A stretch of DNA of 63,080 bases, counting the filler, from Intoshia linei (lineage: Eukaryota; Animalia; Orthonectida): the NCBI GenBank assembly GCA_001642005.1. It is 7 parts of 7 records of this genome, joined end to end, with 100 filler letters (N's around TTAATTAATTAA, not from the genome) between each part and the next. Parts side by side here need not be neighbours in the genome. Positions count along the whole stretch, not along the records: positions 1 to 15,316 come from LWCA01000914.1; 6 more parts are not named here. One strand, 5' to 3'. The notes under the pieces were generated by a model. The model did no database searches. It worked only from the letters and a program-made list of their open reading frames with translations, and was not told the origin of the DNA. Positions 1-63,080 of this stretch are shown piece by piece. How positions within the stretch are numbered: the first letter of the stretch is position 1; every line of letters begins with the position of its first letter. The translations under genes were made by a program, and so were the position numbers.

Positions 1-558
1 CCCAATGGAAGCTGTGATTTTAGATCAGATGCTGTCATAAATGGGTCTTTTTTGACAAACGTATCAAAAATCTCCTCTCTCTGGCATGTAAAACATGTGG
101 ACGTCCTGATCTCTGTCTATATTTGAGAGGAATACCATTTTTATGTTTTTTTATTATTTCTTGAACTGCACATCTCAATATTGAGAGCTTTCGGGCAATT
201 TTTGTCTGCTGGTAACATTTTTTGTAAAAATTGACTATTAATTTCATTTTTTCTATGCTAATTTGTGGCATCTGTAGTGTCTAATATTCTTATAACTATA
301 ATAAAAATTATTTGCATACCAATGAAGAATAAACGGTTAAAAATAGCAAGAGCCTAAAACTTTTGCACGGTAAATATGGACGATATTTATTAAATTATTG
401 ATACAATGTTGTTGTTAAGGTAATAATTAATTAAGAAAGATGGAATGTGATGACTTGTTATTTTACAATATTTATAGTCAAAAATATCATGAAAAAACGT
501 TGTCTTTTAGGAACCAGAACCTTTTATCAAAGGTGCCTAAAACTTTTGCACGGGTTTG
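1..558 (-). mobile_element. Tc1/mariner (IR/DR-type) transposon, 5' end with truncated transposase N-terminus
   Basis: ORF 35..271(-) has a paired-type HTH and an RSGRP motif. The terminus reads TA|CAAACCCGTGCAAAAGTTTTAGGC on the - strand. A 19-bp direct repeat gcctaaaacttttgcacgg occurs at 352-370 and 535-553. Confidence 0.85.
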
Positions 559-1117
559 TAAAACGAAATAATAAGATTAGACTCATTATTACCTGTTATC
601 TCTATATTTAAGATGTATTGGTAGGTTATTGATGTTTAATTTAGAAATGTAATGTCGCATTACAGGTTTAATATGTGTTTTAATATAATCATTGATTGGT
701 TCTCCTATCACATCAAAACTCAACATAAAAAATTTCTTTAGTAGGTTTAAATACAGGTTCTTTAACCTTTTCATAATTATTTTTTTGCCATTTTCTGTTC
801 AGATACTACGTTGTGTAGCTTTCCATTGTCTGGTATTGTTGTTCATTGAATAAATTAGTATTAAACCTATAAATGATTCAATGTTGGAATGTTTAATATT
901 ATCAAAATTATGATCATTAATCAGTTGCGTATATGTTGAATCAGATATGACTTACTGTTCGATTTGCTGGTACCAGCAAATTTTAATAAGTCACATATTA
1001 TTTATTAAAATTAAAAGTATTTACGGCCCGGTATTTAAATATATTTTTGCATACATTATTTACATACATATATTCTATGAATGTCATTATTTATATATTT
1101 TATTAACATGTATTTAG

Positions 1118-1246
1118 GATTTGGGAGCATCACATGATTCAACAAAAGAATGTTTAGCACTTATGATTCAAAAAATCGAAGGAGCTGAGTATTCTGATTT
1201 GTATGAATATTGCCTTGAAAAAATTAAAAAGTTGCATTCGGAATGA
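1118..1246 (+). CDS. Probable terminal exon of an unidentified gene whose 5' part lies upstream
   Basis: The tatttag acceptor is followed by an open frame DLGASHDSTKECLALMIQKIEGAEYSDLYEYCLEKIKKLHSE*, richer in G+C than its flanks. No family recognised. Confidence 0.45.
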   Translation, partial: DLGASHDSTKECLALMIQKIEGAEYSDLYEYCLEKIKKLHSE

Positions 1247-1565
1247 TTTGTACATAAAATTAAATATTATATCTTTATTTACAAACATTGTTGATATATA
1301 CCTTTATTTGTATTTATTGATTTGTTTACTAATATATTTCTTCATAATCCAAATACTGTTATTGGATTAATGATGTTAAGCTTATATTTTTTTTAATTTT
1401 TCGAAATTATTAAAACTTAAAGTAGCAAAATATTGGGTTCAGACTTTTTTAAATTTAAATTTATGTTTGGAATCAATTCCAAAAATGAACATTAATATTT
1501 TAATTTTGAAATTTATTATTATTGACATAGTTGCTATTCTAATTTTACAATATCAATAACAAAGA

Positions 1566-4500
1566 ATGCGTTTCTCCCAATTTATAGTTATCGTATTGGT
1601 GGTTACTTTTTACGGTATGTTTACCTTTTAAATTTTTTAAATAGTGTTTGTATTTAAAGCGTTTAAATATTTTATAAATATAATTAAAATCGTTAAATAA
1701 CATTGAAATATAAATTTAAATTTTAAAATATATTTGTGACAATAAAGAGTTCCTGTGTACCAGGTCTGCTTTATTTGCTTATAGCGGTGTTTCTAAAAAT
1801 CTTTGCTGACGGCTTTTTGAAATTAAAATTTTGCAGTAATTCGAAAAATAAGAATTTACAGCAGTTTCATATTTTTTGATATTTCAATATTGCTAATGGA
1901 CATAAAATCCACCCTTAAATGGCCATAACTGTCAGTTGAAATTAAAAATGTTTCTTTTTATTAATCATTTAATTAGCTCAAAATGTTACAATTAACAACA
2001 ATACAAATACGTTAAATGCTACACACAGTGAGGTTCAACCGGGTAGTAGTAATAATACTTCAATAAAACCAATCGCTGCGAAAGGTATTTTAATTTATTT
2101 TTATTGTACAAAATAATGTTAAATATGGATTTATTATAATTATAATATCTATACATGTACTTTTTATGGTGTCATAATTTTACACTGCAATATAGTTGTA
2201 TATTTTAGTTCCATATATTGCTAGTAAGTTTACATTATGATAAAAATAGATCTGAACTCAAGATCTCGAATTATACCGCTATATAGAACGTTGAAATGAT
2301 TGAATTATAATATACTTGACTAAATTATAAAAATAGTTTGTAAATTAAATATTTTTATTTGTTAAAAAAATATTCTGTTCATAAAATTATAATTTCATTT
2401 AGTTTGTAATTTATTATTTAAAATATTGTTTAATTACAGATTAGTTTACAATTAAATCTTCATTAGTTGAGTTTTTCATTATCTTTTCAAAATGTTTAAA
2501 AATGTACATTATATATTATTCGTGCACCATTAATACATATATTAAAATTTCACGATAGATACTTCACCAAGACATTAATAATATAGCCTATTTTTCCTTA
2601 GTAAAGCTGCTAAAATTTAGAAAGTACCTGAGAAAAGGATGAAGTGAAATATACTATTTTATTTTTCGTATGATCATACGATATAATATTATAATACAAC
2701 GATTTGGGAAAACTATGGTGTGCGAGTCTTTTTTTTTTCTTTCACATATGATATTTTTATTCATTTTTGATTTTAATAAATAAAACCACAAATAAAGGTT
2801 GACGATTTAAAACATTTTAATCAATTTTTTTAAATTGTGACAGTAATGACTCAATATACTATTGTGATGTATAATCATTAAATATCTATTAACAGCTTGT
2901 AAATAAATTTTTTATTATTTATAATTAATTGGTATTAATTAATACATAATTTATAACTATTTTTTAATAATAATTACATTTTTTATGTTTAGTTGTTTCT
3001 AGTCATAAAAATATCTTTAAAATTCTTAGATGGTAACATACTCCTAGTATTTTAATTAGATTTTAGTAACCAATTTACATTATTATAAATTATTTAAATT
3101 TTAATCATTTTTATTTATAGTTAGTAATATTAATATAAATACATACTTTTTAAACCTTACGAAACAATTGCATGTATAGATGCCAAAAACTACACTCATA
3201 AATTTACCATAACTCATAATTATTACGCGACGTAATTGTAATTACGTGTCATAAATTAAATATATTTTATTGCTAATTCTAAGCCTAATTTAAGTTATTC
3301 ACTTTACAAATCAATGACATTTGAAATTTCTAAATTTTAAACTTTAAATTTTAATGTTTTTTAACATTTCAAAAGTAAAATTTTTTGCTTTCAATTTTGA
3401 AAATCAGCATAGTCTCGTAAAGGTTAATATTTGTATAATTTCAAATTTTAATTCAATAATAACGACTCAATGCACTGAGTAGTACAGTCTAAGTCCTTAT
3501 TAACGGAACTTGAAAATTACGTAATTCCGTTAATATGGAATTTCCCCCATAGTAAAACCGTTGTTAACAAAATTTAATTTTTTTAAATAAAAACCATTAA
3601 ATGGTCACATTTCTTGTTATTATGAGTTTTTGAATAATACATGACGAAGTAATATACACAAAAAATTATCAACGGGTACATGTGGACTCCTGGGCCCACA
3701 GCAGTTTTTGGGGTCCATGAAAAATTTTATAAATTTTAAAATTATTTACAGAAATAAAATAAGGTTGAAAATGATATTTCCGCAATGATAGTAATTATTT
3801 CTAATTAACGTCATCTAATTTAATATCTATTACAAATTTGATAAAAAATAGAATAAATTGACTTCTTAATAGTACCAAAATTAGTTTATATTTATGATAG
3901 TCATTAAAAATAGATTCTAGAGATATTTTTATTATCGGAATTTTTGGTTTATACAAATTCGTTAAAAAAAAATGAATAATTCAAAATTCCGTTAATAAGG
4001 AATTAGAACAGGGGTGCACAACCTTTCCATCAATTCAGCCGCAAAGTTACTTTAGTCATTGATTTATTGATTAGTCATTCACTACGGCCACACAAAATAT
4101 AATTTGACATTGAGAGAGTTTAAATCCAATTTGAGAAAGTGTTGAAAGTAACATTTTGATAAAAATATTTCCCTTGAATTTGATGTAAAATGATATATTG
4201 CATTATGATTACATGGATTGTCCACAGTCGCACATACACTCTATCACAGCCATATGCGTATGCATATGCCATCTAAGGTGGCAGGTTGTGTACCCCTGAC
4301 TTAGACTACTAAGTTTGTATACTATATTACATTTTCGGTATAAATTTTCAATACGATCTATTAATCTGATTATAATTATTATTATTATTGCATTATTAGC
4401 ATTCTATTATTATTATTATTATTATTAGATATTTTATATATCCAATTATAATACTTATGCGTTTCACTTTTATCTATATTTTGAGTATAGATTAATTATA

Positions 4501-7500
4501 TTAAGATGGTAAAAATAACAACATTTTTTACATACATATATTGTATACTACATCATGTATTTAATTGTATATTTTAAAAGGTTATAAAAAATAATTTTTC
4601 TACTTAGTTAGTAAAAATTTAATTAATATCAAACTCATTATATTTGGAATTTAAATCTCATAATTTTAACATATAATTAATCTTTATATTAATTGTTTTG
4701 GATGGATAGTCGGTAATTAAAAGTATTTTAAGATTTTCAATTATCTTCTAAAAATATTTAACTTCAAACTGGCAGATTCATTTGAAGTTTCAGTCAATAT
4801 AAATAATTGTAATAAGAAAACGTTTATTTTACTGTCTAATGCAGGGTGAACAACCTTTTCACCAATTCAGCCACAAAGCTCCTTTACTTATTGATAATAC
4901 CGACCGCACAAAATTTACTTTGATATTAAGAACGTCTAAATCCATTTAGAGAAAGTGATCTAAGTCAAAAATGTAACTTTTTGATAAAAATATTTTAAAT
5001 TGAACTTGAATAAAATCTTATTTAAACTTTTCCAATTTGACGTAAAATGGTCTATTTCATTGCACAATAAATCAACCAAAAAATTTAAATTAAGTCATTT
5101 TAATGAGTTTATAGATGCCAATATTTTAACATGCTGTAATAATTAAATTAATTACACACATAAATAATAATGTAAATTTTCTATCGTATGAAAAACTTGA
5201 ATCGGTCCAAAGAAATATTATAAACATAATAATGGCTGTACTTCTAAGTCACTTATATTCCCTTGTGATTGATAAAAATTTATTTTGCTGTATTGTTCGG
5301 AAACGTTTATTATGAATATACGATTTAAATAAACAAATATGTCATTTTCCAATTAATTTATATTAAATATTTGCAGAATGTAAATTTTTGATGGCTATTT
5401 ATTAACATGTAAATATAATAAAAATTGAATTTATCTGACTATTCAAAATGAATAATATATGATCATAGTTGGTAAATTAATGTTAATATTGTATACCTTT
5501 TAAGTAATTTGTCTATTTTGTACTATGTACAAAAATTAGATAAATCTGTAGAGAGCTAATCATAATTAATTATTAAAAAACAATGTAATTCAAATTCAAG
5601 AAAAATTATTGTATTCATTATATACATTGTAATTTACCTGTCGTCTGTCATCTGTGTTATGTATTTTTTGTTTTGAAAAATTTGCAATTTAATTAAAAAA
5701 ATAGATATTTTTGTAAATTTGTTGATTGTAAAATTGACTTGGTTTGTAAATCATTAACAATTTGGCAAATAATAATGTATATAACTTTATTGGCTCATTT
5801 AAAAATTGAAATGGATTCGATTAAAACTTACGAGGGAAAAATTCATTTGAACAGCAGGAAAAACTATCTAATTCTAGTAAAATGAGTATTTGTTAGCTTA
5901 GGTTTTTAAATAAATGATTACATACAAACATTCATTATTATATGTCAGGATAAGGTCCTTATTAATTTTATTTTATTGTAATTAATATTGTAGGGTTTAT
6001 TAATTTTGAAAACTGTCAATTTACTTTTTGTATGTCTTTTTGTTGGACTCCATTTTAATCCGAGACATTTCTTCATAAAATCGTCACTTTTCCTAGATTT
6101 TTCGGGAATTATGTTAATTAATTTTACCATTTTTATAGTGATTTAAGCTAGCACCTAAGCAAACATTTTAAAAGGTAGATTTAGGTTTTTTAACAATTTT
6201 TGTAAATAAAGAATTCAAAATTTTTACTATTTTGTTATTTTTTTGTGTGCAAATTTTTTCAATTGCTATCTAGTGCGATCTAATGGAAAAAATGTTGAGA
6301 AATATTAATTTAGATGTACATTATTATACTAATATGTATAGTTGGTAAATTTTTATACATATACAGAGTGTTAATTCTTCAAAAAATAAAATTATTATAA
6401 CAAACGAGATATAGTAGTTTTAATTGCAAATTAATATTTCTGTAGCACGTAAATTTCATTTTTAATTATGTTTTTGATATTTAGTTACAATGATAATGAT
6501 GAAGCATTATCGTGAATGATAAATTAATACATTTAATATATTTTTACAGTTGGTAATTTTTATACGGAAAACTTTTCAGAGTTTGTTTATTCAACATTGA
6601 TGATACTCAAAATTTTTTTGGAAAAATCAATTGTCCTGATTGAATGACTTTTCTATAGGCTTAATAAAATATATTTGATTATACTGTTGATAAACAAATT
6701 AACTTGATGTTGTTTATAAACACTACGTACGAGATATTATATTATAATAATAATAATTATTATTATTATTATCGATATTGTAAATAATAAATAAATAATA
6801 TCTAAAAGCTAAATGTTTAAATTATGTACGCACCAATATGTTCCTAATATTTATAGTGAGTAAGTATCATTAACGATAAAACTATGAGTACTTAGATATG
6901 TATAATTATGTTAAACTTTAACTATATAATTTAGTGAGTAAATATAATATTATGCATTAAATATACAAAGTTTTATCCATTAATTTTGATAAAATAATAT
7001 TTACAGTCTTGCATTAGAGGGATTAGCATCTCAGATATACAGGGGAAAAATTATTTCTTACGTTATTAAATCATTATTCAACAATATGTAATTTTAGCCG
7101 GTAAAGTTTAAAAAAATTATGTACCTAAGTTAACAATACAATTTTTTATTCTATGAGCTTTCACTAAATGTAATCATTTTTTAATATATACTTATATAGG
7201 ATGTAAAATATATTTATACCATACAATCTAGTAAAGAGGTTCATAAACTCATTTTGTCTACCTCCCCCTTTTTAGCAATATATTTTGCAAATCAACGGCC
7301 CTTTAAAAACGTTTTTCTATTGTGAGTGTTAATTGTGATCATCACTTGACTAAAAAAGTTATAACTTACGTTTTAGGGTCGTTCATTTGATGTTTAAATT
7401 TAAACTGTCTGATAACATTTAAAATTTAACTTTTGTTTTTTATTTATGTCTAAAAATATTGAAAATCTTTTTACATTGGAAACTTTTAATTTATTTATTT

Positions 7501-10500
7501 AAATTAATTGAATAATGTCATTTAATATTTATTTGGTTATAGCTGGTATGATTTTATTCCATTTGCCTTAAACTTTTAATAATTTTATAATTAACCTATA
7601 ATTTGAATGTTTAGGATGTAAACTTTTAAATGGCATTTATTTAAATACCGTGGAGCCTTGCTATTCGTCATTTCCGTATTTTGCTAAAAAACTTCCGTTC
7701 CAGCAAAAAATTGTTCAAAATAAAAAAATGAAGTTTCTCAAACTATAAAATTAATTGTATTTGAGCCATTCTCTAGCAAATAAAATATAAATATTTCAAT
7801 TTAAGTGACCTACAGGAAATAATATTCAAGACTCATACTCATGGATAAACTTAAAATCCGCGTATGACAGTGTTCAACATGGTTATTTTCTATATTTTAC
7901 ATATAAGTAAATACTAAAACGTAAATTTACAGTTAAAAACCGTTACGGCATTACGCGCAAAAAATATAATAAAATTTTAAGATCTGTTTTTTGATGATTC
8001 TTGTGAATATTTGATTAATTAAGGTTTTGTAATTGATTGAATAGTGAGATAAGAACATAGTTAACAGACATTTCCGAAATTCAATAAGATATATTCTTCT
8101 AATTAGACTATAAATTTGATTCAAAACGCATAAAATGTTACGGTGTTACAAAATGAACTTATTATTTCTGTTATACATTTATGGTATTAATAAATTGTAA
8201 ATTATAACCACAAAACAGCGCTTCACCTCTATGTTCTGATAAATTAACACTTTAATTACAATTAATATAAATATAACTATATAATTTCAATTAACACAAA
8301 TAATTAGATATTTGAATAATTTACTCATGTTTTTAAATTCTAATCGCATCATGTTTACGCATATTCGATAGAGTTTAATTTTCTGATTATTACCTTGTAC
8401 TGTGATTACTTTTTTAGTCAACATTGGCGTAATTATGATGCATTCCTTTTGATAATATATTTTAAAATATAGTATATTTTATTTTTTTATGTCATAATAT
8501 CTTAATAGAGCCTTAATATTAAATTTTCTATAATAATTTTGTAATATCCTGAAAATATATGAATCAAACTAACAAACAACGTAAAAATAAATATGATATC
8601 ATATAATTTAAATTTATCGTTTTTTTTAATTTATGACAGAGAATGGCTCATTTAGTTATGTAAAAAATATAAATACCATGTCGAATAGGAGTATTTACTG
8701 TAGTTAAAATATAAGAAAAATGGAATTATTTCAAATTAATTTAATTGAAATGTTTCATTAATTATACATGTTAATTATATTATTGTATATATTTTATTGT
8801 TAATAACATATTTTTCATAGTATGTAATGTTTTTATTTGATAGTTTTACTGTCATAAATTGTGATACAGAGATATTATTTTTTCTAACGTGTAGTAATGA
8901 AGATGGATACGTTAGTGATAATGACGTTATTATTGATATTATACATGTATTATTACATATATTATCTCTATTGATAAAGTAATGTTTCCAACCAATTTAA
9001 AATCATTTTTAACATTTTAATTAGAATGTTCATGAATATTCAAAAATGGTCATAGAACATTTTTTCAAAATTGGATTAAATGATTAATTAGTTGTAAACG
9101 TGTTTCTATTAGTTATATTATATTTATATTAATATATTTTATTAAACAGTTCGTAATTTTCATTAAAAATATAAAAGATACAAGAAAAAAGATAAAATAT
9201 GCCATTTCACATTCTTGAAATAATGTATTACATGTACACTAGGGTTATTATATTTTGATTAATTTTTGAAATTTTAAAATGAGGTATAAAGAAATGAGCC
9301 TTGATTAATTTGCTTCAAAATGATATGAATATTTTCGTTTTTGGTCTATATATAAAATACGTTCATGTTCAATTAATAATGGTTATTGTACTTTAGTTGG
9401 TATATTAAATAAATTAAAAATGTATGTAAAACAAGTTGTACTAACAATAAAAACAACGCGCCAGGAATCGTTAATTAATGTGCTAATACAGGATAATTTA
9501 TCAACTGAATTATGCCCAGTATCGAGCATAGGCACAAATAATTTCCAAAAATTTTATTCAATAATATTACAAAGATACGGAATCTTTTAAATGTAATAAA
9601 TTAGGACTCCTAATGGATAGAAATACTGATTCCTGCGTTATAGTATTTAAATTGTTTAAAATGATAAATTTTCTAGGCTGTAATTAAATATAAATTAATA
9701 TACAAAAGTTTACAATATCATTTATATTAAAATAAGTATTTATTATACATACATGTGTCACATATGTTTGTGACATTAAGGTGTTAACTTTTTTCTAAGA
9801 ACATAAATACAGGGTCATACAGGATGAGAAAAAAAATCTAAGAAAGGTGATAGTAATTTTGAATTAAGAATCATTTCTATATATAAATCACTAAGGAATA
9901 TGATAAAAAAGTTAAATTTTTTAATTTCACTGTTAGATTCAATTAACACAGGTCAAGATGTATGTAAATATTTATAATAACTATGCAACTGTATAAAATA
10001 AGTAAAAATTCATCATTTTTGGATATATTTTTAAAAGGTGGTTTTATCATTCATATGTGGATAAATTCAAAAATCAAACACATAATTCTTATTTATTTTG
10101 AGAATAATACGAACGTATGCTAATCGTCATGCAAAATGTTATTATAAAAAAATGTACATTGTACATTTTATGCAACTGAATTTAAATTTAATATTCCATT
10201 TATAGCAAATAGTAATATATAAACTTAATAAATTAATGACTTTATTGTTTAATATCAATTATAAAATATATAATTATAATGTATATTTTAATTTATTTAT
10301 GAAAGATTTATAAATTAAATAATTAAATTTATCCAAATCTATTAGTCAGTAAATTAATTTTATATTTAATGTATTTTTTGCAATAAAAATGATAATACAT
10401 GATGTATATTAAGACATTACACATAATATATTTAGTTAGTAAAAATATATGAATTAATTAATAAAAAATTTCACATACGATTAAAATTTACTACAGGGTG

Positions 10501-13500
10501 TTCATTAGGGGTATTCCAATTTGTAATTTTTTTGAAATTTAGAAGACATATATAGCTAATAATCTTAATTTAATTTGCTGCAGAATAATATAAACGAATC
10601 ACTGAAATCTAGTGAATGTTTCGATTCAGCTGATTATATACCATTAGTGCTTCCGGTTACTTGTAATCTTAGTTGTCTGAAATTTTGTTGAAAATCACAT
10701 TGGAATACAAAATCACCCGTACAAACCTAATCATGCAAAATTATAATAATCTTTCTATTTTTAGCGAATTTATAGGACATTTTGATAAAAATTTAAAACA
10801 AATTATTTGAGAATGTCTGCATTATTCGATACTATAAATATTTAATTTTTTTATCAATTACATTGTACAATTGTAATTTATTCATTTGTAGAAGGTAAAT
10901 CATTTTAAAAAAATCATATCTATTGTAATAATTATTAAATAAACTAATTAATATTATTAAGTTAATAATTACATCATGATAACTTTCAAATATTAATTAT
11001 ATATTTTGAATATTCCCTCAAGATGGTAATTTAATAATACCAAGAAGATTTATATGCAGTCAAAGTTGTTTTTTACAGTTTTAACAAATTTTATTTCCAT
11101 TACAATTGCATTCAACCTGTAGTTGGTAAATTCGATTTTATTAATATATTTACATACATAATAATATAATATAAATACTTAATTTACAAATGATTCAACC
11201 TAGGACGTAAATTATAAAAATTTTAATTATAATTGTCCGGATATTAACGGTCAAGGGAGAACTTCCCTCTGTTATACATCTAATTATTAATGTATATAAA
11301 ATATGTAGTTAGTAAATATTTAATAATTTTATAATATTTTTATAATTGTAATAAATGAACATTGTTTTATTGTTTAAAATATTTTATTTTAATTAAATAG
11401 TGAGTAATTAGAAATATTTTATAAAAATACAAATCAAATTATTAAACAACTATCATTTTAGTATGTATTGCATTATTATATTAAATATATAATAATAAAC
11501 ATTTTTAAACATAATAATTCAAATGATTAATCAAACGTTAATATATTTAATGCACGAATTATGTACATTGAAGCTCTACTAATGATGTTTCAAAAGTATT
11601 AAGAAAGCTAAAATTATAGCCTACATTGAAAATTTGACTACATTTTGTAATAAGACCCTCAACCGAGAAAAAGAAATTAACAATATAACTACGTTTATTA
11701 TTAATAAATAATATTTATGTTTTATTATCAATTTAAATATATATATATATATAATAGCTCGTAATTTTAATATTAACTTTAATAAAATATATATAAATTT
11801 GATGGGTTTTAGACAGAGCTGGCTGACATGCTAGTACCATCAGTAGTACCAGCTGATGACAGCTGTCTACCAGCAATATAATATTTTTAAAAAAAAATTT
11901 AACATTTTTTGAGCGATGTATTAATTTCACATGATAATTATAAATAAATTTTCTCATTGCCTGTACTTTACTTGACCAATGGAAAATTGTAACTAGTAAT
12001 TTAAATAACTATTACTATTTTGTCTCGCATGCAGAGCCGTTATAAGGCATGGACAATATGGGCTGTAGCCCGGAGTCACTCATTAAAAAAGGCCCTAATT
12101 AATAAAAGTACTTTACATTTTTATCTTAAAATTTTTTGTTACTGCATGGTGCATATTTCAAATGAAAAAGTAAACTTTGTTTATTAGTTAGGTAAGTTTT
12201 TGTATAAGAAATAAAATTTATTAAAAACCTACGTAATATCTTTTAATGCTTTTATTAATACTCAATAAAATAAGACTCTAAGTCTCCAACCAACAGTATG
12301 CCCTGTCTTCTAAAAAGGGGCCCTAAATTTTTTTATCGCTTCGCTCGAAATGGTTTTATGCTTCGCCCAGAGGCACGAAGTGGCTTAAGATGACTCTGCT
12401 CGCATGTCCACTCTCCTTATTTTATCGCAATCTTACGTTAAAATTGTAGATAGAGTATATCTTCTCGAATAAATTATCAAATCATCACAATACACGGTCA
12501 ACGATGTTTTTCTAAAATTACTTTACGCTAACCTTTAATTTACAATACTAAATAAGTTTTAAACTTGTAATTTAAAAAATCTTAACATTTCGATTTCATA
12601 TACCGTCAAACCTATGATTTTCCTAATTAATTTTTATTTACAAATAATAAATTTCTAAATGTTAATAAAATTACTAATTTTTCAATTCATAATAGTATTT
12701 TTATTATTTGCGATCAGCTGTATTGATATATTGTATTCAATAAAGCTAGTGCAATCCATGGTTTTAGATAATAACTATTCAATTTTTTTAGTGCGTAAAT
12801 TTTTGTTATGTTTTTAATTTTACTTTCAAATACGTTATTATACAAATGAATATTAAAGTAATTGGTGTTATATTTATTAATATATTTTTTAAACACATGT
12901 ATACTGTAATAAAACTGTTTATATTAAACTGGTATATTTAAACACTGTTCATTTGTACAATTACTTTCACTCTTAAAGTGTATTTTCATATTAAATTCTG
13001 ATAAACCCTCTTTATATCTTAATCAATATTACATATACATAAATATTTTTAGTGTGTAAATATATATTATGATTTATAAATAATAAATATTAACAGAGTA
13101 AATATTGTAAATATTATACTCATTGTGTTACATAATGTATTTCAGTAATTTTTAAATTTTAGTGAGTATATTATATATGAATTATTAATAATATTTTTGT
13201 ATTACATATTTTAAATATGTTGAAAATTATATTAAATATATTAGTGGGTATAAAATATGTATCAATAATAATAATACATTTATTATGTATTAAACCATTT
13301 ATATTAGTAATATAATATTACTAATATACGCATTTAAATTATACAATATTTTCTATTATTAATAATATATCATAAAGTCCGTAATGTTCCATTTTCAATT
13401 TAAAAAAATTAGTGATATTGTATTATAATAATAATAAAATATCAAATTTATTTTTAATATTAAATAGCAAGTAAATAATACATGCAAATAATTTTGTATT

Positions 13501-14480
13501 ATTTATATCATGTATATATTATATATAGTGTACATCAGGGATCGGAAACCAGTTGCCCGCGGGCCAACAGAATAATTTTAGTGATCCTTTGAGTAAATAT
13601 TTTAACTATTTATTTTTAAATTTTTCAACTTTAAAACATCGTTTTAAACAATTTCTGCTATAATTAGCTGATTATAATTATTTTAATACTGAATTTTCAG
13701 ATCGTCCCGAATTTTATTTTGTTGAATATACTAGATATCCTCTTCTGTTCAATTGAAATCTATCATGTGTAAATTTTCAAAAATAGGCCCATATAATTTT
13801 TTGATATAAAAAAGTGGTAAACAAGATGAAAAAGGTTCCCGAGCCCTGGTGTACAGTGTACGACATTTAATAATCATTGTGTAACCAATTACCTGTCATG
13901 TGTATCTGATTCATTATAATGGATTATAAATGATATGATTTAAAGTCAAAATAGTTTCGATAAATTAAATGTAATTTTCATAAAGTAAAATTTACATTAT
14001 AATGATTCACCCAAAAAATAAATAACTCAACATTGTATTACTATTTGGATATGTAGGAAGTTATTATGATTATAATTATAATGGATTATGAAATAAAAGA
14101 AATATAAAAAAAAAATATATTTGAAATTTTAGTAATTAAATATTTATCTAATATTATAAATTTAAATTCTGAATTTCATAAAAAAATGCAGCAAGAGAAT
14201 CACTCGAAAACTAAATTTGTAGTTAAAATATTAATTATTGGTGTACCCCTAAAAATTAATAAAATGGCCCCAATTGGTTAGTTTATTTATATTTATCGAC
14301 ATAAATATGTATGATATAAATATGCATTTCAATTTACTAGTTTGTAATTCATTTTTTTTATTTATTATGTTGATTTTATTTTTTTAATCGTACTATTCTA
14401 TAAATTTTATGAAATTTATGTTAGCGAGTAAATTACTATTTTCAAATTACTAAAAATATTAAATATATTTTATATAGTTT
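1566..14480 (+). CDS. Candidate micro-exon gene: signal-peptide-like exon, 15-nt exon and about 42 three-nucleotide exons; small hydrophobic protein; 3' end not seen
   Basis: Exon 1 is 1566-1614 (MRFSQFIVIVLVVTFY+G, donor gtatgt). Exon 2 is 2209-2223 (ttttag|...|gtaagt). A dense + strand series of AG|NNN|GTA units runs from 2337 to 14480. Concatenated in phase 1, they contain no stop codon. Confidence 0.65.
3485..4308. mobile_element. pogo/Tigger-like non-autonomous TIR element
   Basis: Left end TA|cagtctaagtccttattaacggaa. Right TIR ttccgttaataagg..acttagact, split by a hAT insertion. Confidence 0.7.
4009..4298. mobile_element. hAT (Charlie/Buster-like) MITE nested in the right TIR of the pogo-like element
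   Basis: TIRs caggggtgcacaacc / ggttgtgtacccctg. Degenerate 8-bp TSD aattagaa/acttagac. A truncated related copy starts at 4842. Confidence 0.8.
12032..12398. mobile_element. hAT-type MITE
   Basis: TIRs cagagccgttataag / cttaagatgactctg. Perfect 8-bp TSD ctcgcatg at 12024-12031 and 12399-12406. Confidence 0.85.
13536..13848. mobile_element. hAT-type MITE
   Basis: TIRs cagggatcggaaacc / ggttcccgagccctg. TSD gtgtacat/gtgtacag (7/8 match). Confidence 0.8.
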
Positions 14481-14517
14481 GTAAGTTTTGATATACATAA
14501 TTTGATGTATATCAATA

Positions 14518-15316
14518 CACTACGTTCCAAATTATTAGGTAAGTGTTGAAATGTGGCATTTCACTGCTTTAAAACTGTTAAAATTTAACAATTTTTTTTA
14601 CGTTAACTCGTAGACCTTGTGAAAGAACATCTTCGAAATTTCAGAAAAATAGTAAAATTATTTGACGAGTTTTTAAAATATATTGGTTTTTGACCGTTCC
14701 AAATTATTAGGTAAGTTATACAATTGATCACTTTAACTTATTAATTGTTCTTGAAAAACATAAATATTTATCACAAAATAACATTTAATGTTATATAATT
14801 AAATTAAATTAAACTAATTAAACAAACAACACTATAAAAAAAGAAATATATTATTTAGTAATTGATGTAGTCACCTTGGTTTTCTACGATCTTCAGAAAT
14901 CTATTGTCCATTGACCCGGTCAACATTTTTATTTGTACTGGGTTAATGGACTTTGCAGCATCTACAATTACACACCCCAGGTCATTTGCGCTGGAATACT
15001 GAGTGTTGTTTGAATATACTACTCTTTTTATGATTGACCACATATTTTCAATGCAGTTGAGATCAGGGGACAAAGCCGGCCAAACCATTAATTTTTCGTT
15101 TTTGAAATGCTTTGATGCTAGAACCGATTTGGTATCATTAGCTGAGTGACATGGTGCATTGTCTTGCATAAAAACTAGACCCCTTTTGAACTTTTGTGTC
15201 TGTCGAGAATACCATGGAAAGAAATTGTCATTTAAAAACTGGATATACGTGAAACTATCGACTCTAGCCCCTGCAGTGTGTCTAAATGGTCCAACAAGCT
15301 TATCACCTACAATTGC
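14518..15316 (-). mobile_element. Tc1-like transposon, 3' part with DDE transposase C-terminus (runs into gap)
   Basis: ORF 14855..15169(-) contains QDNAPCH and WPALSPDLNCIENMW motifs. Terminus TA|CACTACGTTCCAAATTATTAGGTAAGT, with an inner direct repeat at 14695-14716. Confidence 0.92.
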
Positions 15317-15416
15317 NNNNNNNNNNNNNNNNNNNNNNNNNNNNNNNNNNNNNNNNNNNNTTAATTAATTAANNNNNNNNNNNNNNNNNNNNNNNNNNNN
15401 NNNNNNNNNNNNNNNN
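15317..15416. other. Assembly gap with TTAATTAATTAA linker (also 25511-25610, 40363-40462, 52224-52323, 57080-57179, 61801-61900)
   Basis: The same N44-TTAATTAATTAA-N44 structure occurs six times. It is an artificial scaffolding spacer. Confidence 0.97.
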
Positions 15417-16699
15417 ATCTTTCATCTTCATCATTTAATTTTTTGGTTTTATCATGTAAATCCATAATTTAATTAAATGTTGGCTCAGTATTTTTTACAT
15501 TTTTTCTATCGTTTTTATTTCTGTTTATGAATTTTTGATAATTTTTTATAACTGAACGAACTTTCAATNTTTTTGATAATTTTTTATAACTGAACTAACT
15601 TTCAATTTAACAAAAGATAAATTAATTGATTTCAAACTAAATTTTAACTATAATGAATGTAATTCGCACGCTACATAATCTGATATTTTAATAGTTAAGA
15701 TAGTATATTGATTTTGTAGATAATGATACCGTTATATATGAATCCAATAATGACTCTATTTTGCGGTAAGCGAGACAAGTCGGTCAAGCATTTGTCAGTT
15801 GTCATTCCATATGATTTACTTCTACATTTATTAAGTCTATTAAAATTAACTTTTTCTCTATTCATTAGCTTATATAATAATAATAAATCCAATTTATTAA
15901 GAAACGTGTAGTATTCAAGATACAATTGGTTTTGTTATATAGATNCCATATGATTTACATCAACATTTATTAAGTCTATTCAAATTAACTTTTTCTCTAT
16001 TCATTAGCTTATATAATAATACTAAATCCAATTTATTAAGAAACGTGTAGTATTCAAGATACAATTTGTGTTGTTATATAGATAGTTTAGTTTACTACTT
16101 ATTGAAATAAGGATTAATTCACAATTAAAATGTACAACATTACAAATGTATACGTTTTAATAATAATTATAAAAATAGTATTTCAAATAACTTTAACGTT
16201 ATATTAATTTATATTTAAATATGTACGGGTCCCCGCCTGAGCAAATGTTAATATCATGGTCTATATATTTTTATATACCATCCTTGAGGTAAATAGGAAA
16301 CATTGGCAAGGTATACTTTTTCTATAAAAAAAAGTTGGACACCCTAATTTCTATTACAGTTTTTTCCGGGTATTGGTAACATAAATTTCAACTTCTCATC
16401 TTACAGGTCAAAAAACCTATTTATCCTTTTTTTTTGAAAACCAAACAAGTTCGAGAATTTAAAAAAATATACACTGTGATACGGATTTTATAATCATATA
16501 TTTAAATTTAAAAAAAATATATCTTCATAGCCAAAACCACAAATTACCATTTTTTTAATCAAAACAGCCTTTAAATTTAAAAAAAATTACAGGTGGTACA
16601 GTTGTACCCTGTTAATATATATTATCAACTAATATTTTTTAAATATTAGTTGATAATAAAAATTGACAATATAAATATTGATCCTACAATACCAAAAAA

Positions 16700-17602
16700 A
16701 TGTGCATTCAACGTTTACTCATTTCCAATAAAAAAATATGGGTGAAAATCTATATAATTCATTCCTTCGCAATTTTTAAATCTCAAATTCTCACTATCAA
16801 AACATTTTGTTTAAAATTTAAATTAAAACTACAACAACAAATTACTAAAAGTAATACAACTTTGTTATTATAATTTTTATATTTATTACAATCCTTTGCA
16901 ATATTGGTAAAATTCCCTGCAAAATATGTTTATAAAGTGCTAATTCAGTTAATCATTGATATTTTTAAGTATTTATTAAATTGGAACTGAATATATATTA
17001 TCACATTGATAATGACAAAATAGGTTTTTATAATTTTATTTTTTTTGGAATTTATGCTATTTATACAAAATTTTTAATGAGTGTTTTTACTTTATTGTTA
17101 AGATTATACAACTCATTCTGTCTAATAAATTATTTCTTTAATTTTATTTTTTCTGGAATTTATGCTATTTATGACAATTTTTAGGATTGGACATTTTTAC
17201 TTTTTTTTAATATTATACACACATTCTGTCTAAAAAATTAAAAAATGGGATAAAAATTGTTTTTAAAATTTTTCACATTAATATTAACAAAAAAAATTAA
17301 GATGAAATAATTCACTTTAAAGTAAAATGTAATGTGATATGACAGTTCCAGCTGAAAAAAAGTTTGAGAACCACTCCTTTAAAGGATTGATAATAGTGAA
17401 TAGTAGGATTTTTAAGTTAGATGTAAATTTATTTTTTGGTAGTATAAAAATGTTCCCTCGGTAGAACTAGGCTACGGGGATTGATAATAGTGAATAGTAG
17501 AATTTTTAAGTTAGATTTTCAACGTGAATTTTCACGTATAATAAAAATGTGCTCTCGGCAGAGATAGATGCGTTTGTACGTAGTACATAACAGTCAACCT
17601 GG
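16700..17602 (+). mobile_element. Non-autonomous Helitron-like family copy
   Basis: Ends in the hairpin tgtac-gta-gtaca, 11 nt, then CTGG. The body is shared with copies at 19314, 24387, 39350, 45746, 49213 and 54264-55607. The left boundary is approximate. Confidence 0.7.
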
Positions 17603-19313
17603 CATTTTATATTACTTGTTGTGTGAAATTTTTTCTAGGTAAAAATTCAATAGGACCAGAGCAGTGGCTTAGATATATACTATAAATCTTCACGTCGTAA
17701 CTAAATTTTAACAATTAAAATTAACATGTATATAAGTACTGTAGCGCAATAACAAATTAAATTTTAAAAAAGGGCTTTCAAATGCGCATTGCGCATTTGA
17801 CGCGGACGTAAAATTTTTATATTTTAAAAATTTCTATAATGAATCTAATGTGATAAAAAGTAACAAATATTAAAATTTTAGCGGGTATTCTATTATAACT
17901 AACGATTATAAATAGCTATTTTACAATAGTCATTTTCTGTGGTATTTTTAATGAATTTAGACCAATTTTCAACTTTAAAAATGTATCTTAATATCCTTAT
18001 CAAGCTTAGTACATCAATGAAAAAAAATTATATTAAAAAAACTGGAAAAAGTTATGATTTATCAATGATCGTATTTAATCATCGGGTGAAATGATCCATA
18101 ACTATATATATGCAGATAAGGAAAAAATATGAATTATACATATAAAAATAATTAAATCCTCAACCATACCTTCAAATTCACTTTTATTAAATATTTATTA
18201 CATTACGCCACACTTATAATGACTTATATTATATTAGAGTTAGAATAGAATATTGTTAATTACCTATGTTTTTCGGCATTATATGTAAACATGGAAAGAC
18301 CTAAATAATATTATTTAAGTATTCACTCTTTTACCGGCATTACATTTGACAAAGTATACATTTCTTACAACCATGAATAATACTAAAAATCAATACCATT
18401 TACACTGTCATTCTAACAGGCGTGTCACAACTGTTTAAAATTAGCTTGTATTTATAGCGTCAGTATTTTAAATAGTTTGTCAGTATAAATATAAGTATAA
18501 AGTAATAGTATAAGTATAAATAAAAGTAAAATATAAATAATTTATTGTCAGTATTTAAATTGGAATGGCAGTACAAAAAATTACTTTGTCAGAACTTTAA
18601 ATATACTGTCAGTATATACTGACACATATGTAATTGAATACTGACATTTTAATATTTATACTGACAATTTTTGTTGAAAATACTGAAAATTTTTTATTAA
18701 AATCCTGACAGTTTCGGTAATTAAATACTGACAAATGAAATACTGGCCTTTAAAATTTAATATACACTTGTACTATTTTTTATACCTGTGTATTAAACAA
18801 AAACTGCACAAATTTCTTATTAATTCAAAATTTATCAAAAAATTACACAATTACTGTTCAAAAAGAAACGACTTCATAACAAATTGTTCAAAAACTAATT
18901 TTTTTCATTATAATAACATAATGAAGTTTTATCAAAAATTTGTTAATTGAAAAATGAGTCAAAAAACAAGTGAAACTATTCAGAAAGCACCGACTTTGAC
19001 TAACAATCCTAAACTAACGTAGTAGAATTTTCACGATCATATGAGCCAATATGTCTCAATAGGGCCATGTGGCCTATTTTTGGTAAAAATTTTTTATTTT
19101 GTAGATTTTGCAGAATTATCTTAGAATATTCCAATTTTCCTTCATTTTTATGAAAATTTAATTAACTTTTCAGGTAATTAATTATTTCAAATTTTTTGTT
19201 AATAAAATAGTTTAAAAATAAAAAAAAATTGATATTAAAGTGCATTTTTGACTGTGAAATCATCACTTTTCTAGATTGAAATTTTTTCTATGTGTTAACA
19301 GAATATAAATGTA

Positions 19314-19560
19314 CTAGGTTGACTGTTATGTACTACGTACAAACAGGACCTAGCTTTGCCGAGGGCACATTTTTATTATACCAAAAAAATAAATTAACGT
19401 TGAAAATCTAACCTAAAAATCCTACTATTCACTACTATCAATCCTTTAAAGAAGTGGTTCCCAAATTTGTTTCAGCTGGAACCGTCATATCACATTACAT
19501 TTTATCTTGAAGTGAATTATTCCATCTTAATTTTTTGTTTGTTATCATCTGTAAAATTTT
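19314..19560 (-). mobile_element. Helitron-like family copy (3' end)
   Basis: a|ctaggttgactgttatgtactacgtac is the reverse complement of hairpin + CTAG|T. Confidence 0.72.
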
Positions 19561-21401
19561 TATAAATTCTAGAGCTGTTTTCATTTTTAAAAACAGGGTA
19601 AATGATTTTGATCGTGAAATAATCGTTTTTGATGCTGCCATCTATGATAATGTTTGATGCGGACCATAACAAGCTTATCAATGTAAATTATAGATTTTCA
19701 TTAATAAATACCAATTTGAAAGAGTTCATTAGCATCACAAATTGTCTTAAAATCTTTGTAAATTTCAGAAATGTTGAGATGTTGATAAGATTTCATCGGA
19801 TCAAAGTTTGGTAAAGCACCGAATTCAGTATCGACAGCTATTTAAATTATAGTGTATAATGGTGTAAATGTTTAAATTTGACATATAAAATAGTTTATAG
19901 TCAAAAAAATTAAGTTTGTTATAATGTTAGGCTCGAAAACATAAGGCTCCAATTTTACAAAAATTTCGTCGAGGCCAAAAAGGGGTTTCGTTATTATAGG
20001 CTATGTATATTGTACAATGTACACTTTTATACTAAGAATTCAAAAATCTAGGATTGAATGTCTGACAATGACAGAAATTAAAAAAAATAATAAATTATTT
20101 TCAGTAAATTTAATATCTTTGCGTTTTGCCATTAACGACGCAATGTCAAAGAAATGTTTTCATAAAATAAACACTAACTTTGTTGGTATTATATTTTCAA
20201 ATCTATTTGAAATTGGGTCATAATTTTATACATATATTTTAATCACTGGAGTTAATCAATTAAGGGAGGAACAAAATATTTGATGCAATGTTTGTGGTAA
20301 GTATAAAATACAACAATGTGTTAATTTACAATTTTATTTTTGTTGAGTGTATTTTTTGAGACAATTGATTAGTTTTCGTAATCTTTTTTGCATTGGGTGG
20401 ATTTTAAGTAATTGAAACTTTATAGCACTGTAGCCAATATTTAAATTTCAATGTTTATATATTTTGAATGAACTTACTGTTCATAGTTGTAGAATGAAAA
20501 ACTACAACTGTATGGCAAGAAACTGTTTTTTATGTATTCTAAAAACTTTGAAAAAATGGTACGCGAAATTTAAATTTCTGCTGTGTCTAAGTAAAATTGG
20601 AATCATGTCACTTACAAAATAATAATGTACCAAATTTTAAACTGCACAGTTTATTAATGTAATTAATTTTTTCCTGACACGAAATTTTTCATTTTGGAAA
20701 GACACATAATAATCAAATTAATGTAACACTACATGTATAAAAAAGATTTTAGAGTTAAACTTTACCGAATCATTTTAAAAATTGTGGATGTTTTTTGATT
20801 TTTAAATACCTTTTACACCGGTCCGGAAAATGTTGATCTGTTTATTGAAGAGTGTCTGGTGCCAAGACCAAGAATTAACAAAAAATTACCGATAAAGTCA
20901 CATTGTTTGGCATCACTGAGTAGTTCATCTTTATGTTGGGCAAAATTTTCTTTGGTCAAATAATTTACATACATTTTCGAATATCGATGTAAATTTTAAA
21001 TAAAGATCAATGTTCACGTAACGTATGGCATTGAGACATGGAAAAACGTGAATCTACAAAATTGTATATTGTTTTGTTTAAATAATGATTCATTATTGGT
21101 ATATTTTGTCATTGAAGTGAACGTGGATGATTATGTGTAAACAAGTTGTATTTACAATAATTTCCATTTTAAAAAATATGCAACTTTTAACTCTTTCTTT
21201 TAAATTTTATATCAACTAGATTGATTAAAATCCGTATCAGCGTATATATTTGTTTAAATTCTTTAACTCGTTTGATTTACAAAAAAAGACAATTGGGGTT
21301 TTTGACCGGTAAGGTGTGAGTTTAGTCGGTTGAAATATATCTTATTATCATCCGGAAAAAAACTGTAATTGAAATGTGGACTTTATAAAATTCTAAGACT
21401 A

Positions 21402-21780
21402 CAGTGCGCGACATAAGACTTAGGCACTCCCATTGTAATTAATTTAACCACTCCTGGTTCATGATTTAAGACATTTTCTTATATCATATTTAACAACCCT
21501 AAAAAAGTAAAAACTATAAAAATTTTTTAATAATTAATGAAATATAGGTATTTTTAATTAAAATTGCAAAATCTTGAGCGACATAAGTTTTAGGCACCTT
21601 CATAATTTCAATTAAACTAAATTAAATTTTAATAAAAACTAAAATATAATGATCTCTAAATGAAATATTATTATTTTTTTAGCAAATGACGCGCATAAGT
21701 GACGACAAAAAATGCAATGTTGTGTCCTTATTCAAGGAAAGAAAAAGTCAGGTTTTTATTTATATAAAAATAGTTGTATT
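21402..21780 (+). mobile_element. Tc1-like IR/DR left end with truncated transposase start
   Basis: TA|CAGTGCGCGACATAAGACTTAGGCAC, with an inner repeat gcgacataagttttaggcac near 21578. ATG at 21686 gives MTRISDDKKCNVVSLFKERKSQ. Confidence 0.7.
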
Positions 21781-22208
21781 TGGTAAATTTTCTTCAGTAA
21801 ATTTGACATTACTAATTCAATTGTGGCAAGTAAAATAAAATAAAATTATAAATCGTAAAATTGATATAAAAACTGTGCAACTTAATAGCATTTCAAAATA
21901 TTAATTTACTTTTAATTATAAAAGTTAAATGTTTCTGAAAAATATTTTTTGGGTGTCATCACCATAAAATCATTTTATTTTGTAATATTTGTTGGTTCTG
22001 CAAATTTTCATTTGTAACTGGGGTTTGTAGGAACCAATTTTATCCTTTAAATTTGGAAATTTATGTATATTTGATTTTAACTCATATATAATAATATTTT
22101 TGTTTTGATGCTGAATTAATTAGATCTGACTATGATTGCCTCTATTAAAGTCAAATAGTTATTACAATAAATAATTATTTATTTAAATTGATTAAATTAT
22201 TCAAAAAA

Positions 22209-23120
22209 TCAAAATATACTACTAAATGTGATATTTTTAACAGAATTTGAAATAATCCATTGGGGTCTTGCTATATCTCGATTAATATGATCGTAAATTG
22301 TTTTGATTATTTGTAAATTATGCAAAATACCAACATGGGTTGTATGCGGATATTGCCTATGATATCTTAAGTGTGTTAAATTGGACCATGTAGTGCATCG
22401 TGCTAGGGATTCATAGTTTACTATACCATCAGCTTTTTCATAGTATTGTTTCGGATTATTATGTGGATAGTTGGTGTTCTTGTAATCCAATTGTTTAAGA
22501 GTATCAATGCCACTTCCATAAAAACACATTGAATCGACTTTTGGCTCTTTAGTATCAGCTATAAACGTTCTTACTTCTGACCATCTGCATAACCCGAGTG
22601 GATCATCAAGATTGAACGTTTTATATAATTTATCAATATTTTTAATTGTATAATTTCCCTTTTTGGTCAATACCCATGGTTCATCAGACGTCCGTTTACC
22701 GGGAGATGGAAAAAGTGAAACTGCCGAGTTCCAAGATGACAATAATTTTATCCAGTTTTTGGGTTTGTCCAGAAAATGTTAAAATTGTCACCTAAAAAGT
22801 AGTAATCATTGTTTTATAGAATGAATACCAACTAATATGCCTTGAATTGTTTTCATGGAACCACTGAAAGGACCACTGATTGGAATTTTTAGTTTTATGT
22901 AATAATCTTTCCACGTTTGAGATTTACTATTCAGAAAATTCAGTGAAACAAGGCAACTCATCGAATGCGCTACAATTGTTACCCTTTTTTTATTCACGTT
23001 GTACATTTTTCTATTAATTTGCCCACTTTGTCATAATATAAATCATCTAACTCAAAATATAATTATATGCATTATTTATTTACTAGGTATATTTCTAAAG
23101 TCGAAAGGTGCAGCAGCCAT
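22209..23120 (-). CDS. Group XV phospholipase A2 / LCAT-like lipase, 3' exons (possibly a pseudogene)
   Basis: AAPFDFR exon near 23085-23120, nucleophile motif VAHSMS, GDN, ADGIV (catalytic Asp region) and HVGIL (catalytic His). Apparent 1-nt frameshift in an A-run near 22755. 5' exons not found. Confidence 0.85.
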
Positions 23121-23788
23121 TTTCACGGTAAAAAACCCAAATTATTTTTTTTTATAAAAATTTAAACAGCCCTAGAATTTAAAAACAAATATCGATGACA
23201 CAGTTATATCCTGTTAACACACCCAAAAAATTTCAATCTGAATAAGTGACGCCTTCACGGCCAAAAACGTACTTTAATATTCATTTTTTTATTTCGAAAC
23301 TATTTTATTAAAACAAAAAATGGTAAATAATTAACCGTCCGAAAATTAAAAAAAAGGTTGTTTTAATAGAGCTGATTCCATTTGATATAAATACAAAAAT
23401 TTCACCCCAGAAATCTACGCATTAATGGTGAAAAATAATTTTTAACATATTATACAGGACAACATTTTACAGTTCTTCACGGAATCTTCACTTTATAAAT
23501 ATATTTCAGGTGAATTTTACCAATATTGCAAAGGATTGTAATAAATATAAAAATGATAATAACAAAGTTGTATTACTTTTAGAGCCACCAGTACGTCCCT
23601 TCATTTCTCGATAATACCGTTTGATTTGTTTAATCCAGTAGTTTCCGATTGGGGTCCAAAACTATATGCCTGGGGGTCCGTGAGATTCAAATAAAATATA
23701 AAAAAATTTTCAGTAACATGGTCTGAATAACAATTTTGCATACTATTCCCAACATCAAATTATTTTTTATCAAGTTTCGTTAATACAG

Positions 23789-24236
23789 CAGGGTTGATCA
23801 GCCTTTTTTTCATGGGATCGACTTTAAAACTTTTCAATGAGTGCGATCGAATAATACAATTAACTAGTAGATTGACTAGAAAAATGTTTCTGATCGGAAC
23901 CTCCATTTCTGTATTTTAGAAAAATCGCCTTACAAAATCATATAAATCATATAATCATATAAATTATGAAATTTATAACTTAATATTTTTAGTTTGATCT
24001 CAGAAAACATAAAAATTAAAATTCGGAATATTTCCAAGCACTTTTGCTGTATATTTAAAAATGTCAAAATCGGCATCATTAATTAATTTTAACAACATAA
24101 AAAAATAAATTATATGCATGTATATCAATATTAAAATAGACATCATTTTAATAACGAGTGTTAAAATTAATTCTGATTTTTTAATTTTGGCGATCGACTA
24201 GAAAATCATCTGCGATCGACAGGTTGGGAACCCCTG
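23789..24236. mobile_element. hAT-type MITE
   Basis: TIRs cagggttgatcagcc / ggttgggaacccctg, subterminal gatcgac motifs, TSD taatacag/atatacag. Confidence 0.7.
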
Positions 24237-24386
24237 ATATACAGTATCCAGTAGTCTTTCAAAGACAAAATTTGCATTAACAATAATTATAATTGTAAAT
24301 TAAAATCAAGGCTCGTGTATTAATTTTAAAACTAATCAAACTTTAAATTTATTTATTATATTTAATGAAAATTAAATTATAATAAA

Positions 24387-24640
24387 CTAGCTTGACTGTT
24401 ATGTACTTTGTACAAGCAGCATTCTAGCTCTGCCGAGGGCGGACATTTTTATTCTACCAGAAAAATAAATTCAATAAAAAAATGTAAACTAAAAATGCTA
24501 ATATTCACTATTATAAATCATTTAAAGGAGTGGTTCCAAACTTGTTACACGTGGACCCGTCATATCATATTACCTCTTAATTTAAAGTGAATTATACCAC
24601 GTTAAATTTATTTTGTTAACATTTATTTAAAAAATTTTCA
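24387..24640 (-). mobile_element. Helitron-like family copy (3' end)
   Basis: a|ctagcttgactgttatgtactttgtac terminus followed by the family body. Confidence 0.68.
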
Positions 24641-25673
24641 AACATTTTGTTTAAAATTATATAATATTATGTAATATAATATTCAAATTTCCCTTGAAAA
24701 TGTGGTATGAAATTACTACGTTATACATAATCATATCTGCTAAATTATATGCAATGCATATTATGCATTGAATAAATTTAAATAATATAAATAGCCAGAA
24801 TTCAAGAAATTAAATCGTTAATAAAACCCCCAAAAATTGAGCTAGAAACAAATTTAAAAAAATGAACTGTATAATTAAACATGGAGAACAATATTATAAA
24901 GTTGGTACCACGTTTAAAAGCTCAAATGCCAATTTCCGTTAAAATAAATTTGAGTTTTAATTTCTTCATAATATTTTTAAAGTGACATTTAAAATGAGAA
25001 ACGCAACTTGAATAGATAGTGTTAAATGTTTTTGATTGCGAATTAGTTTTTCTATTTTAAAAATACACACCTTTAATGTTAATTGCCTATCGAATTCTAA
25101 AATTTTCGAAAAAATGTGACACCCTAGTATACATGTTAACATGTTTATAAAACTGAAATTGAATTAATTGAATTTCTGTGTGATTCAACATTATTCATTT
25201 TATATGAAATTTTTTAATTTCATCATGCAATCTTTTGTAAGGCGATTCACCAGCTATTACCTTAATTTATATACCACGTTGTAGTGATTGTGCCGGGAAA
25301 AAAACCGGGACAAAATTCCCGGGATATTTAATAATTTCTCGGGATTTCCCGAAAAAAATTGAGACATACCTGTATTTGATTTATGTTTGTTATTACAGTG
25401 ATATTTCGATTTAGTCATGTTCGATTACTTCAATTTTAGTTTATTTGGAGTTAAATGTTAAATGTAAAGCCAAAATTACATATCTATGATTGCAAAAAAT
25501 ATTTTTGGCTNNNNNNNNNNNNNNNNNNNNNNNNNNNNNNNNNNNNNNNNNNNNTTAATTAATTAANNNNNNNNNNNNNNNNNNNNNNNNNNNNNNNNNN
25601 NNNNNNNNNNATATTATATTAATAATATTATAATAAATTTGTAAATCTAAATATGCTTCAATGTTATATTTAG

Positions 25674-28600
25674 TTATCGCTGCAGCTGCAGGAAATTCTC
25701 TCAATGAATTAACATTTCTTGGGTTTTTTGGAATAATCGACCCTATTAAACCTGGAATATCAAAATTTTTAGATAATTTGGATTATAAAAGTATAAAATA
25801 TAAAATTCTCACTGGTGATTCTTTCGAAACAGCCAATGCAGTGGGTACTTTATTTTTTAATTAAGGCAACATTTAAGACGGATTAAAACTACAATTATAG
25901 ATTGAGTGAGGATATAGGATTTTGAAATTGAAAATTAACATAATATTGATGAAATTATAACTTTCTATTAGAATATGTTGTTTTTATAATTCTAGGACGG
26001 GTTTGAATTTAAAAACAAAGGAAAATTGGAGTTTTTAACTTGAAAGGAATCAATTTCAAATTCAAATTTGCGATAAAACACCACTCTGTAAAAACTGTTA
26101 TAGAAATATGGAATTTGTAAAACTCGACTCCCCTGACTTTCTTAAATAAATAAACAGACATACATTTTTAACCATTTTAGTTTATATAAGTAAGGATTTT
26201 GTAAATGAAATAATTTTATATTATTGTATTATTTATAAATCATTTTAGTTAATAAATTAATTGAACATTACATTCCCAACGAAAAAGCCATGTCTGGAAA
26301 AGAAATTGATAAACTAAAGCATTCAAAAGATATTAATCAAAAAATTGTATCTTGTCGTTTGTTTTATCGTTTAAATCCCCGAAACAAACATTTTATAATT
26401 AAAGTAATATTTCATTTTACAAGATTAAACAAAAGTTGAATATTAGACCCTTCAAGAGGACGGTAGTGTTATAGCTATGATTGGGGATGGTGTAAATGAT
26501 TCGCTTGCCTTAAAATCAGCTGATGTCGGAATATCAATGGGAACATCTGGAACAGATATCAGTCGTGATTCTGCCGACGTTATATTGTGCAACGATAATT
26601 TTGATAATATTTAGTAATTGATTTCAATTTTTTTTATTAAAATCAATTTTATATAGTGACGCTATAAAAGAAGGACAAGGAATTGTAAGAAATATTTCTA
26701 ATTTTCTTGGTTTTCAATTAAGCACGTAATTTAATTTTTTCAAATGCATTGTCAAATATTGAATATCTTAAATCTGTGATATTTGAGAGTCTTTGTGGTC
26801 GCGAATCGCGATCATAGTACATGATTTTTCTCTAATTTTTTATGTTTGTAAATCAGATTTTAATTTGTTTCACACATTCAATTATATATTAACAGTTTTA
26901 CTCAGCTTTACCCCTGCTAAATATAAAACCAATTTCAACTTTTATAATATCTTAAGGATAAAAATGCAAATTTTATTGACAATAATAGGAAAAGTAGTGT
27001 TAAATACATCTGATGAAGACTAGAATTTTACCAAACTAGAGAAAAATCATTTCATTTTATATTTATATTGTTAAGACTTAAATTAAGTAAGAAGTAGCTC
27101 GAGATATTACAGCATAACACAATGTGTAATACACATGATTTACGAAAAATTTTTCAGGTGTCATTTTTTGATTTTAGATGGACCTCGAGCATTGTAATAT
27201 TTTTTTCCTGATAATTAAAAAATCTGTTTCAATCTCACAGATTGTTGAAATAGGGGTCCGTGGAGTGGTAACTTTTAGTAGCTTATAAATGAATCTTTAT
27301 ATAGATTATTTTTGCAAATCATGAAATAACTTAATTTTTTCTATATAACTGGGATGAACTTGCATCAATATTTTATAATTATAATATTACCATTCTTTTA
27401 GCGGAATTGCTGCCTTAATATTAATTACTCTTAACACATTATATAAAATCGATAGCCCTTTAAACCCGATGCAAATATTGTGGATCAATGTGATCATGGA
27501 TGGTCCACCTGCTCAAAGGTAATATTGTCGAATAAAGATTAAATAAAGTCTGAAAATTTTGATTATAATGCAATTTTATTTCTAAAAATTAAAATAATCT
27601 GGATTAGAAATTAATTACTCGTTTAGTTTAGGAGTTGAACCTGTCCATGACACCGACAACAATCACAAATGTAAGATTATTGACAAAAATTTAATTTGCA
27701 GAATACTCAAGACCTCCTTAATCATTGTCTGTGGTACCAGTTATGTCTATTGGAATGAAGTAACTTATAATTAAACTATTTAATTTTTCAGATTTCTATA
27801 GACGGGGTTGCAACTCGAGACACCACCATGGCTTTTACGTGTTTCGTTTTTTTTGATATGTTTAGTGCTTTATCATGGAGATCTAAGGTATTTTATTTAG
27901 GCGTTTTTGATTTTTTCTGTTATCAATTAAAAAATATAAAATGTTATTTAATTTTTTTGTTTAGACAAAGTCTATATTGAAAATTGGATTTTTTTCGAAT
28001 CAATTTTTTATTTATGCTGTATTACTTTCAATTACTGCTCAATTTTTAGTTATATATTTTTACCCATTGCAGTATATTTTTCAAACAGAATCATTATATT
28101 TCACAGGTATATTTATACTCTATATTAGGGTTTCCTAAATGCCGCTCCGTGAAAACTTTTAACTAATTATAAATCAATTTATTAATTTTTTAATAACATA
28201 GTTTCGAAATAAAAAAATGAATAGTGAAGTGCTTTTTTGACTGTGAGGGCGTCACTTTGTCAGATTGAAATTTTTGTGTGTATTAACTGGAAATACATCA
28301 GTGTTTCCCAACCTTTTTTACTACATTACCCATATTACAGTACTCATTTTGATATTACTCACAATATTTTTTAACTGCATATTGGACGGTCAGGTTTTTA
28401 GAATAAGAGCCATATAGATTTTTTAATAATTTAATGAAAATTTTTGAAAAACTTACAAAAAAGTGAAATCTATCTTACTCGCTGTACCAGAAAAAAACTG
28501 ACTTAGAATTTAGGTTTTTAATTTTCTTGGACTGTTGCGACATGTCGGCTTAAGGTTAGATAAAACCTATTTATATTTTTTTACGTATAATTAAAAAAAA

Positions 28601-31600
28601 TTACTTTTTTGATAATAATAAAATAGTTTCCAAAAAAAATTGAAATTTACTAAAGTGTTTTTTGACTGCGAGGGCGTCACTTTGTCAGATTGAAATTTTT
28701 TGTGTGTGTTAACTAGATATAGCTGTATCAACTGTATTTTTTTAACATTCTAGGACTTCATTTTTAAAAAAAGGGTAATCTGGAATTTTTATCATCAAAA
28801 TGCACTTTATTGAGGTTGTCATTCATGATAATGCTTATGATTTTAATAACTATCCGAGAATTTATTTTTTTAAATTTTTGAGTTGATTTTAATTTTAAAA
28901 AAAATGGAAAATTAGGTTTTTGACACAATTATTTTTACACATATACAATATACATATATTTAATTAATTTTTGGACTCAATTTTGGGAAATTAAACTTAG
29001 ATATAAACATAACCTATGCAAAACTGTATTAGATATTGGTTTTTAAATTGATTAAGTTTTAATTGACTTTTAATTTTTTAGATAAACTGTAACACACACA
29101 GACATACAATTTTATACAAGTAAAGGATATTAATTTTTTACATGACTAAATTTTAATATTATTTAAAAATTATATTATATATGACGTTATATAGTACAAT
29201 GCACAGTGTGAATGCGACACAAAATAAAATAAAAAAATTCCTATTTTTTAGAACAAATTTCGCGATTACCCATGAAAAATATCAAAATACCCACACGTTG
29301 GGAATCACTGATTTAGATTTATCAACTCATTTTTTTTAAATTCTTGGACTATTTTCATTTTTTAAAAAAGTGTAATCTGTGGTTTTGATCGTGAAAATGC
29401 ACTTTTTTGAGGTTGCTATGTATTATTGGTTGATATTAGTTGATTTTAAAAACATTATAATTTATGTGTTATAAAATTTTTGTGACATGTTTCATTTTTA
29501 AAAAAAAGAGTAATTTGAGTTATTTATTAAATTGAGTATCCTTTTTTAAATTTTGCTAACCAACAATCACTATACTTGAAATTGGAGTTAGGATTAATGC
29601 CGTCCATAATTAGTTGAGTCTTCTCCTTTAACATTTCCGAATATAATGTAATATCTACTATTTGTCGGCTTAAAATCCCTATAAATAATATAGTAGTGAT
29701 TTAATGTTGATCAAATTCTTTTTCTAATCTTTTTACTTAAAATTGCATTTGTTTTCTTACTAATTTATTATTTTATTACCTAAATTTTCACAGATTGTTA
29801 CTGTCAGTTTCTATTTGAAAATAATCTTAGCTAATCAAATTACATTTATACAAAGCAATATTTATCGTAATGATTAATCTACTTATTGAGATATTTCTCA
29901 ATTGATATAATTGCATTTGTTATTTAAAGAGTGATTTGAATGTATATGTGTTTAATATCATATATTGAATTATAATATATTTGGCAATACACATGTAATC
30001 ATTTTATTTACTGCTTGTATTTAATACTTTATAATGATTTGCGAATCTAATATTAATAAATTATTTCTAATTCACTCAATTGTAATAAATTATGACTATT
30101 TGACTTTGAAAACTTTATTTATAACTTGTAACTTATCGAATTAACGGACATATTTCTTTGTCTTTGTCTATATCAGTGGTTCCTGTCATATCAACCCTGT
30201 TATTTATTGACAATTCAGACTGTATTTGTTTTTTTATTTCATTATTTAAAAGTAAATTTTTAAATTTAAATTTTAAATTATTAAAAATTATTATTAAAAA
30301 TTAAAAGTTAAAAATTTTTATAAATGGAAATGAAACTTAAATATAATCACTGATGTCAAATATCAATATTTTGTAGAATAAAGGTTAATCAAAATTGTTA
30401 TTATAGAAGTTTTAATTATAGTTATAAAAACGACATTTCTTTGTAAATGACCTAATATAATATATTATATTGATTGTTTATTATAATTGTAGGACCCTAC
30501 AATTATAATATAAATTTGCAGAAAAATGTTATCCGATAGCATTTGAGAAATTTAACACTGAAAATTGTTTTGTTTAAACCAGTGTTTCTCAAAGTGTGTG
30601 TAGCGAGATTTTTGGGAAAAAATTAAAAAAATATTTAAAACAACATTTGATTTTTTAGTTAATTATATTTGTTTTACTTTAAAATATATTATATTAAACT
30701 TAAAATTTGTTTCAATTTCAAGTTTATTATAAACTTTAACAGTTGAACTTTTACTTTTACCATGGATAAGTTTTTAATGAAGAATGACGGAAAAAGAAGA
30801 TATGTTATGAGTCAAGTAATATAAATAGTGAATTTTATTAAGTCGCGACCTCTTCAATCACAACTTTTTGCTTAACTTTATGATGTTATGGACTCAGATT
30901 ATAAAAGTTTGCTATATCATACTGAAGTTCGCTGGTTGTCAAAAGGAAAAGTGTTGAATCGACTTTTGCGTCTTAAAGTGGAAGTAACTTCCTTTCTTAA
31001 AAATAAAGATACTGATTTTGGATTTGAGTTAAATGACGAGATCTGGTGGTTGAAAGTTAAATTTCTTTCCGATTTATTTGAGAAATTAAACTCACTAAAC
31101 TTGAGTCTTCAAGGACCATCTGAAAATATTATAAAATCAACATCAAAATTGAAATCATTCAAAGAGAAAGTTTCCTTGTGGAAGATGAAGGTATCAGAGG
31201 GAATATTTGATTGCTTTCCAACTGTTAACGAATCCTATTACAAGAAAATTGACTTGGAAATTTTACATTCACTCACTGAATTACAGTCGGCACTTCAATT
31301 TTACTTTTCATTACTTGATATTGATGATTATAAATGGATGATAAATCCATTTACGATTAGCAAAAAATATAACTTGACAATCGCAGAGGAGGAACAACTG
31401 ATTAATTTGAGAAATGACATATTTTATCAATCAATATTTACTCATATGAATTTAGATGAGTTTTGGCTCAAGGTGAAAAAATCTTTTTCGTTAATTAGCC
31501 TGAAAGCTGTCAAAATTTTGTTANTTACCATTTTCTTCTTCATGGTTTTGTGAAACAGGCTTTTCGGCATTAACTGAAATCAAATCCAAAAAGCGAGAAA

Positions 31601-32120
31601 GACTTCTCAGAATTGATGATGAAATGCGAGTTTGCTTGTCGTCTTTGAACTTTCGATGGAATTTAATTTGTTCTCGGAAGCAAGTTCATTTGTCACTCTG
31701 AATAAATTTTTATTATTGTTGCTTTTGATTTTCGGTCCAGTTTTCTTCTGTTTTTACTTTAATCTTAAAGGGTTGCAACGTCATTGTTGATTATTATACA
31801 TCATTTAATCATTTTTTTGAAATATTTGCTTGATGATGTGTCGCGTATTTTTCTTATGTGAAGAGTGTGTCGCAGCTTAAGAAAGTTTGAGAAACACTGG
31901 TTTAAACTGAATTAGTGTTTTTTGTGGTTTAAATTGCTTAAAATGGCATTATTAATATAATAATTATTTTTTATAATTTTAAATTTTTATATGATATTTA
32001 GATATTTTAAAATTAATTGCCATTTCTTCAACAATATTTATTTTTTCTGAGATTGAAAAATTGATAAATACATGGAGAATTAACAGAAAAAAATCGATTG
32101 TTTATAAACTCATTATCTAA
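25674..32120 (+). CDS. ATP2C1: Secretory-pathway Ca2+/Mn2+ P-type ATPase (SPCA/PMR1), 3' exons
   Basis: Spliced motifs [61 protein letters not shown] (SPCA-diagnostic) and [15 protein letters not shown]. Last exon 32002-32120. The 5' half is lost at the gap. Confidence 0.93.
30580..31899 (+). mobile_element. hAT Buster/Charlie-type transposon, internally deleted, in the last SPCA intron
   Basis: TIR cagtgtttctcaaa / tttgagaaacactg and perfect TSD gtttaaac. Transposase remnant with [20 protein letters not shown] and CETGFS. Confidence 0.95.
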
Positions 32121-32629
32121 AAAAATTGTATACTTTATTAAATTTTACAAAAATTTCTTAATGGTGAAATAACAATATTTTATATCTATAATTTTATGAA
32201 ATTATTACAGATCAATAATAATTATGTCATATATGTAGTACGTATGGTATATATGCTATTAAATTTCTACTCCATCTTAAATGTGGGTTAGGGATATAAC
32301 CAAATAATGAATTATAACGCAATGAAAATTACTTGGTAGTAAAAAAGAAAACTAGTAATTATTAATTTAATAACATTTGGTTTGCATCTGGAAAACTATG
32401 TCTACATTTTAAATTTGAAGTATTTTATATTTGTTAATGTATTTATAGCACACTTTGAATTTAAAGATTTATGTTATGTTAAGTTAATTTTATTTGACTA
32501 AAAAGTATATTCTAAATGTTGAATAATTATTTTAAATTTAATGTTGATTTCTGCACTAGAGAAAAATCACAATCTCAGTTAATTTAGGTTGCAATTTGCA
32601 ATGGATGGATATCATTTCGATTTAGTGAA

Positions 32630-35600
32630 ATGAATTTGATTCTATATGTACTTCTATCTTTATTGCTGGTTTGTATTATTTTGATTACCATTGTTGGCAA
32701 TATTATTGTACTATATGCTATTTCTTATTACCCTAAACTTAAAAGAAATGTTACCAATATATTTGTACGAAATCTTGCTTCAGCTGATTTGCTCCTGGGA
32801 ATATGTGTTTTGCCTTTCTCAGCCACCTACGAAATTATTAAATGGTGGCCTTTTGGACATGTATTTTGCCACATTTGGGCTGGCATTGATGTTTGCTGCT
32901 GTACAGCATCAATATACAGTCTTTGTGCGATCAGTATTGATCGTTACATTGGAGTAACCCGTCCCCTTAGACACAAAGTTATAATGACCAGACGCCGAGC
33001 TTATATCACACTTATTTGTATTTGGATTTCTTCTATTCTTATTTCTCTTGGTACAATGCTCGATATATTCAAAGTATCAATTCTAAATCCCTCAACTCCT
33101 CATATTAATCCACTCGAAAAGTAATTATTATACGTAATGCGGTAAATTTAATAAACCAGTGAGAATTGAATTATCAAATAAATTACAGTTTGGTGTAAAT
33201 CAATTTCAAATAATTATGCAAGTATCGATTATTTTATTTTCACCAAACTATCTCATTTCATATGCAATTTTTATTCCAACAATTCTGCTAAATCACTAAT
33301 TTCTAATTAAATTAATTATTTAATGAAAACCTTTAGAAATTTAAATCTCTTGATATTTATAATTTATTGTAAATCCTAAGTTATATAAAATTATTGAGCT
33401 GAAAATATCTGTCAGTTTATTTATTTGTTTATTTATTTGTTTATTTATGTGACTGTTCCAGTTTAATAGTAAAGTAGCAAGAGTTGACTTTTAAAAATTA
33501 TAATTTATACTACAATTTGTCGAGGGGAAGGTTTTATCGCAAATTTCATTTTCTGGAACTGAGTCCTTCAAGGTCAAAACTCAATTATCTTTTTTTTGAA
33601 TCAAACGAGTCCCAGAATTTAAAAATTAATTTAAATATATAGTCTGATATAGATTATAAAATTATGATTAATTTCAAAAACTTATATTTTCAGGACCGAA
33701 ACCACAAATTTTCCTTTTTTATAACATTTTTGTAAATGAAAAAAATCTTAGAATTTTATAAAACAAACTCTGTTATTGTATTAATTATCTATTATTGTTT
33801 TAAATCATAAACATTACCATAAATCTCAACCTCAAAAATTTGCATTTTCACGATCAAAACTCTAGATTACCCTTTTTTTAAAACATGAAAATTTTTATCT
33901 GACAAAGTGATGTTTTTACAGTTAAAAATGCACTTTGGTTTTCACTTTTTTTTTTATTTGCTAATTATTTTATAAAAACAAAAAATATTCAATAACTAAT
34001 AGTCCTAGAATTTAAACAAAATATTTTTCTGATAAAATTAAATTTCAGTTGATTTAGTTACAAAATTTCAACCTCAGAAATCTACGACTTCCCGGTAAAA
34101 AATAACTTTTAATATATTATAATATATTTTATCAATTATAAGATCATATCAATCATATTTTTTTAAAAATTATAAATTAAAATTAAAAATGAAAATATTT
34201 ATCCTACAATTTCGAAAAAATATGAACACAAATGTTACCAAAATAAAGTGAATAATTTCATATAAATCATTTATAAATTATGATATAAATATAATTTGGT
34301 GTGAATTAAGGGGTCCATAGTGAAATACGTTTGAGAACCATTCTTTCACCCTAAATGCAATATACTCATTCACACCTACAAATATATGTACCATGTGTAG
34401 CAGTTAAAATTTTATTTTAAGGGTACATATTATAACATGCATAACCTTTAATTTATTTCGGCAGGTTTCACAAACCTAGGCCTTTTTCGATATGTTTTCA
34501 ATCATTTTCACAGTAAAAATAACGAAAGTTACTGAAAATATGGAAAACTCATATTTATTAACATGTAAATATAATAAACAAAAAAGCTCAAGTGTCCTCC
34601 AAATAAACATATTAATATGTAAATCAAATTAAAATGAAAGTTTGTTTTTTAAATCAATAGATTAGCCAGTATATTAATGCTTCTCGATTATCATTTTATG
34701 GTCTTTAAAATGTTATTATCAATGAATAAATCAATTTAAATTAATCTAAAGTAAGTCGTACAATGCATGTGTTATCAATTTTGAAATATTTAGTATACAC
34801 TACCGGACAATATTATAAAGCACCTCATATATTTTGTCGAAAAAGGACAAATAATACTTATAATTTGCTAATTTCTCTTAGTAATATCTAAATTTGGATT
34901 TAAAACATATAGAAGCAAAAAAATATAAAATAAAAAACTTTTTCTAATAAATGAGATTCAAATTAATAGTAGACAAAAAATGGGGACAAAAATGCTTTAT
35001 AACGTAACGATTTAGCGTAAAAAATATTATTAGGACTACGAGAAATTGCTTATTTTTATTTAATATTTAGTTATACATCCTTTTCCATAAATTACTTTAA
35101 ATAAATCTAGAATTCATACTGTTTATCAAGGAATTTATAGTATCTTGACCGATGCCATTACATGCGACGATAATAGCTTCTTTAAGATGTTTAAGGTTTG
35201 AATATTGTTTACCTTCGCAATATATGCTTCTAGAAATTATACCTCGTATACTATATTACTATATTATATACTATATATATACTTATACTTATATATTACT
35301 ATATACTATATTTTATCGTAGTCTTAAATATATTTTTTACTTTAAATCGTTATTATAAAGCATTTTTGTCCCCATTTTTTGTCTACTATTAATTTGAATC
35401 TCATTTATTAGAAAAAGTTTTTTATTTTATATTTTTTGCTTCTACCATGTTTTAAATCCAAATTTAGAGATTACTAAGAGAAATTAGCGAATTATATGTA
35501 TTATTTGTCATTATTCGACCAAATATATGAGGTGCTTTATAATACTGTACGGCAGTGTATAAGATTTATTAATTTTTTTGAGATAACAAGTAGTGAGCTC

Positions 35601-36873
35601 AAGAATTTATAATACATTAAAAAAAGGTGAAATGTCATACTTTTTCTATAAAAGGGGATAATTTTTGCAACCAAAAAAATATTTTGTCATTTTAAAATTA
35701 AAGTTAGTTAATAGTTATCAAAATTCGCCCCACTTTGAGAACCGCTGGTTATAAAAACTCAAATGGTTCAAAACAAAAAAATTTATTATTAATAATATTT
35801 TTGTAACCTACTGTGTAATTTTAGTTATATGAAGCCAGAACCACTTAAATTAATAAATATTTCAAAAATTGAAAATTGTGAATTGTCTCAATCTCTACAG
35901 TACGTGATTATATCTTCATCTGTATCATTCTATATACCTTGCTTAATTATAATTATTTTTTATCACCGATTATACAAAACTGCTAGTAAATTGATTGCAT
36001 CCCAATCTCGTGGTATATGCACGAGTACAGAAAATAAAGTAACGATTAGAATGCAAAAGGGTTTTAAATCAAAGAAAAATAAAACCAATTATCAGCAATT
36101 TAATTCATTTGTAAATTTGGATCAAAATTCCAAAAATAAAAGTGTTAATTATTCCTACGTTAATCCAGTGTGCCTCAAACGAACCTATTCAGAGCAAAGC
36201 AGTTACAAGAATAATCAACATGTTAGACTACTTTCAGATTCGAAAAATGTTCAATTTTATTATAGTTTACCTAATATGCCAAAAATAAGAAACATCACAA
36301 TAAAAACAGTAGTCGAATGTATTGAAAGATTAATTATAATTTAGATTAATAAAGATGAAATTAAATATAGCTCAACATTTCGAAAGATTAAAAATATTTG
36401 CGTAATAATTAAGTTTTTAAAATTTAATTTTTTTAGAAAAAAGTCAGACAGGGAAAATTAATCAGCCTACGCAATTTCAAAAGAGATGTAAGAGAATCAG
36501 AAATGCAGAAATTGAACAAATTTCGTAATCAGCACAAAGCAGCCAAAACATTGAGTATAGTGGTAGGGTTTTTTATTTTCTGCTGGTTTCCATTCTTTTT
36601 TATATACCCTCTAGGTATAATAATCTAAAATGTATTCATATGTGTTTAGACGTAATGTACCCTGAATTAGAAATACCTCCGATTGTGTTCAAGATTGCAT
36701 TTTGGATGGGGTATACCAATAGCACATTAAACCCAGTAATATATGGAATATCATCAAGAGAATTTAAAAAAGCTTATCAAATCATATTTGTAAAATTAGC
36801 TTTCTGGAAACGAAATGTACAAAAAAATCATCACATATATTCTAGATCCAGAGAATTTATTGAATTAACTTAA
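32630..36873 (+). CDS. Aminergic class A GPCR, alpha1-adrenergic-receptor-like
   Basis: TM1 [37 protein letters not shown]5 [36 protein letters not shown]. Exons about 32588/32630-33120, 35825-~36310, 36345-36401, 36437-36614 and 36650-36873. An upstream exon is possible. Confidence 0.9.
34798..35557. mobile_element. Internally deleted Tc1 element with ~230-bp TIRs, in a GPCR intron
   Basis: Long inverted repeats TA|cactaccggacaatattataaagcacc ... ggtgctttataatactgtacggcagtg|TA. A - strand Tc1 C-terminal remnant ([14 protein letters not shown]) lies at about 35060-35230. Confidence 0.88.
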
Positions 36874-36913
36874 AAATTATTGTATAAAAAATTTATTTAA
36901 AAAATATATATAA

Positions 36914-37213
36914 TTATGCTAAAAAATTCCAATCTTGACGACACATGGGACATTGATTAGAATTTGACTGACTTGAATTTATCCATTTGAGAATGCAGTG
37001 CATATGAAATTCGTGGCAACATTTCCCTTCGGTTAATGGACATTCTTCGCCCGGGTACGTACATTCACTGCAACATGTATCAAATGAACGCTTACATATA
37101 CCGCATGTACTTTCTCTAGCATTCCACGCCCTAAATTTAAACAATACTTATTACACATTAATTATTTTATACCATGATGTGACAAAGTTTAGTTTTACAA
37201 TTTCACACTTCAT
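36914..37213 (-). CDS. ANAPC11: Anaphase-promoting complex subunit 11 (RING-H2)
   Basis: Exon 1 37213-37173, a 42-nt GT-AG intron, exon 2 37130-36914. Protein MKCEIVKLNFVTSWAWNARESTCGICKRSFD..CPL..GKCCHEFHMHCILKW..CPMCRQDW. Confidence 0.93.
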
Positions 37214-39349
37214 AATGAAGTCTTCATTGCGAATTTATTATAAAGTCTTCATAATTTATTTTTTTATGGAAATAAAGTTGAAGTTAAAATCGAAGACATT
37301 ATTTAGAGCAAGTCTAAAATAATAGATATTTACATTAAGATTTAATTTAAGTGAATTTTGACTTTAGATTAATTTTACAATTAACAACAAAACAGATGCA
37401 AACTTAATTTATATCTGAAATCCTATTAATTCATAACCTTGATAAGTAATGTCTTTGATAATTTTAAATTGTACTGTTTATTTAATTGTGAATATTTACT
37501 TTGAATGTAAGTATATATAATTAAATTATGTTAAAATATCAAAAAAGAAACAGAAAATACAACACAAAGTCGTTGCATTTATTATATTTATTCAACAGGT
37601 TTATTGAAAAAGTTACTACTACATATAACAGAATATCTCATGGCAGGTATTTTTATCAACCATGTTATTACTATCAATAACATTCACCAAATACATATGG
37701 TTTTTTTGAGAGGTGAACATTTACTGAAAATAAGCGTCTTTCTTAATTATTTTCTAAATTTTACTGTTGGTCGGCCCAATCAAATATTTATTCAAGCGCA
37801 ATAGTATAAATCGACTGTTATTTATCATTTTATCAAAAAATTAAATATTTTCTTACAAATTATGTTTTTACTATTGCTATTAATTAATAAATTAATTAAC
37901 TAATATACATGTATACTTAAAGTAATGCCTATTCAAACAGACACAATTTTAATTATCTCAGATAAATTGTTATAGAATAATTAGTATATTTTATAGAATT
38001 TTATGTTATAGTATTAACTATGGATTTAGTTTATTTGGTTGGTATACCCAATGCTGAACCTATCACACTTCGAGGCCACTTTTCGGGAGTCTCGACGAAT
38101 TTTTTTAACTTGGGACATCATTACTCCAAATTTCACCATTCAAAAAATTATATTCTTGATAATATTTTATAACATTAACATTTGTGTGTTAAAATCAAAA
38201 TGTCCAGTCAATGGTATTGGATGATGGCTAAGGGCTGTGAAACACGCATCGTTTGCGAATTTTTGTAGAGAAATATTTTTCATTTTCATGTGGTCTCGAG
38301 GTTGGTAGGTTTGGCTCTGGGTAAACTCATTTGAGTATACAAAGTTAAATAAGAAAATATAGACTTCACATTTATTTTGGTTTTTAAGTGTGATGGGATT
38401 CCTTTTAAATAGACCATACAATAGTAAATTATTATAAATATTTTACAAATAAATTAACCTTTGTAAAAACCACAACATTGAAGTTAGAATTTTAATTTTA
38501 TTTTAAAAAAAAATTACAATTTAAGCAAGTAAATACACACAAAAACAATTAATTCACAGAAATTACACTAAAATTAATTACATGAGTTACAAGAGTAAAG
38601 ATTTAAACTTAAAAAAATAAAAAAGATAATAAAGAAGATAAGACTATCGTCTTCATTGTCATTACAATCAAACAGTATTGTAATAATATCAATACAACTT
38701 CATACTTCAATTTTAAAAAATAATGGTAATATTTTTTGTGTAACAGTTATACTATAACTTATCCATTTTTTTACTTCATATTTTGATAAAATACTACGTT
38801 TATCTCAACCACGAAAATGTTAACCAGTTGAAATCAATAAATAAATGCGCCATTAGAGAGGAATATATTTCAATCAAAAGTCATTTACAACAGGGGTTCC
38901 CACACTTTTTTCTTATACATTATGTATAATAAATTATAAAATAAATGCAAACATTAAAGTTAAATTACTACAAAACATTTAAAAAAATTGTTAAAAACGT
39001 AATAGATTAAAGTGGCCAGAAAAAATAGATACTATCAATTTTAGTTTATTTGGTGTTAAATATAAAGCCAAAACTACTTATTTATGATGACGAATTTAAT
39101 AAATGAACTTTTAATTACTAAAAAATGTTTCAAAATTATTTCGCGGCATTAAGAAAACGCTGCTTTACAATATGTTGACATTAACTACAAGATTAAAAAA
39201 TTTATACTCAAGTAATACTAATAGATGTTAATTTGACTTAATAGTAGAGGCTTTGAGTGTATTTGAGGTGTAATAAAGGTTAAATTAAATTTTTTTATAT
39301 CAGATGATTAAAAATGAAACTTTGAAGTGCATGTCAAATATATATTACA

Positions 39350-39860
39350 CTAGGTTGACTGTTATATATTACATACAAACAGCACCTAGCTCTGCCGAAG
39401 CACATTTTTATTCCACCAAAAAAATAAATTCACGTTGAAAATCTAACTTAAAAATCCCACTATTCACTATTATCAATCCTTTAAAGGAGTAGTTCCCAAA
39501 CTTGTTTCAGGTGGAACCGTCATATCACATTACTTTATACTTTAAAGTAAATTATTCCATCTTAAATTTGTTTTGTTAACATTTGTGTAAAGAATTTAAA
39601 AACAATTGTTATCCCATTTTTTAAATTTATTAGACAGAATGTGTGTAATATTAAAAATAAAGTAAAAACAGTCCAATCCTAAAAATTAATTAAAATTAAA
39701 TAAATAATAAAACCTATTTTGTCATTTTCAATGAGATAATATATATTCAGTACCAATTTAATAAATACTTAAAAATACCAATTATGTATCTGTGATTAAC
39801 GGAATTAGCACTTTATAAACGCATTTCAGGTGAATTTTACCAATATTGCAAAGCATTGTA
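39350..39860 (-). mobile_element. Helitron-like family copy, interrupted at ~39860 by a pogo-like MITE end
   Basis: a|ctaggttgactg terminus plus family body. Then TA|cagtccgacct, which matches the reverse complement of 58805-58894. Confidence 0.7.
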
Positions 39861-40462
39861 CAGTCCGACCTGCTATGGGACAAATCTCGATGTGGGCATA
39901 CTCGTGTTTTGGGGCACTTTTTCAGAATTCTGTTGATTTTATAGTATTTATATCGATGGCATAACAATATATGTGAAATTGTTGTAAATATATAAGTACA
40001 ATTCCTATAATGATAACATTAATTAAAATATTTATTTAAATATTTTACATACATTTTCATATGTACAGGTTATTCTCGATATTTTGACAAAAATAGTTGC
40101 AAAAAGTGTTCTAAATATCGTGAATAACTAACAGCAATATTTATATAGCAAAAAATACATTTAGATTTGAATTTTTTTAAATATTGATTTAAGTAACATT
40201 TTTATTTTTATAACAAGTTTTTTTACAATTCTCATGATTTATTTTTTGATTTTCATGTTAAAACGGCAAATAACTTTAAATAAGAGTGTTCGATAGCAAA
40301 CAGTTGCTGAAGCCTGATGTAAAACAAACAATTATTAACTGAAATCGAGATAAAATATTTATNNNNNNNNNNNNNNNNNNNNNNNNNNNNNNNNNNNNNN
40401 NNNNNNTTAATTAATTAANNNNNNNNNNNNNNNNNNNNNNNNNNNNNNNNNNNNNNNNNNNN

Positions 40463-40950
40463 CGTAATTTCGAATTTTATATGTATTTACATCTTTAATA
40501 AATTTTGAATCAGGTTCATCACAAATTGATCGATGGATACGTTCATTGGTTTGTAGTACCATGTAGTCAAATAATTCATTCGTAAAAATCAAATAAAAAA
40601 ATTTTTCAATAAAATCAGGAATTTCCACATTGATTTTTTTTCACCAGTAAATTTGGGATAAATTAAATTTTTTATTTCTGTTTTCCAGGTATTTTCCGTC
40701 ATAATAATTTAAGTAATAATTTAACAGTAATTTGAAGACAAAAAAGATAAAATGTTAGTTGCATAACAATAAATGTCAATTTGACAGTCAAATTCATATT
40801 TTTAGTTAAATACAAAGTACTTAAAGTTTTGTATTCAAAGTTCAACATGCTATTTTTGCGTTGTTAATATATTAGCTGATTTTTAAACATTTTTCTGCAC
40901 AGTGGTAATTTTATTAACAGTGCAAAAATAGCATGTTATGTATGTAAGGG
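40463..40950 (-). mobile_element. piggyBac element 5' end
   Basis: Terminus aaggg|TTAA (40951-40954). Transposase N-terminal remnant FFYLIFTNELFDYMVLQTN. Subterminal inverted repeat aacatgctatttttgc / gcaaaaatagcatgtt. Confidence 0.8.
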
Positions 40951-41522
40951 TTAAACATCATAATCATGATTCATGGATAAAAATTTTGATTGAAAACCAA
41001 AATAAATGAGGTAGAATTGAATTTAAATATACACAGTGAACAACCAAACAGGACGATCAACACAAGAACATTCAAAACATAACTAGGCTGACCATATTTT
41101 TGTCGTACTAAAAGTACTACTTTTTATTGCTTAGAAACAAAATATGTTTTTGATTAATTTTTCATTAGAAAAATGAACATTTAAATTAAATTTCAATTGA
41201 TAAGTTTATTTAGTTTTGAAAAGTACGTCGAAATTATTGTTCCAAAGTCGTACTTTATCTAAAAAGTTGTACTTCTGGTCGCACTAACATAACATTATAT
41301 CTCTATACTACAATATCTCATCATAATATTCCAATAAATAAAGTTATTTTTTAGTTTTTATAGAACATTTTGGTATGAAATTTTTAAAATGGCAAGCGTC
41401 TCGGCAAAAAATTGACCAAAATCATTATTTTTTAGTGGAGCCATAAAACTGTCATACGCGCCTTTATACATTCCTGCCCCATAAAATTTCCAACAAAACT
41501 ACTAAAATGCACACCTAATATG

Positions 41523-42236
41523 CAGTGGCGTAGCGTGACTTTTTTCACAAGGTGTTCGGGAATGGTTTTTTGGTAACATAACATTTTTAAATAAAATTAA
41601 AATAAATACCGAAATATAAAGAAATGTTCATAAGGGGTCGCGAATACAGAAAATTTGAAAACCACTTCTATAAAGTATGCTTGAAAGATAACTTGTATTT
41701 GATATGAATTTAATTTGTTTCATTCTTGTAAATAAAATTTTTGACGAATTAGAAATAGAATACTGTATTTAAATTAAAGCCTAAATTTATATCTAAGTGC
41801 AAGGTGTTCATTTTATTTTCAACTCACTTTGAGTAAAATTTGACAATTTAAATCTATAGAAAATATTTTTATATTATAAATGTGAGCATAAATTCATCAT
41901 TAAGATACTATGAAATTGTGTTCGCTAAATTTTCAAGACACCTTAAATTAGGTATAATTTTAGAATTTAAATCTCTATAAAAAATATTTATCCAATTTTT
42001 AACGATGTACAAATTTATTCTAATTGAAATTTATTTTGAAGTCTAATTTTTTTTAAAGATAGATTTTAACAGATAATTTATTATTGAAATTTTATATGAA
42101 TATCGAATATGAACTATGATGTGATATCGTACTTAAATTATAAAAATTATGTTATTTATTAAATATAATTTTTTTAAATTTTAAATTGTTTAGGGTGTTC
42201 GGCGAACACCTTGCACACTATGACGCTACGCCACTG
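41523..42236. mobile_element. hAT (Tip100-like) MITE
   Basis: TIR cagtggcgtagcgt / acgctacgccactg and perfect 8-bp TSD ctaatatg. Confidence 0.9.
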
Positions 42237-42444
42237 CTAATATGTTGAAGTTACTTCTAGTACTTAATATCATTATCTGGTTGGCGAATGTATTTATAAC
42301 TTCATTTTTATGAGTTATACCCACGATTATTATTATTAAATTTGACTTACACCCTAATGTCCATATATCCGGTACCATAGCACACGGGCTCTATTGTACA
42401 ACGTGATGTGACTATATTTATTATAATTGATTAATTATTTTTAG

Positions 42445-45400
42445 GTTTACAAATCATTGATATAATTTTTATGGTTATTGATATCACGGAGGGACTTCAA
42501 ACACAGACACAAGAATGTCTTGTATTGGCAAATATTAGTAAAAAAAGCGTTGTTATTATATTAAACAAAATTGATTTAATTGATGAATCAGAACGAACTC
42601 AAAAAGTTGATAAAGTAATTTTTTTGACATAACTTGAAAGGAGAGTTAGGATTTTTTATTAAGTCTAAAAAGAGTATCGTTTTTCAACATTTATATTAAA
42701 TTTTATGACCCTCCCAATAAATTTAGAAAAAATGTTATCAAATTGAGCCGGAGTTTTAGGGTAATTGTGTAAAGGGATTAAATCTTTTTTTAACAAATAT
42801 TTAAATGGTTATAGGGTTTTCATTTAAATATCATATTTTGTATTATCATATTATAAATCATTATATATTAAAAGACAAAAAGTTATCAAAGGTTAAATTA
42901 TTTTTTGAATATTTGAATTTAGATGATAGCAAAACTTTCTAAAAACGTATTTAGTAAAACAAACTTAAAAATAATAGGCTATATTGCAATTTCAACTAGA
43001 GATGATTGTATATATTTTGATTTAATTCCTTAATTAAATTTTTCATTTAAATTTAGATTTTTCTACAATATATTTACCTAAAATAAAACAAATTATAATA
43101 AACTACATTATTAAAATATCTAACCAAGAGAAAAATGATGTAGATGTTGAAAATATTGAAGGACATAGTGTACCCTTTTGTATGCAAGTTGATCATTCTT
43201 TCCATGTAAAAGGTAAAGGAAATGTGTTTACTGGAACCGTTTTATCTGGAAAAGTTTCTGTTAATGAGGTTCTATTTATTTCTTCTTTTAATTGTTTAGT
43301 CTATTGAAATTCCAAAATTGTGTATTACTAAGCCCATTAAATCAATTCAAATTTTCCATAAAAACCAAAAGAGCATTCAAAAGGTTTATTTTATTACTAG
43401 CTTGTCTTTTATATACATACTAGCTAGTTCTTCCAAGGGTAAAAGTTTAAAATATACTTTATTTTTAGTTTAACCATAAAACTTTTATACGCTTCCTGGA
43501 CCATCAAATTTCTTTTAATAAAATGAAAAAATACTCCCTTAATAGACACATTTTTAATAAAAATTAATTTATTAAATATATTAAGTAAGTAGGTTTTACT
43601 TAGTACCATAATTTTTTAAATTGAATTTGTTAGTTTTAAAATTATCTAGTCACAGTCTTGTCAAATAAAAACAGAATAATGAATTTGCATGTATATTAAT
43701 TATGTTATTAAAAAAAGAAAATTAAAAATAAATGCGTTTTAACTTAATGTGTAGGAAAAAACTGATTTTCCATAAATATGAATTTAATTGACATTTAGTA
43801 TGACAGAGCTGCAATATGTATAAAAGGTTTAAAAATAAATTTTGAAAGAGGTCTAATTGTTACTCCAAAATCTTTCCATTCAACCAAAATGATTATTCTT
43901 AGCGTTGAGCCCATTAAGTATTTCAACAAAGACATTAAATCTGATGAAAAATACCATTTTTCGATTGGAAATTCTACTTGTATGGCTACGTGTACTTTTT
44001 TCTGTAGCAGGTTGGCAATTTATACATTTATAAAATTTAATTTATACTGAGGTTTTCAATAGACACCGGGTAGTGGATAACGGCTGGGGTCATATTACAG
44101 GCCTTTTATTCGAAATTAAGTGATTCTACAAAAAGTTTGTAAATTAAAAATATATGTATTAATATATTATGAGAATATTAATTGCCGTACCACTTCAAAA
44201 CTAAATTTTAATGAAAATGTTTTTACTATTAAATTTCTTATATCAACTTAGATTGTTTCTACACTAATATCGGGATTATTTCATGCCGTGACACACCCTA
44301 ATTACTACAGCCCATTGTTGGCTTTCCACGATGCTAGATAGAATTTCGTTACCTTTTTAAGAATTTATTAAGGCTCATGTCAGTTTTTTGGCAAGATGTA
44401 CCTTTTACATTATTGCATGATTCAATCGTAAATAACAGTTTTGAACAGTTTTTTTAAGAAATACTTATGTAATTTAGCCCATAATGAATTGGCATTTTAT
44501 TGTCTATTGAAAATCTCTACTCATATAATTAATTAATTTATGTGTTGTTAATAATAATTTAAATAAGTCATTAATGTAATTAAATTCAACATTTTGACGT
44601 AGATCTGATCGTACCTGCAATTATTTCAACGTGGAAGATAAGTACGATTATGTTGATATTTTGCCAAAATATATAGTTGATGATCGAAGATTTTTTTGTT
44701 TGGCTAGTTTATCTGAAGAAATTACAATTTGTAAAGATATTGGAATGCGTTGGATATATGTGGCTAGTAAACTCGATAATACAAATAATAAATCTTGTCG
44801 GATTGCATTTCATGGCATATACATTGACTCTTTACTTAAATTTAAATTTCCAAATATTAAAATTATGAAATCGAAGAAAAAGTACGGTATAATGGATCGA
44901 GTAGCAGATAAAAATAATTGTGTTTTGAAAAACATGTTTAAGCCGTTTTCTAATGTGACAGATTTTGGAAATAATTCTATTGCTATATATCAGTTGGATA
45001 CTAATATTAACAAACAAATTACTGATACACGTGTTGCTGTCGAAATTTTGACTAAGTATGAAAATGAGGCTCGATACATTTGCACGTGCCATCTTGTGTC
45101 TTCTTTTGGCACCACTGGAAAAATCAAAGTTAACTCTGATGGTAATATTTATTTTTCTATTATATATTTATGTAATAGGTACATTATAATGCCCACTTTG
45201 CACGTTTAATCTGATTTTAAGCATTTATACTAAAAAAATAAAATCAGTTAATTTTTATATTAATAAATAACCTATATTGAAAAACTAGCGTCAACTAAAA
45301 TTGTCGATCCGAAACACTATCCGAACACGAAATTCGGATCGTGTTGGAGAATTATATTTCGTGGTACAGCCTCTATTCTTTCTTCAATATTTCTTTCTTT

Positions 45401-45593
45401 TTATATACTTTTTCTACAACGCACTTTGAGAAAATTATTATTTCCTCACAGCATGATTTGGGAGTAGATTAATGAAATTTAATTCATTTTTTTAGATTTT
45501 GTAGATAGCGATACCGATTTTACCTCATTAAATTTAAAGAAATTTACGTATATGGCTGTTATGAAGTATGAAAAATGTTTCATTAAATCTTAA
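42445..45593 (+). CDS. EEFSEC: Selenocysteine-specific elongation factor eEFSec (N-terminal exons not found)
   Basis: Spliced peptides GLQIIDIIFMVIDITEGLQTQTQECLVL..LNKIDL, PFCMQVDHSFHVKGKGNVFTGTVLSG, IKSIQIFH, DRAAIC..ERGL, YHFSIGN and ASKLD..CRIAFHG match the eEFSec family. Confidence 0.9.
44049..44517. mobile_element. Sola2-like non-autonomous element in an eEFSec intron
   Basis: TIR gaggttttcaatagaca / tgtctattgaaaatctc. 4-bp TSD tact and GAG termini. Confidence 0.7.
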
Positions 45594-45745
45594 ATTTTGT
45601 ACCTAAATGTCATTTATTTGTATGAAATTCCATATTTGTATTAACCATAAACTGGGATGGAAAATAACTGCTATTTTTTGTACAGCTAAAAAACATCCTT
45701 AATTTTTATGCGATTTAAATGTATATTTATTTATTTATAAAGTCA

Positions 45746-46950
45746 CTAGGTTGACTGTTACGTACTAGGCACAAACAGCACCTAGCTCTGCCGAGGGCAC
45801 ATTTTGATTCTACTAAAAAAATAAATTCACATTGAAAATCTAACTTAAAAGTTTTACTATTTACTATTATCAATTCTTTAAAGTGGTTCCCAAACTTGTT
45901 TCAGGTGGAACCGTCATATCACATTACTTTTTACATTAAACTTTGAATTAAAGTTTAAAGTGAATTATTCCATCTTACTTTTTTTTGTTAAGATTTGCGT
46001 AAAGAATTTTAAAAATAATTGTTATCCCATTTTTTTATTTATTAGACAGAATATGTGTATAATATTAAAAATTAAATAAAAACATTCCAATCCTAAAAAT
46101 TGTCATAAATAGCATAAATTCCAGAAAAAATAAAATTATAAATCCTAAAAATTGTCATAAATAGCATAAATTCCAGAAAAAATAAAATTATAAACTATTT
46201 TGTAATTTCAATGTGATCATTAGGGCAACAATTGTCAAAAAGTCAAAAATTTCCTAAATAATATTACAGAAGATAATCATATAAACTACATATGTATATT
46301 AAATTTAAAATTTTAATTTTTTACATGAAATTTAGAGTAAATTCATGTTTTCAATATACATGTACTTTTATCATTTTTTTACATTTTGTTAATATCAACT
46401 AATTATCATATTAAATTCATCATTTTTAAAATAACGCAACAGAAAAAAAAGGATGAAACTAGCATCTGAATGCCACGATTGTCTAACAATGTTACCAATA
46501 GATGAATTATTCTGCACTAATTGTCAGAAAACAATATGTACTAAAAAATCATATTTTATTGATGCTCATCTCAAATCCAAAACACATTTTAGTGACATCT
46601 GTTAAAAATAATGAATTAACTCTAAATATTTCAGTGATCATATATATTAAGTACCAATTTAATAAATACTTAAAATTACCAATTATGTATCAATAATTAA
46701 CGTAATCAGCACTTTATAAACATATTTCAGGTGAATTTTACTAATATTGCAAAAAATTGTAATAAATATAAAAATGATAATAACAAAGTTGCATTAATTT
46801 GGTAATTCGTTGTTGTAGTTTTAATTTAAATTTTAAACACAATTATTTTGATAATGAAAATTTGAGATGAAAAATTGCGAAGGAGTGAATTATATAGATT
46901 GTCACCCATATTTCTTTATTGAAAATGTGTAGACGTTCAATGCACATTTT
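45746..46950 (-). mobile_element. Helitron-like family copy (long)
   Basis: a|ctaggttgactgttacgtac terminus. The body is the reverse complement of 16700-17600, with an internal tandem duplication at about 46088-46195 and an insertion at about 46220-46630. Confidence 0.72.
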
Positions 46951-47471
46951 TTTTGAAATTAGCCATTTTGATATATTTCATTGTTGACATCATCATTGGG
47001 CTGATGTTCACTAAACGGGGTTTTCACTAATTCCAGATTTTTATGTAAGTAAGAATTTACCAACATTTATGATTTAAATTCAGGCCCATGAACAAATGAC
47101 TATGGCTAAGTTAAAGTGGCCAAAAAAAATACGTACTATCAATTTTAATTTATTTGGTATTAAATATAAAGCTAAAACTACTTATCTATGATGATGAACA
47201 AAAATTTTCGGCTTAAAATTTATTCCAAATAAACTAAAAGTGATAGTACATAGTTTTCTGGCAACTTCAGCTAATTATCACTTTTTTAATTATGTACGAT
47301 ATTTTTAATGACCTCGAGCATGGTAGATTCGATTGTCATCTTAAAGCTGCGCGAACAGTGTTTCAAAATCTAGTCTACATTTCAAAAAAATGTAAAATTT
47401 AATTTAATTTCTGTTGTTACCAAGAAATTAAAATCAATAAAAATTCACTTTTTGTGATTATTGTTTATTCA

Positions 47472-50400
47472 ATGGACTTGATCGATGAAAATATCAAGGT
47501 AAATCAAATTGGTTATATTACTGTCAACTGTTTCCCATTTTGTTTTATGAGGAGTAAAATCGATTTCCTTTGAGTATTTAAAAATTACTATCAAAAATAA
47601 AATAGAGGGGTTTTTTTATAATTCTGTACGATTCCACATTTTTCGGGTTGAATTTCACCGTGGTATCCGACAATTTACTTTAAAATTTTCAAAACCACAT
47701 TCATAATTTTTAATTTACAATCCATATTTTTCACTATGAATATTCCTTTTATTTGTTACGGGCAGACTTTTTGTCAACAGCCCTACAATTTTTGACCTTA
47801 AATGCAAAAAATTATTTTTTCACCCTATTTTTCAACTATTACTATCTTGAAATTTAAACAATAGATTTCTAGGTCTAATATGTGTAATATTAATAATAAT
47901 ATTAATTCCAATACTTGGTTATTTAATTAATTTAATTGAAATTTTTATAGATAAACCTTTTCAAGGAAGATGTATTGATATTAATTGAACAATATTTGGA
48001 TAAACAAGGAAATATTGGACTAGTGGAAGATATGTTTAATGAAACAAACGTACTGTACAAAAATCGATGTGATAACGCCATATTTCTATATAAATTATTA
48101 ATCGAAGGACAATATCATGATTTCTGGTCATTTTGTGATATTCTAACAAATAAATGCAGTATATCTTCCAAAGAATTATACTGGCTTTTATGTCAGCACA
48201 AATATGCTGAAGATGTTTCATTTAAATATAATAAAAAATTAAAAGATGCTTATTTAAACCTAAATGTACAAATGGATTACGAAAAATGCCAAGAAATTGA
48301 TTCAAATTCTTCAAAATATTTGTACATAAATTCCATCATTTCCAGTCTTAAATCATATACTAATGAAGAACTCGTTTCTTGGGCTCAAGATTTCAATGTT
48401 TGTTTTTACTTTCTAATAATGAATAATTATAAATTAATTTTGTTAATAAAATTAGTTAAATTTAGTTTTTTTAGATTGTTAATCATCGGAAAAAATGCTT
48501 TACTAGCATCTACGATATAATTAGTCCATTTTTGTTGAGAACCGATAAAACGCCAGTGAAACAAACCAGTCGACTTGAAATGTCCATTTTTATTTTGTGT
48601 ATTTTTTTATTTTTTTTAGATTGATTTTAAGAGGACTAATATTTGAATATTGTGTTGCTCTTATATGTAACAAAAAATTGGAAATGAACGAAAATCGTAA
48701 TTTTTTATTGTTTTGAATTACATTTGTGTTTAGAGAATAATCGTGCTAGTAGTTATGGCGAAGATTCAATATCATATGATTCTCCGAGGAAGACTAATAA
48801 TCATTATTCTATTGATAATATTTCTCTTTTAAAGAATTCTAGTGGTTCTTATGACATTGAAACTCAATTTAGTAATTTTATTTTTAACCTTTTGTGTTGC
48901 TAAACTGTGACTGCTTCTGTGTAACAAAAAATATTGTAAATAATTATATAAGTAAGGATGTTGTCATAAAATATTTTTTGGAGAACATTCCAGCAAAAAC
49001 CAGTCAAATTTTTCAAATTTAATTGATAATATAATATATTTTCGGTAGTCGGAATGTTTTTTATATTTCAAGGCGGTGTTGCAAACATAGAAATTGTAAA
49101 AATCGCTTTGAAAATGTAGATTCTACATTAATAAAGGACCATATAATTTTAATGTGTTGTATTTCCCGCGAATATCTTGAAAATTAAAAATCTAAAAATG
49201 ATTTTATAAAAATAGGTTGACTTTTATATACTACGTACAAACAGCACCTATCTGATATTAACAAAGTTGTATTCATTTAGTAATTCGTTTTTGCAGTTTT
49301 AATTTAAATTTTAAACAAAATCTTTTGAAAATGAGAATGAAAAATTGCGTAGCAATGAAAAAATTTCCGAAGGAATCAATTATATAATCAAAAATGACGT
49401 CATCAGTAAAAAAATTAAACTGACAGTAATAATATTAAATTGTCAGTAAAAAAAATACTGACTTAAAAAAACCTAAAATACTGACGCTATAAATACAATC
49501 CTATAAGTAGGGTTGCCAACTGCGTTATTTTCCCCCTGAGACTTCGGGTTTTCAAATTCAACTTAGGGCTCAGGTTAAAGTGATATTTCTGTGTATATGT
49601 GATATACAATGTGTATTATACATGTATAGTGATTAAACACGCTTCGCTGCGCTTCAGCCAAATTTTTAGCTTCACTTAAAAATTCAGGTTGAGGATAACT
49701 TAATGTTGGTAAGCCTACCTATAAGTAAGGATCATTTTTGTGGGATGAATGTTATTTTAGTTTCATGGATTATTTCGATGGATGTTTCACAATTTTCAAA
49801 ACCTTTTATAAAACAAAAAATAGATATAATTACTGATTCACAAAATACCACAGAACAGCAAATGATTAAGTCAAAAAAAAATGATTTAAAAAGCTATATC
49901 ATCCCAGAATTTAAAAAAATTGATAATACAAATGAAATTGTGAATAAAAAACTTGCAAATGAAAATAAAACAATCAATAAAAAAATGGTTTTGAAAAAAC
50001 CACTTAGACAACAAATTATGGATGATGCCGCAAATATTAATTTGAGATATGACCAAAAAACTCAGATTCCAGGTATAATTGATAGTGATATTGAAAATTT
50101 AGTAAAATTTAGAATCAATTAAATATGATAATTCAAATATGGAAATATCCATAATTAAAGAATCCACAGTATATTAATTTTCATTTATGGTTGGGTTAAC
50201 ACGCCTAATAAATGTTATGTATTTAATATTTTAATGAAATTTTAGTCTTCTCCTTTTGAAATTATCGGAGAAGTTACTGTGGATCATGTGATTCGATGCG
50301 CAGAATTTAACCCGGCTTTCGATTTATTTGCAGTTGGAACCAATAGTTCAAAAATATTTTTGTGTGAAATGTATTTGTTTTTTTATAATTTTAAATTTTT

Positions 50401-51620
50401 GTATTTAGTGATAGTGAAAGTATCGTAGCTAAGCAGTTGGATGTGTTGGAAAATGTACATAACGGTTCAGTGTATTGTTTGTCTTGGAATCGACACGGCA
50501 ATTTGATTGCTACTGGGTCTAATGATAAAATTATTAATCTTATTCCTTTTCATACTGATTTAAAAAAATATAATGGTTAGTACTGATTCAATAAATATAA
50601 TAATTTGCATTGTTTTTAATTTAAATTTAGACAATTTTTCTTTTATAAACTGTCATACGGGCATTGTACGTGATTTATTTTTTTTGAATGACAATCTAAA
50701 CTCAGAAGGAATTTTGGTTAGTGCTGGTTCAGGAGATAATAAAATTCATGTGACCGATTGTTCATGTTGTAAATCTTTAATCTCTTTTAAAGGGCATACA
50801 GGTATGTCATTACGTTGTCATGTGTCTAAATGTTTTTATTTAGATACCATTTTTTCTATCGAATCAAATAAATCTTGCACTATTGTTTCGGCGTCACAAG
50901 ATAAAACTATCAAATTTTGGGATATACGTAGTTGTAATTGCTTTAATGCCATTTCTTCCAATTTAACTGGTTTTTATTTTTAAATTTATCATTTTATTCG
51001 TGCGATAAACTATGTATAATTAAATTGTATTGTTAGGTGGTCCTGTCATATCTGTTTCCATGGACAACCAAGATAGGGTATATTTTTAATTAGAATGAAA
51101 CTCCAATTTTCTGCTTTTAACTTAAAAATCAAATTGAAGGTTCATTTTTAACGCGCAAGCACGCGTTTTATTATTACTGGTAAATATATGATGGGATATT
51201 GGCAGATTATTAGATTTTGAATAAAAATGGTGACATTGAAGATAATTTGCTGTTTTAGTTTTGTGTGAGCGGATATTCTAATGGAACAATACTCATTTGG
51301 GATTTAAGAATGAATAAGGAAATGTACAAAATAAAATTACATCAAGATTCGATACGATCCATTAAATACGCTTACCATGATGATTATATTCTTACTGCGT
51401 CATATGATGGAACAGCTACTGCTTTGGATATGAAAGGTTTTTATTAATTTTTTTTAAAATTAATTAACTAGATGTGACCTCTGAATCACCACCACTTGAT
51501 CTTGTTGTAGCGAAATTGAATTCAAAAATGATTTCTTCTAGATGGAACCCTAGAAATGATAATCAATTTCTGACTACTACAACTTCTGCCACATGCTCTG
51601 TATGGGAATTGGGAGAATAA
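47472..51620 (+). CDS. WDR47: WD repeat-containing protein 47 (nemitin; LisH-CTLH plus WD40)
   Basis: N-terminus FLYKLLIEGQY and LILRGLIFEYCV. WD40 blades IRCAEFNP..FAVGTNS, HNGSVYCLSW..IATGSNDK, HTGIVRDL..SAGSGD, SASQDKTIKFWDIR and LTASYD. Many short GT-AG introns. Confidence 0.88.
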
Positions 51621-52599
51621 ATATTAACTATTTTGATTATAACATTGTATTTTATGTATATTGGAATATCTTTAAACGTTTTTATCTATTTGATAAAATG
51701 TATTATGCTAATTGAAATGTATAAAATGTTATTTACATTATTTATTGTGTTAATTCAAGTATCAAAATCATTACATTGAAAAATATATAACCTATTTTAA
51801 AAGTCTTAAAATTTTTTAAATTAAGTCCAAGCTCGGAAAAAGATTTATATTAATCTATCTATAAGAAAGTTATAATATCAATTTCAAAATAAGTTTATTC
51901 TGAAAATAAATAGCCCACAATGGGCGATATGGCCCCGTTGAGAATCCCTGATCTAAATCATTACACGCGACTTTATCCGTTCTTAGAACAAAAAAAATAC
52001 TAAAATTAACACCTTTAATGCATTTACGCATGATTATTTTATATATGCATGATATTTGATTATAAATAGGGCGATTTTTTTTTAACCTATAAAAACAAAA
52101 AAAAATGACTTACAAATCAAATTTATTTAACTTTATTAACTTGTGGAATAAAAAAATCACGTAGTGCTGTTTTTTCGTTAAATTTTTTTCTAAACAGTGA
52201 TGAAATCTCTTATTCGTCATAATNNNNNNNNNNNNNNNNNNNNNNNNNNNNNNNNNNNNNNNNNNNNTTAATTAATTAANNNNNNNNNNNNNNNNNNNNN
52301 NNNNNNNNNNNNNNNNNNNNNNNCATTCTCTATGGGTGGCTGATGATATGTCGACTACTGCCAAACCATCGTACATTCCGTCATAATTGGGAATGTCTTT
52401 AGTTGGTAATTGTACGTTATCCTCAATTAACGAATCTTGAACATTGAATTAATCAGATTGTAGTGGAGAATTGTCTTTAGTTGGCAATAATTATCCTCAA
52501 TTAATGAATTATCAGAATTCGATCATTATCACAAAAAATCGAGAATGAAAGGTAGGTTGTTTTGGTACATGTTTATCAAAATTTCTTTTAACTCTACTT

Positions 52600-54263
52600 T
52601 CTATTTAATTGAAATGGACGAAAGTATTTTTCCAAAGAATCAATTTTAACTAGCACATTGCATACACCACTTGTATTTAATTTAGAACCAGTAACAGAGG
52701 TATATTGAAATTTAATTTTTGTAATGAGGTTTAAATGAATTTGGATGAAACGAAGCGATTGAACCTGTATCAATTAAACATGAGTACACTTTATTACTGA
52801 TTTTAGCATCAACATGAAATGAAGAATAATTATTAAATTTTAATTTCGTACCACATTTATAACATACCGTATCATTGTTTTCAGATCATATTACAATTAA
52901 CATACTCTTTCAGAGCATCAAACTTATTCACATTATTTAACTTGCGATCATGGTTATTTTTATTTCCTAATTGTTTATTTGCTTTATTAAATCTCATTTC
53001 AAACCTTTTATTGACATTATCCAGATGTTTATCATTGTAATTCCAAGGTCGTTCCAAAGATGAATTTAATTCTATCAATTGAATAAATTCGTCGACATTG
53101 GTTGATAGATGCAGTATACTCGTATAAATATTCAAATTTACTTTTTTGACCGCGTCTAAGGCAAACTTTAATGTCAATCGTGATATGTTTATTTTCTTTT
53201 CGAAAGCAATTTTCGTCAAAGATTTAACCTTCGAGATAAATAGTCGAAGAGGAGAAAAGTATTTGAGACGACAGAGTTTGTTACAAGCTTCTACTGCTGA
53301 TAAATTTTTAATACCAAAAGATTGTGTGATAATGGCTAGCAAATCATTGAATGTTTTCGGTGTCTTCATCTAAAATTATTTTCCGTAGTTCTGTTTTTAA
53401 TGAAAATATTATTAATATCACCTTTTCGGGTTCAGAGCTGGTTGTACAATTAGACCATAGTTTAATGCTTTTACACCACGTCTTAATATCTGAATCATCA
53501 CAGATTGGAATTTGTAATTTCAAATCGTTTGGGATCTCCGGTTTTAATTCTGTCTGTTCCATGTAACTACTAGGACTTCAAAATAGAAATATTTGTAAAG
53601 TCTTAAAGAATATTATAAATCTTTAATTAACAATTAAATATTTCTAAGTCTTTGTAATCTTTCAAGGACGTTTAGAACAGGGGTTCTCAACGTGGGCCAC
53701 AAAAAATTTTTAACATTAAAAAAAATTTGGTGTATTAAATTGCTAACCAAAACAAAATCTATAAATGCATAATGAATTTAAATATAAATTTAAAATTTTG
53801 GTTTACAGATTTTTAAAACTTTGAACCAGATGATGAAACCAGTCCTGAACTAACTGAAAAACTTTTGGACTTAATTTAATTATTTTAAGCCTTAAAAGAA
53901 GATTTGAAATTGGTAAGACGAATAGAAAAGGAAGGTGTATTTGGATTTATGCGAATTCAAGAATCAAATCTAATTATGTTTGATAATGTTCAACCAAGCA
54001 TTATTGCTTTTCCTACAACATGGCTGGATTTTCAGCAGTGATCGATATTTTTAGTAAGATGTTAAAATTGGATGTGAACAACCGAGGAATAATGCGATTA
54101 AGATTCAATAAAATAATAGAAATATTTTAAGGTTTTTCAAAGTGGGTCATGGAATTTTAGGGCCATGGCCTGAAAAAGGGTGAGAACCGCTGGTCTAGAA
54201 TATTAAATAAAGAATAATGTTAAACATAACTTTGTTATACAGATGTTAGTATACAACGTTACA
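52600..54263 (-). mobile_element. Ty3/Gypsy retrotransposon 5' part: LTR, frameshifted gag, aspartic protease remnant
   Basis: Putative LTR TGTAAC...GTTACA (54263-53562) followed directly by TGG. gag-like ORFs 53344-53562 and 52881-53369. CLIDTGS protease motif near 52760-52785. Confidence 0.78.
53678..54192 (+). mobile_element. hAT Buster-type deletion derivative inserted in the LTR
   Basis: TIR caggggttctcaac / gtgagaaccgctg and TSD gtttagaa/gtctagaa. C-terminal transposase remnant IIAFPTTWL. Confidence 0.82.
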
Positions 54264-55607
54264 ATGTCATCACATTGAAAATGATAAAATATGTTTTTAT
54301 AATTTTATTTTTTCTGGAATTTATGCTATTTATGACAATTTATAGGATTGGACTGTTTTTACTTTATTTTTAATATTATACACACATTCTGTCTAATAAA
54401 ATTGGACTGTTTTTACTTTATTTTTAATATTATACACACATTCTGTCTAATAAAATTAAAAAGTTTTAACTTTATTTTTAATATTATACACACATTCTGT
54501 CTAATAAATTAAAAAAATGGGATAATAATTGTTTATAAATTCTTTACGCAAATGTTTACAAAACAATAAAGGATTGATAACACTAGACAACACACAATTT
54601 TACTTAGAAAATATCAATATTAGAAAAGGTAGTATATTAAATTTAGAGCAGAATGATGTATCTCATTATATCAATTGAGATCGTCAAAGTTGCTTAATTA
54701 AGCAATTAAAAATTAACAATAAAACCATAGTTTCAATTGAATATTTTTTGAATAAATTCATATTCACTTTAAAATGCATACGTGATCTAATAAATATTAA
54801 TAAATTTTGTAATATATGTGGAAAATACATCATTAAATCCAAAAATAAATATGAAATAAAATTAATTAATTAATGGCATTCTCACTGGCCCGACATTAGA
54901 AAATTATTTAAGTCAGTGGAATTTGAACTCTCTAATATCCGGATTTTTGGGTAATACTCGTAATATTAATTATTCAAATTTAATTGATGCATTTATGGAA
55001 TCTTATCAAAAGATGGGATGCCTCTACAGTCCTAAAATGCATTTTTTACAATATTATATAAAGTTATTCCCTTCATATTGTGGTTCCTGGTCGGATGAAC
55101 ACTGAGAAATATTTCACCAGCAGCTGCATATATATAAAGACCGATATAATAAATTACGTCCTTTAAACATGATTTGCGAATATATTTGGAATATAAAATA
55201 TAAATTTAATTAATTTGTATTCTTTAAATTAATATTAATGTAATTAATCGATCTAACTTGATAATAACCTATACATGAAAATATGTGTATTTAACTCTAG
55301 TTTTACATGCATGTGATAATAAAAATAAGCAAAAATATAATATTTGTCTAATTAAAAAAACAATTATTTAATTAATTTTAAATTCAAATTTCTTCTTATT
55401 CACACTAAGTACACAAAGTTTAATAACATATAATTAATTTTTTTAAAAAACACATAAATTAAAAGCACAAAAATTGTCTAGTGTAATAGTTAATAGTAGA
55501 ATTTTTAAGTTATATTTTCAACGTGAATTTATTTTTTTGGTATAATAAAAGAGTGCCTTCGGCAGAGCTAGGTGCTGTTTGTACGTAGTACAAAACTGCC
55601 AAGCTAG
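54264..55607 (+). mobile_element. Helitron-like family copy carrying a nested Chapaev3 element
   Basis: Family body with a ~50-bp unit repeated about three times (54345-54510). Ends in hairpin + CTAG|T at 55604-55607. Confidence 0.7.
54581..55483 (+). mobile_element. CMC/Chapaev3-type transposon, deleted and decayed
   Basis: TIR cactagacaa / ttgtctagtg and 3-bp TSD TAA. Remnants FCNICGKY, TGPDIRKL and FLGN..MGC.YSPKMHFL..SDEH..FHQ. Confidence 0.8.
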
Positions 55608-55861
55608 TATGTGTATAATATTATAAATAAAGTAAAAACAGTCCAATCCTAAAAATTGTTATAAATAGCATAAATTCCCAGAAAAAATAAAAAAAATTAT
55701 AAAAACCTAATTTGTCATTTTTAATGTCATGACATATTCAGTATCAATTAAATAAATACTTAAAATACCAATTGTGTATAAATAATTAATTGAATCTTTA
55801 CTTTATAAATATTTCAGTCGAATTTTAACATTTCAAAGGATTATAATATAAAAATGATTGA

Positions 55862-57079
55862 TGTTAAAAATTTGTCCGTACTTTTGGCCTTTTTTCTTGT
55901 GAATGTTATTTTTCTTTTTACCATTTCATGTTAAATTTGTAACTGTAATAAAGACTATGAGTTGTATTAAACAAGACTAAGTAATTTAATATTAAGTTTA
56001 ATAAGTGATAATATATTCTGAAATTGATTATGAACTTGACTTTATTACACCTCCCTGCTAAGATCATAGTCTTTAAGGTGGGTAGGTATCCGTGTTTTCC
56101 TTTCAACTTGACGGGTTTTATAAAGGTTTTGTTCTTTAGAGAGAAGAGGATTATTTGGTTGATAATTATTGAAATGGTGAGAATTTACGCGAACTTTGCT
56201 ATCATAATTTTTTTTCATACGAGCAATGTACTTTTTTCTGTCAATTTTTGATTTTGAGAATAGCATTTCAACTGGAGAAGCATTATTCTTCGATGAAGCA
56301 CAAAAACGCATATTGGCTAAAACGCAGTCTAATTTTTCATCCCATTTTCCAAAATTTTCCTTACAGAGAATTCGTAATTTTTCACGCATAGTACGATTTC
56401 CTCGTTCCACCATACCTATTTCATTGTGTTTGTAAGGTCTAGAGAAGGTATGATTAATATTAAACTTTTTGTATAATTCATCCATTAATTTTAAATCAAA
56501 TTGACGAACTTGGTCAGTTTGCAAACGATTTGGTGGCCCATACCGTAAGATAATGTTGCGCTATATCGCCGTGCATATTGTATCAGCGCTAATTTCTGAA
56601 ACAGCTAAAAACTAAGTATAACCTGTAAAATGATCAACCATATTGATAACATACCTATTACCTGAGTCGCTACATGAGAATGATCCAACTATATCTATCT
56701 GCCATAACTCATTAAAAGATTGGGTGATGATTGGTTTAAGAAGCTTAATACGACTATGAGATTGATGTTTACTGACATTACACAATTCACATTTTTTTGT
56801 CACTTGCTGAATATTTTGAAGAAAATTGGTAATGAAATATTTCTGTTTTATTATAGTATACATTTTGTTGTTTCCAGGATGACAATATATAGGTGAAGTG
56901 TGATAATGTTTAATAAGTTCGGCTATCATGGCCTCAGGGACAATAGGAACTTTATGTGTTGAGGTTGGAGAATAAAAAACATAATCAGATTCAAGTTTAA
57001 GATATTGAAAAAAATATTGGAATCTATTAGATTTTTTTGGTATTTGAGATAATTTTAAGCATTGCATAATTTCAATAAT
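55862..57079 (-). mobile_element. Ty3/Gypsy retrotransposon 3' part: degenerate integrase, PPT and short 3' LTR
   Basis: HHCC zinc finger (H..HPG..CELC), WQIDIVG, TDQ..QF and ERGNRT, with internal stops. PPT agcagggagg is followed by a putative LTR TGTAA...TAACA (56049-55862). Confidence 0.85.
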
Positions 57080-57462
57080 NNNNNNNNNNNNNNNNNNNNN
57101 NNNNNNNNNNNNNNNNNNNNNNNTTAATTAATTAANNNNNNNNNNNNNNNNNNNNNNNNNNNNNNNNNNNNNNNNNNNNACATAATTAATACATTTTAAA
57201 TATTTATAAAAAAGTTCACAATAAATGTTTAAATTAAATTATGTAAATTTTTTTTGTCGACAATATGAAAAACAAATTTGAAATTTTTAATAATATTATT
57301 TCCAGCGCCCCCTAATTTTTGAAAACGCCCCCTGGGGGAGCTACCGCCCACGTTGAGTACCACTGCAATAATGTATACATTACATATGTACGACGTACAT
57401 TGTACGTTTTCATCTTTTTATAAAAATCGTTATAATAATTTATTAATTAAAACACTTTTTAG

Positions 57463-57741
57463 TATTATACCTCTACCAAATATCACAGAATGGCCGTCCG
57501 ATTCCATAATAAACTATGAATCGTTTATTGGCATTCAGGAATATGATTTATTTGCATGCATTCAATCAAACGATTCACATTTAATCAAATTTATCGAGGT
57601 TAAATGGCATATATTACCTTGGATTTTTATTTAATATTTATTATTTAGAAATTTTTGTTGTTCAAACCGAAAGACAGAATTTCTTGTAAGAATGCATTAC
57701 CTTATTTCAATTTAAAAAAAGAAAAGCCAAATGCGAAATAA
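57463..57741 (+). CDS. Last two exons of a CDK-like (CMGC) protein kinase
   Basis: Exons 57463-57598 (IIPLPNITEWP...LIKFIE) and 57649-57741 (KFLLFKPKDRISCKNALPYF...*) resemble kinase subdomains X-XI (LP...WP; F.P..RIS...AL..YF). The rest lies in or beyond the gap. Confidence 0.65.
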
Positions 57742-57930
57742 AACGTAAATGTATTATTGTAATATTAATAGCTCTAACATATTATGCAATGAAATGGACA
57801 GCAAATTTGAAATTAGCCTTACTTTTTTATCACGAATAGAGAAACGTTGATTAACCATTTAATTACCACCGTTAACTCAAAATGAAAATAATTTACAAAT
57901 ATATTTATTAAAAGTAAATGGAAATTAATA

Positions 57931-60900
57931 CTAATTTAAAGAGCACATGTCAAATAATTCGTCATCTTCATTCTTTACTGGCATACTGACTAAAATGGAA
58001 CATTAAAATTTTTATCTATATTTTCAAACAAACTTTTCAAATGGAAATAATATAAATTAAGTTATATCGTTGATCAATCATTAAAATTGATAAAACTCTA
58101 ATCTCAGTATTGTTTTTTAAAGGGTAGAAAAAATGAGAAAAACAAAGTAGATGGAGGTTATCAATTTTTATATAGAAAATTATAAACCATACTAAAAGGA
58201 GAATATAATACAAATTGTTCGTAATTAGTATGTATAATAATTAGTAGTTACCATATTGTGATATTTCATGTGTTACAAATTTTTGATTAAAATCAGTTGG
58301 TTTTGAATTAATGTTAAAATTTTCAATAAATTTCCTGAAATTATGCAATTATTTTTAAAAAAGATTAAATAGTTATCTTATCAATGATAACTTGTCACGT
58401 ATAATGTATTACAGTCGGACCTCGGATTGGAGCACCATTTTTTGAAAAGTACCCAAAAATCAGGGGTTTTAGTAAGTTATCTAATTTTTTATTGAATATT
58501 TAAACTATTGTAATATATTATGATATTGTATTTGTTTCTATTACAGTCTAACACGGTTTAGGGTGATATTTTCAGCTAAATACCTGAAAATCAAAATTTA
58601 ATAAAAATCTTAAATCAAAGTTATGAATATTTTTTTAATTATATACTTAATTTTTAGAAGTATAGTTACTTTCTAACCTAGAATAGTAATTAATAAGATA
58701 TCAGATATTAAAATATAGGCATAAATGAAACATTTATGAGTTATACTGATATATTTTATATTTAAAACATTGTTGCCCCAAAAGCGGGGTTAATTTCACA
58801 TATATTACTATGCCATCGATATAAATACTATAAAATCAACATAATTCTGTAAAAGTGCCCAAAAACCGAATATGCCCCAAAGTAGGTGGGACTGTATTAT
58901 AACATTATATTAATGTACACTACTTTATGATAATACTAAATAAAATGTATTATTAATTATTACGAAATAGTTCTTGTATTTTAAAAACACGCACATTTAG
59001 TGCTAATTTCCCAAAAAATTTCAAAAAAATGTGGCATCCTAATGATTATGATTTAAATTTTTGAAAGTTACTAAATTTAATTTGATATTAATTTTAAGTA
59101 ATACATTATCTTAAAAAATGTATACAAAAATTTTTGGGACCACCAAATAGAAAATTTGTTCCGTCAAATTTGGGTAAAAATTTTAAAATTCGCGTTAAAT
59201 TCATTGTTCACTGCGTTAATTGAGGAATTAACACATACAAAATACCGAGTTAATCGAGGGGGACCCGTATATAATTAATATTTATAAATAATTTTTATAT
59301 TAAGATTAACGATTTTATTGGCAAACCTTTTGTATAAAACCAAATCAATTTCATCTGAGGGTTGATTAATAATGGTTTCAAAGGGTTCTTTATCGATATT
59401 CAGCAAATTTTGTCCATTATATTCCAAAACAAAATCACCTAAAAATTACCAATAATAATTGATAATTATAATTACTGCTTGTGAAATTAATATTCACAAT
59501 TTTGGCATAAACATACTATAAATTTACCTTCTTCAATACCAAAAGATTGAAAATATTGTTTCAAATGTAATTTTTTTATATTTTTTTCGAAATTGACAAC
59601 GCCTACAGTTGAATCATTGAATGCCAATCCCCATTCAATAAACTTTTCTATTATAATTAATATGTACACCGTACATTGTACGATAAACGTGTTGAAGTGA
59701 AAATACCTGAAATGTACGGCAGCATTATTCGTTTTAAATGAACATTGGGCTTTTTAATCTAAATTTTTATTCAAATTTAAAATACATACATTCTACAAAT
59801 TCACCACAGTCGATATAAATGTAAAAAATAAAAATAAATATAATTTTTTCAAACTAAAAATACATTTTCATAAAAACCAATCGATTTTTCATCATTAACT
59901 GTTAAATTGGGATTGTCCAGCAAATTGTTATCATTATCGTACTTATAATCATTTCCAATTCTAGACATTCCATCATGATTAGTAAGATTAGATTTGATTG
60001 AATGAGTAGATGAAGATGAATTAAAATTCATCAGACAGGTTTTATTATTATCAATTTGTTTTTGGAAAATAGTTTGACTGTCCATTAAAAAGCTTTTATC
60101 TATAGCGTTATCAAAATAGTTTGGTTTAGAAAAATTTTGATTAAGCATTAAATCATGAGATGACTTGAAAAAATTGTCTCCAGATTCAAAAACATTCAAA
60201 TTATTGCTAATTTTACTTGAATTAAGATTAGACATATTAGAATCAATAGAATTTGTTAATGATGGTGATAAATTATATTCGTTATTATTATACATTTTCA
60301 TTTTTGATTCAATGCTATGCAAATATTCCAATTCCTCTAAATATAAGCGTTTGATGGCACATTTCATTTTAATTTCCTCATTTAAGCGTGTTTTGTATAA
60401 TTTTGTTTCGAGAGGAACATAATTTCCATAAACATTGTATAATCTTTTACTACTCAACATTTTCATTAAATTTAAAGCAATTTTTGTTTGTTCTTGTGAT
60501 TCTTGATACAACTTAGTGTTGCAAATCTGGCGACTTTCGAAATTAAAGTTTTTATCCTTTATTATTGGTTTAAGGGGTTCATTTCTCTTTTTATTTGCAC
60601 TTATTCTATGTTTAGCTAATATGGATGTCGTCAATTGTGGCAATGTTCGGTTTGTCTGATTATTCATCATGATCAATTTTTCTGTATCGTATGATGCCGT
60701 GTTTGTGAATATTTCTTCATTTTCCTCAATTTTAGTTTCACATTTTTTGTAATTTAAATTATTTATTAATTTTATAGTTTTAATAATGTTATTTTTCTCA
60801 TTTTCTGGTGTTTCAATTTTTTCAATAATTCCATTTAGATATGAATAATTTGTTTTTTCTTTATTACATTTCATCGGGTTATCTGTATAGTTAATTTTTT

Positions 60901-61081
60901 CTAGTTTTTTAGAGGCATGTAATTTTTCATTGTTTAGTGAACCCATTACTGATATGTCCTTTTCAAATGTCACATTTTTTTTCTTTTTATCGTTTTTTTC
61001 AGATTTTTCCAGTTTCACACTTTTTCTGGTCATTTCAATGTTTTTACTTTTTTTTGTATTTAGGTTCATTCGAGTTTCCAA
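57931..61081 (-). CDS. Large Asn/Lys-rich protein with a C-terminal PDZ domain (5' end uncertain)
   Basis: Phase-consistent exons ~61100-59864, 59758-59707, 59647-59528, 59438-59327, 58334-58252 and 57989-57931. PDZ-like segment WGLAF...GIEEGDFVLEYNGQNL...IINQPSDEIDLVL. Confidence 0.72.
58412..58894. mobile_element. pogo/Tigger-like MITE in an intron of the PDZ gene
   Basis: TA|cagtcggacct ... aggtgggactg|TA. A related end occurs at 39861-39965. Confidence 0.65.
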
Positions 61082-61439
61082 ATCTGTTTCATATATTAAA
61101 TCTATTCAAAAAAATTTTAAATTGAAAAGTTGCCAAAATGGAAAAAACGTGATGTGATTCACGTTAAATTAAAATTAATAAAATGTTATTTAATGATATT
61201 ACTAATGTAAAGTTATAAAAATATAATAAAGTTTCACTTCAATTCTAAAATTGACCAATTATATCATTCAAAATAATATTTACATTAAAAAAGGTGAAGT
61301 TTTGAATGTTTATTTATTAATTTAAAATGCATGCGTGCGAAATAAACGAAACATTGCTTTTTATGTGGTATATATTTGCGAAACATTAAAAAATGTTACT
61401 TTATGACTGATAAATGTAAAAATTTGATAATGCAAATAT

Positions 61440-61800
61440 CCAGTTTAATATAAGAGAATCAACTTTGGAATCCCTCAAATCTATGTCAAACGTGCCATTC
61501 GTCTTTAATGAGATTTAAAAAGAGATTTGTGACACCTAGAATATGGAAACATTCAGAAAGTGCGAATGACTGCTATTTCTGTATTTTGAAAATAAGAAAA
61601 CAATGCCTTAATAAATTAAGCCTTTACTCTTATCCGGCTACCAAAAGTTAAACTTTATCAATTCTAATGGAAGTATATAATTTAGTTTCATCATCCTAGT
61701 CATTATCATCTCAAGAAACAGTTGTTTTAATGTATACTGAGGAATATCCAAATCAACCAATTATTATTACAGAAAAAAAATTAAATTTATTAATATATTT
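61440..61800 (+). pseudogene. Decayed Chapaev3-like transposase fragment
   Basis: IWKHSESANDCYFC resembles the W.E...DCYFC motif. Many stops. Confidence 0.5.
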
Positions 61801-62419
61801 NNNNNNNNNNNNNNNNNNNNNNNNNNNNNNNNNNNNNNNNNNNNTTAATTAATTAANNNNNNNNNNNNNNNNNNNNNNNNNNNNNNNNNNNNNNNNNNNN
61901 AAGTTTATTTTTGCATGTGACTGCTTTGATTTATAATTAATTTAATTATTTTTTTAATAACGAAAAACAAATAGGTTTTGTTAATTTAAATAATTTTTAT
62001 TTAACGTTTTAAAAAAATCATAATGGAAAAACCGATTTGACAAACCTACAAAGAGAAAAATGAACTTATTTTATTTGCAGAGAATAATCAAAATTACAAA
62101 TAAATAGATTTAGCTAAAAAATATCATATATCTTTGATATCTTTTTTCTGATTCCTTAGTGTTGAGAAAGACCGACACTTAAAACAGTTCATACCATTTC
62201 AGAGAGGTTATCAGAGAGGTGAAGTAGAAGTATCTTGCCATTATTTTAATTTTAAAAAACGTGTCTTCAGTCACAAAAATACGATTATATTTTCAAAAGG
62301 GTAGACAATTTAGAAAATATACGCAAATGCCAGCACATGTAAAAAAAATCAATTACTAAAACGACCAAATGATGTCAAAATTAATGAGATATTGACTGTG
62401 AATGACTCGCAGCCAAATT

Positions 62420-62700
62420 CTAAGAAAGAAATGGCTAAATTTTTTTATAGATCTAGTATTTCATTTTACTCTGTTTAAAACAAATATTTTACTACTATGT
62501 GTAAAGCAGTATATAAAGCGGGACCTTCATTTAAACCACTACATTAGAATTTGTTAAGAACTACTATTTTTGATGGACAGTATAACCAAATAAAAAATAA
62601 GTTATAGAATCTTTAACGTTGCTTTGGATTATGGAGTCACATTAACAATGGATGGATAAAACAGGAATTCAATTCACAATTTTATCATTCTCACAACAGA
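62420..62700 (+). pseudogene. Decayed hAT transposase fragment
   Basis: MAKFFYRSSISFYSV*NKYFTTMCKAV..GPSFKP and GVTLTMDG-like remnants. Confidence 0.55.
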
Positions 62701-63080
62701 TAGTTTCACAGAAATTGCATGAAATATATGCTAAAACAGGATTTAATATTAATGGAAAACGAGAATTGAACATAAATTAAAAATTTTTTTTAATGATTAC
62801 AGAAGATAATCGTATAATCGTACCATTTTTTTAACAAAACTACCAAATATATTTGACTGTACAAATCAAATCAGATTAAATTTATTAAAGAACATTTAAA
62901 TTTTTTAGAAAAAAAAAATAAGGATTTGATATATAGCTAAAAAATTCAACGTTAATCATCTATATATTTGACCAAGATTTAAACGTGTTTATTAACAAAA
63001 TAAAATTCAACTGAAAAAAAAAAAAACGTATGAATCATATATATATCAAATAAGATCTGTTATAATATATTAGAAGATAT

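Follow-up and report, generated by a model that had tools for sequence, protein, structure and literature searches.

A 13-kb stretch of the + strand in the orthonectid Intoshia linei (Orthonectida) probably represents the 5′ portion of a protein-coding gene in which putative spliceosomal introns interrupt almost every codon. It spans positions 1566-14480 of the window (the whole 63,080-nt stretch of DNA that was analysed, filler included) and lies within a 15,316-nt contig piece. Our model of this gene has about 46 exons, a 49-nt first exon followed by about 45 phase-1-1 exons, of which 39 to 42 are 3 nt long and one each is 6, 12 and 15 nt long. The evidence for it comprises a motif excess that is specific in strand and size, a reading frame that stays open across the joins, avoidance of cryptic donors at these joins and a residue bias that differs between loci. 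An earlier note on this DNA had proposed a real micro-exon gene that is invisible to gene finders, and this proposal is supported by our central result, that none of 270 codons formed at the junctions of consecutive triplets is a stop. Such array genes are best described as an extreme new variant of micro-exon genes (MEGs); we found no published paper connecting Intoshia or orthonectids with micro-exons.

Three-nucleotide units are in excess on one strand

In the 15,316-nt piece the motif AG-N3-GTA occurs 45 times on the + strand and 9 times on the − strand, compared to 8.4±2.9 occurrences in 200 dinucleotide shuffles, and its stricter form, YAG-N3-GTA, has 40 matches compared to 4.4±2.1. The latter figure agrees with the hand estimate of about 4 chance occurrences given in the earlier note, and the count across spacings (k) that the note had called for indeed yielded a + strand spike at k=3. 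Among spacings between k=0 and k=30, k=3 alone was enriched in this piece, and zero-length sites (k=0) numbered 8 in the window and 10.2 in shuffles. All 42 AG-NNN-GTA units listed previously were found where they had been placed, 39 with YAG acceptors and 37 with GTAA donors, in accordance with what had been reported of them. Three further matches, at 2621, 4314 and 6861, have weak donors or acceptors, and their omission from that list was justified. When the units were scored with a splice-site matrix, three with AAG acceptors (4506, 11023 and 13378) obtained 6.2, 3.3 and 2.8 bits, and the remaining listed units 9–17 bits. Given these poor scores the three may be chance hits, as the note had cautioned for a few of its units.

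A scan of the genome, also suggested in the earlier note, revealed similar strand-specific arrays on at least 25 I. linei contigs, with up to ~100 units per contig; since so many contigs carry them, the triplet arrays are a small gene family or class. Eleven array loci, amounting to 180 kb, were analysed, leaving aside the rest of C970, C1037, C1017 and C516, the pair C2981/C3051 (two near-identical array contigs) and ~14 further array contigs. Pooled over the 11 loci, k=3 units number 453 compared to 38 on the opposite strand, and 420 compared to 13 at a matrix score of at least 10 bits. The only other exon sizes enriched in the pooled loci are likewise multiples of three (k=6, 43 vs 20; k=9, 23 vs 13; k=15, 30 vs 12), with no enrichment at k=0, 1, 2, 4, 5, 7 or 8; zero-length sites scoring at least 10 stand at 22 vs 18 on the opposite strand. 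Similarity between array loci is confined to inserted repeats, and the assembly contains no allelic or paralogous copy of the window locus, with only repeats matching it. Hydrophobic, ATG-started, phase-1 first exons lie just upstream of the arrays of two contigs (C1017 and C2698), and a third (C1697) has candidate, though ambiguous, 3′ terminal exons at the end of its array. No public gene calls were found for two ORFs of array contigs.

Exon model of the window locus

All exons described here are predictions on the + strand, and bracketed values after coordinates are splice-site matrix scores in bits. Exon 1 (1566-1614, 49 nt), which is unique in the I. linei genome, starts with ATG and would encode MRFSQFIVIVLVVTFY, with one base left over for the codon that follows; its end, at a GTATGT donor, is in phase 1, and it thereby sets the frame in which the entire chain is open. 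Its predicted peptide begins with M-R-F-S-Q, followed by 11 mostly hydrophobic residues, and thus resembles a signal or membrane-anchor sequence, a by-eye reading to be taken with the fact that composition alone would also favour a hydrophobic start. The 15-nt, 12-nt and 6-nt exons put forward in the earlier note all score highly: the first (2209-2223, 12.1; TAG acceptor, GTAAGT donor) is of phase 1-1 and contains no internal stop in phase 1, the second (9952-9963, 14.9; CAG acceptor, GTAAAT donor) keeps the frame open, and the third (10206-10211, 14.4) reads TAG-CAAATA-GTAATA across its splice sites.

Between the 15-nt and 12-nt exons, the predicted 3-nt exons are TTT (2337-2339, 15.1), TTT (2403-2405, 16.2), CTT (2896-2898, 13.5), ATG (3030-3032, 11.7), TTA (3121-3123, 15.4), the doubtful ATG (4506-4508), TTA (4608-4610, 15.3), TCG (4710-4712, 9.9), AAT (5377-5379, 15.7), TTG (5469-5471, 14.1), TTG (6342-6344, 15.5), CAC (6446-6448, 14.4), TTG (6550-6552, 16.1), TGA (6857-6859, 13.7), TGA (6935-6937, 16.2), CCG (7098-7100, 14.1), GAT (7200-7202, 14.9), CTG (7543-7545, 9.1), GAT (7615-7617, 12.9), TAT (8821-8823, 14.3), TTC (9150-9152, 14.3), TTG (9397-9399, 11.2) and GCT (9677-9679, 13.1). 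Downstream of the 6-nt exon follow TCA (10346-10348, 14.6), TTA (10436-10438, 15.0), AAG (10892-10894, 14.6), the doubtful ATG (11023-11025), TTG (11123-11125, 9.9), GAC (11204-11206, 13.8), TTA (11309-11311, 15.4), TGA (11401-11403, 13.1), TAT (11462-11464, 9.9), CTC (11758-11760, 15.8), TGC (12792-12794, 17.2), TGT (13053-13055, 15.6), TGA (13163-13165, 14.7), TGG (13245-13247, 12.3), the doubtful TCC (13378-13380), CAA (13468-13470, 15.1), TTT (14341-14343, 13.1), CGA (14425-14427, 13.0) and finally TTT (14478-14480, 14.2), the last exon seen.

Joined in the phase of exon 1, these exons give 69 codons without a stop, with or without the three doubtful units, and skipping a single exon creates a stop in only 1 of 45 cases, that of the CTG at 7543. 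Exons of 15 nt or less account for 159 of the 208 coding nucleotides known, 126 of which lie in 3-nt exons. Neither a stop codon nor a 3′ terminal exon was found in the window, and because the frame is still open at 14480, the gene probably continues past the contig end at 15316.

The reading frame is open across joined triplets

We defined the junction codon as the last base of one triplet plus the first two of the next, N3(i)+N1N2(i+1), bases that lie ~85 nt apart in the genome. The absence of stops among the 270 pairs compares to an expectation of 12.7±2.8 and was matched in 0 of 2000 permutations; taking all 11 loci together, a single junction stop was observed in 336 pairs. Controls behaved differently: the other two frames contain ~7% stops, units joined at lag 2–5 show a stop rate at expectation, and chance units of the opposite strand gave 4 stops in 87 pairs. 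A blind test of all 64 junction codons identified TAA as the most depleted (0 vs 8.2), with TGA also absent (0 vs 2.8), and the junction codons are structured beyond stops as well, GCA for instance occurring 12 times compared to 3.6 expected. Among the 6-nt exons as a class, 0 of 43 contain an internal stop in phase 1. Furthermore, junctions that would create a donor-like GT[AT] are avoided (6 vs 17.1±3.1 expected, P<=0.0002), with no depletion of junction-created GT[CG].

The avoidance of junction stops, the controls, the size enrichment and the avoidance of GT[AT] together suggest that each triplet is spliced to the next one and translated in phase 1-1, and the lack of stops from one triplet to the next indicates that they would be retained in a translated product. 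Since the skip junctions, at lag 2–5, have normal stop rates, there is no sign of selection for skip products. The phase of the open frame is exactly the one set by the 49-nt first exon and the 15-nt exon of the original proposal, which requires correction in one respect: it took each exon for roughly one codon. Read as whole codons, the triplets contain a normal share of stops (7%), and this reading was rejected; instead, all introns of the model are of phase 1, and a codon takes one base from one exon and two from the next. For this reason none of the four TGA triplets acts as a stop, the one at 6857, for example, being read as xxT and GA-x across its two joins.

Predicted array introns carry ordinary splice signals and share no sequence

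The introns of the arrays conform to the normal I. linei consensus, GTAA...yTAAy...TTTAG, with branch-like yTAAy sequences peaking 15-20 nt before the acceptor, and their splice signals match those of ordinary introns in the tubulin genes. Their median length is ~84 nt; the median I. linei intron measures 57 bp (PMC6543705). A few were enlarged through transposon insertions: a dispersed repeat of ~520 bp (3484-4008) sits inside the long intron 3124-4505 and has copies of 83-87% identity on several other contigs, and another of ~900 bp (7745-8680), inside the long intron 7618-8820, recurs on other contigs in at least 30 copies that show 80-89% identity and lie in either orientation. Adjacent introns are no more similar to each other than control pairs (alignment -0.079 vs -0.085, P=0.28), the lengths of neighbouring introns are not correlated, and no terminal repeats or duplicated target sites were found at the array intervals. 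An origin of the array as a tandem or dispersed repeat was rejected by TRF, repeat finding and the intron-to-intron alignments, which bears out the earlier statement that it is not a tandem repeat. An Rfam search of the window (E<=1) returned nothing, so the introns are without known snoRNA, miRNA or tRNA. As for the UGC enhancer, TGC occurs within 30 nt upstream of 6.7% of the units, compared to 8.6% of control intron segments.

Loci differ in residue type

The product of the window model would have at least 69 residues and a GRAVY of +1.6; as part of the explanation that we favour overall, and held with the same good confidence, it is predicted to be a very hydrophobic secreted or membrane protein. 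In the window, the second codon base is T in 63% and A in 9% of cases, compared to 30-34% T and 44% A in C970 and C1697, two array contigs whose local base composition equals that of the window, and residue type is heterogeneous between loci (P=0.0014). Pooled over loci, the residue composition is close to that expected from AT-rich bases alone, and the autocorrelation of hydropathy within loci was not significant, a test of low power.

Discussion

Three other accounts of these arrays have to be weighed against a gene read through its triplets. An improbable one accepts that the units are spliced and in frame and holds that the triplet peptide is not a functional part, the functional protein residing in conventional exons beyond the contig. 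The units would then have arisen by cutting long phase-1 introns into short spliceable pieces, I. linei introns being normally ~35-60 nt, and selection would merely forbid stops, such that nonsense-mediated decay is avoided and the frame kept. Consistent with this are the pooled base frequencies at the second and third codon positions, which are near the background, the lack of hydropathy autocorrelation, the short median intron of the species, the location of the transposon insertions in long introns and the lack of a visible 3′ end in the window. Against it speak residue types that vary among loci of equal base composition, the predominance of T at the second codon position of the window exons, the structure of non-stop codons such as GCA and arrays that directly follow first exons; moreover, introns could be subdivided by zero-length ratchet sites without any change to the protein, but such sites are unenriched.

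Far less probable still is that the units are spliced and non-coding, belonging to long non-coding or untranslated-region transcripts that are removed stepwise, as in recursive splicing, or to transcripts that serve as hosts for functional introns. Canonical splice signals, strand specificity and the normal stop share of the triplets read whole would all fit such transcripts, but a frame that is open specifically in phase 1 and at lag 1 argues strongly against them; the restriction of the enrichment to multiples of three and the absence of any intronic RNA family in the Rfam search also count against them. The array loci are also rich in dispersed repeats, as might be expected of a DNA-level motif (such as a site bound by a protein, or the mark of a transposon's target or end), of chance or of an assembly artefact, each operating without splicing; against these stand an excess that is strictly strand-specific across tens of kb and intervals devoid of common similarity, terminal repeats or duplicated target sites. 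A correlation that follows the genetic code between bases ~85 nt apart is impossible at the DNA level, and this last account is in effect refuted.

The favoured gene model most resembles the MEGs of Schistosoma mansoni and other schistosomes. Both occur in a parasitic spiralian, both pair a conventional first exon encoding a hydrophobic N-terminus, a predicted one in I. linei, with a series of very short exons that are multiples of 3, symmetric in phase and set apart by introns of much greater length, and both form small multi-locus families that ORF-based gene finders miss. As in MEGs, most of the coding sequence of the window model lies in very short exons, and the micro-exons are symmetric, only k=3, 6, 9 and 15 being enriched and the frame being open only in phase 1. 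MEG products are small and hydrophobic ('sticky'; bioRxiv 10.1101/2023.06.21.545858), as is the I. linei product predicted from sequence. Schistosome MEGs, however, have 10-20 exons, mostly of 6-81 bp and most frequently of 15 bp, whereas ~88% of the exons of the I. linei array genes are 3 nt long and each gene has at least 46 exons, so that an intron would interrupt almost all codons; splice variation by skipping has left no sign here, the skip junctions not being protected from stops. The label 'MEG-like' used in the earlier note therefore holds for architecture, and its validity is limited to that. I. linei belongs to the Orthonectida, close to annelids, unlike the schistosomes, and because the host lineages differ, the resemblance is likely to be convergent.

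Recursive splice sites (ratchet points), reportedly present in long Drosophila introns such as those of Ubx, also place a 3′ splice site directly beside a 5′ splice site, and in both systems introns would have to be removed sequentially because the adjoining sites are not usable together. A ratchet point is a zero-length exon, with AG directly followed by GTAAGT, that leaves no trace in the mRNA, whereas in the I. linei arrays k=0 is unenriched and three bases would be kept and translated, as the stop avoidance indicates; the introns concerned also differ, at ~84 nt compared to tens of kb. Introners, the transposon-generated introns of Micromonas, Aureococcus and dinoflagellates, resemble the arrays in producing local bursts of very high intron density. 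They are characterized by common sequence, terminal repeats and target-site duplications, in contrast to the array introns, in which no mutual similarity, length correlation or such repeats were found. Neuronal microexons depend on SRRM4/eMIC and can be as short as 3 nt, the AAG exon of NCAM being an example. They would share with the I. linei units frame preservation and the major spliceosome, but are isolated cassette exons in conventional genes that need an upstream UGC enhancer near the 3′ splice site, whereas the units form apparently constitutive arrays of dozens in which UGC is not enriched. Microexons in animals are defined as exons of 3-27 nt (PMC7935315).

That the arrays are spliced and translated, in which order their introns are removed and what the product does are inferred from the genome sequence. 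Splicing of the array would be intron-defined and consecutive. With only 3 nt between them, an acceptor and a donor cannot both be occupied at one time, and neighbouring introns would therefore be removed one after another, much as at recursive splice sites, each step leaving three bases in the mRNA and each codon being put together from the final base of an exon and the two bases that open the following one. We know of no experiment in which dozens of 3-nt exons in a row were processed serially. More tentatively, and as a possibility to which we give limited credence, these proteins may be built codon by codon from 3-nt exon arrays that grew de novo out of intron: a spliceosome favouring very short introns would recruit chance AG-NNN-GT sites in long phase-1 introns, singly, and as every recruited site would shorten an intron and add one residue, new coding sequence would be born from intron.

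If RNA confirms the model, the array genes would be more finely fragmented than any other kind of gene described to date, with 40 to 100 consecutive 3-nt exons marking a new extreme of gene fragmentation. A spliceosome would then be shown to be capable of building an ORF in steps of three bases, which would bear on minimum exon size and on intron versus exon definition, and a class of protein-coding genes would lie hidden from every ORF- or homology-based annotation pipeline and from standard RNA-seq aligners. The junction-codon test, with its stop avoidance at lag 1 only, finds such genes using genome sequence alone. Should the de novo reading be true as well, the arrays would represent the densest known packing of introns, one per codon, by a serial, 'depositing' form of recursive splicing, and would reveal a new way in which genes grow. 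The parallel with schistosome MEGs, which are parasite-specific and combine a hydrophobic N-terminus with small products, suggests that micro-exon genes arose convergently in parasitic spiralians, and compact parasite genomes may conceal more such genes.

Triplets between splice signals in the window

All of the AG|NNN|GTA units (acceptor AG, a 3-nt exon or triplet, donor GTA) listed in the earlier note were found at their positions. The 15,316-nt piece that carries them contains 45 AG-N3-GTA on the + strand, compared with 8.4±2.9 in 200 dinucleotide-preserving shuffles of the piece and 9 on its − strand, as the note had anticipated in proposing a + strand spike at an acceptor-donor spacing (k) of 3. 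The YAG-N3-GTA count on this strand is 40 (4.4±2.1 in the shuffles), and among the other spacings of 0 to 30 nt none stands out in this piece. The flanks of the units have a G+C content of ~13%, their acceptors carry T at −3 in 72% and their donors read GTAA in 78%, while the triplets are G- and C-richer than the flanks and end in G in 29%. Searches with TRF and a repeat finder, and alignments of neighbouring intervals in pairs, revealed no tandem-repeat structure, in agreement with the note, and an Rfam search of the window gave no match.

The signals flanking the triplets are the ordinary splice signals of I. linei, since tubulin-gene introns of the same assembly (35-41 nt) read GTAA...TTTAG. 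An alpha-tubulin exon of this assembly that lacks introns matches the protein 'Tubulin alpha chain [Intoshia linei]' at 100% identity. Between units, the intervals have a median length of 84 nt (interquartile range 72-102), with yTAAy peaking 15-20 nt before the acceptor and a tail poor in G; they would be introns of normal-to-longish size, the median I. linei intron being 57 bp (PMC6543705). Adjacent introns show neither similarity nor length correlation, and thus nothing that points to recent tandem duplication or to introner-type elements. The two longest gaps in the window are filled by dispersed repeats, one of ~520 bp (~3484-4008) and one of ~900 bp (~7745-8680; at least 30 copies, 80-89% identical), each inside an intron of the gene model, so the long introns appear to be introns that have taken up putative transposons. 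An (ATT)n microsatellite of ~19 copies also lies inside an intron (4369-4427).

Predicted gene and product

The predicted first exon (1566-1614, +), unique in the genome, starts with ATG, encodes MRFSQFIVIVLVVTFY plus one base and is followed by GTATGT; together with a 15-nt exon (2209-2223, +) it sets exactly phase 1, the phase in which the arrays stay open. With the 42 triplets and the 12-nt and 6-nt candidates added, the model has 46 exons spread over 12.9 kb; their 208 nt make 69 codons, none of them a stop. The note had proposed about one codon per exon; instead, each codon would be split 1+2 by a phase-1 intron, and the four TGA triplets in the window are not stops in the model because every codon straddles an intron. 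In line with its caution that a few units might be chance hits, the units with AAG acceptors at 4506, 11023 and 13378 have low scores and are possibly false; the frame stays open when they are left out. No stop has closed the chain by 14480, and the contig ends at 15316, so the 3' end of the gene is missing. Tc1/mariner transposase remnants, oriented against the gene, occupy both ends of the piece: an HTH part at 38-280 (−, weak Pfam match) and a DDE_3 part at 14858-15316 (−, E=1e-10), and a similar HTH_Tnp_Tc3_1 and DDE_3 pair lies in another array contig, C2698 (L015 6722-8025, −).

The window's predicted product is hydrophobic (GRAVY +1.57), with T at 63% and A at 9% of second codon bases, compared with 30-34% and 44% in the array contigs C970 and C1697. 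Over all loci, the residues encoded at junctions (I 11.6, L 10.7, A 9.5, V 9.2 and D 5.4%, in DNA of 22% G+C) look protein-like. Residue type is heterogeneous between loci (P=0.0014) at a base composition that does not differ, which argues for selection on the residues themselves, beyond mere stop avoidance. Candidate first exons of 79 nt, hydrophobic, with an ATG start and in phase 1, lie just upstream of the arrays of C1017 (MKSVTFFSGLLFVFIQLISY...) and C2698 (MFKILIALQFLSVIMA...).

A family of array loci

Across the assembly (41.6 Mb, 3,520 contigs), a two-unit pattern was enriched in both spacing ranges used, with 106 matches vs 40 in the control for the first and 107 vs 35 for the second, and the matches were clustered on particular contigs and strand-specific. 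The further arrays that the note had suggested looking for do exist: in ten of ten other contigs the spike recurs, again at k=3 alone and on a single strand, with 88 units in 20 kb of C1697 and 99 in 41.7 kb of C2698. Pooled over the 11 loci (180 kb), AG-N3-GTA occurs 453 times vs 38 on the opposite strand. Genome-wide, TAG-N3-GTAA exceeds its N2 and N4 counterparts by only a few hundred, and therefore the arrays occupy only a minor part of the genome, on some 25 or more contigs.

What similarity there is between loci comes from interspersed repeats alone (400-900 bp, either orientation); apart from the two families in the window's long introns, the repeats that array loci share measure 400-780 bp. 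The window's array has no allelic or paralogous copy in the assembly. The array locus of C1593 contains a direct duplication of 229 bp (L020 7912-8358) whose two copies are 99.6% identical, the result of either very recent tandem duplication or an error of assembly. On G000:C2981:538-614 (+) and G000:C3051:484-560 (−), a segment with two units is nearly the same, with few mismatches in 77 nt; the two could be alleles, or recently diverged paralogues, of an array.

Two long open frames were seen at array loci. An intronless 724-aa ORF on the array strand occupies a 4.7-kb inter-unit gap of C2340 (L018 6318-8489, +; G000:C2340:16318-18489). Its hydrophobic N-terminus, several S-x-D-x-G-x-x-W-like motifs, Cys-rich stretch and C-terminal hydrophobic segment recall by eye a sortilin/VPS10-type receptor; Pfam (E<=0.01) and PDB sequence searches gave no match. 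The other, of at least 372 aa and running off the end of the analysed stretch, is on the other strand, shortly downstream of the C1697 array end (L011 8885-10000, −; G000:C1697:18885-20000), with no Pfam match.

The frame stays open across predicted joins

Junction codons (base three of one triplet plus bases one and two of the next) were assessed in the 11 loci, about half of the known array contigs, for adjacent units 30-130 nt apart, expectation being obtained by permuting partners (2000 permutations). Between immediate neighbours (lag 1), 0 of 270 pairs form a stop, vs 12.7±2.8 expected, and none of the 2000 permutations was as low; with gaps of up to 200 nt, there was one stop in 336 pairs in all 11 loci. 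The two other junction frames contain ~7% stops, equal to expectation. The counts at lags 2, 3, 4 and 5 (6/219, 6/146, 7/108 and 4/79) also equal expectation, such that stops are avoided only between immediate neighbours. Chance units on the opposite strand gave 4 stops in 87 pairs. When all 64 junction codons were examined blindly, the strongest depletion was that of TAA (0 vs 8.2, z=−3.7), TGA was absent (0 vs 2.8), and the control frame showed nothing like this in the same test. Among non-stop codons in the pooled loci, GCA (12 vs 3.6), CAA (8 vs 3.1) and ACA (0 vs 5.0) depart from the permutation expectation, which could reflect codon or amino-acid preference, or splicing constraints.

With a splice-site matrix, enrichment over the opposite strand was confined to exon sizes divisible by three (k=3, 420 vs 13; k=6, 43 vs 20; k=9, 23 vs 13; k=15, 30 vs 12), with no enrichment at k=0, 1, 2, 4, 5, 7 or 8, and none of the 43 six-nt candidates contains an internal phase-1 stop. 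The two halves of a junction codon lie ~85 nt apart in the DNA, and selection on a spliced, translated product is the sole explanation we see for correlations over that distance, as judged from these sequence statistics. The near-absence of lag-1 stops thus supports the note's micro-exon gene, save for its one codon per exon, and a gene in which phase-1 introns split every codon 1+2 is, we think, the likely reading.

Proposed splicing and relation to known systems

In a genome of short introns, introns the size of those between the units would be recognised by intron definition. With only 3 nt between them, an acceptor and a donor could not be occupied simultaneously, so neighbouring introns would be removed in succession, each step leaving three bases in the mRNA. 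Joins would then form with downstream introns still in place, which fits the depletion of GT[AT] arising at exon-exon joins (6 vs 17.1±3.1, P<=0.0002); GT[CG] is not depleted there, and the pattern is what would be expected if partly spliced intermediates were kept free of cryptic donors. The stop rates at lags 2 to 5 gave no sign of selection for skip variants. The arrays possibly originated when AG-NNN-GT sites within long phase-1 introns were exonised step by step, or through intron gain into an ancestral ORF.

Recursive splice sites, which are zero-length exons that leave nothing in the mRNA, resemble the arrays in the proposed successive removal of neighbouring introns, but three bases would be retained in Intoshia and zero-length sites are not enriched. 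SRRM4-type neuronal microexons occur singly and require a UGC enhancer, whereas the Intoshia units come in arrays and this enhancer is absent. Introners are introns that share sequence, unlike adjacent array introns, which have no mutual similarity. Closest in kind are the schistosome micro-exon genes, with their hydrophobic first exon, symmetric micro-exons, long introns and parasitic host organism; these have 10-20 exons, most of them 6-81 bp long (mode 15 bp; bioRxiv 10.1101/2023.06.21.545858), and the Intoshia arrays, with 46 exons in the window's model, would be far more extreme. Among the papers searched, none connects orthonectids to micro-exons. The Intoshia arrays appear to be a new, extreme form of micro-exon genes.

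Follow-up and report, generated by a model that had tools for sequence, protein, structure and literature searches.

What does a long run of paired splice-like signals, each pair separated by exactly three bases, represent in the genome of Intoshia linei? The signals lie on the + strand of contig LWCA01000914.1, which supplies positions 1 to 15,316 of the window (the whole stretch of DNA that was analysed, 63,080 nt including filler, joined from 7 parts). We consider it probable, though with real room for doubt, that they belong to the 5′ part of a real, unannotated and extreme micro-exon gene, whose predicted splicing would yield a signal-peptide-bearing, hydrophobic and probably membrane protein.

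Spacing, strand and sequence of the sites

The pattern AG-N3-GTA occurs 45 times on the + strand of the window and 9 times on the − strand, versus 8.6 ± 2.8 (maximum 17) in dinucleotide shuffles, and the enrichment of AG and GTA pairs is confined to the 3-nt spacing. Stricter forms of the pattern behave alike: YAG-N3-GTAW is found 39 times versus 4, TAG-N3-GTAAWT 20 times versus 0, and TAG-N3-GTAA 30 times at spacing 3, with no more than 4 occurrences at each of the remaining spacings between 0 and 24 or on the opposite strand. Donors other than GTA are not enriched. On the + strand, the window scan detected no AG-N3-GTA site upstream of exon 1 (see below), nor any in the 2.3 kb upstream of the array. 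All that the sites have in common is a splice-type logo, T-A-G/NNN/G-T-A-A-W-T, which recurs with no wider common flank at 200 sites of 16 other loci. G is found at donor position +5 in just 3 of the 42 window sites and 18 of the 200 elsewhere, and C at position +4 in 0 of the 42 accepted window sites versus 6 of the 200.

AG and GTA are frequent words in AT-rich DNA, with 8 to 9 matches expected per strand, and about 4 to 9 of the + strand matches could be fortuitous. As an account of the array, however, a chance pattern of AT-rich sequence is refuted by the counts, which concern a single spacing and a single strand, and we give it virtually no credence. Similar one-strand arrays are present, at the DNA level, at about 20–30 unrelated loci of the assembly (41.6 Mb in 3520 contigs). 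In a genome census with a reversed-pattern control, a two-site pattern was found 72 versus 26 times and 119 versus 39 times, and a three-site pattern 7 versus 0 times. The matches cluster on a single strand of the same contigs, and within 3-kb array loci one strand carries as many as 21 sites and the opposite one 0–3; this concentration of the excess on particular contigs also argues against chance.

Alternatively, the array might have been left by mobile or duplicative DNA (short elements ending in GTAA...TAG, with a 3-bp target duplication on insertion), or it might be a decayed tandem repeat or a set of protein-binding sites. Consistent with such an origin, the intron ends, GTAAA...TTTAG, come close to forming inverted repeats, a 218-nt stretch of locus L031 with a triplet inside it is perfectly duplicated in tandem, and identical adjacent triplets slightly exceed expectation (9 versus 5.9). 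Nevertheless, the latter excess is not significant (p = 0.12), and the target-duplication model predicts equal triplets flanking every spacer, which is not observed. The spacers resemble each other only as AT-rich background, their sole common piece being an unrelated transposon fragment; introners and transposon-derived introns were rejected because self and cross comparisons gave just 58–65% background matches, in both orientations, and a decayed satellite because no tandem repeat has a matching period. Moreover, the phase-specific depletion of stops and the start of the array behind a signal-peptide-type exon, both described below, would be left unexplained. We therefore regard an origin of this kind as very unlikely. 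Known RNA families were likewise rejected for the locus.

Predicted exons and the entry into the array

The sites can be assembled, together with a few longer exons, into the following model.

1566..1614, + strand: exon 1, 49 nt, beginning with ATG and comprising 16 codons and 1 base; ends in phase 1; donor gtatgt
1977..2084, + strand: probable exon 2, 108 nt (36 codons, symmetric); acceptor ttag, donor gtattt
2209..2223, + strand: 15-nt exon between tag and gtaagt; phase 1 in and out
2337..9679, + strand: first block, 23 three-base exons between YAG or AAG and GTA(A/T), with first bases at 2337, 2403, 2896, 3030, 3121, 4506, 4608, 4710, 5377, 5469, 6342, 6446, 6550, 6857, 6935, 7098, 7200, 7543, 7615, 8821, 9150, 9397 and 9677
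9952..9963, + strand: 12-nt exon between cag and gtaaat; codes for a polar stretch
10206..10211, + strand: 6-nt exon between tag and gtaata
10346..14480, + strand: second block, 19 three-base exons, with first bases at 10346, 10436, 10892, 11023, 11123, 11204, 11309, 11401, 11462, 11758, 12792, 13053, 13163, 13245, 13378, 13468, 14341, 14425 and 14478

Three further + strand matches were omitted.

2621..2623, + strand: AAA; a phase-1 stop if included; atypical donor gtacct, with C at +4
4314-4316, + strand: TTT; acceptor aag, at a transposon end
6861-6863, + strand: TAA; overlaps the site at 6857

The internal exons of the model (108, 15, 12 and 6 nt, and 42 of 3 nt) are all multiples of 3, with phase 1 at both ends. 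Introns of the first block measure 63 to 1382 nt, and the shortest of the second block 50 and 58 nt. The second block is followed by a Tc1-type insertion and then by the contig end at 15316; since the contig ends before a stop codon, only the 5′ part of the gene is covered. Transposon-like insertions are also found within the long introns of the first block. A transposase fragment has broad eukaryotic look-alikes and two Logan matches at 52–58%.

A preliminary description of this DNA had proposed a chain of one 15-nt exon, 42 triplets, one 12-nt and one 6-nt exon, likewise without these three matches. Its phase-1 peptide was reproduced and is free of stops, and recounting returned the same four TGA triplets (6857, 6935, 11401 and 13163), the same 26 of 42 triplets beginning with T, and the same five AA- or GA-starting triplets, none of which follows an exon ending in T. 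Less firm are the longer exons of that chain: the 12- and 6-nt exons fit phase 1, but none of the 15-, 12- and 6-nt length classes is enriched, so that the exon at 2209..2223 is placed by site quality and frame.

The description had also let exon 1 end one base into a codon, in agreement with its length and its donor. An A stands at position −3 of the ATG, and in the encoded peptide a hydrophobic core comes after a basic residue (top 10-residue hydropathy, 3.45), which suggests a hydrophobic, signal-peptide-like N terminus. When the same trait was sought in first exons at the other arrays, it proved unspecific in AT-rich DNA. The earlier peptide was probably incomplete, lacking the 108-nt exon between the putative signal peptide and the 15-nt exon. 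Phase 1 is the sole open phase of this exon 2, with stops read directly from the sequence in phases 0 and 2; a given phase stays open across a random 108-nt stretch in 4% of trials. The GC content of the exon is 34% versus 23% in the flank, and it carries five N-x-S/T sequons. A search with its 35-residue peptide against 1.84 billion representatives returned 0 matches, and Pfam had no match for exon 2 or for the upstream terminal exon.

Evidence for a reading in phase 1

True splice sites might also leave their triplets in an untranslated RNA (a UTR, a lncRNA or a very long intron that is removed step by step in recursive fashion), the open frame being a by-product. A splice-type logo and strand coherence do not by themselves require coding, and the search with exon 2 matched no homologue. 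Within the window, the order of the exons carries little weight: the preliminary description had called for permuting it, and 18% of random orders are stop-free as well, which makes the order test weak from the window alone. The chain itself is open over 53 micro-exon codons, and random exons of background composition achieve this in just 0.7% of trials, a result in favour of coding.

More telling are the 16 loci pooled. Stops at adjacent junctions number 3 of 191 in phase 1, versus 9.6 ± 2.4 in permuted orders (p 0.002–0.005), and 3 of 153 versus 8.2 expected when the window is excluded (p = 0.012). Phases 0 (18 of 207) and 2 (14 of 191) show no such depletion (Fisher p = 0.0012). The depletion is limited to neighbouring exons, junctions at lag 2 having 8 stops in 175 versus 9.0 expected and those at lag 3 having 6 in 159 versus 8.1; the lag-2 figure, which corresponds to the skipping of one exon, thus gives no sign of selection for skip tolerance. 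A codon-position composition model favours phase 1 as well, by 28.5 nats, or 14.7 nats without the donor-adjacent base, its reference being a small set of three presumptive coding ORFs of the same genome. The phase-1 coding reading put forward earlier is thereby supported, both by the stops and by the composition.

The first base of the triplets is also informative. The preliminary description had staked its reading on whether the bias towards T exceeds that at same-type sites across the genome, and T is found here in 25 of 39 triplets (0.64) versus 58 of 168 (0.35) in the other arrays (p = 0.001). Per locus, the first-base T content spans 0.08 to 0.70, as would be expected if this base were codon position 2 of different proteins.

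A by-product of untranslated RNA would hardly account for a depletion of stops that is seen only in phase 1 and only between neighbouring exons, for composition matching codon positions, with a gene-specific first base, or for entry into the array in phase 1 through an ATG exon and an exon open in that phase only. The recursive-removal form also meets the objection that classical ratchet points have zero spacing, AG being followed at once by GTRAGT; G at +5 is rare at the present sites, and AG directly followed by GTA is not enriched in the window (8 on the + strand versus 10 on the − strand, against 45 versus 9 at spacing 3), whereby zero-length recursive sites were rejected. We consider untranslated RNA unlikely, albeit an explanation to be taken seriously.

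The arrays might instead be decaying relics that have ceased to be expressed, left either by former micro-exon genes or by failed intron gain. Three phase-1 stops persist in the pooled arrays, many transposons have inserted within the spacers, and the lack of a protein match for exon 2 would fit as well. However, the splice-site logo is intact at nearly all sites, stop depletion is still measurable, and the window chain remains open throughout. Decay is, in our view, quite improbable.

Coding in phase 1 thus remains our preferred reading of the array in the window. For the class as a whole, the balance tips slightly towards some 20–30 loci whose proteins would be encoded mostly in 3-nt exons, dozens of them consecutive, all in phase 1 and constitutively joined in genomic order.

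Predicted product, splicing and known micro-exon genes

In the model, the first exon would supply the signal-peptide-like N terminus and the 108-nt exon a short segment with many N-glycosylation sequons, the remaining coding sequence being split over 45 or more consecutive micro-exons, of which 42 have 3 nt. With all introns in phase 1, each triplet would complete one codon (positions 2 and 3) and open the following one (position 1). In the phase-1 peptide, two stretches exceed a Kyte-Doolittle value of 1.6 (19-residue window), and by hydropathy the product is probably a membrane-embedded, hydrophobic protein with two transmembrane-like stretches; the helix-loop-helix topology suggested in the preliminary description is a tentative reading of the hydropathy.

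Each of the introns (50 to about 1400 nt, GTAAWT...TAG) is presumably recognised by itself, through intron definition. A 3-nt exon would lie wholly within the U1 footprint, 3 nt from the upstream AG, so that its two flanking introns could hardly be engaged together and intron removal would probably be sequential. Such removal would resemble recursive splicing, except that 3 nt would stay behind at each step. In the ratchet points of long Drosophila introns, a 3′ splice site adjoins a 5′ splice site, and removal is stepwise and ordered. At those points AG abuts GT with no base in between, and the mRNA retains nothing of them, whereas exactly 3 nt separate the two here, and a regenerated donor cannot excise the triplets. 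If this is correct, splicing would proceed in an obligatory, ordered and ratchet-like mode, adding 3 nt per step. Steric limits on the splicing of such exons count against the model and are a real concern. If the exons are spliced as predicted, the locus and its sister loci would allow one to study, in a natural setting, how the spliceosome copes with exons below the size of the U1 footprint and 3 nt from the upstream acceptor.

Isolated 3-nt micro-exons, such as that of RPS24 and those recorded in plant, Drosophila and mouse surveys, indicate that the spliceosome can include them (PMC12686416, PMC8831610, PMC8042270, PMC7821500). They occur singly or in small numbers within otherwise normal genes, whereas here tens would follow one another and account for the greater part of the coding sequence. 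In the literature that we searched, no earlier case has 3-nt exons following one another by the tens, and the fragmentation is far beyond any that we found described. If spliced as predicted, the gene and its sister loci would set a new lower limit to the size of the pieces into which a coding sequence can be cut, and the class, if it exists as proposed, would be the most extreme case of exon fragmentation known. To our knowledge, 3-nt exons are modelled by no gene finder and placed by no aligner; entire genes of this kind would then escape annotation, unseen by standard gene finders and by read aligners.

Among known systems, the micro-exon genes (MEGs) of Schistosoma have a signal-peptide exon followed by very short symmetric exons and much longer introns, and are poorly annotated by gene finders (10.1101/2023.06.21.545858). 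Both structural features of this MEG-like class recur in the model, namely, a signal-peptide-type 5′ exon and very short symmetric exons that hold the bulk of the coding sequence, a likeness of architecture. Schistosoma MEGs comprise 10–20 exons of 6–81 bp, mostly of 15 bp, compared with the at least 45 internal exons here, and their products are small secreted proteins, whereas the product predicted here is strongly hydrophobic.

The bicycle and megacycle effector genes of aphids and relatives encode an N-terminal signal peptide and have many micro-exons, with internal exons nearly all starting at codon position 2 (PMC9168663; 10.1101/2020.10.28.359562). Internal exons of the present model begin at the same position, the phase being set by exons 1 and 2 and supported by the 16 loci. 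Bicycle genes contain about 5–25 micro-exons each, and megacycle has more than 100 for about 2000 residues, that is, exons about 20 times longer than the present ones. Bicycle genes, which are hemipteran genes with salivary-gland expression, also carry a paired CYC motif; the 105-residue model has one cysteine and no C-Y-C in the part seen, the gene being cut by the contig end with its C-terminal part beyond it. A phase matching that of bicycle genes, together with a layout like that of MEGs in a genome that may be a parasite's, prompts the question whether extreme micro-exon genes have evolved more than once, behind signal-peptide introns in phase 1 and for proteins that are secreted or lie at the surface. 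At 41.6 Mb, the assembly is itself far below the size expected of a hemipteran genome.

Splice-type sites in the array

The one-stranded array of AG-NNN-GTA sites is, as a pattern in the DNA, certain. Positions 1-15316, a complete contig (GC 20-28%) of the 41.6-Mb, 3520-contig assembly, hold 45 such sites on the + strand and 9 on the - strand, versus 8.6 ± 2.8 (maximum 17) in dinucleotide-preserving shuffles. When the AG-to-GTA spacing was scanned from 0 to 24 nt, TAG-N3-GTAA was found 30 times at spacing 3 and at most 4 times at all other spacings and on the opposite strand, with stricter forms of the motif giving 39 vs 4 (YAG-N3-GTAW) and 20 vs 0 (TAG-N3-GTAAWT). Aligned on the triplet, the sites display an invariant AG with T at -3 in 35/42, three variable bases, and a GTA followed by A at +4 in 37/42, A/T at +5 and T at +6 in 29/42; no conservation was seen beyond -3 to +6. 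Each site is very likely a splice-type signal, an acceptor directly abutting a donor. G at donor +5 is rare in micro-exon arrays (3/42 sites here, 18/200 at 16 other loci); the donors of the three larger exons of this piece read gtatgt, gtattt and gtaagt.

Neighboring sites lie 53-1385 nt apart (median 110). The spacers resemble one another no more than AT-rich background does, the piece contains no tandem repeat with a period matching the array, and no Rfam family matches within the array. Neither non-GTA donors nor exon lengths of 6-30 nt were enriched. Ratchet points, the recursive splice sites in which zero bases separate AG from GT, were rejected as an explanation because spacing 0 is not enriched here. 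AG-N3-GTA sites are absent from the 2.3 kb that precede the array, which starts directly behind exons 1 and 2.

Single 3-nt exons are established in ordinary genes (PMC12686416, PMC8831610, PMC8042270, PMC7821500); our literature search found no report of runs of such exons, and none for orthonectids. If the array is spliced, each intron would be short enough for intron definition, and each 3-nt exon would lie wholly inside the U1-pairing region, 3 nt from the upstream AG, so that the two flanking introns are unlikely to be engaged at once. The introns would probably be removed in order, in a manner resembling recursive splicing, with 3 nt retained per step. As the triplet would be under coding constraint, the uniform intronic donor GTAAWT may compensate.

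Probable coding phase of the triplets

The preliminary description read a first exon of 49 nt that breaks off after the first base of a codon, followed by a chain of 42 triplets and exons of 15, 12 and 6 nt that is stop-free in phase 1, where each triplet supplies codon positions 2 and 3 and then position 1 of the next codon. We recovered this reading in full, including four TGA triplets, 26 triplets with T first, and five triplets starting with AA or GA that never follow a T. Its suspicion that exon order is weak evidence was also borne out, since 18% of random exon orders in this piece are equally stop-free; random exons of background composition gave this result in only 0.7% of trials.

We then pooled 16 loci, counting as a stop the last base of a triplet with the first two of the next. 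Stops arose at 3/191 phase-1 junctions, where permuted orders give 9.6 ± 2.4 (p 0.002-0.005), and at 3/153 vs 8.2 without the present array (p 0.012). Across the pooled loci, 18/207 triplets are themselves stops, and the third phase yields 14/191, at chance level. No depletion was found at junctions skipping one exon (8/175 vs 9.0) or two (6/159 vs 8.1), and these carry no sign of designed tolerance to such skipping; depletion confined to adjacent exons is what constitutive joining of neighbors and phase-1 translation predict. When three presumptive coding ORFs from this genome were used to set up a position-specific base model, the other loci favored phase 1 by 28.5 nats; excluding the donor-adjacent base left a margin of 14.7 nats. 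The preliminary description's own refuting condition, a first-base T bias no higher than at such sites elsewhere in the genome, was not borne out: T stands first in 64% of the triplets here vs 35% in other arrays (p = 0.001). Among loci this value varies from 8% to 70%, and such gene-specific content fits a second codon position in different proteins and not a piece of the splice signal. Phase-1 translation is supported by several independent statistics, and we lean, with moderate confidence, toward the full model of a predicted micro-exon gene that is both spliced and translated in this phase.

Gene model and predicted product

Exon added to the gene model, and matches that the preliminary model left out
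1977-2084, + strand: probable exon 2, absent from the preliminary model; 108 nt, acceptor ttag, donor gtattt
2621, + strand: AG-N3-GTA match left out; a stop if included; donor C at +4, seen in 0/42 accepted sites
4314, + strand: AG-N3-GTA match left out; lies where a transposon-like element ends and has a poor acceptor
6861, + strand: AG-N3-GTA match left out; overlaps the site at 6857

Exon 2 (GC 34% vs 23% in its surroundings) is open only in the phase received from exon 1 and passes the same phase on. Its translation of 35 residues includes five N-x-S/T sequons and had 0 matches among 1.84 billion representative proteins. The micro-exon part has a mean hydropathy of 1.50 in phase 1; two 19-residue windows exceed 1.6, and between them lies a polar stretch from the 12- and 6-nt exons. 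The modeled product therefore starts with an N-terminus of signal-peptide type, continues through a short segment of glycosylation type and ends in the hydrophobic micro-exon part. The model covers only the 5' part of the gene, which is interrupted by a Tc1-type insertion and by the end of the contig.

Schistosoma micro-exon genes, with 10-20 exons of 6-81 bp, have a similar layout (10.1101/2023.06.21.545858). Aphid bicycle genes combine a signal peptide with 5-25 micro-exons in exactly the same phase, and encode CYC motifs (PMC9168663; 10.1101/2020.10.28.359562), of which there are none in the 5' part seen here.

A candidate 15-nt exon at 12718-12732 (+; cag / gtattc), open in phase 1, is a possible extra exon within a long intron; 15-nt candidates at 4794 and 10648 would each create a stop with the following triplet. 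Upstream, a 42-codon open frame at 1118-1246 (+), preceded by a tatttag acceptor and ending in TGA, looks like the terminal exon of another gene, 320 nt before the micro-exon gene's ATG; a Pfam search of the frame gave no match.

Sister arrays and inserted elements

Genome-wide, pairs of TAG-N3-GTAA sites numbered 72 at gaps of 78-100 nt (26 in the reversed control) and 119 at gaps of 47-77 nt (39 in the control), and the three-site pattern 7 vs 0. The matches cluster on a single strand of particular contigs (C516, C970, C1017, C1037, C1522, C1593, C1697, C2327, C2340, C2698 and others), which suggests about 20-30 array loci. Of the 30 loci of 3 kb examined, many have 9-21 sites on a single strand with 0-3 on the opposite one, and 200 of their sites give the same logo as here, the rarity of G at +5 included. 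In sequence the loci are mutually unrelated, sharing solely a transposon fragment, found here at 13562-13848. At one of them (L022, 854-923, +), array sites flank an ATG exon that has a GTA donor in phase 1 and a hydrophobic start (beginning M-R-F) similar to that of exon 1 here; it may open a further gene built the same way, in tandem, and came from a scan that is unspecific in AT-rich DNA.

Inserted mobile elements probably account for the long spacers. The shared element, of ~290 nt and transposon-like, has copies 75-85% identical (13562-13848 and loci L005, L012, L014, L026 and L027) in the spacers of several unrelated arrays. A second repeat pair occupies 3768-4196 and 4588-5021. The region ~11800-12420, a GC island (28% vs ~20%) with palindromic stretches inside the 1031-nt intron between triplets 11758 and 12792, is probably another insertion. 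Both contig ends carry fragments of Tc1/mariner-type transposases, 35-271 (-) and 14855-15169 (-); one of them gives a weak HTH match, and the other matches DDE_3 (E = 1.8e-9). These repeats are probably where the assembly broke, and the 3' copy sits inside an intron of the predicted micro-exon gene.

Locus L031 carries, at 1080-1515, a perfect 218-nt tandem duplication (100% identity) comprising one micro-exon (CGA) and its intron. It is either a very recent event, with 3 nt gained in frame, or an artefact of assembly; tandem duplication carrying a triplet is a possible route of array growth.
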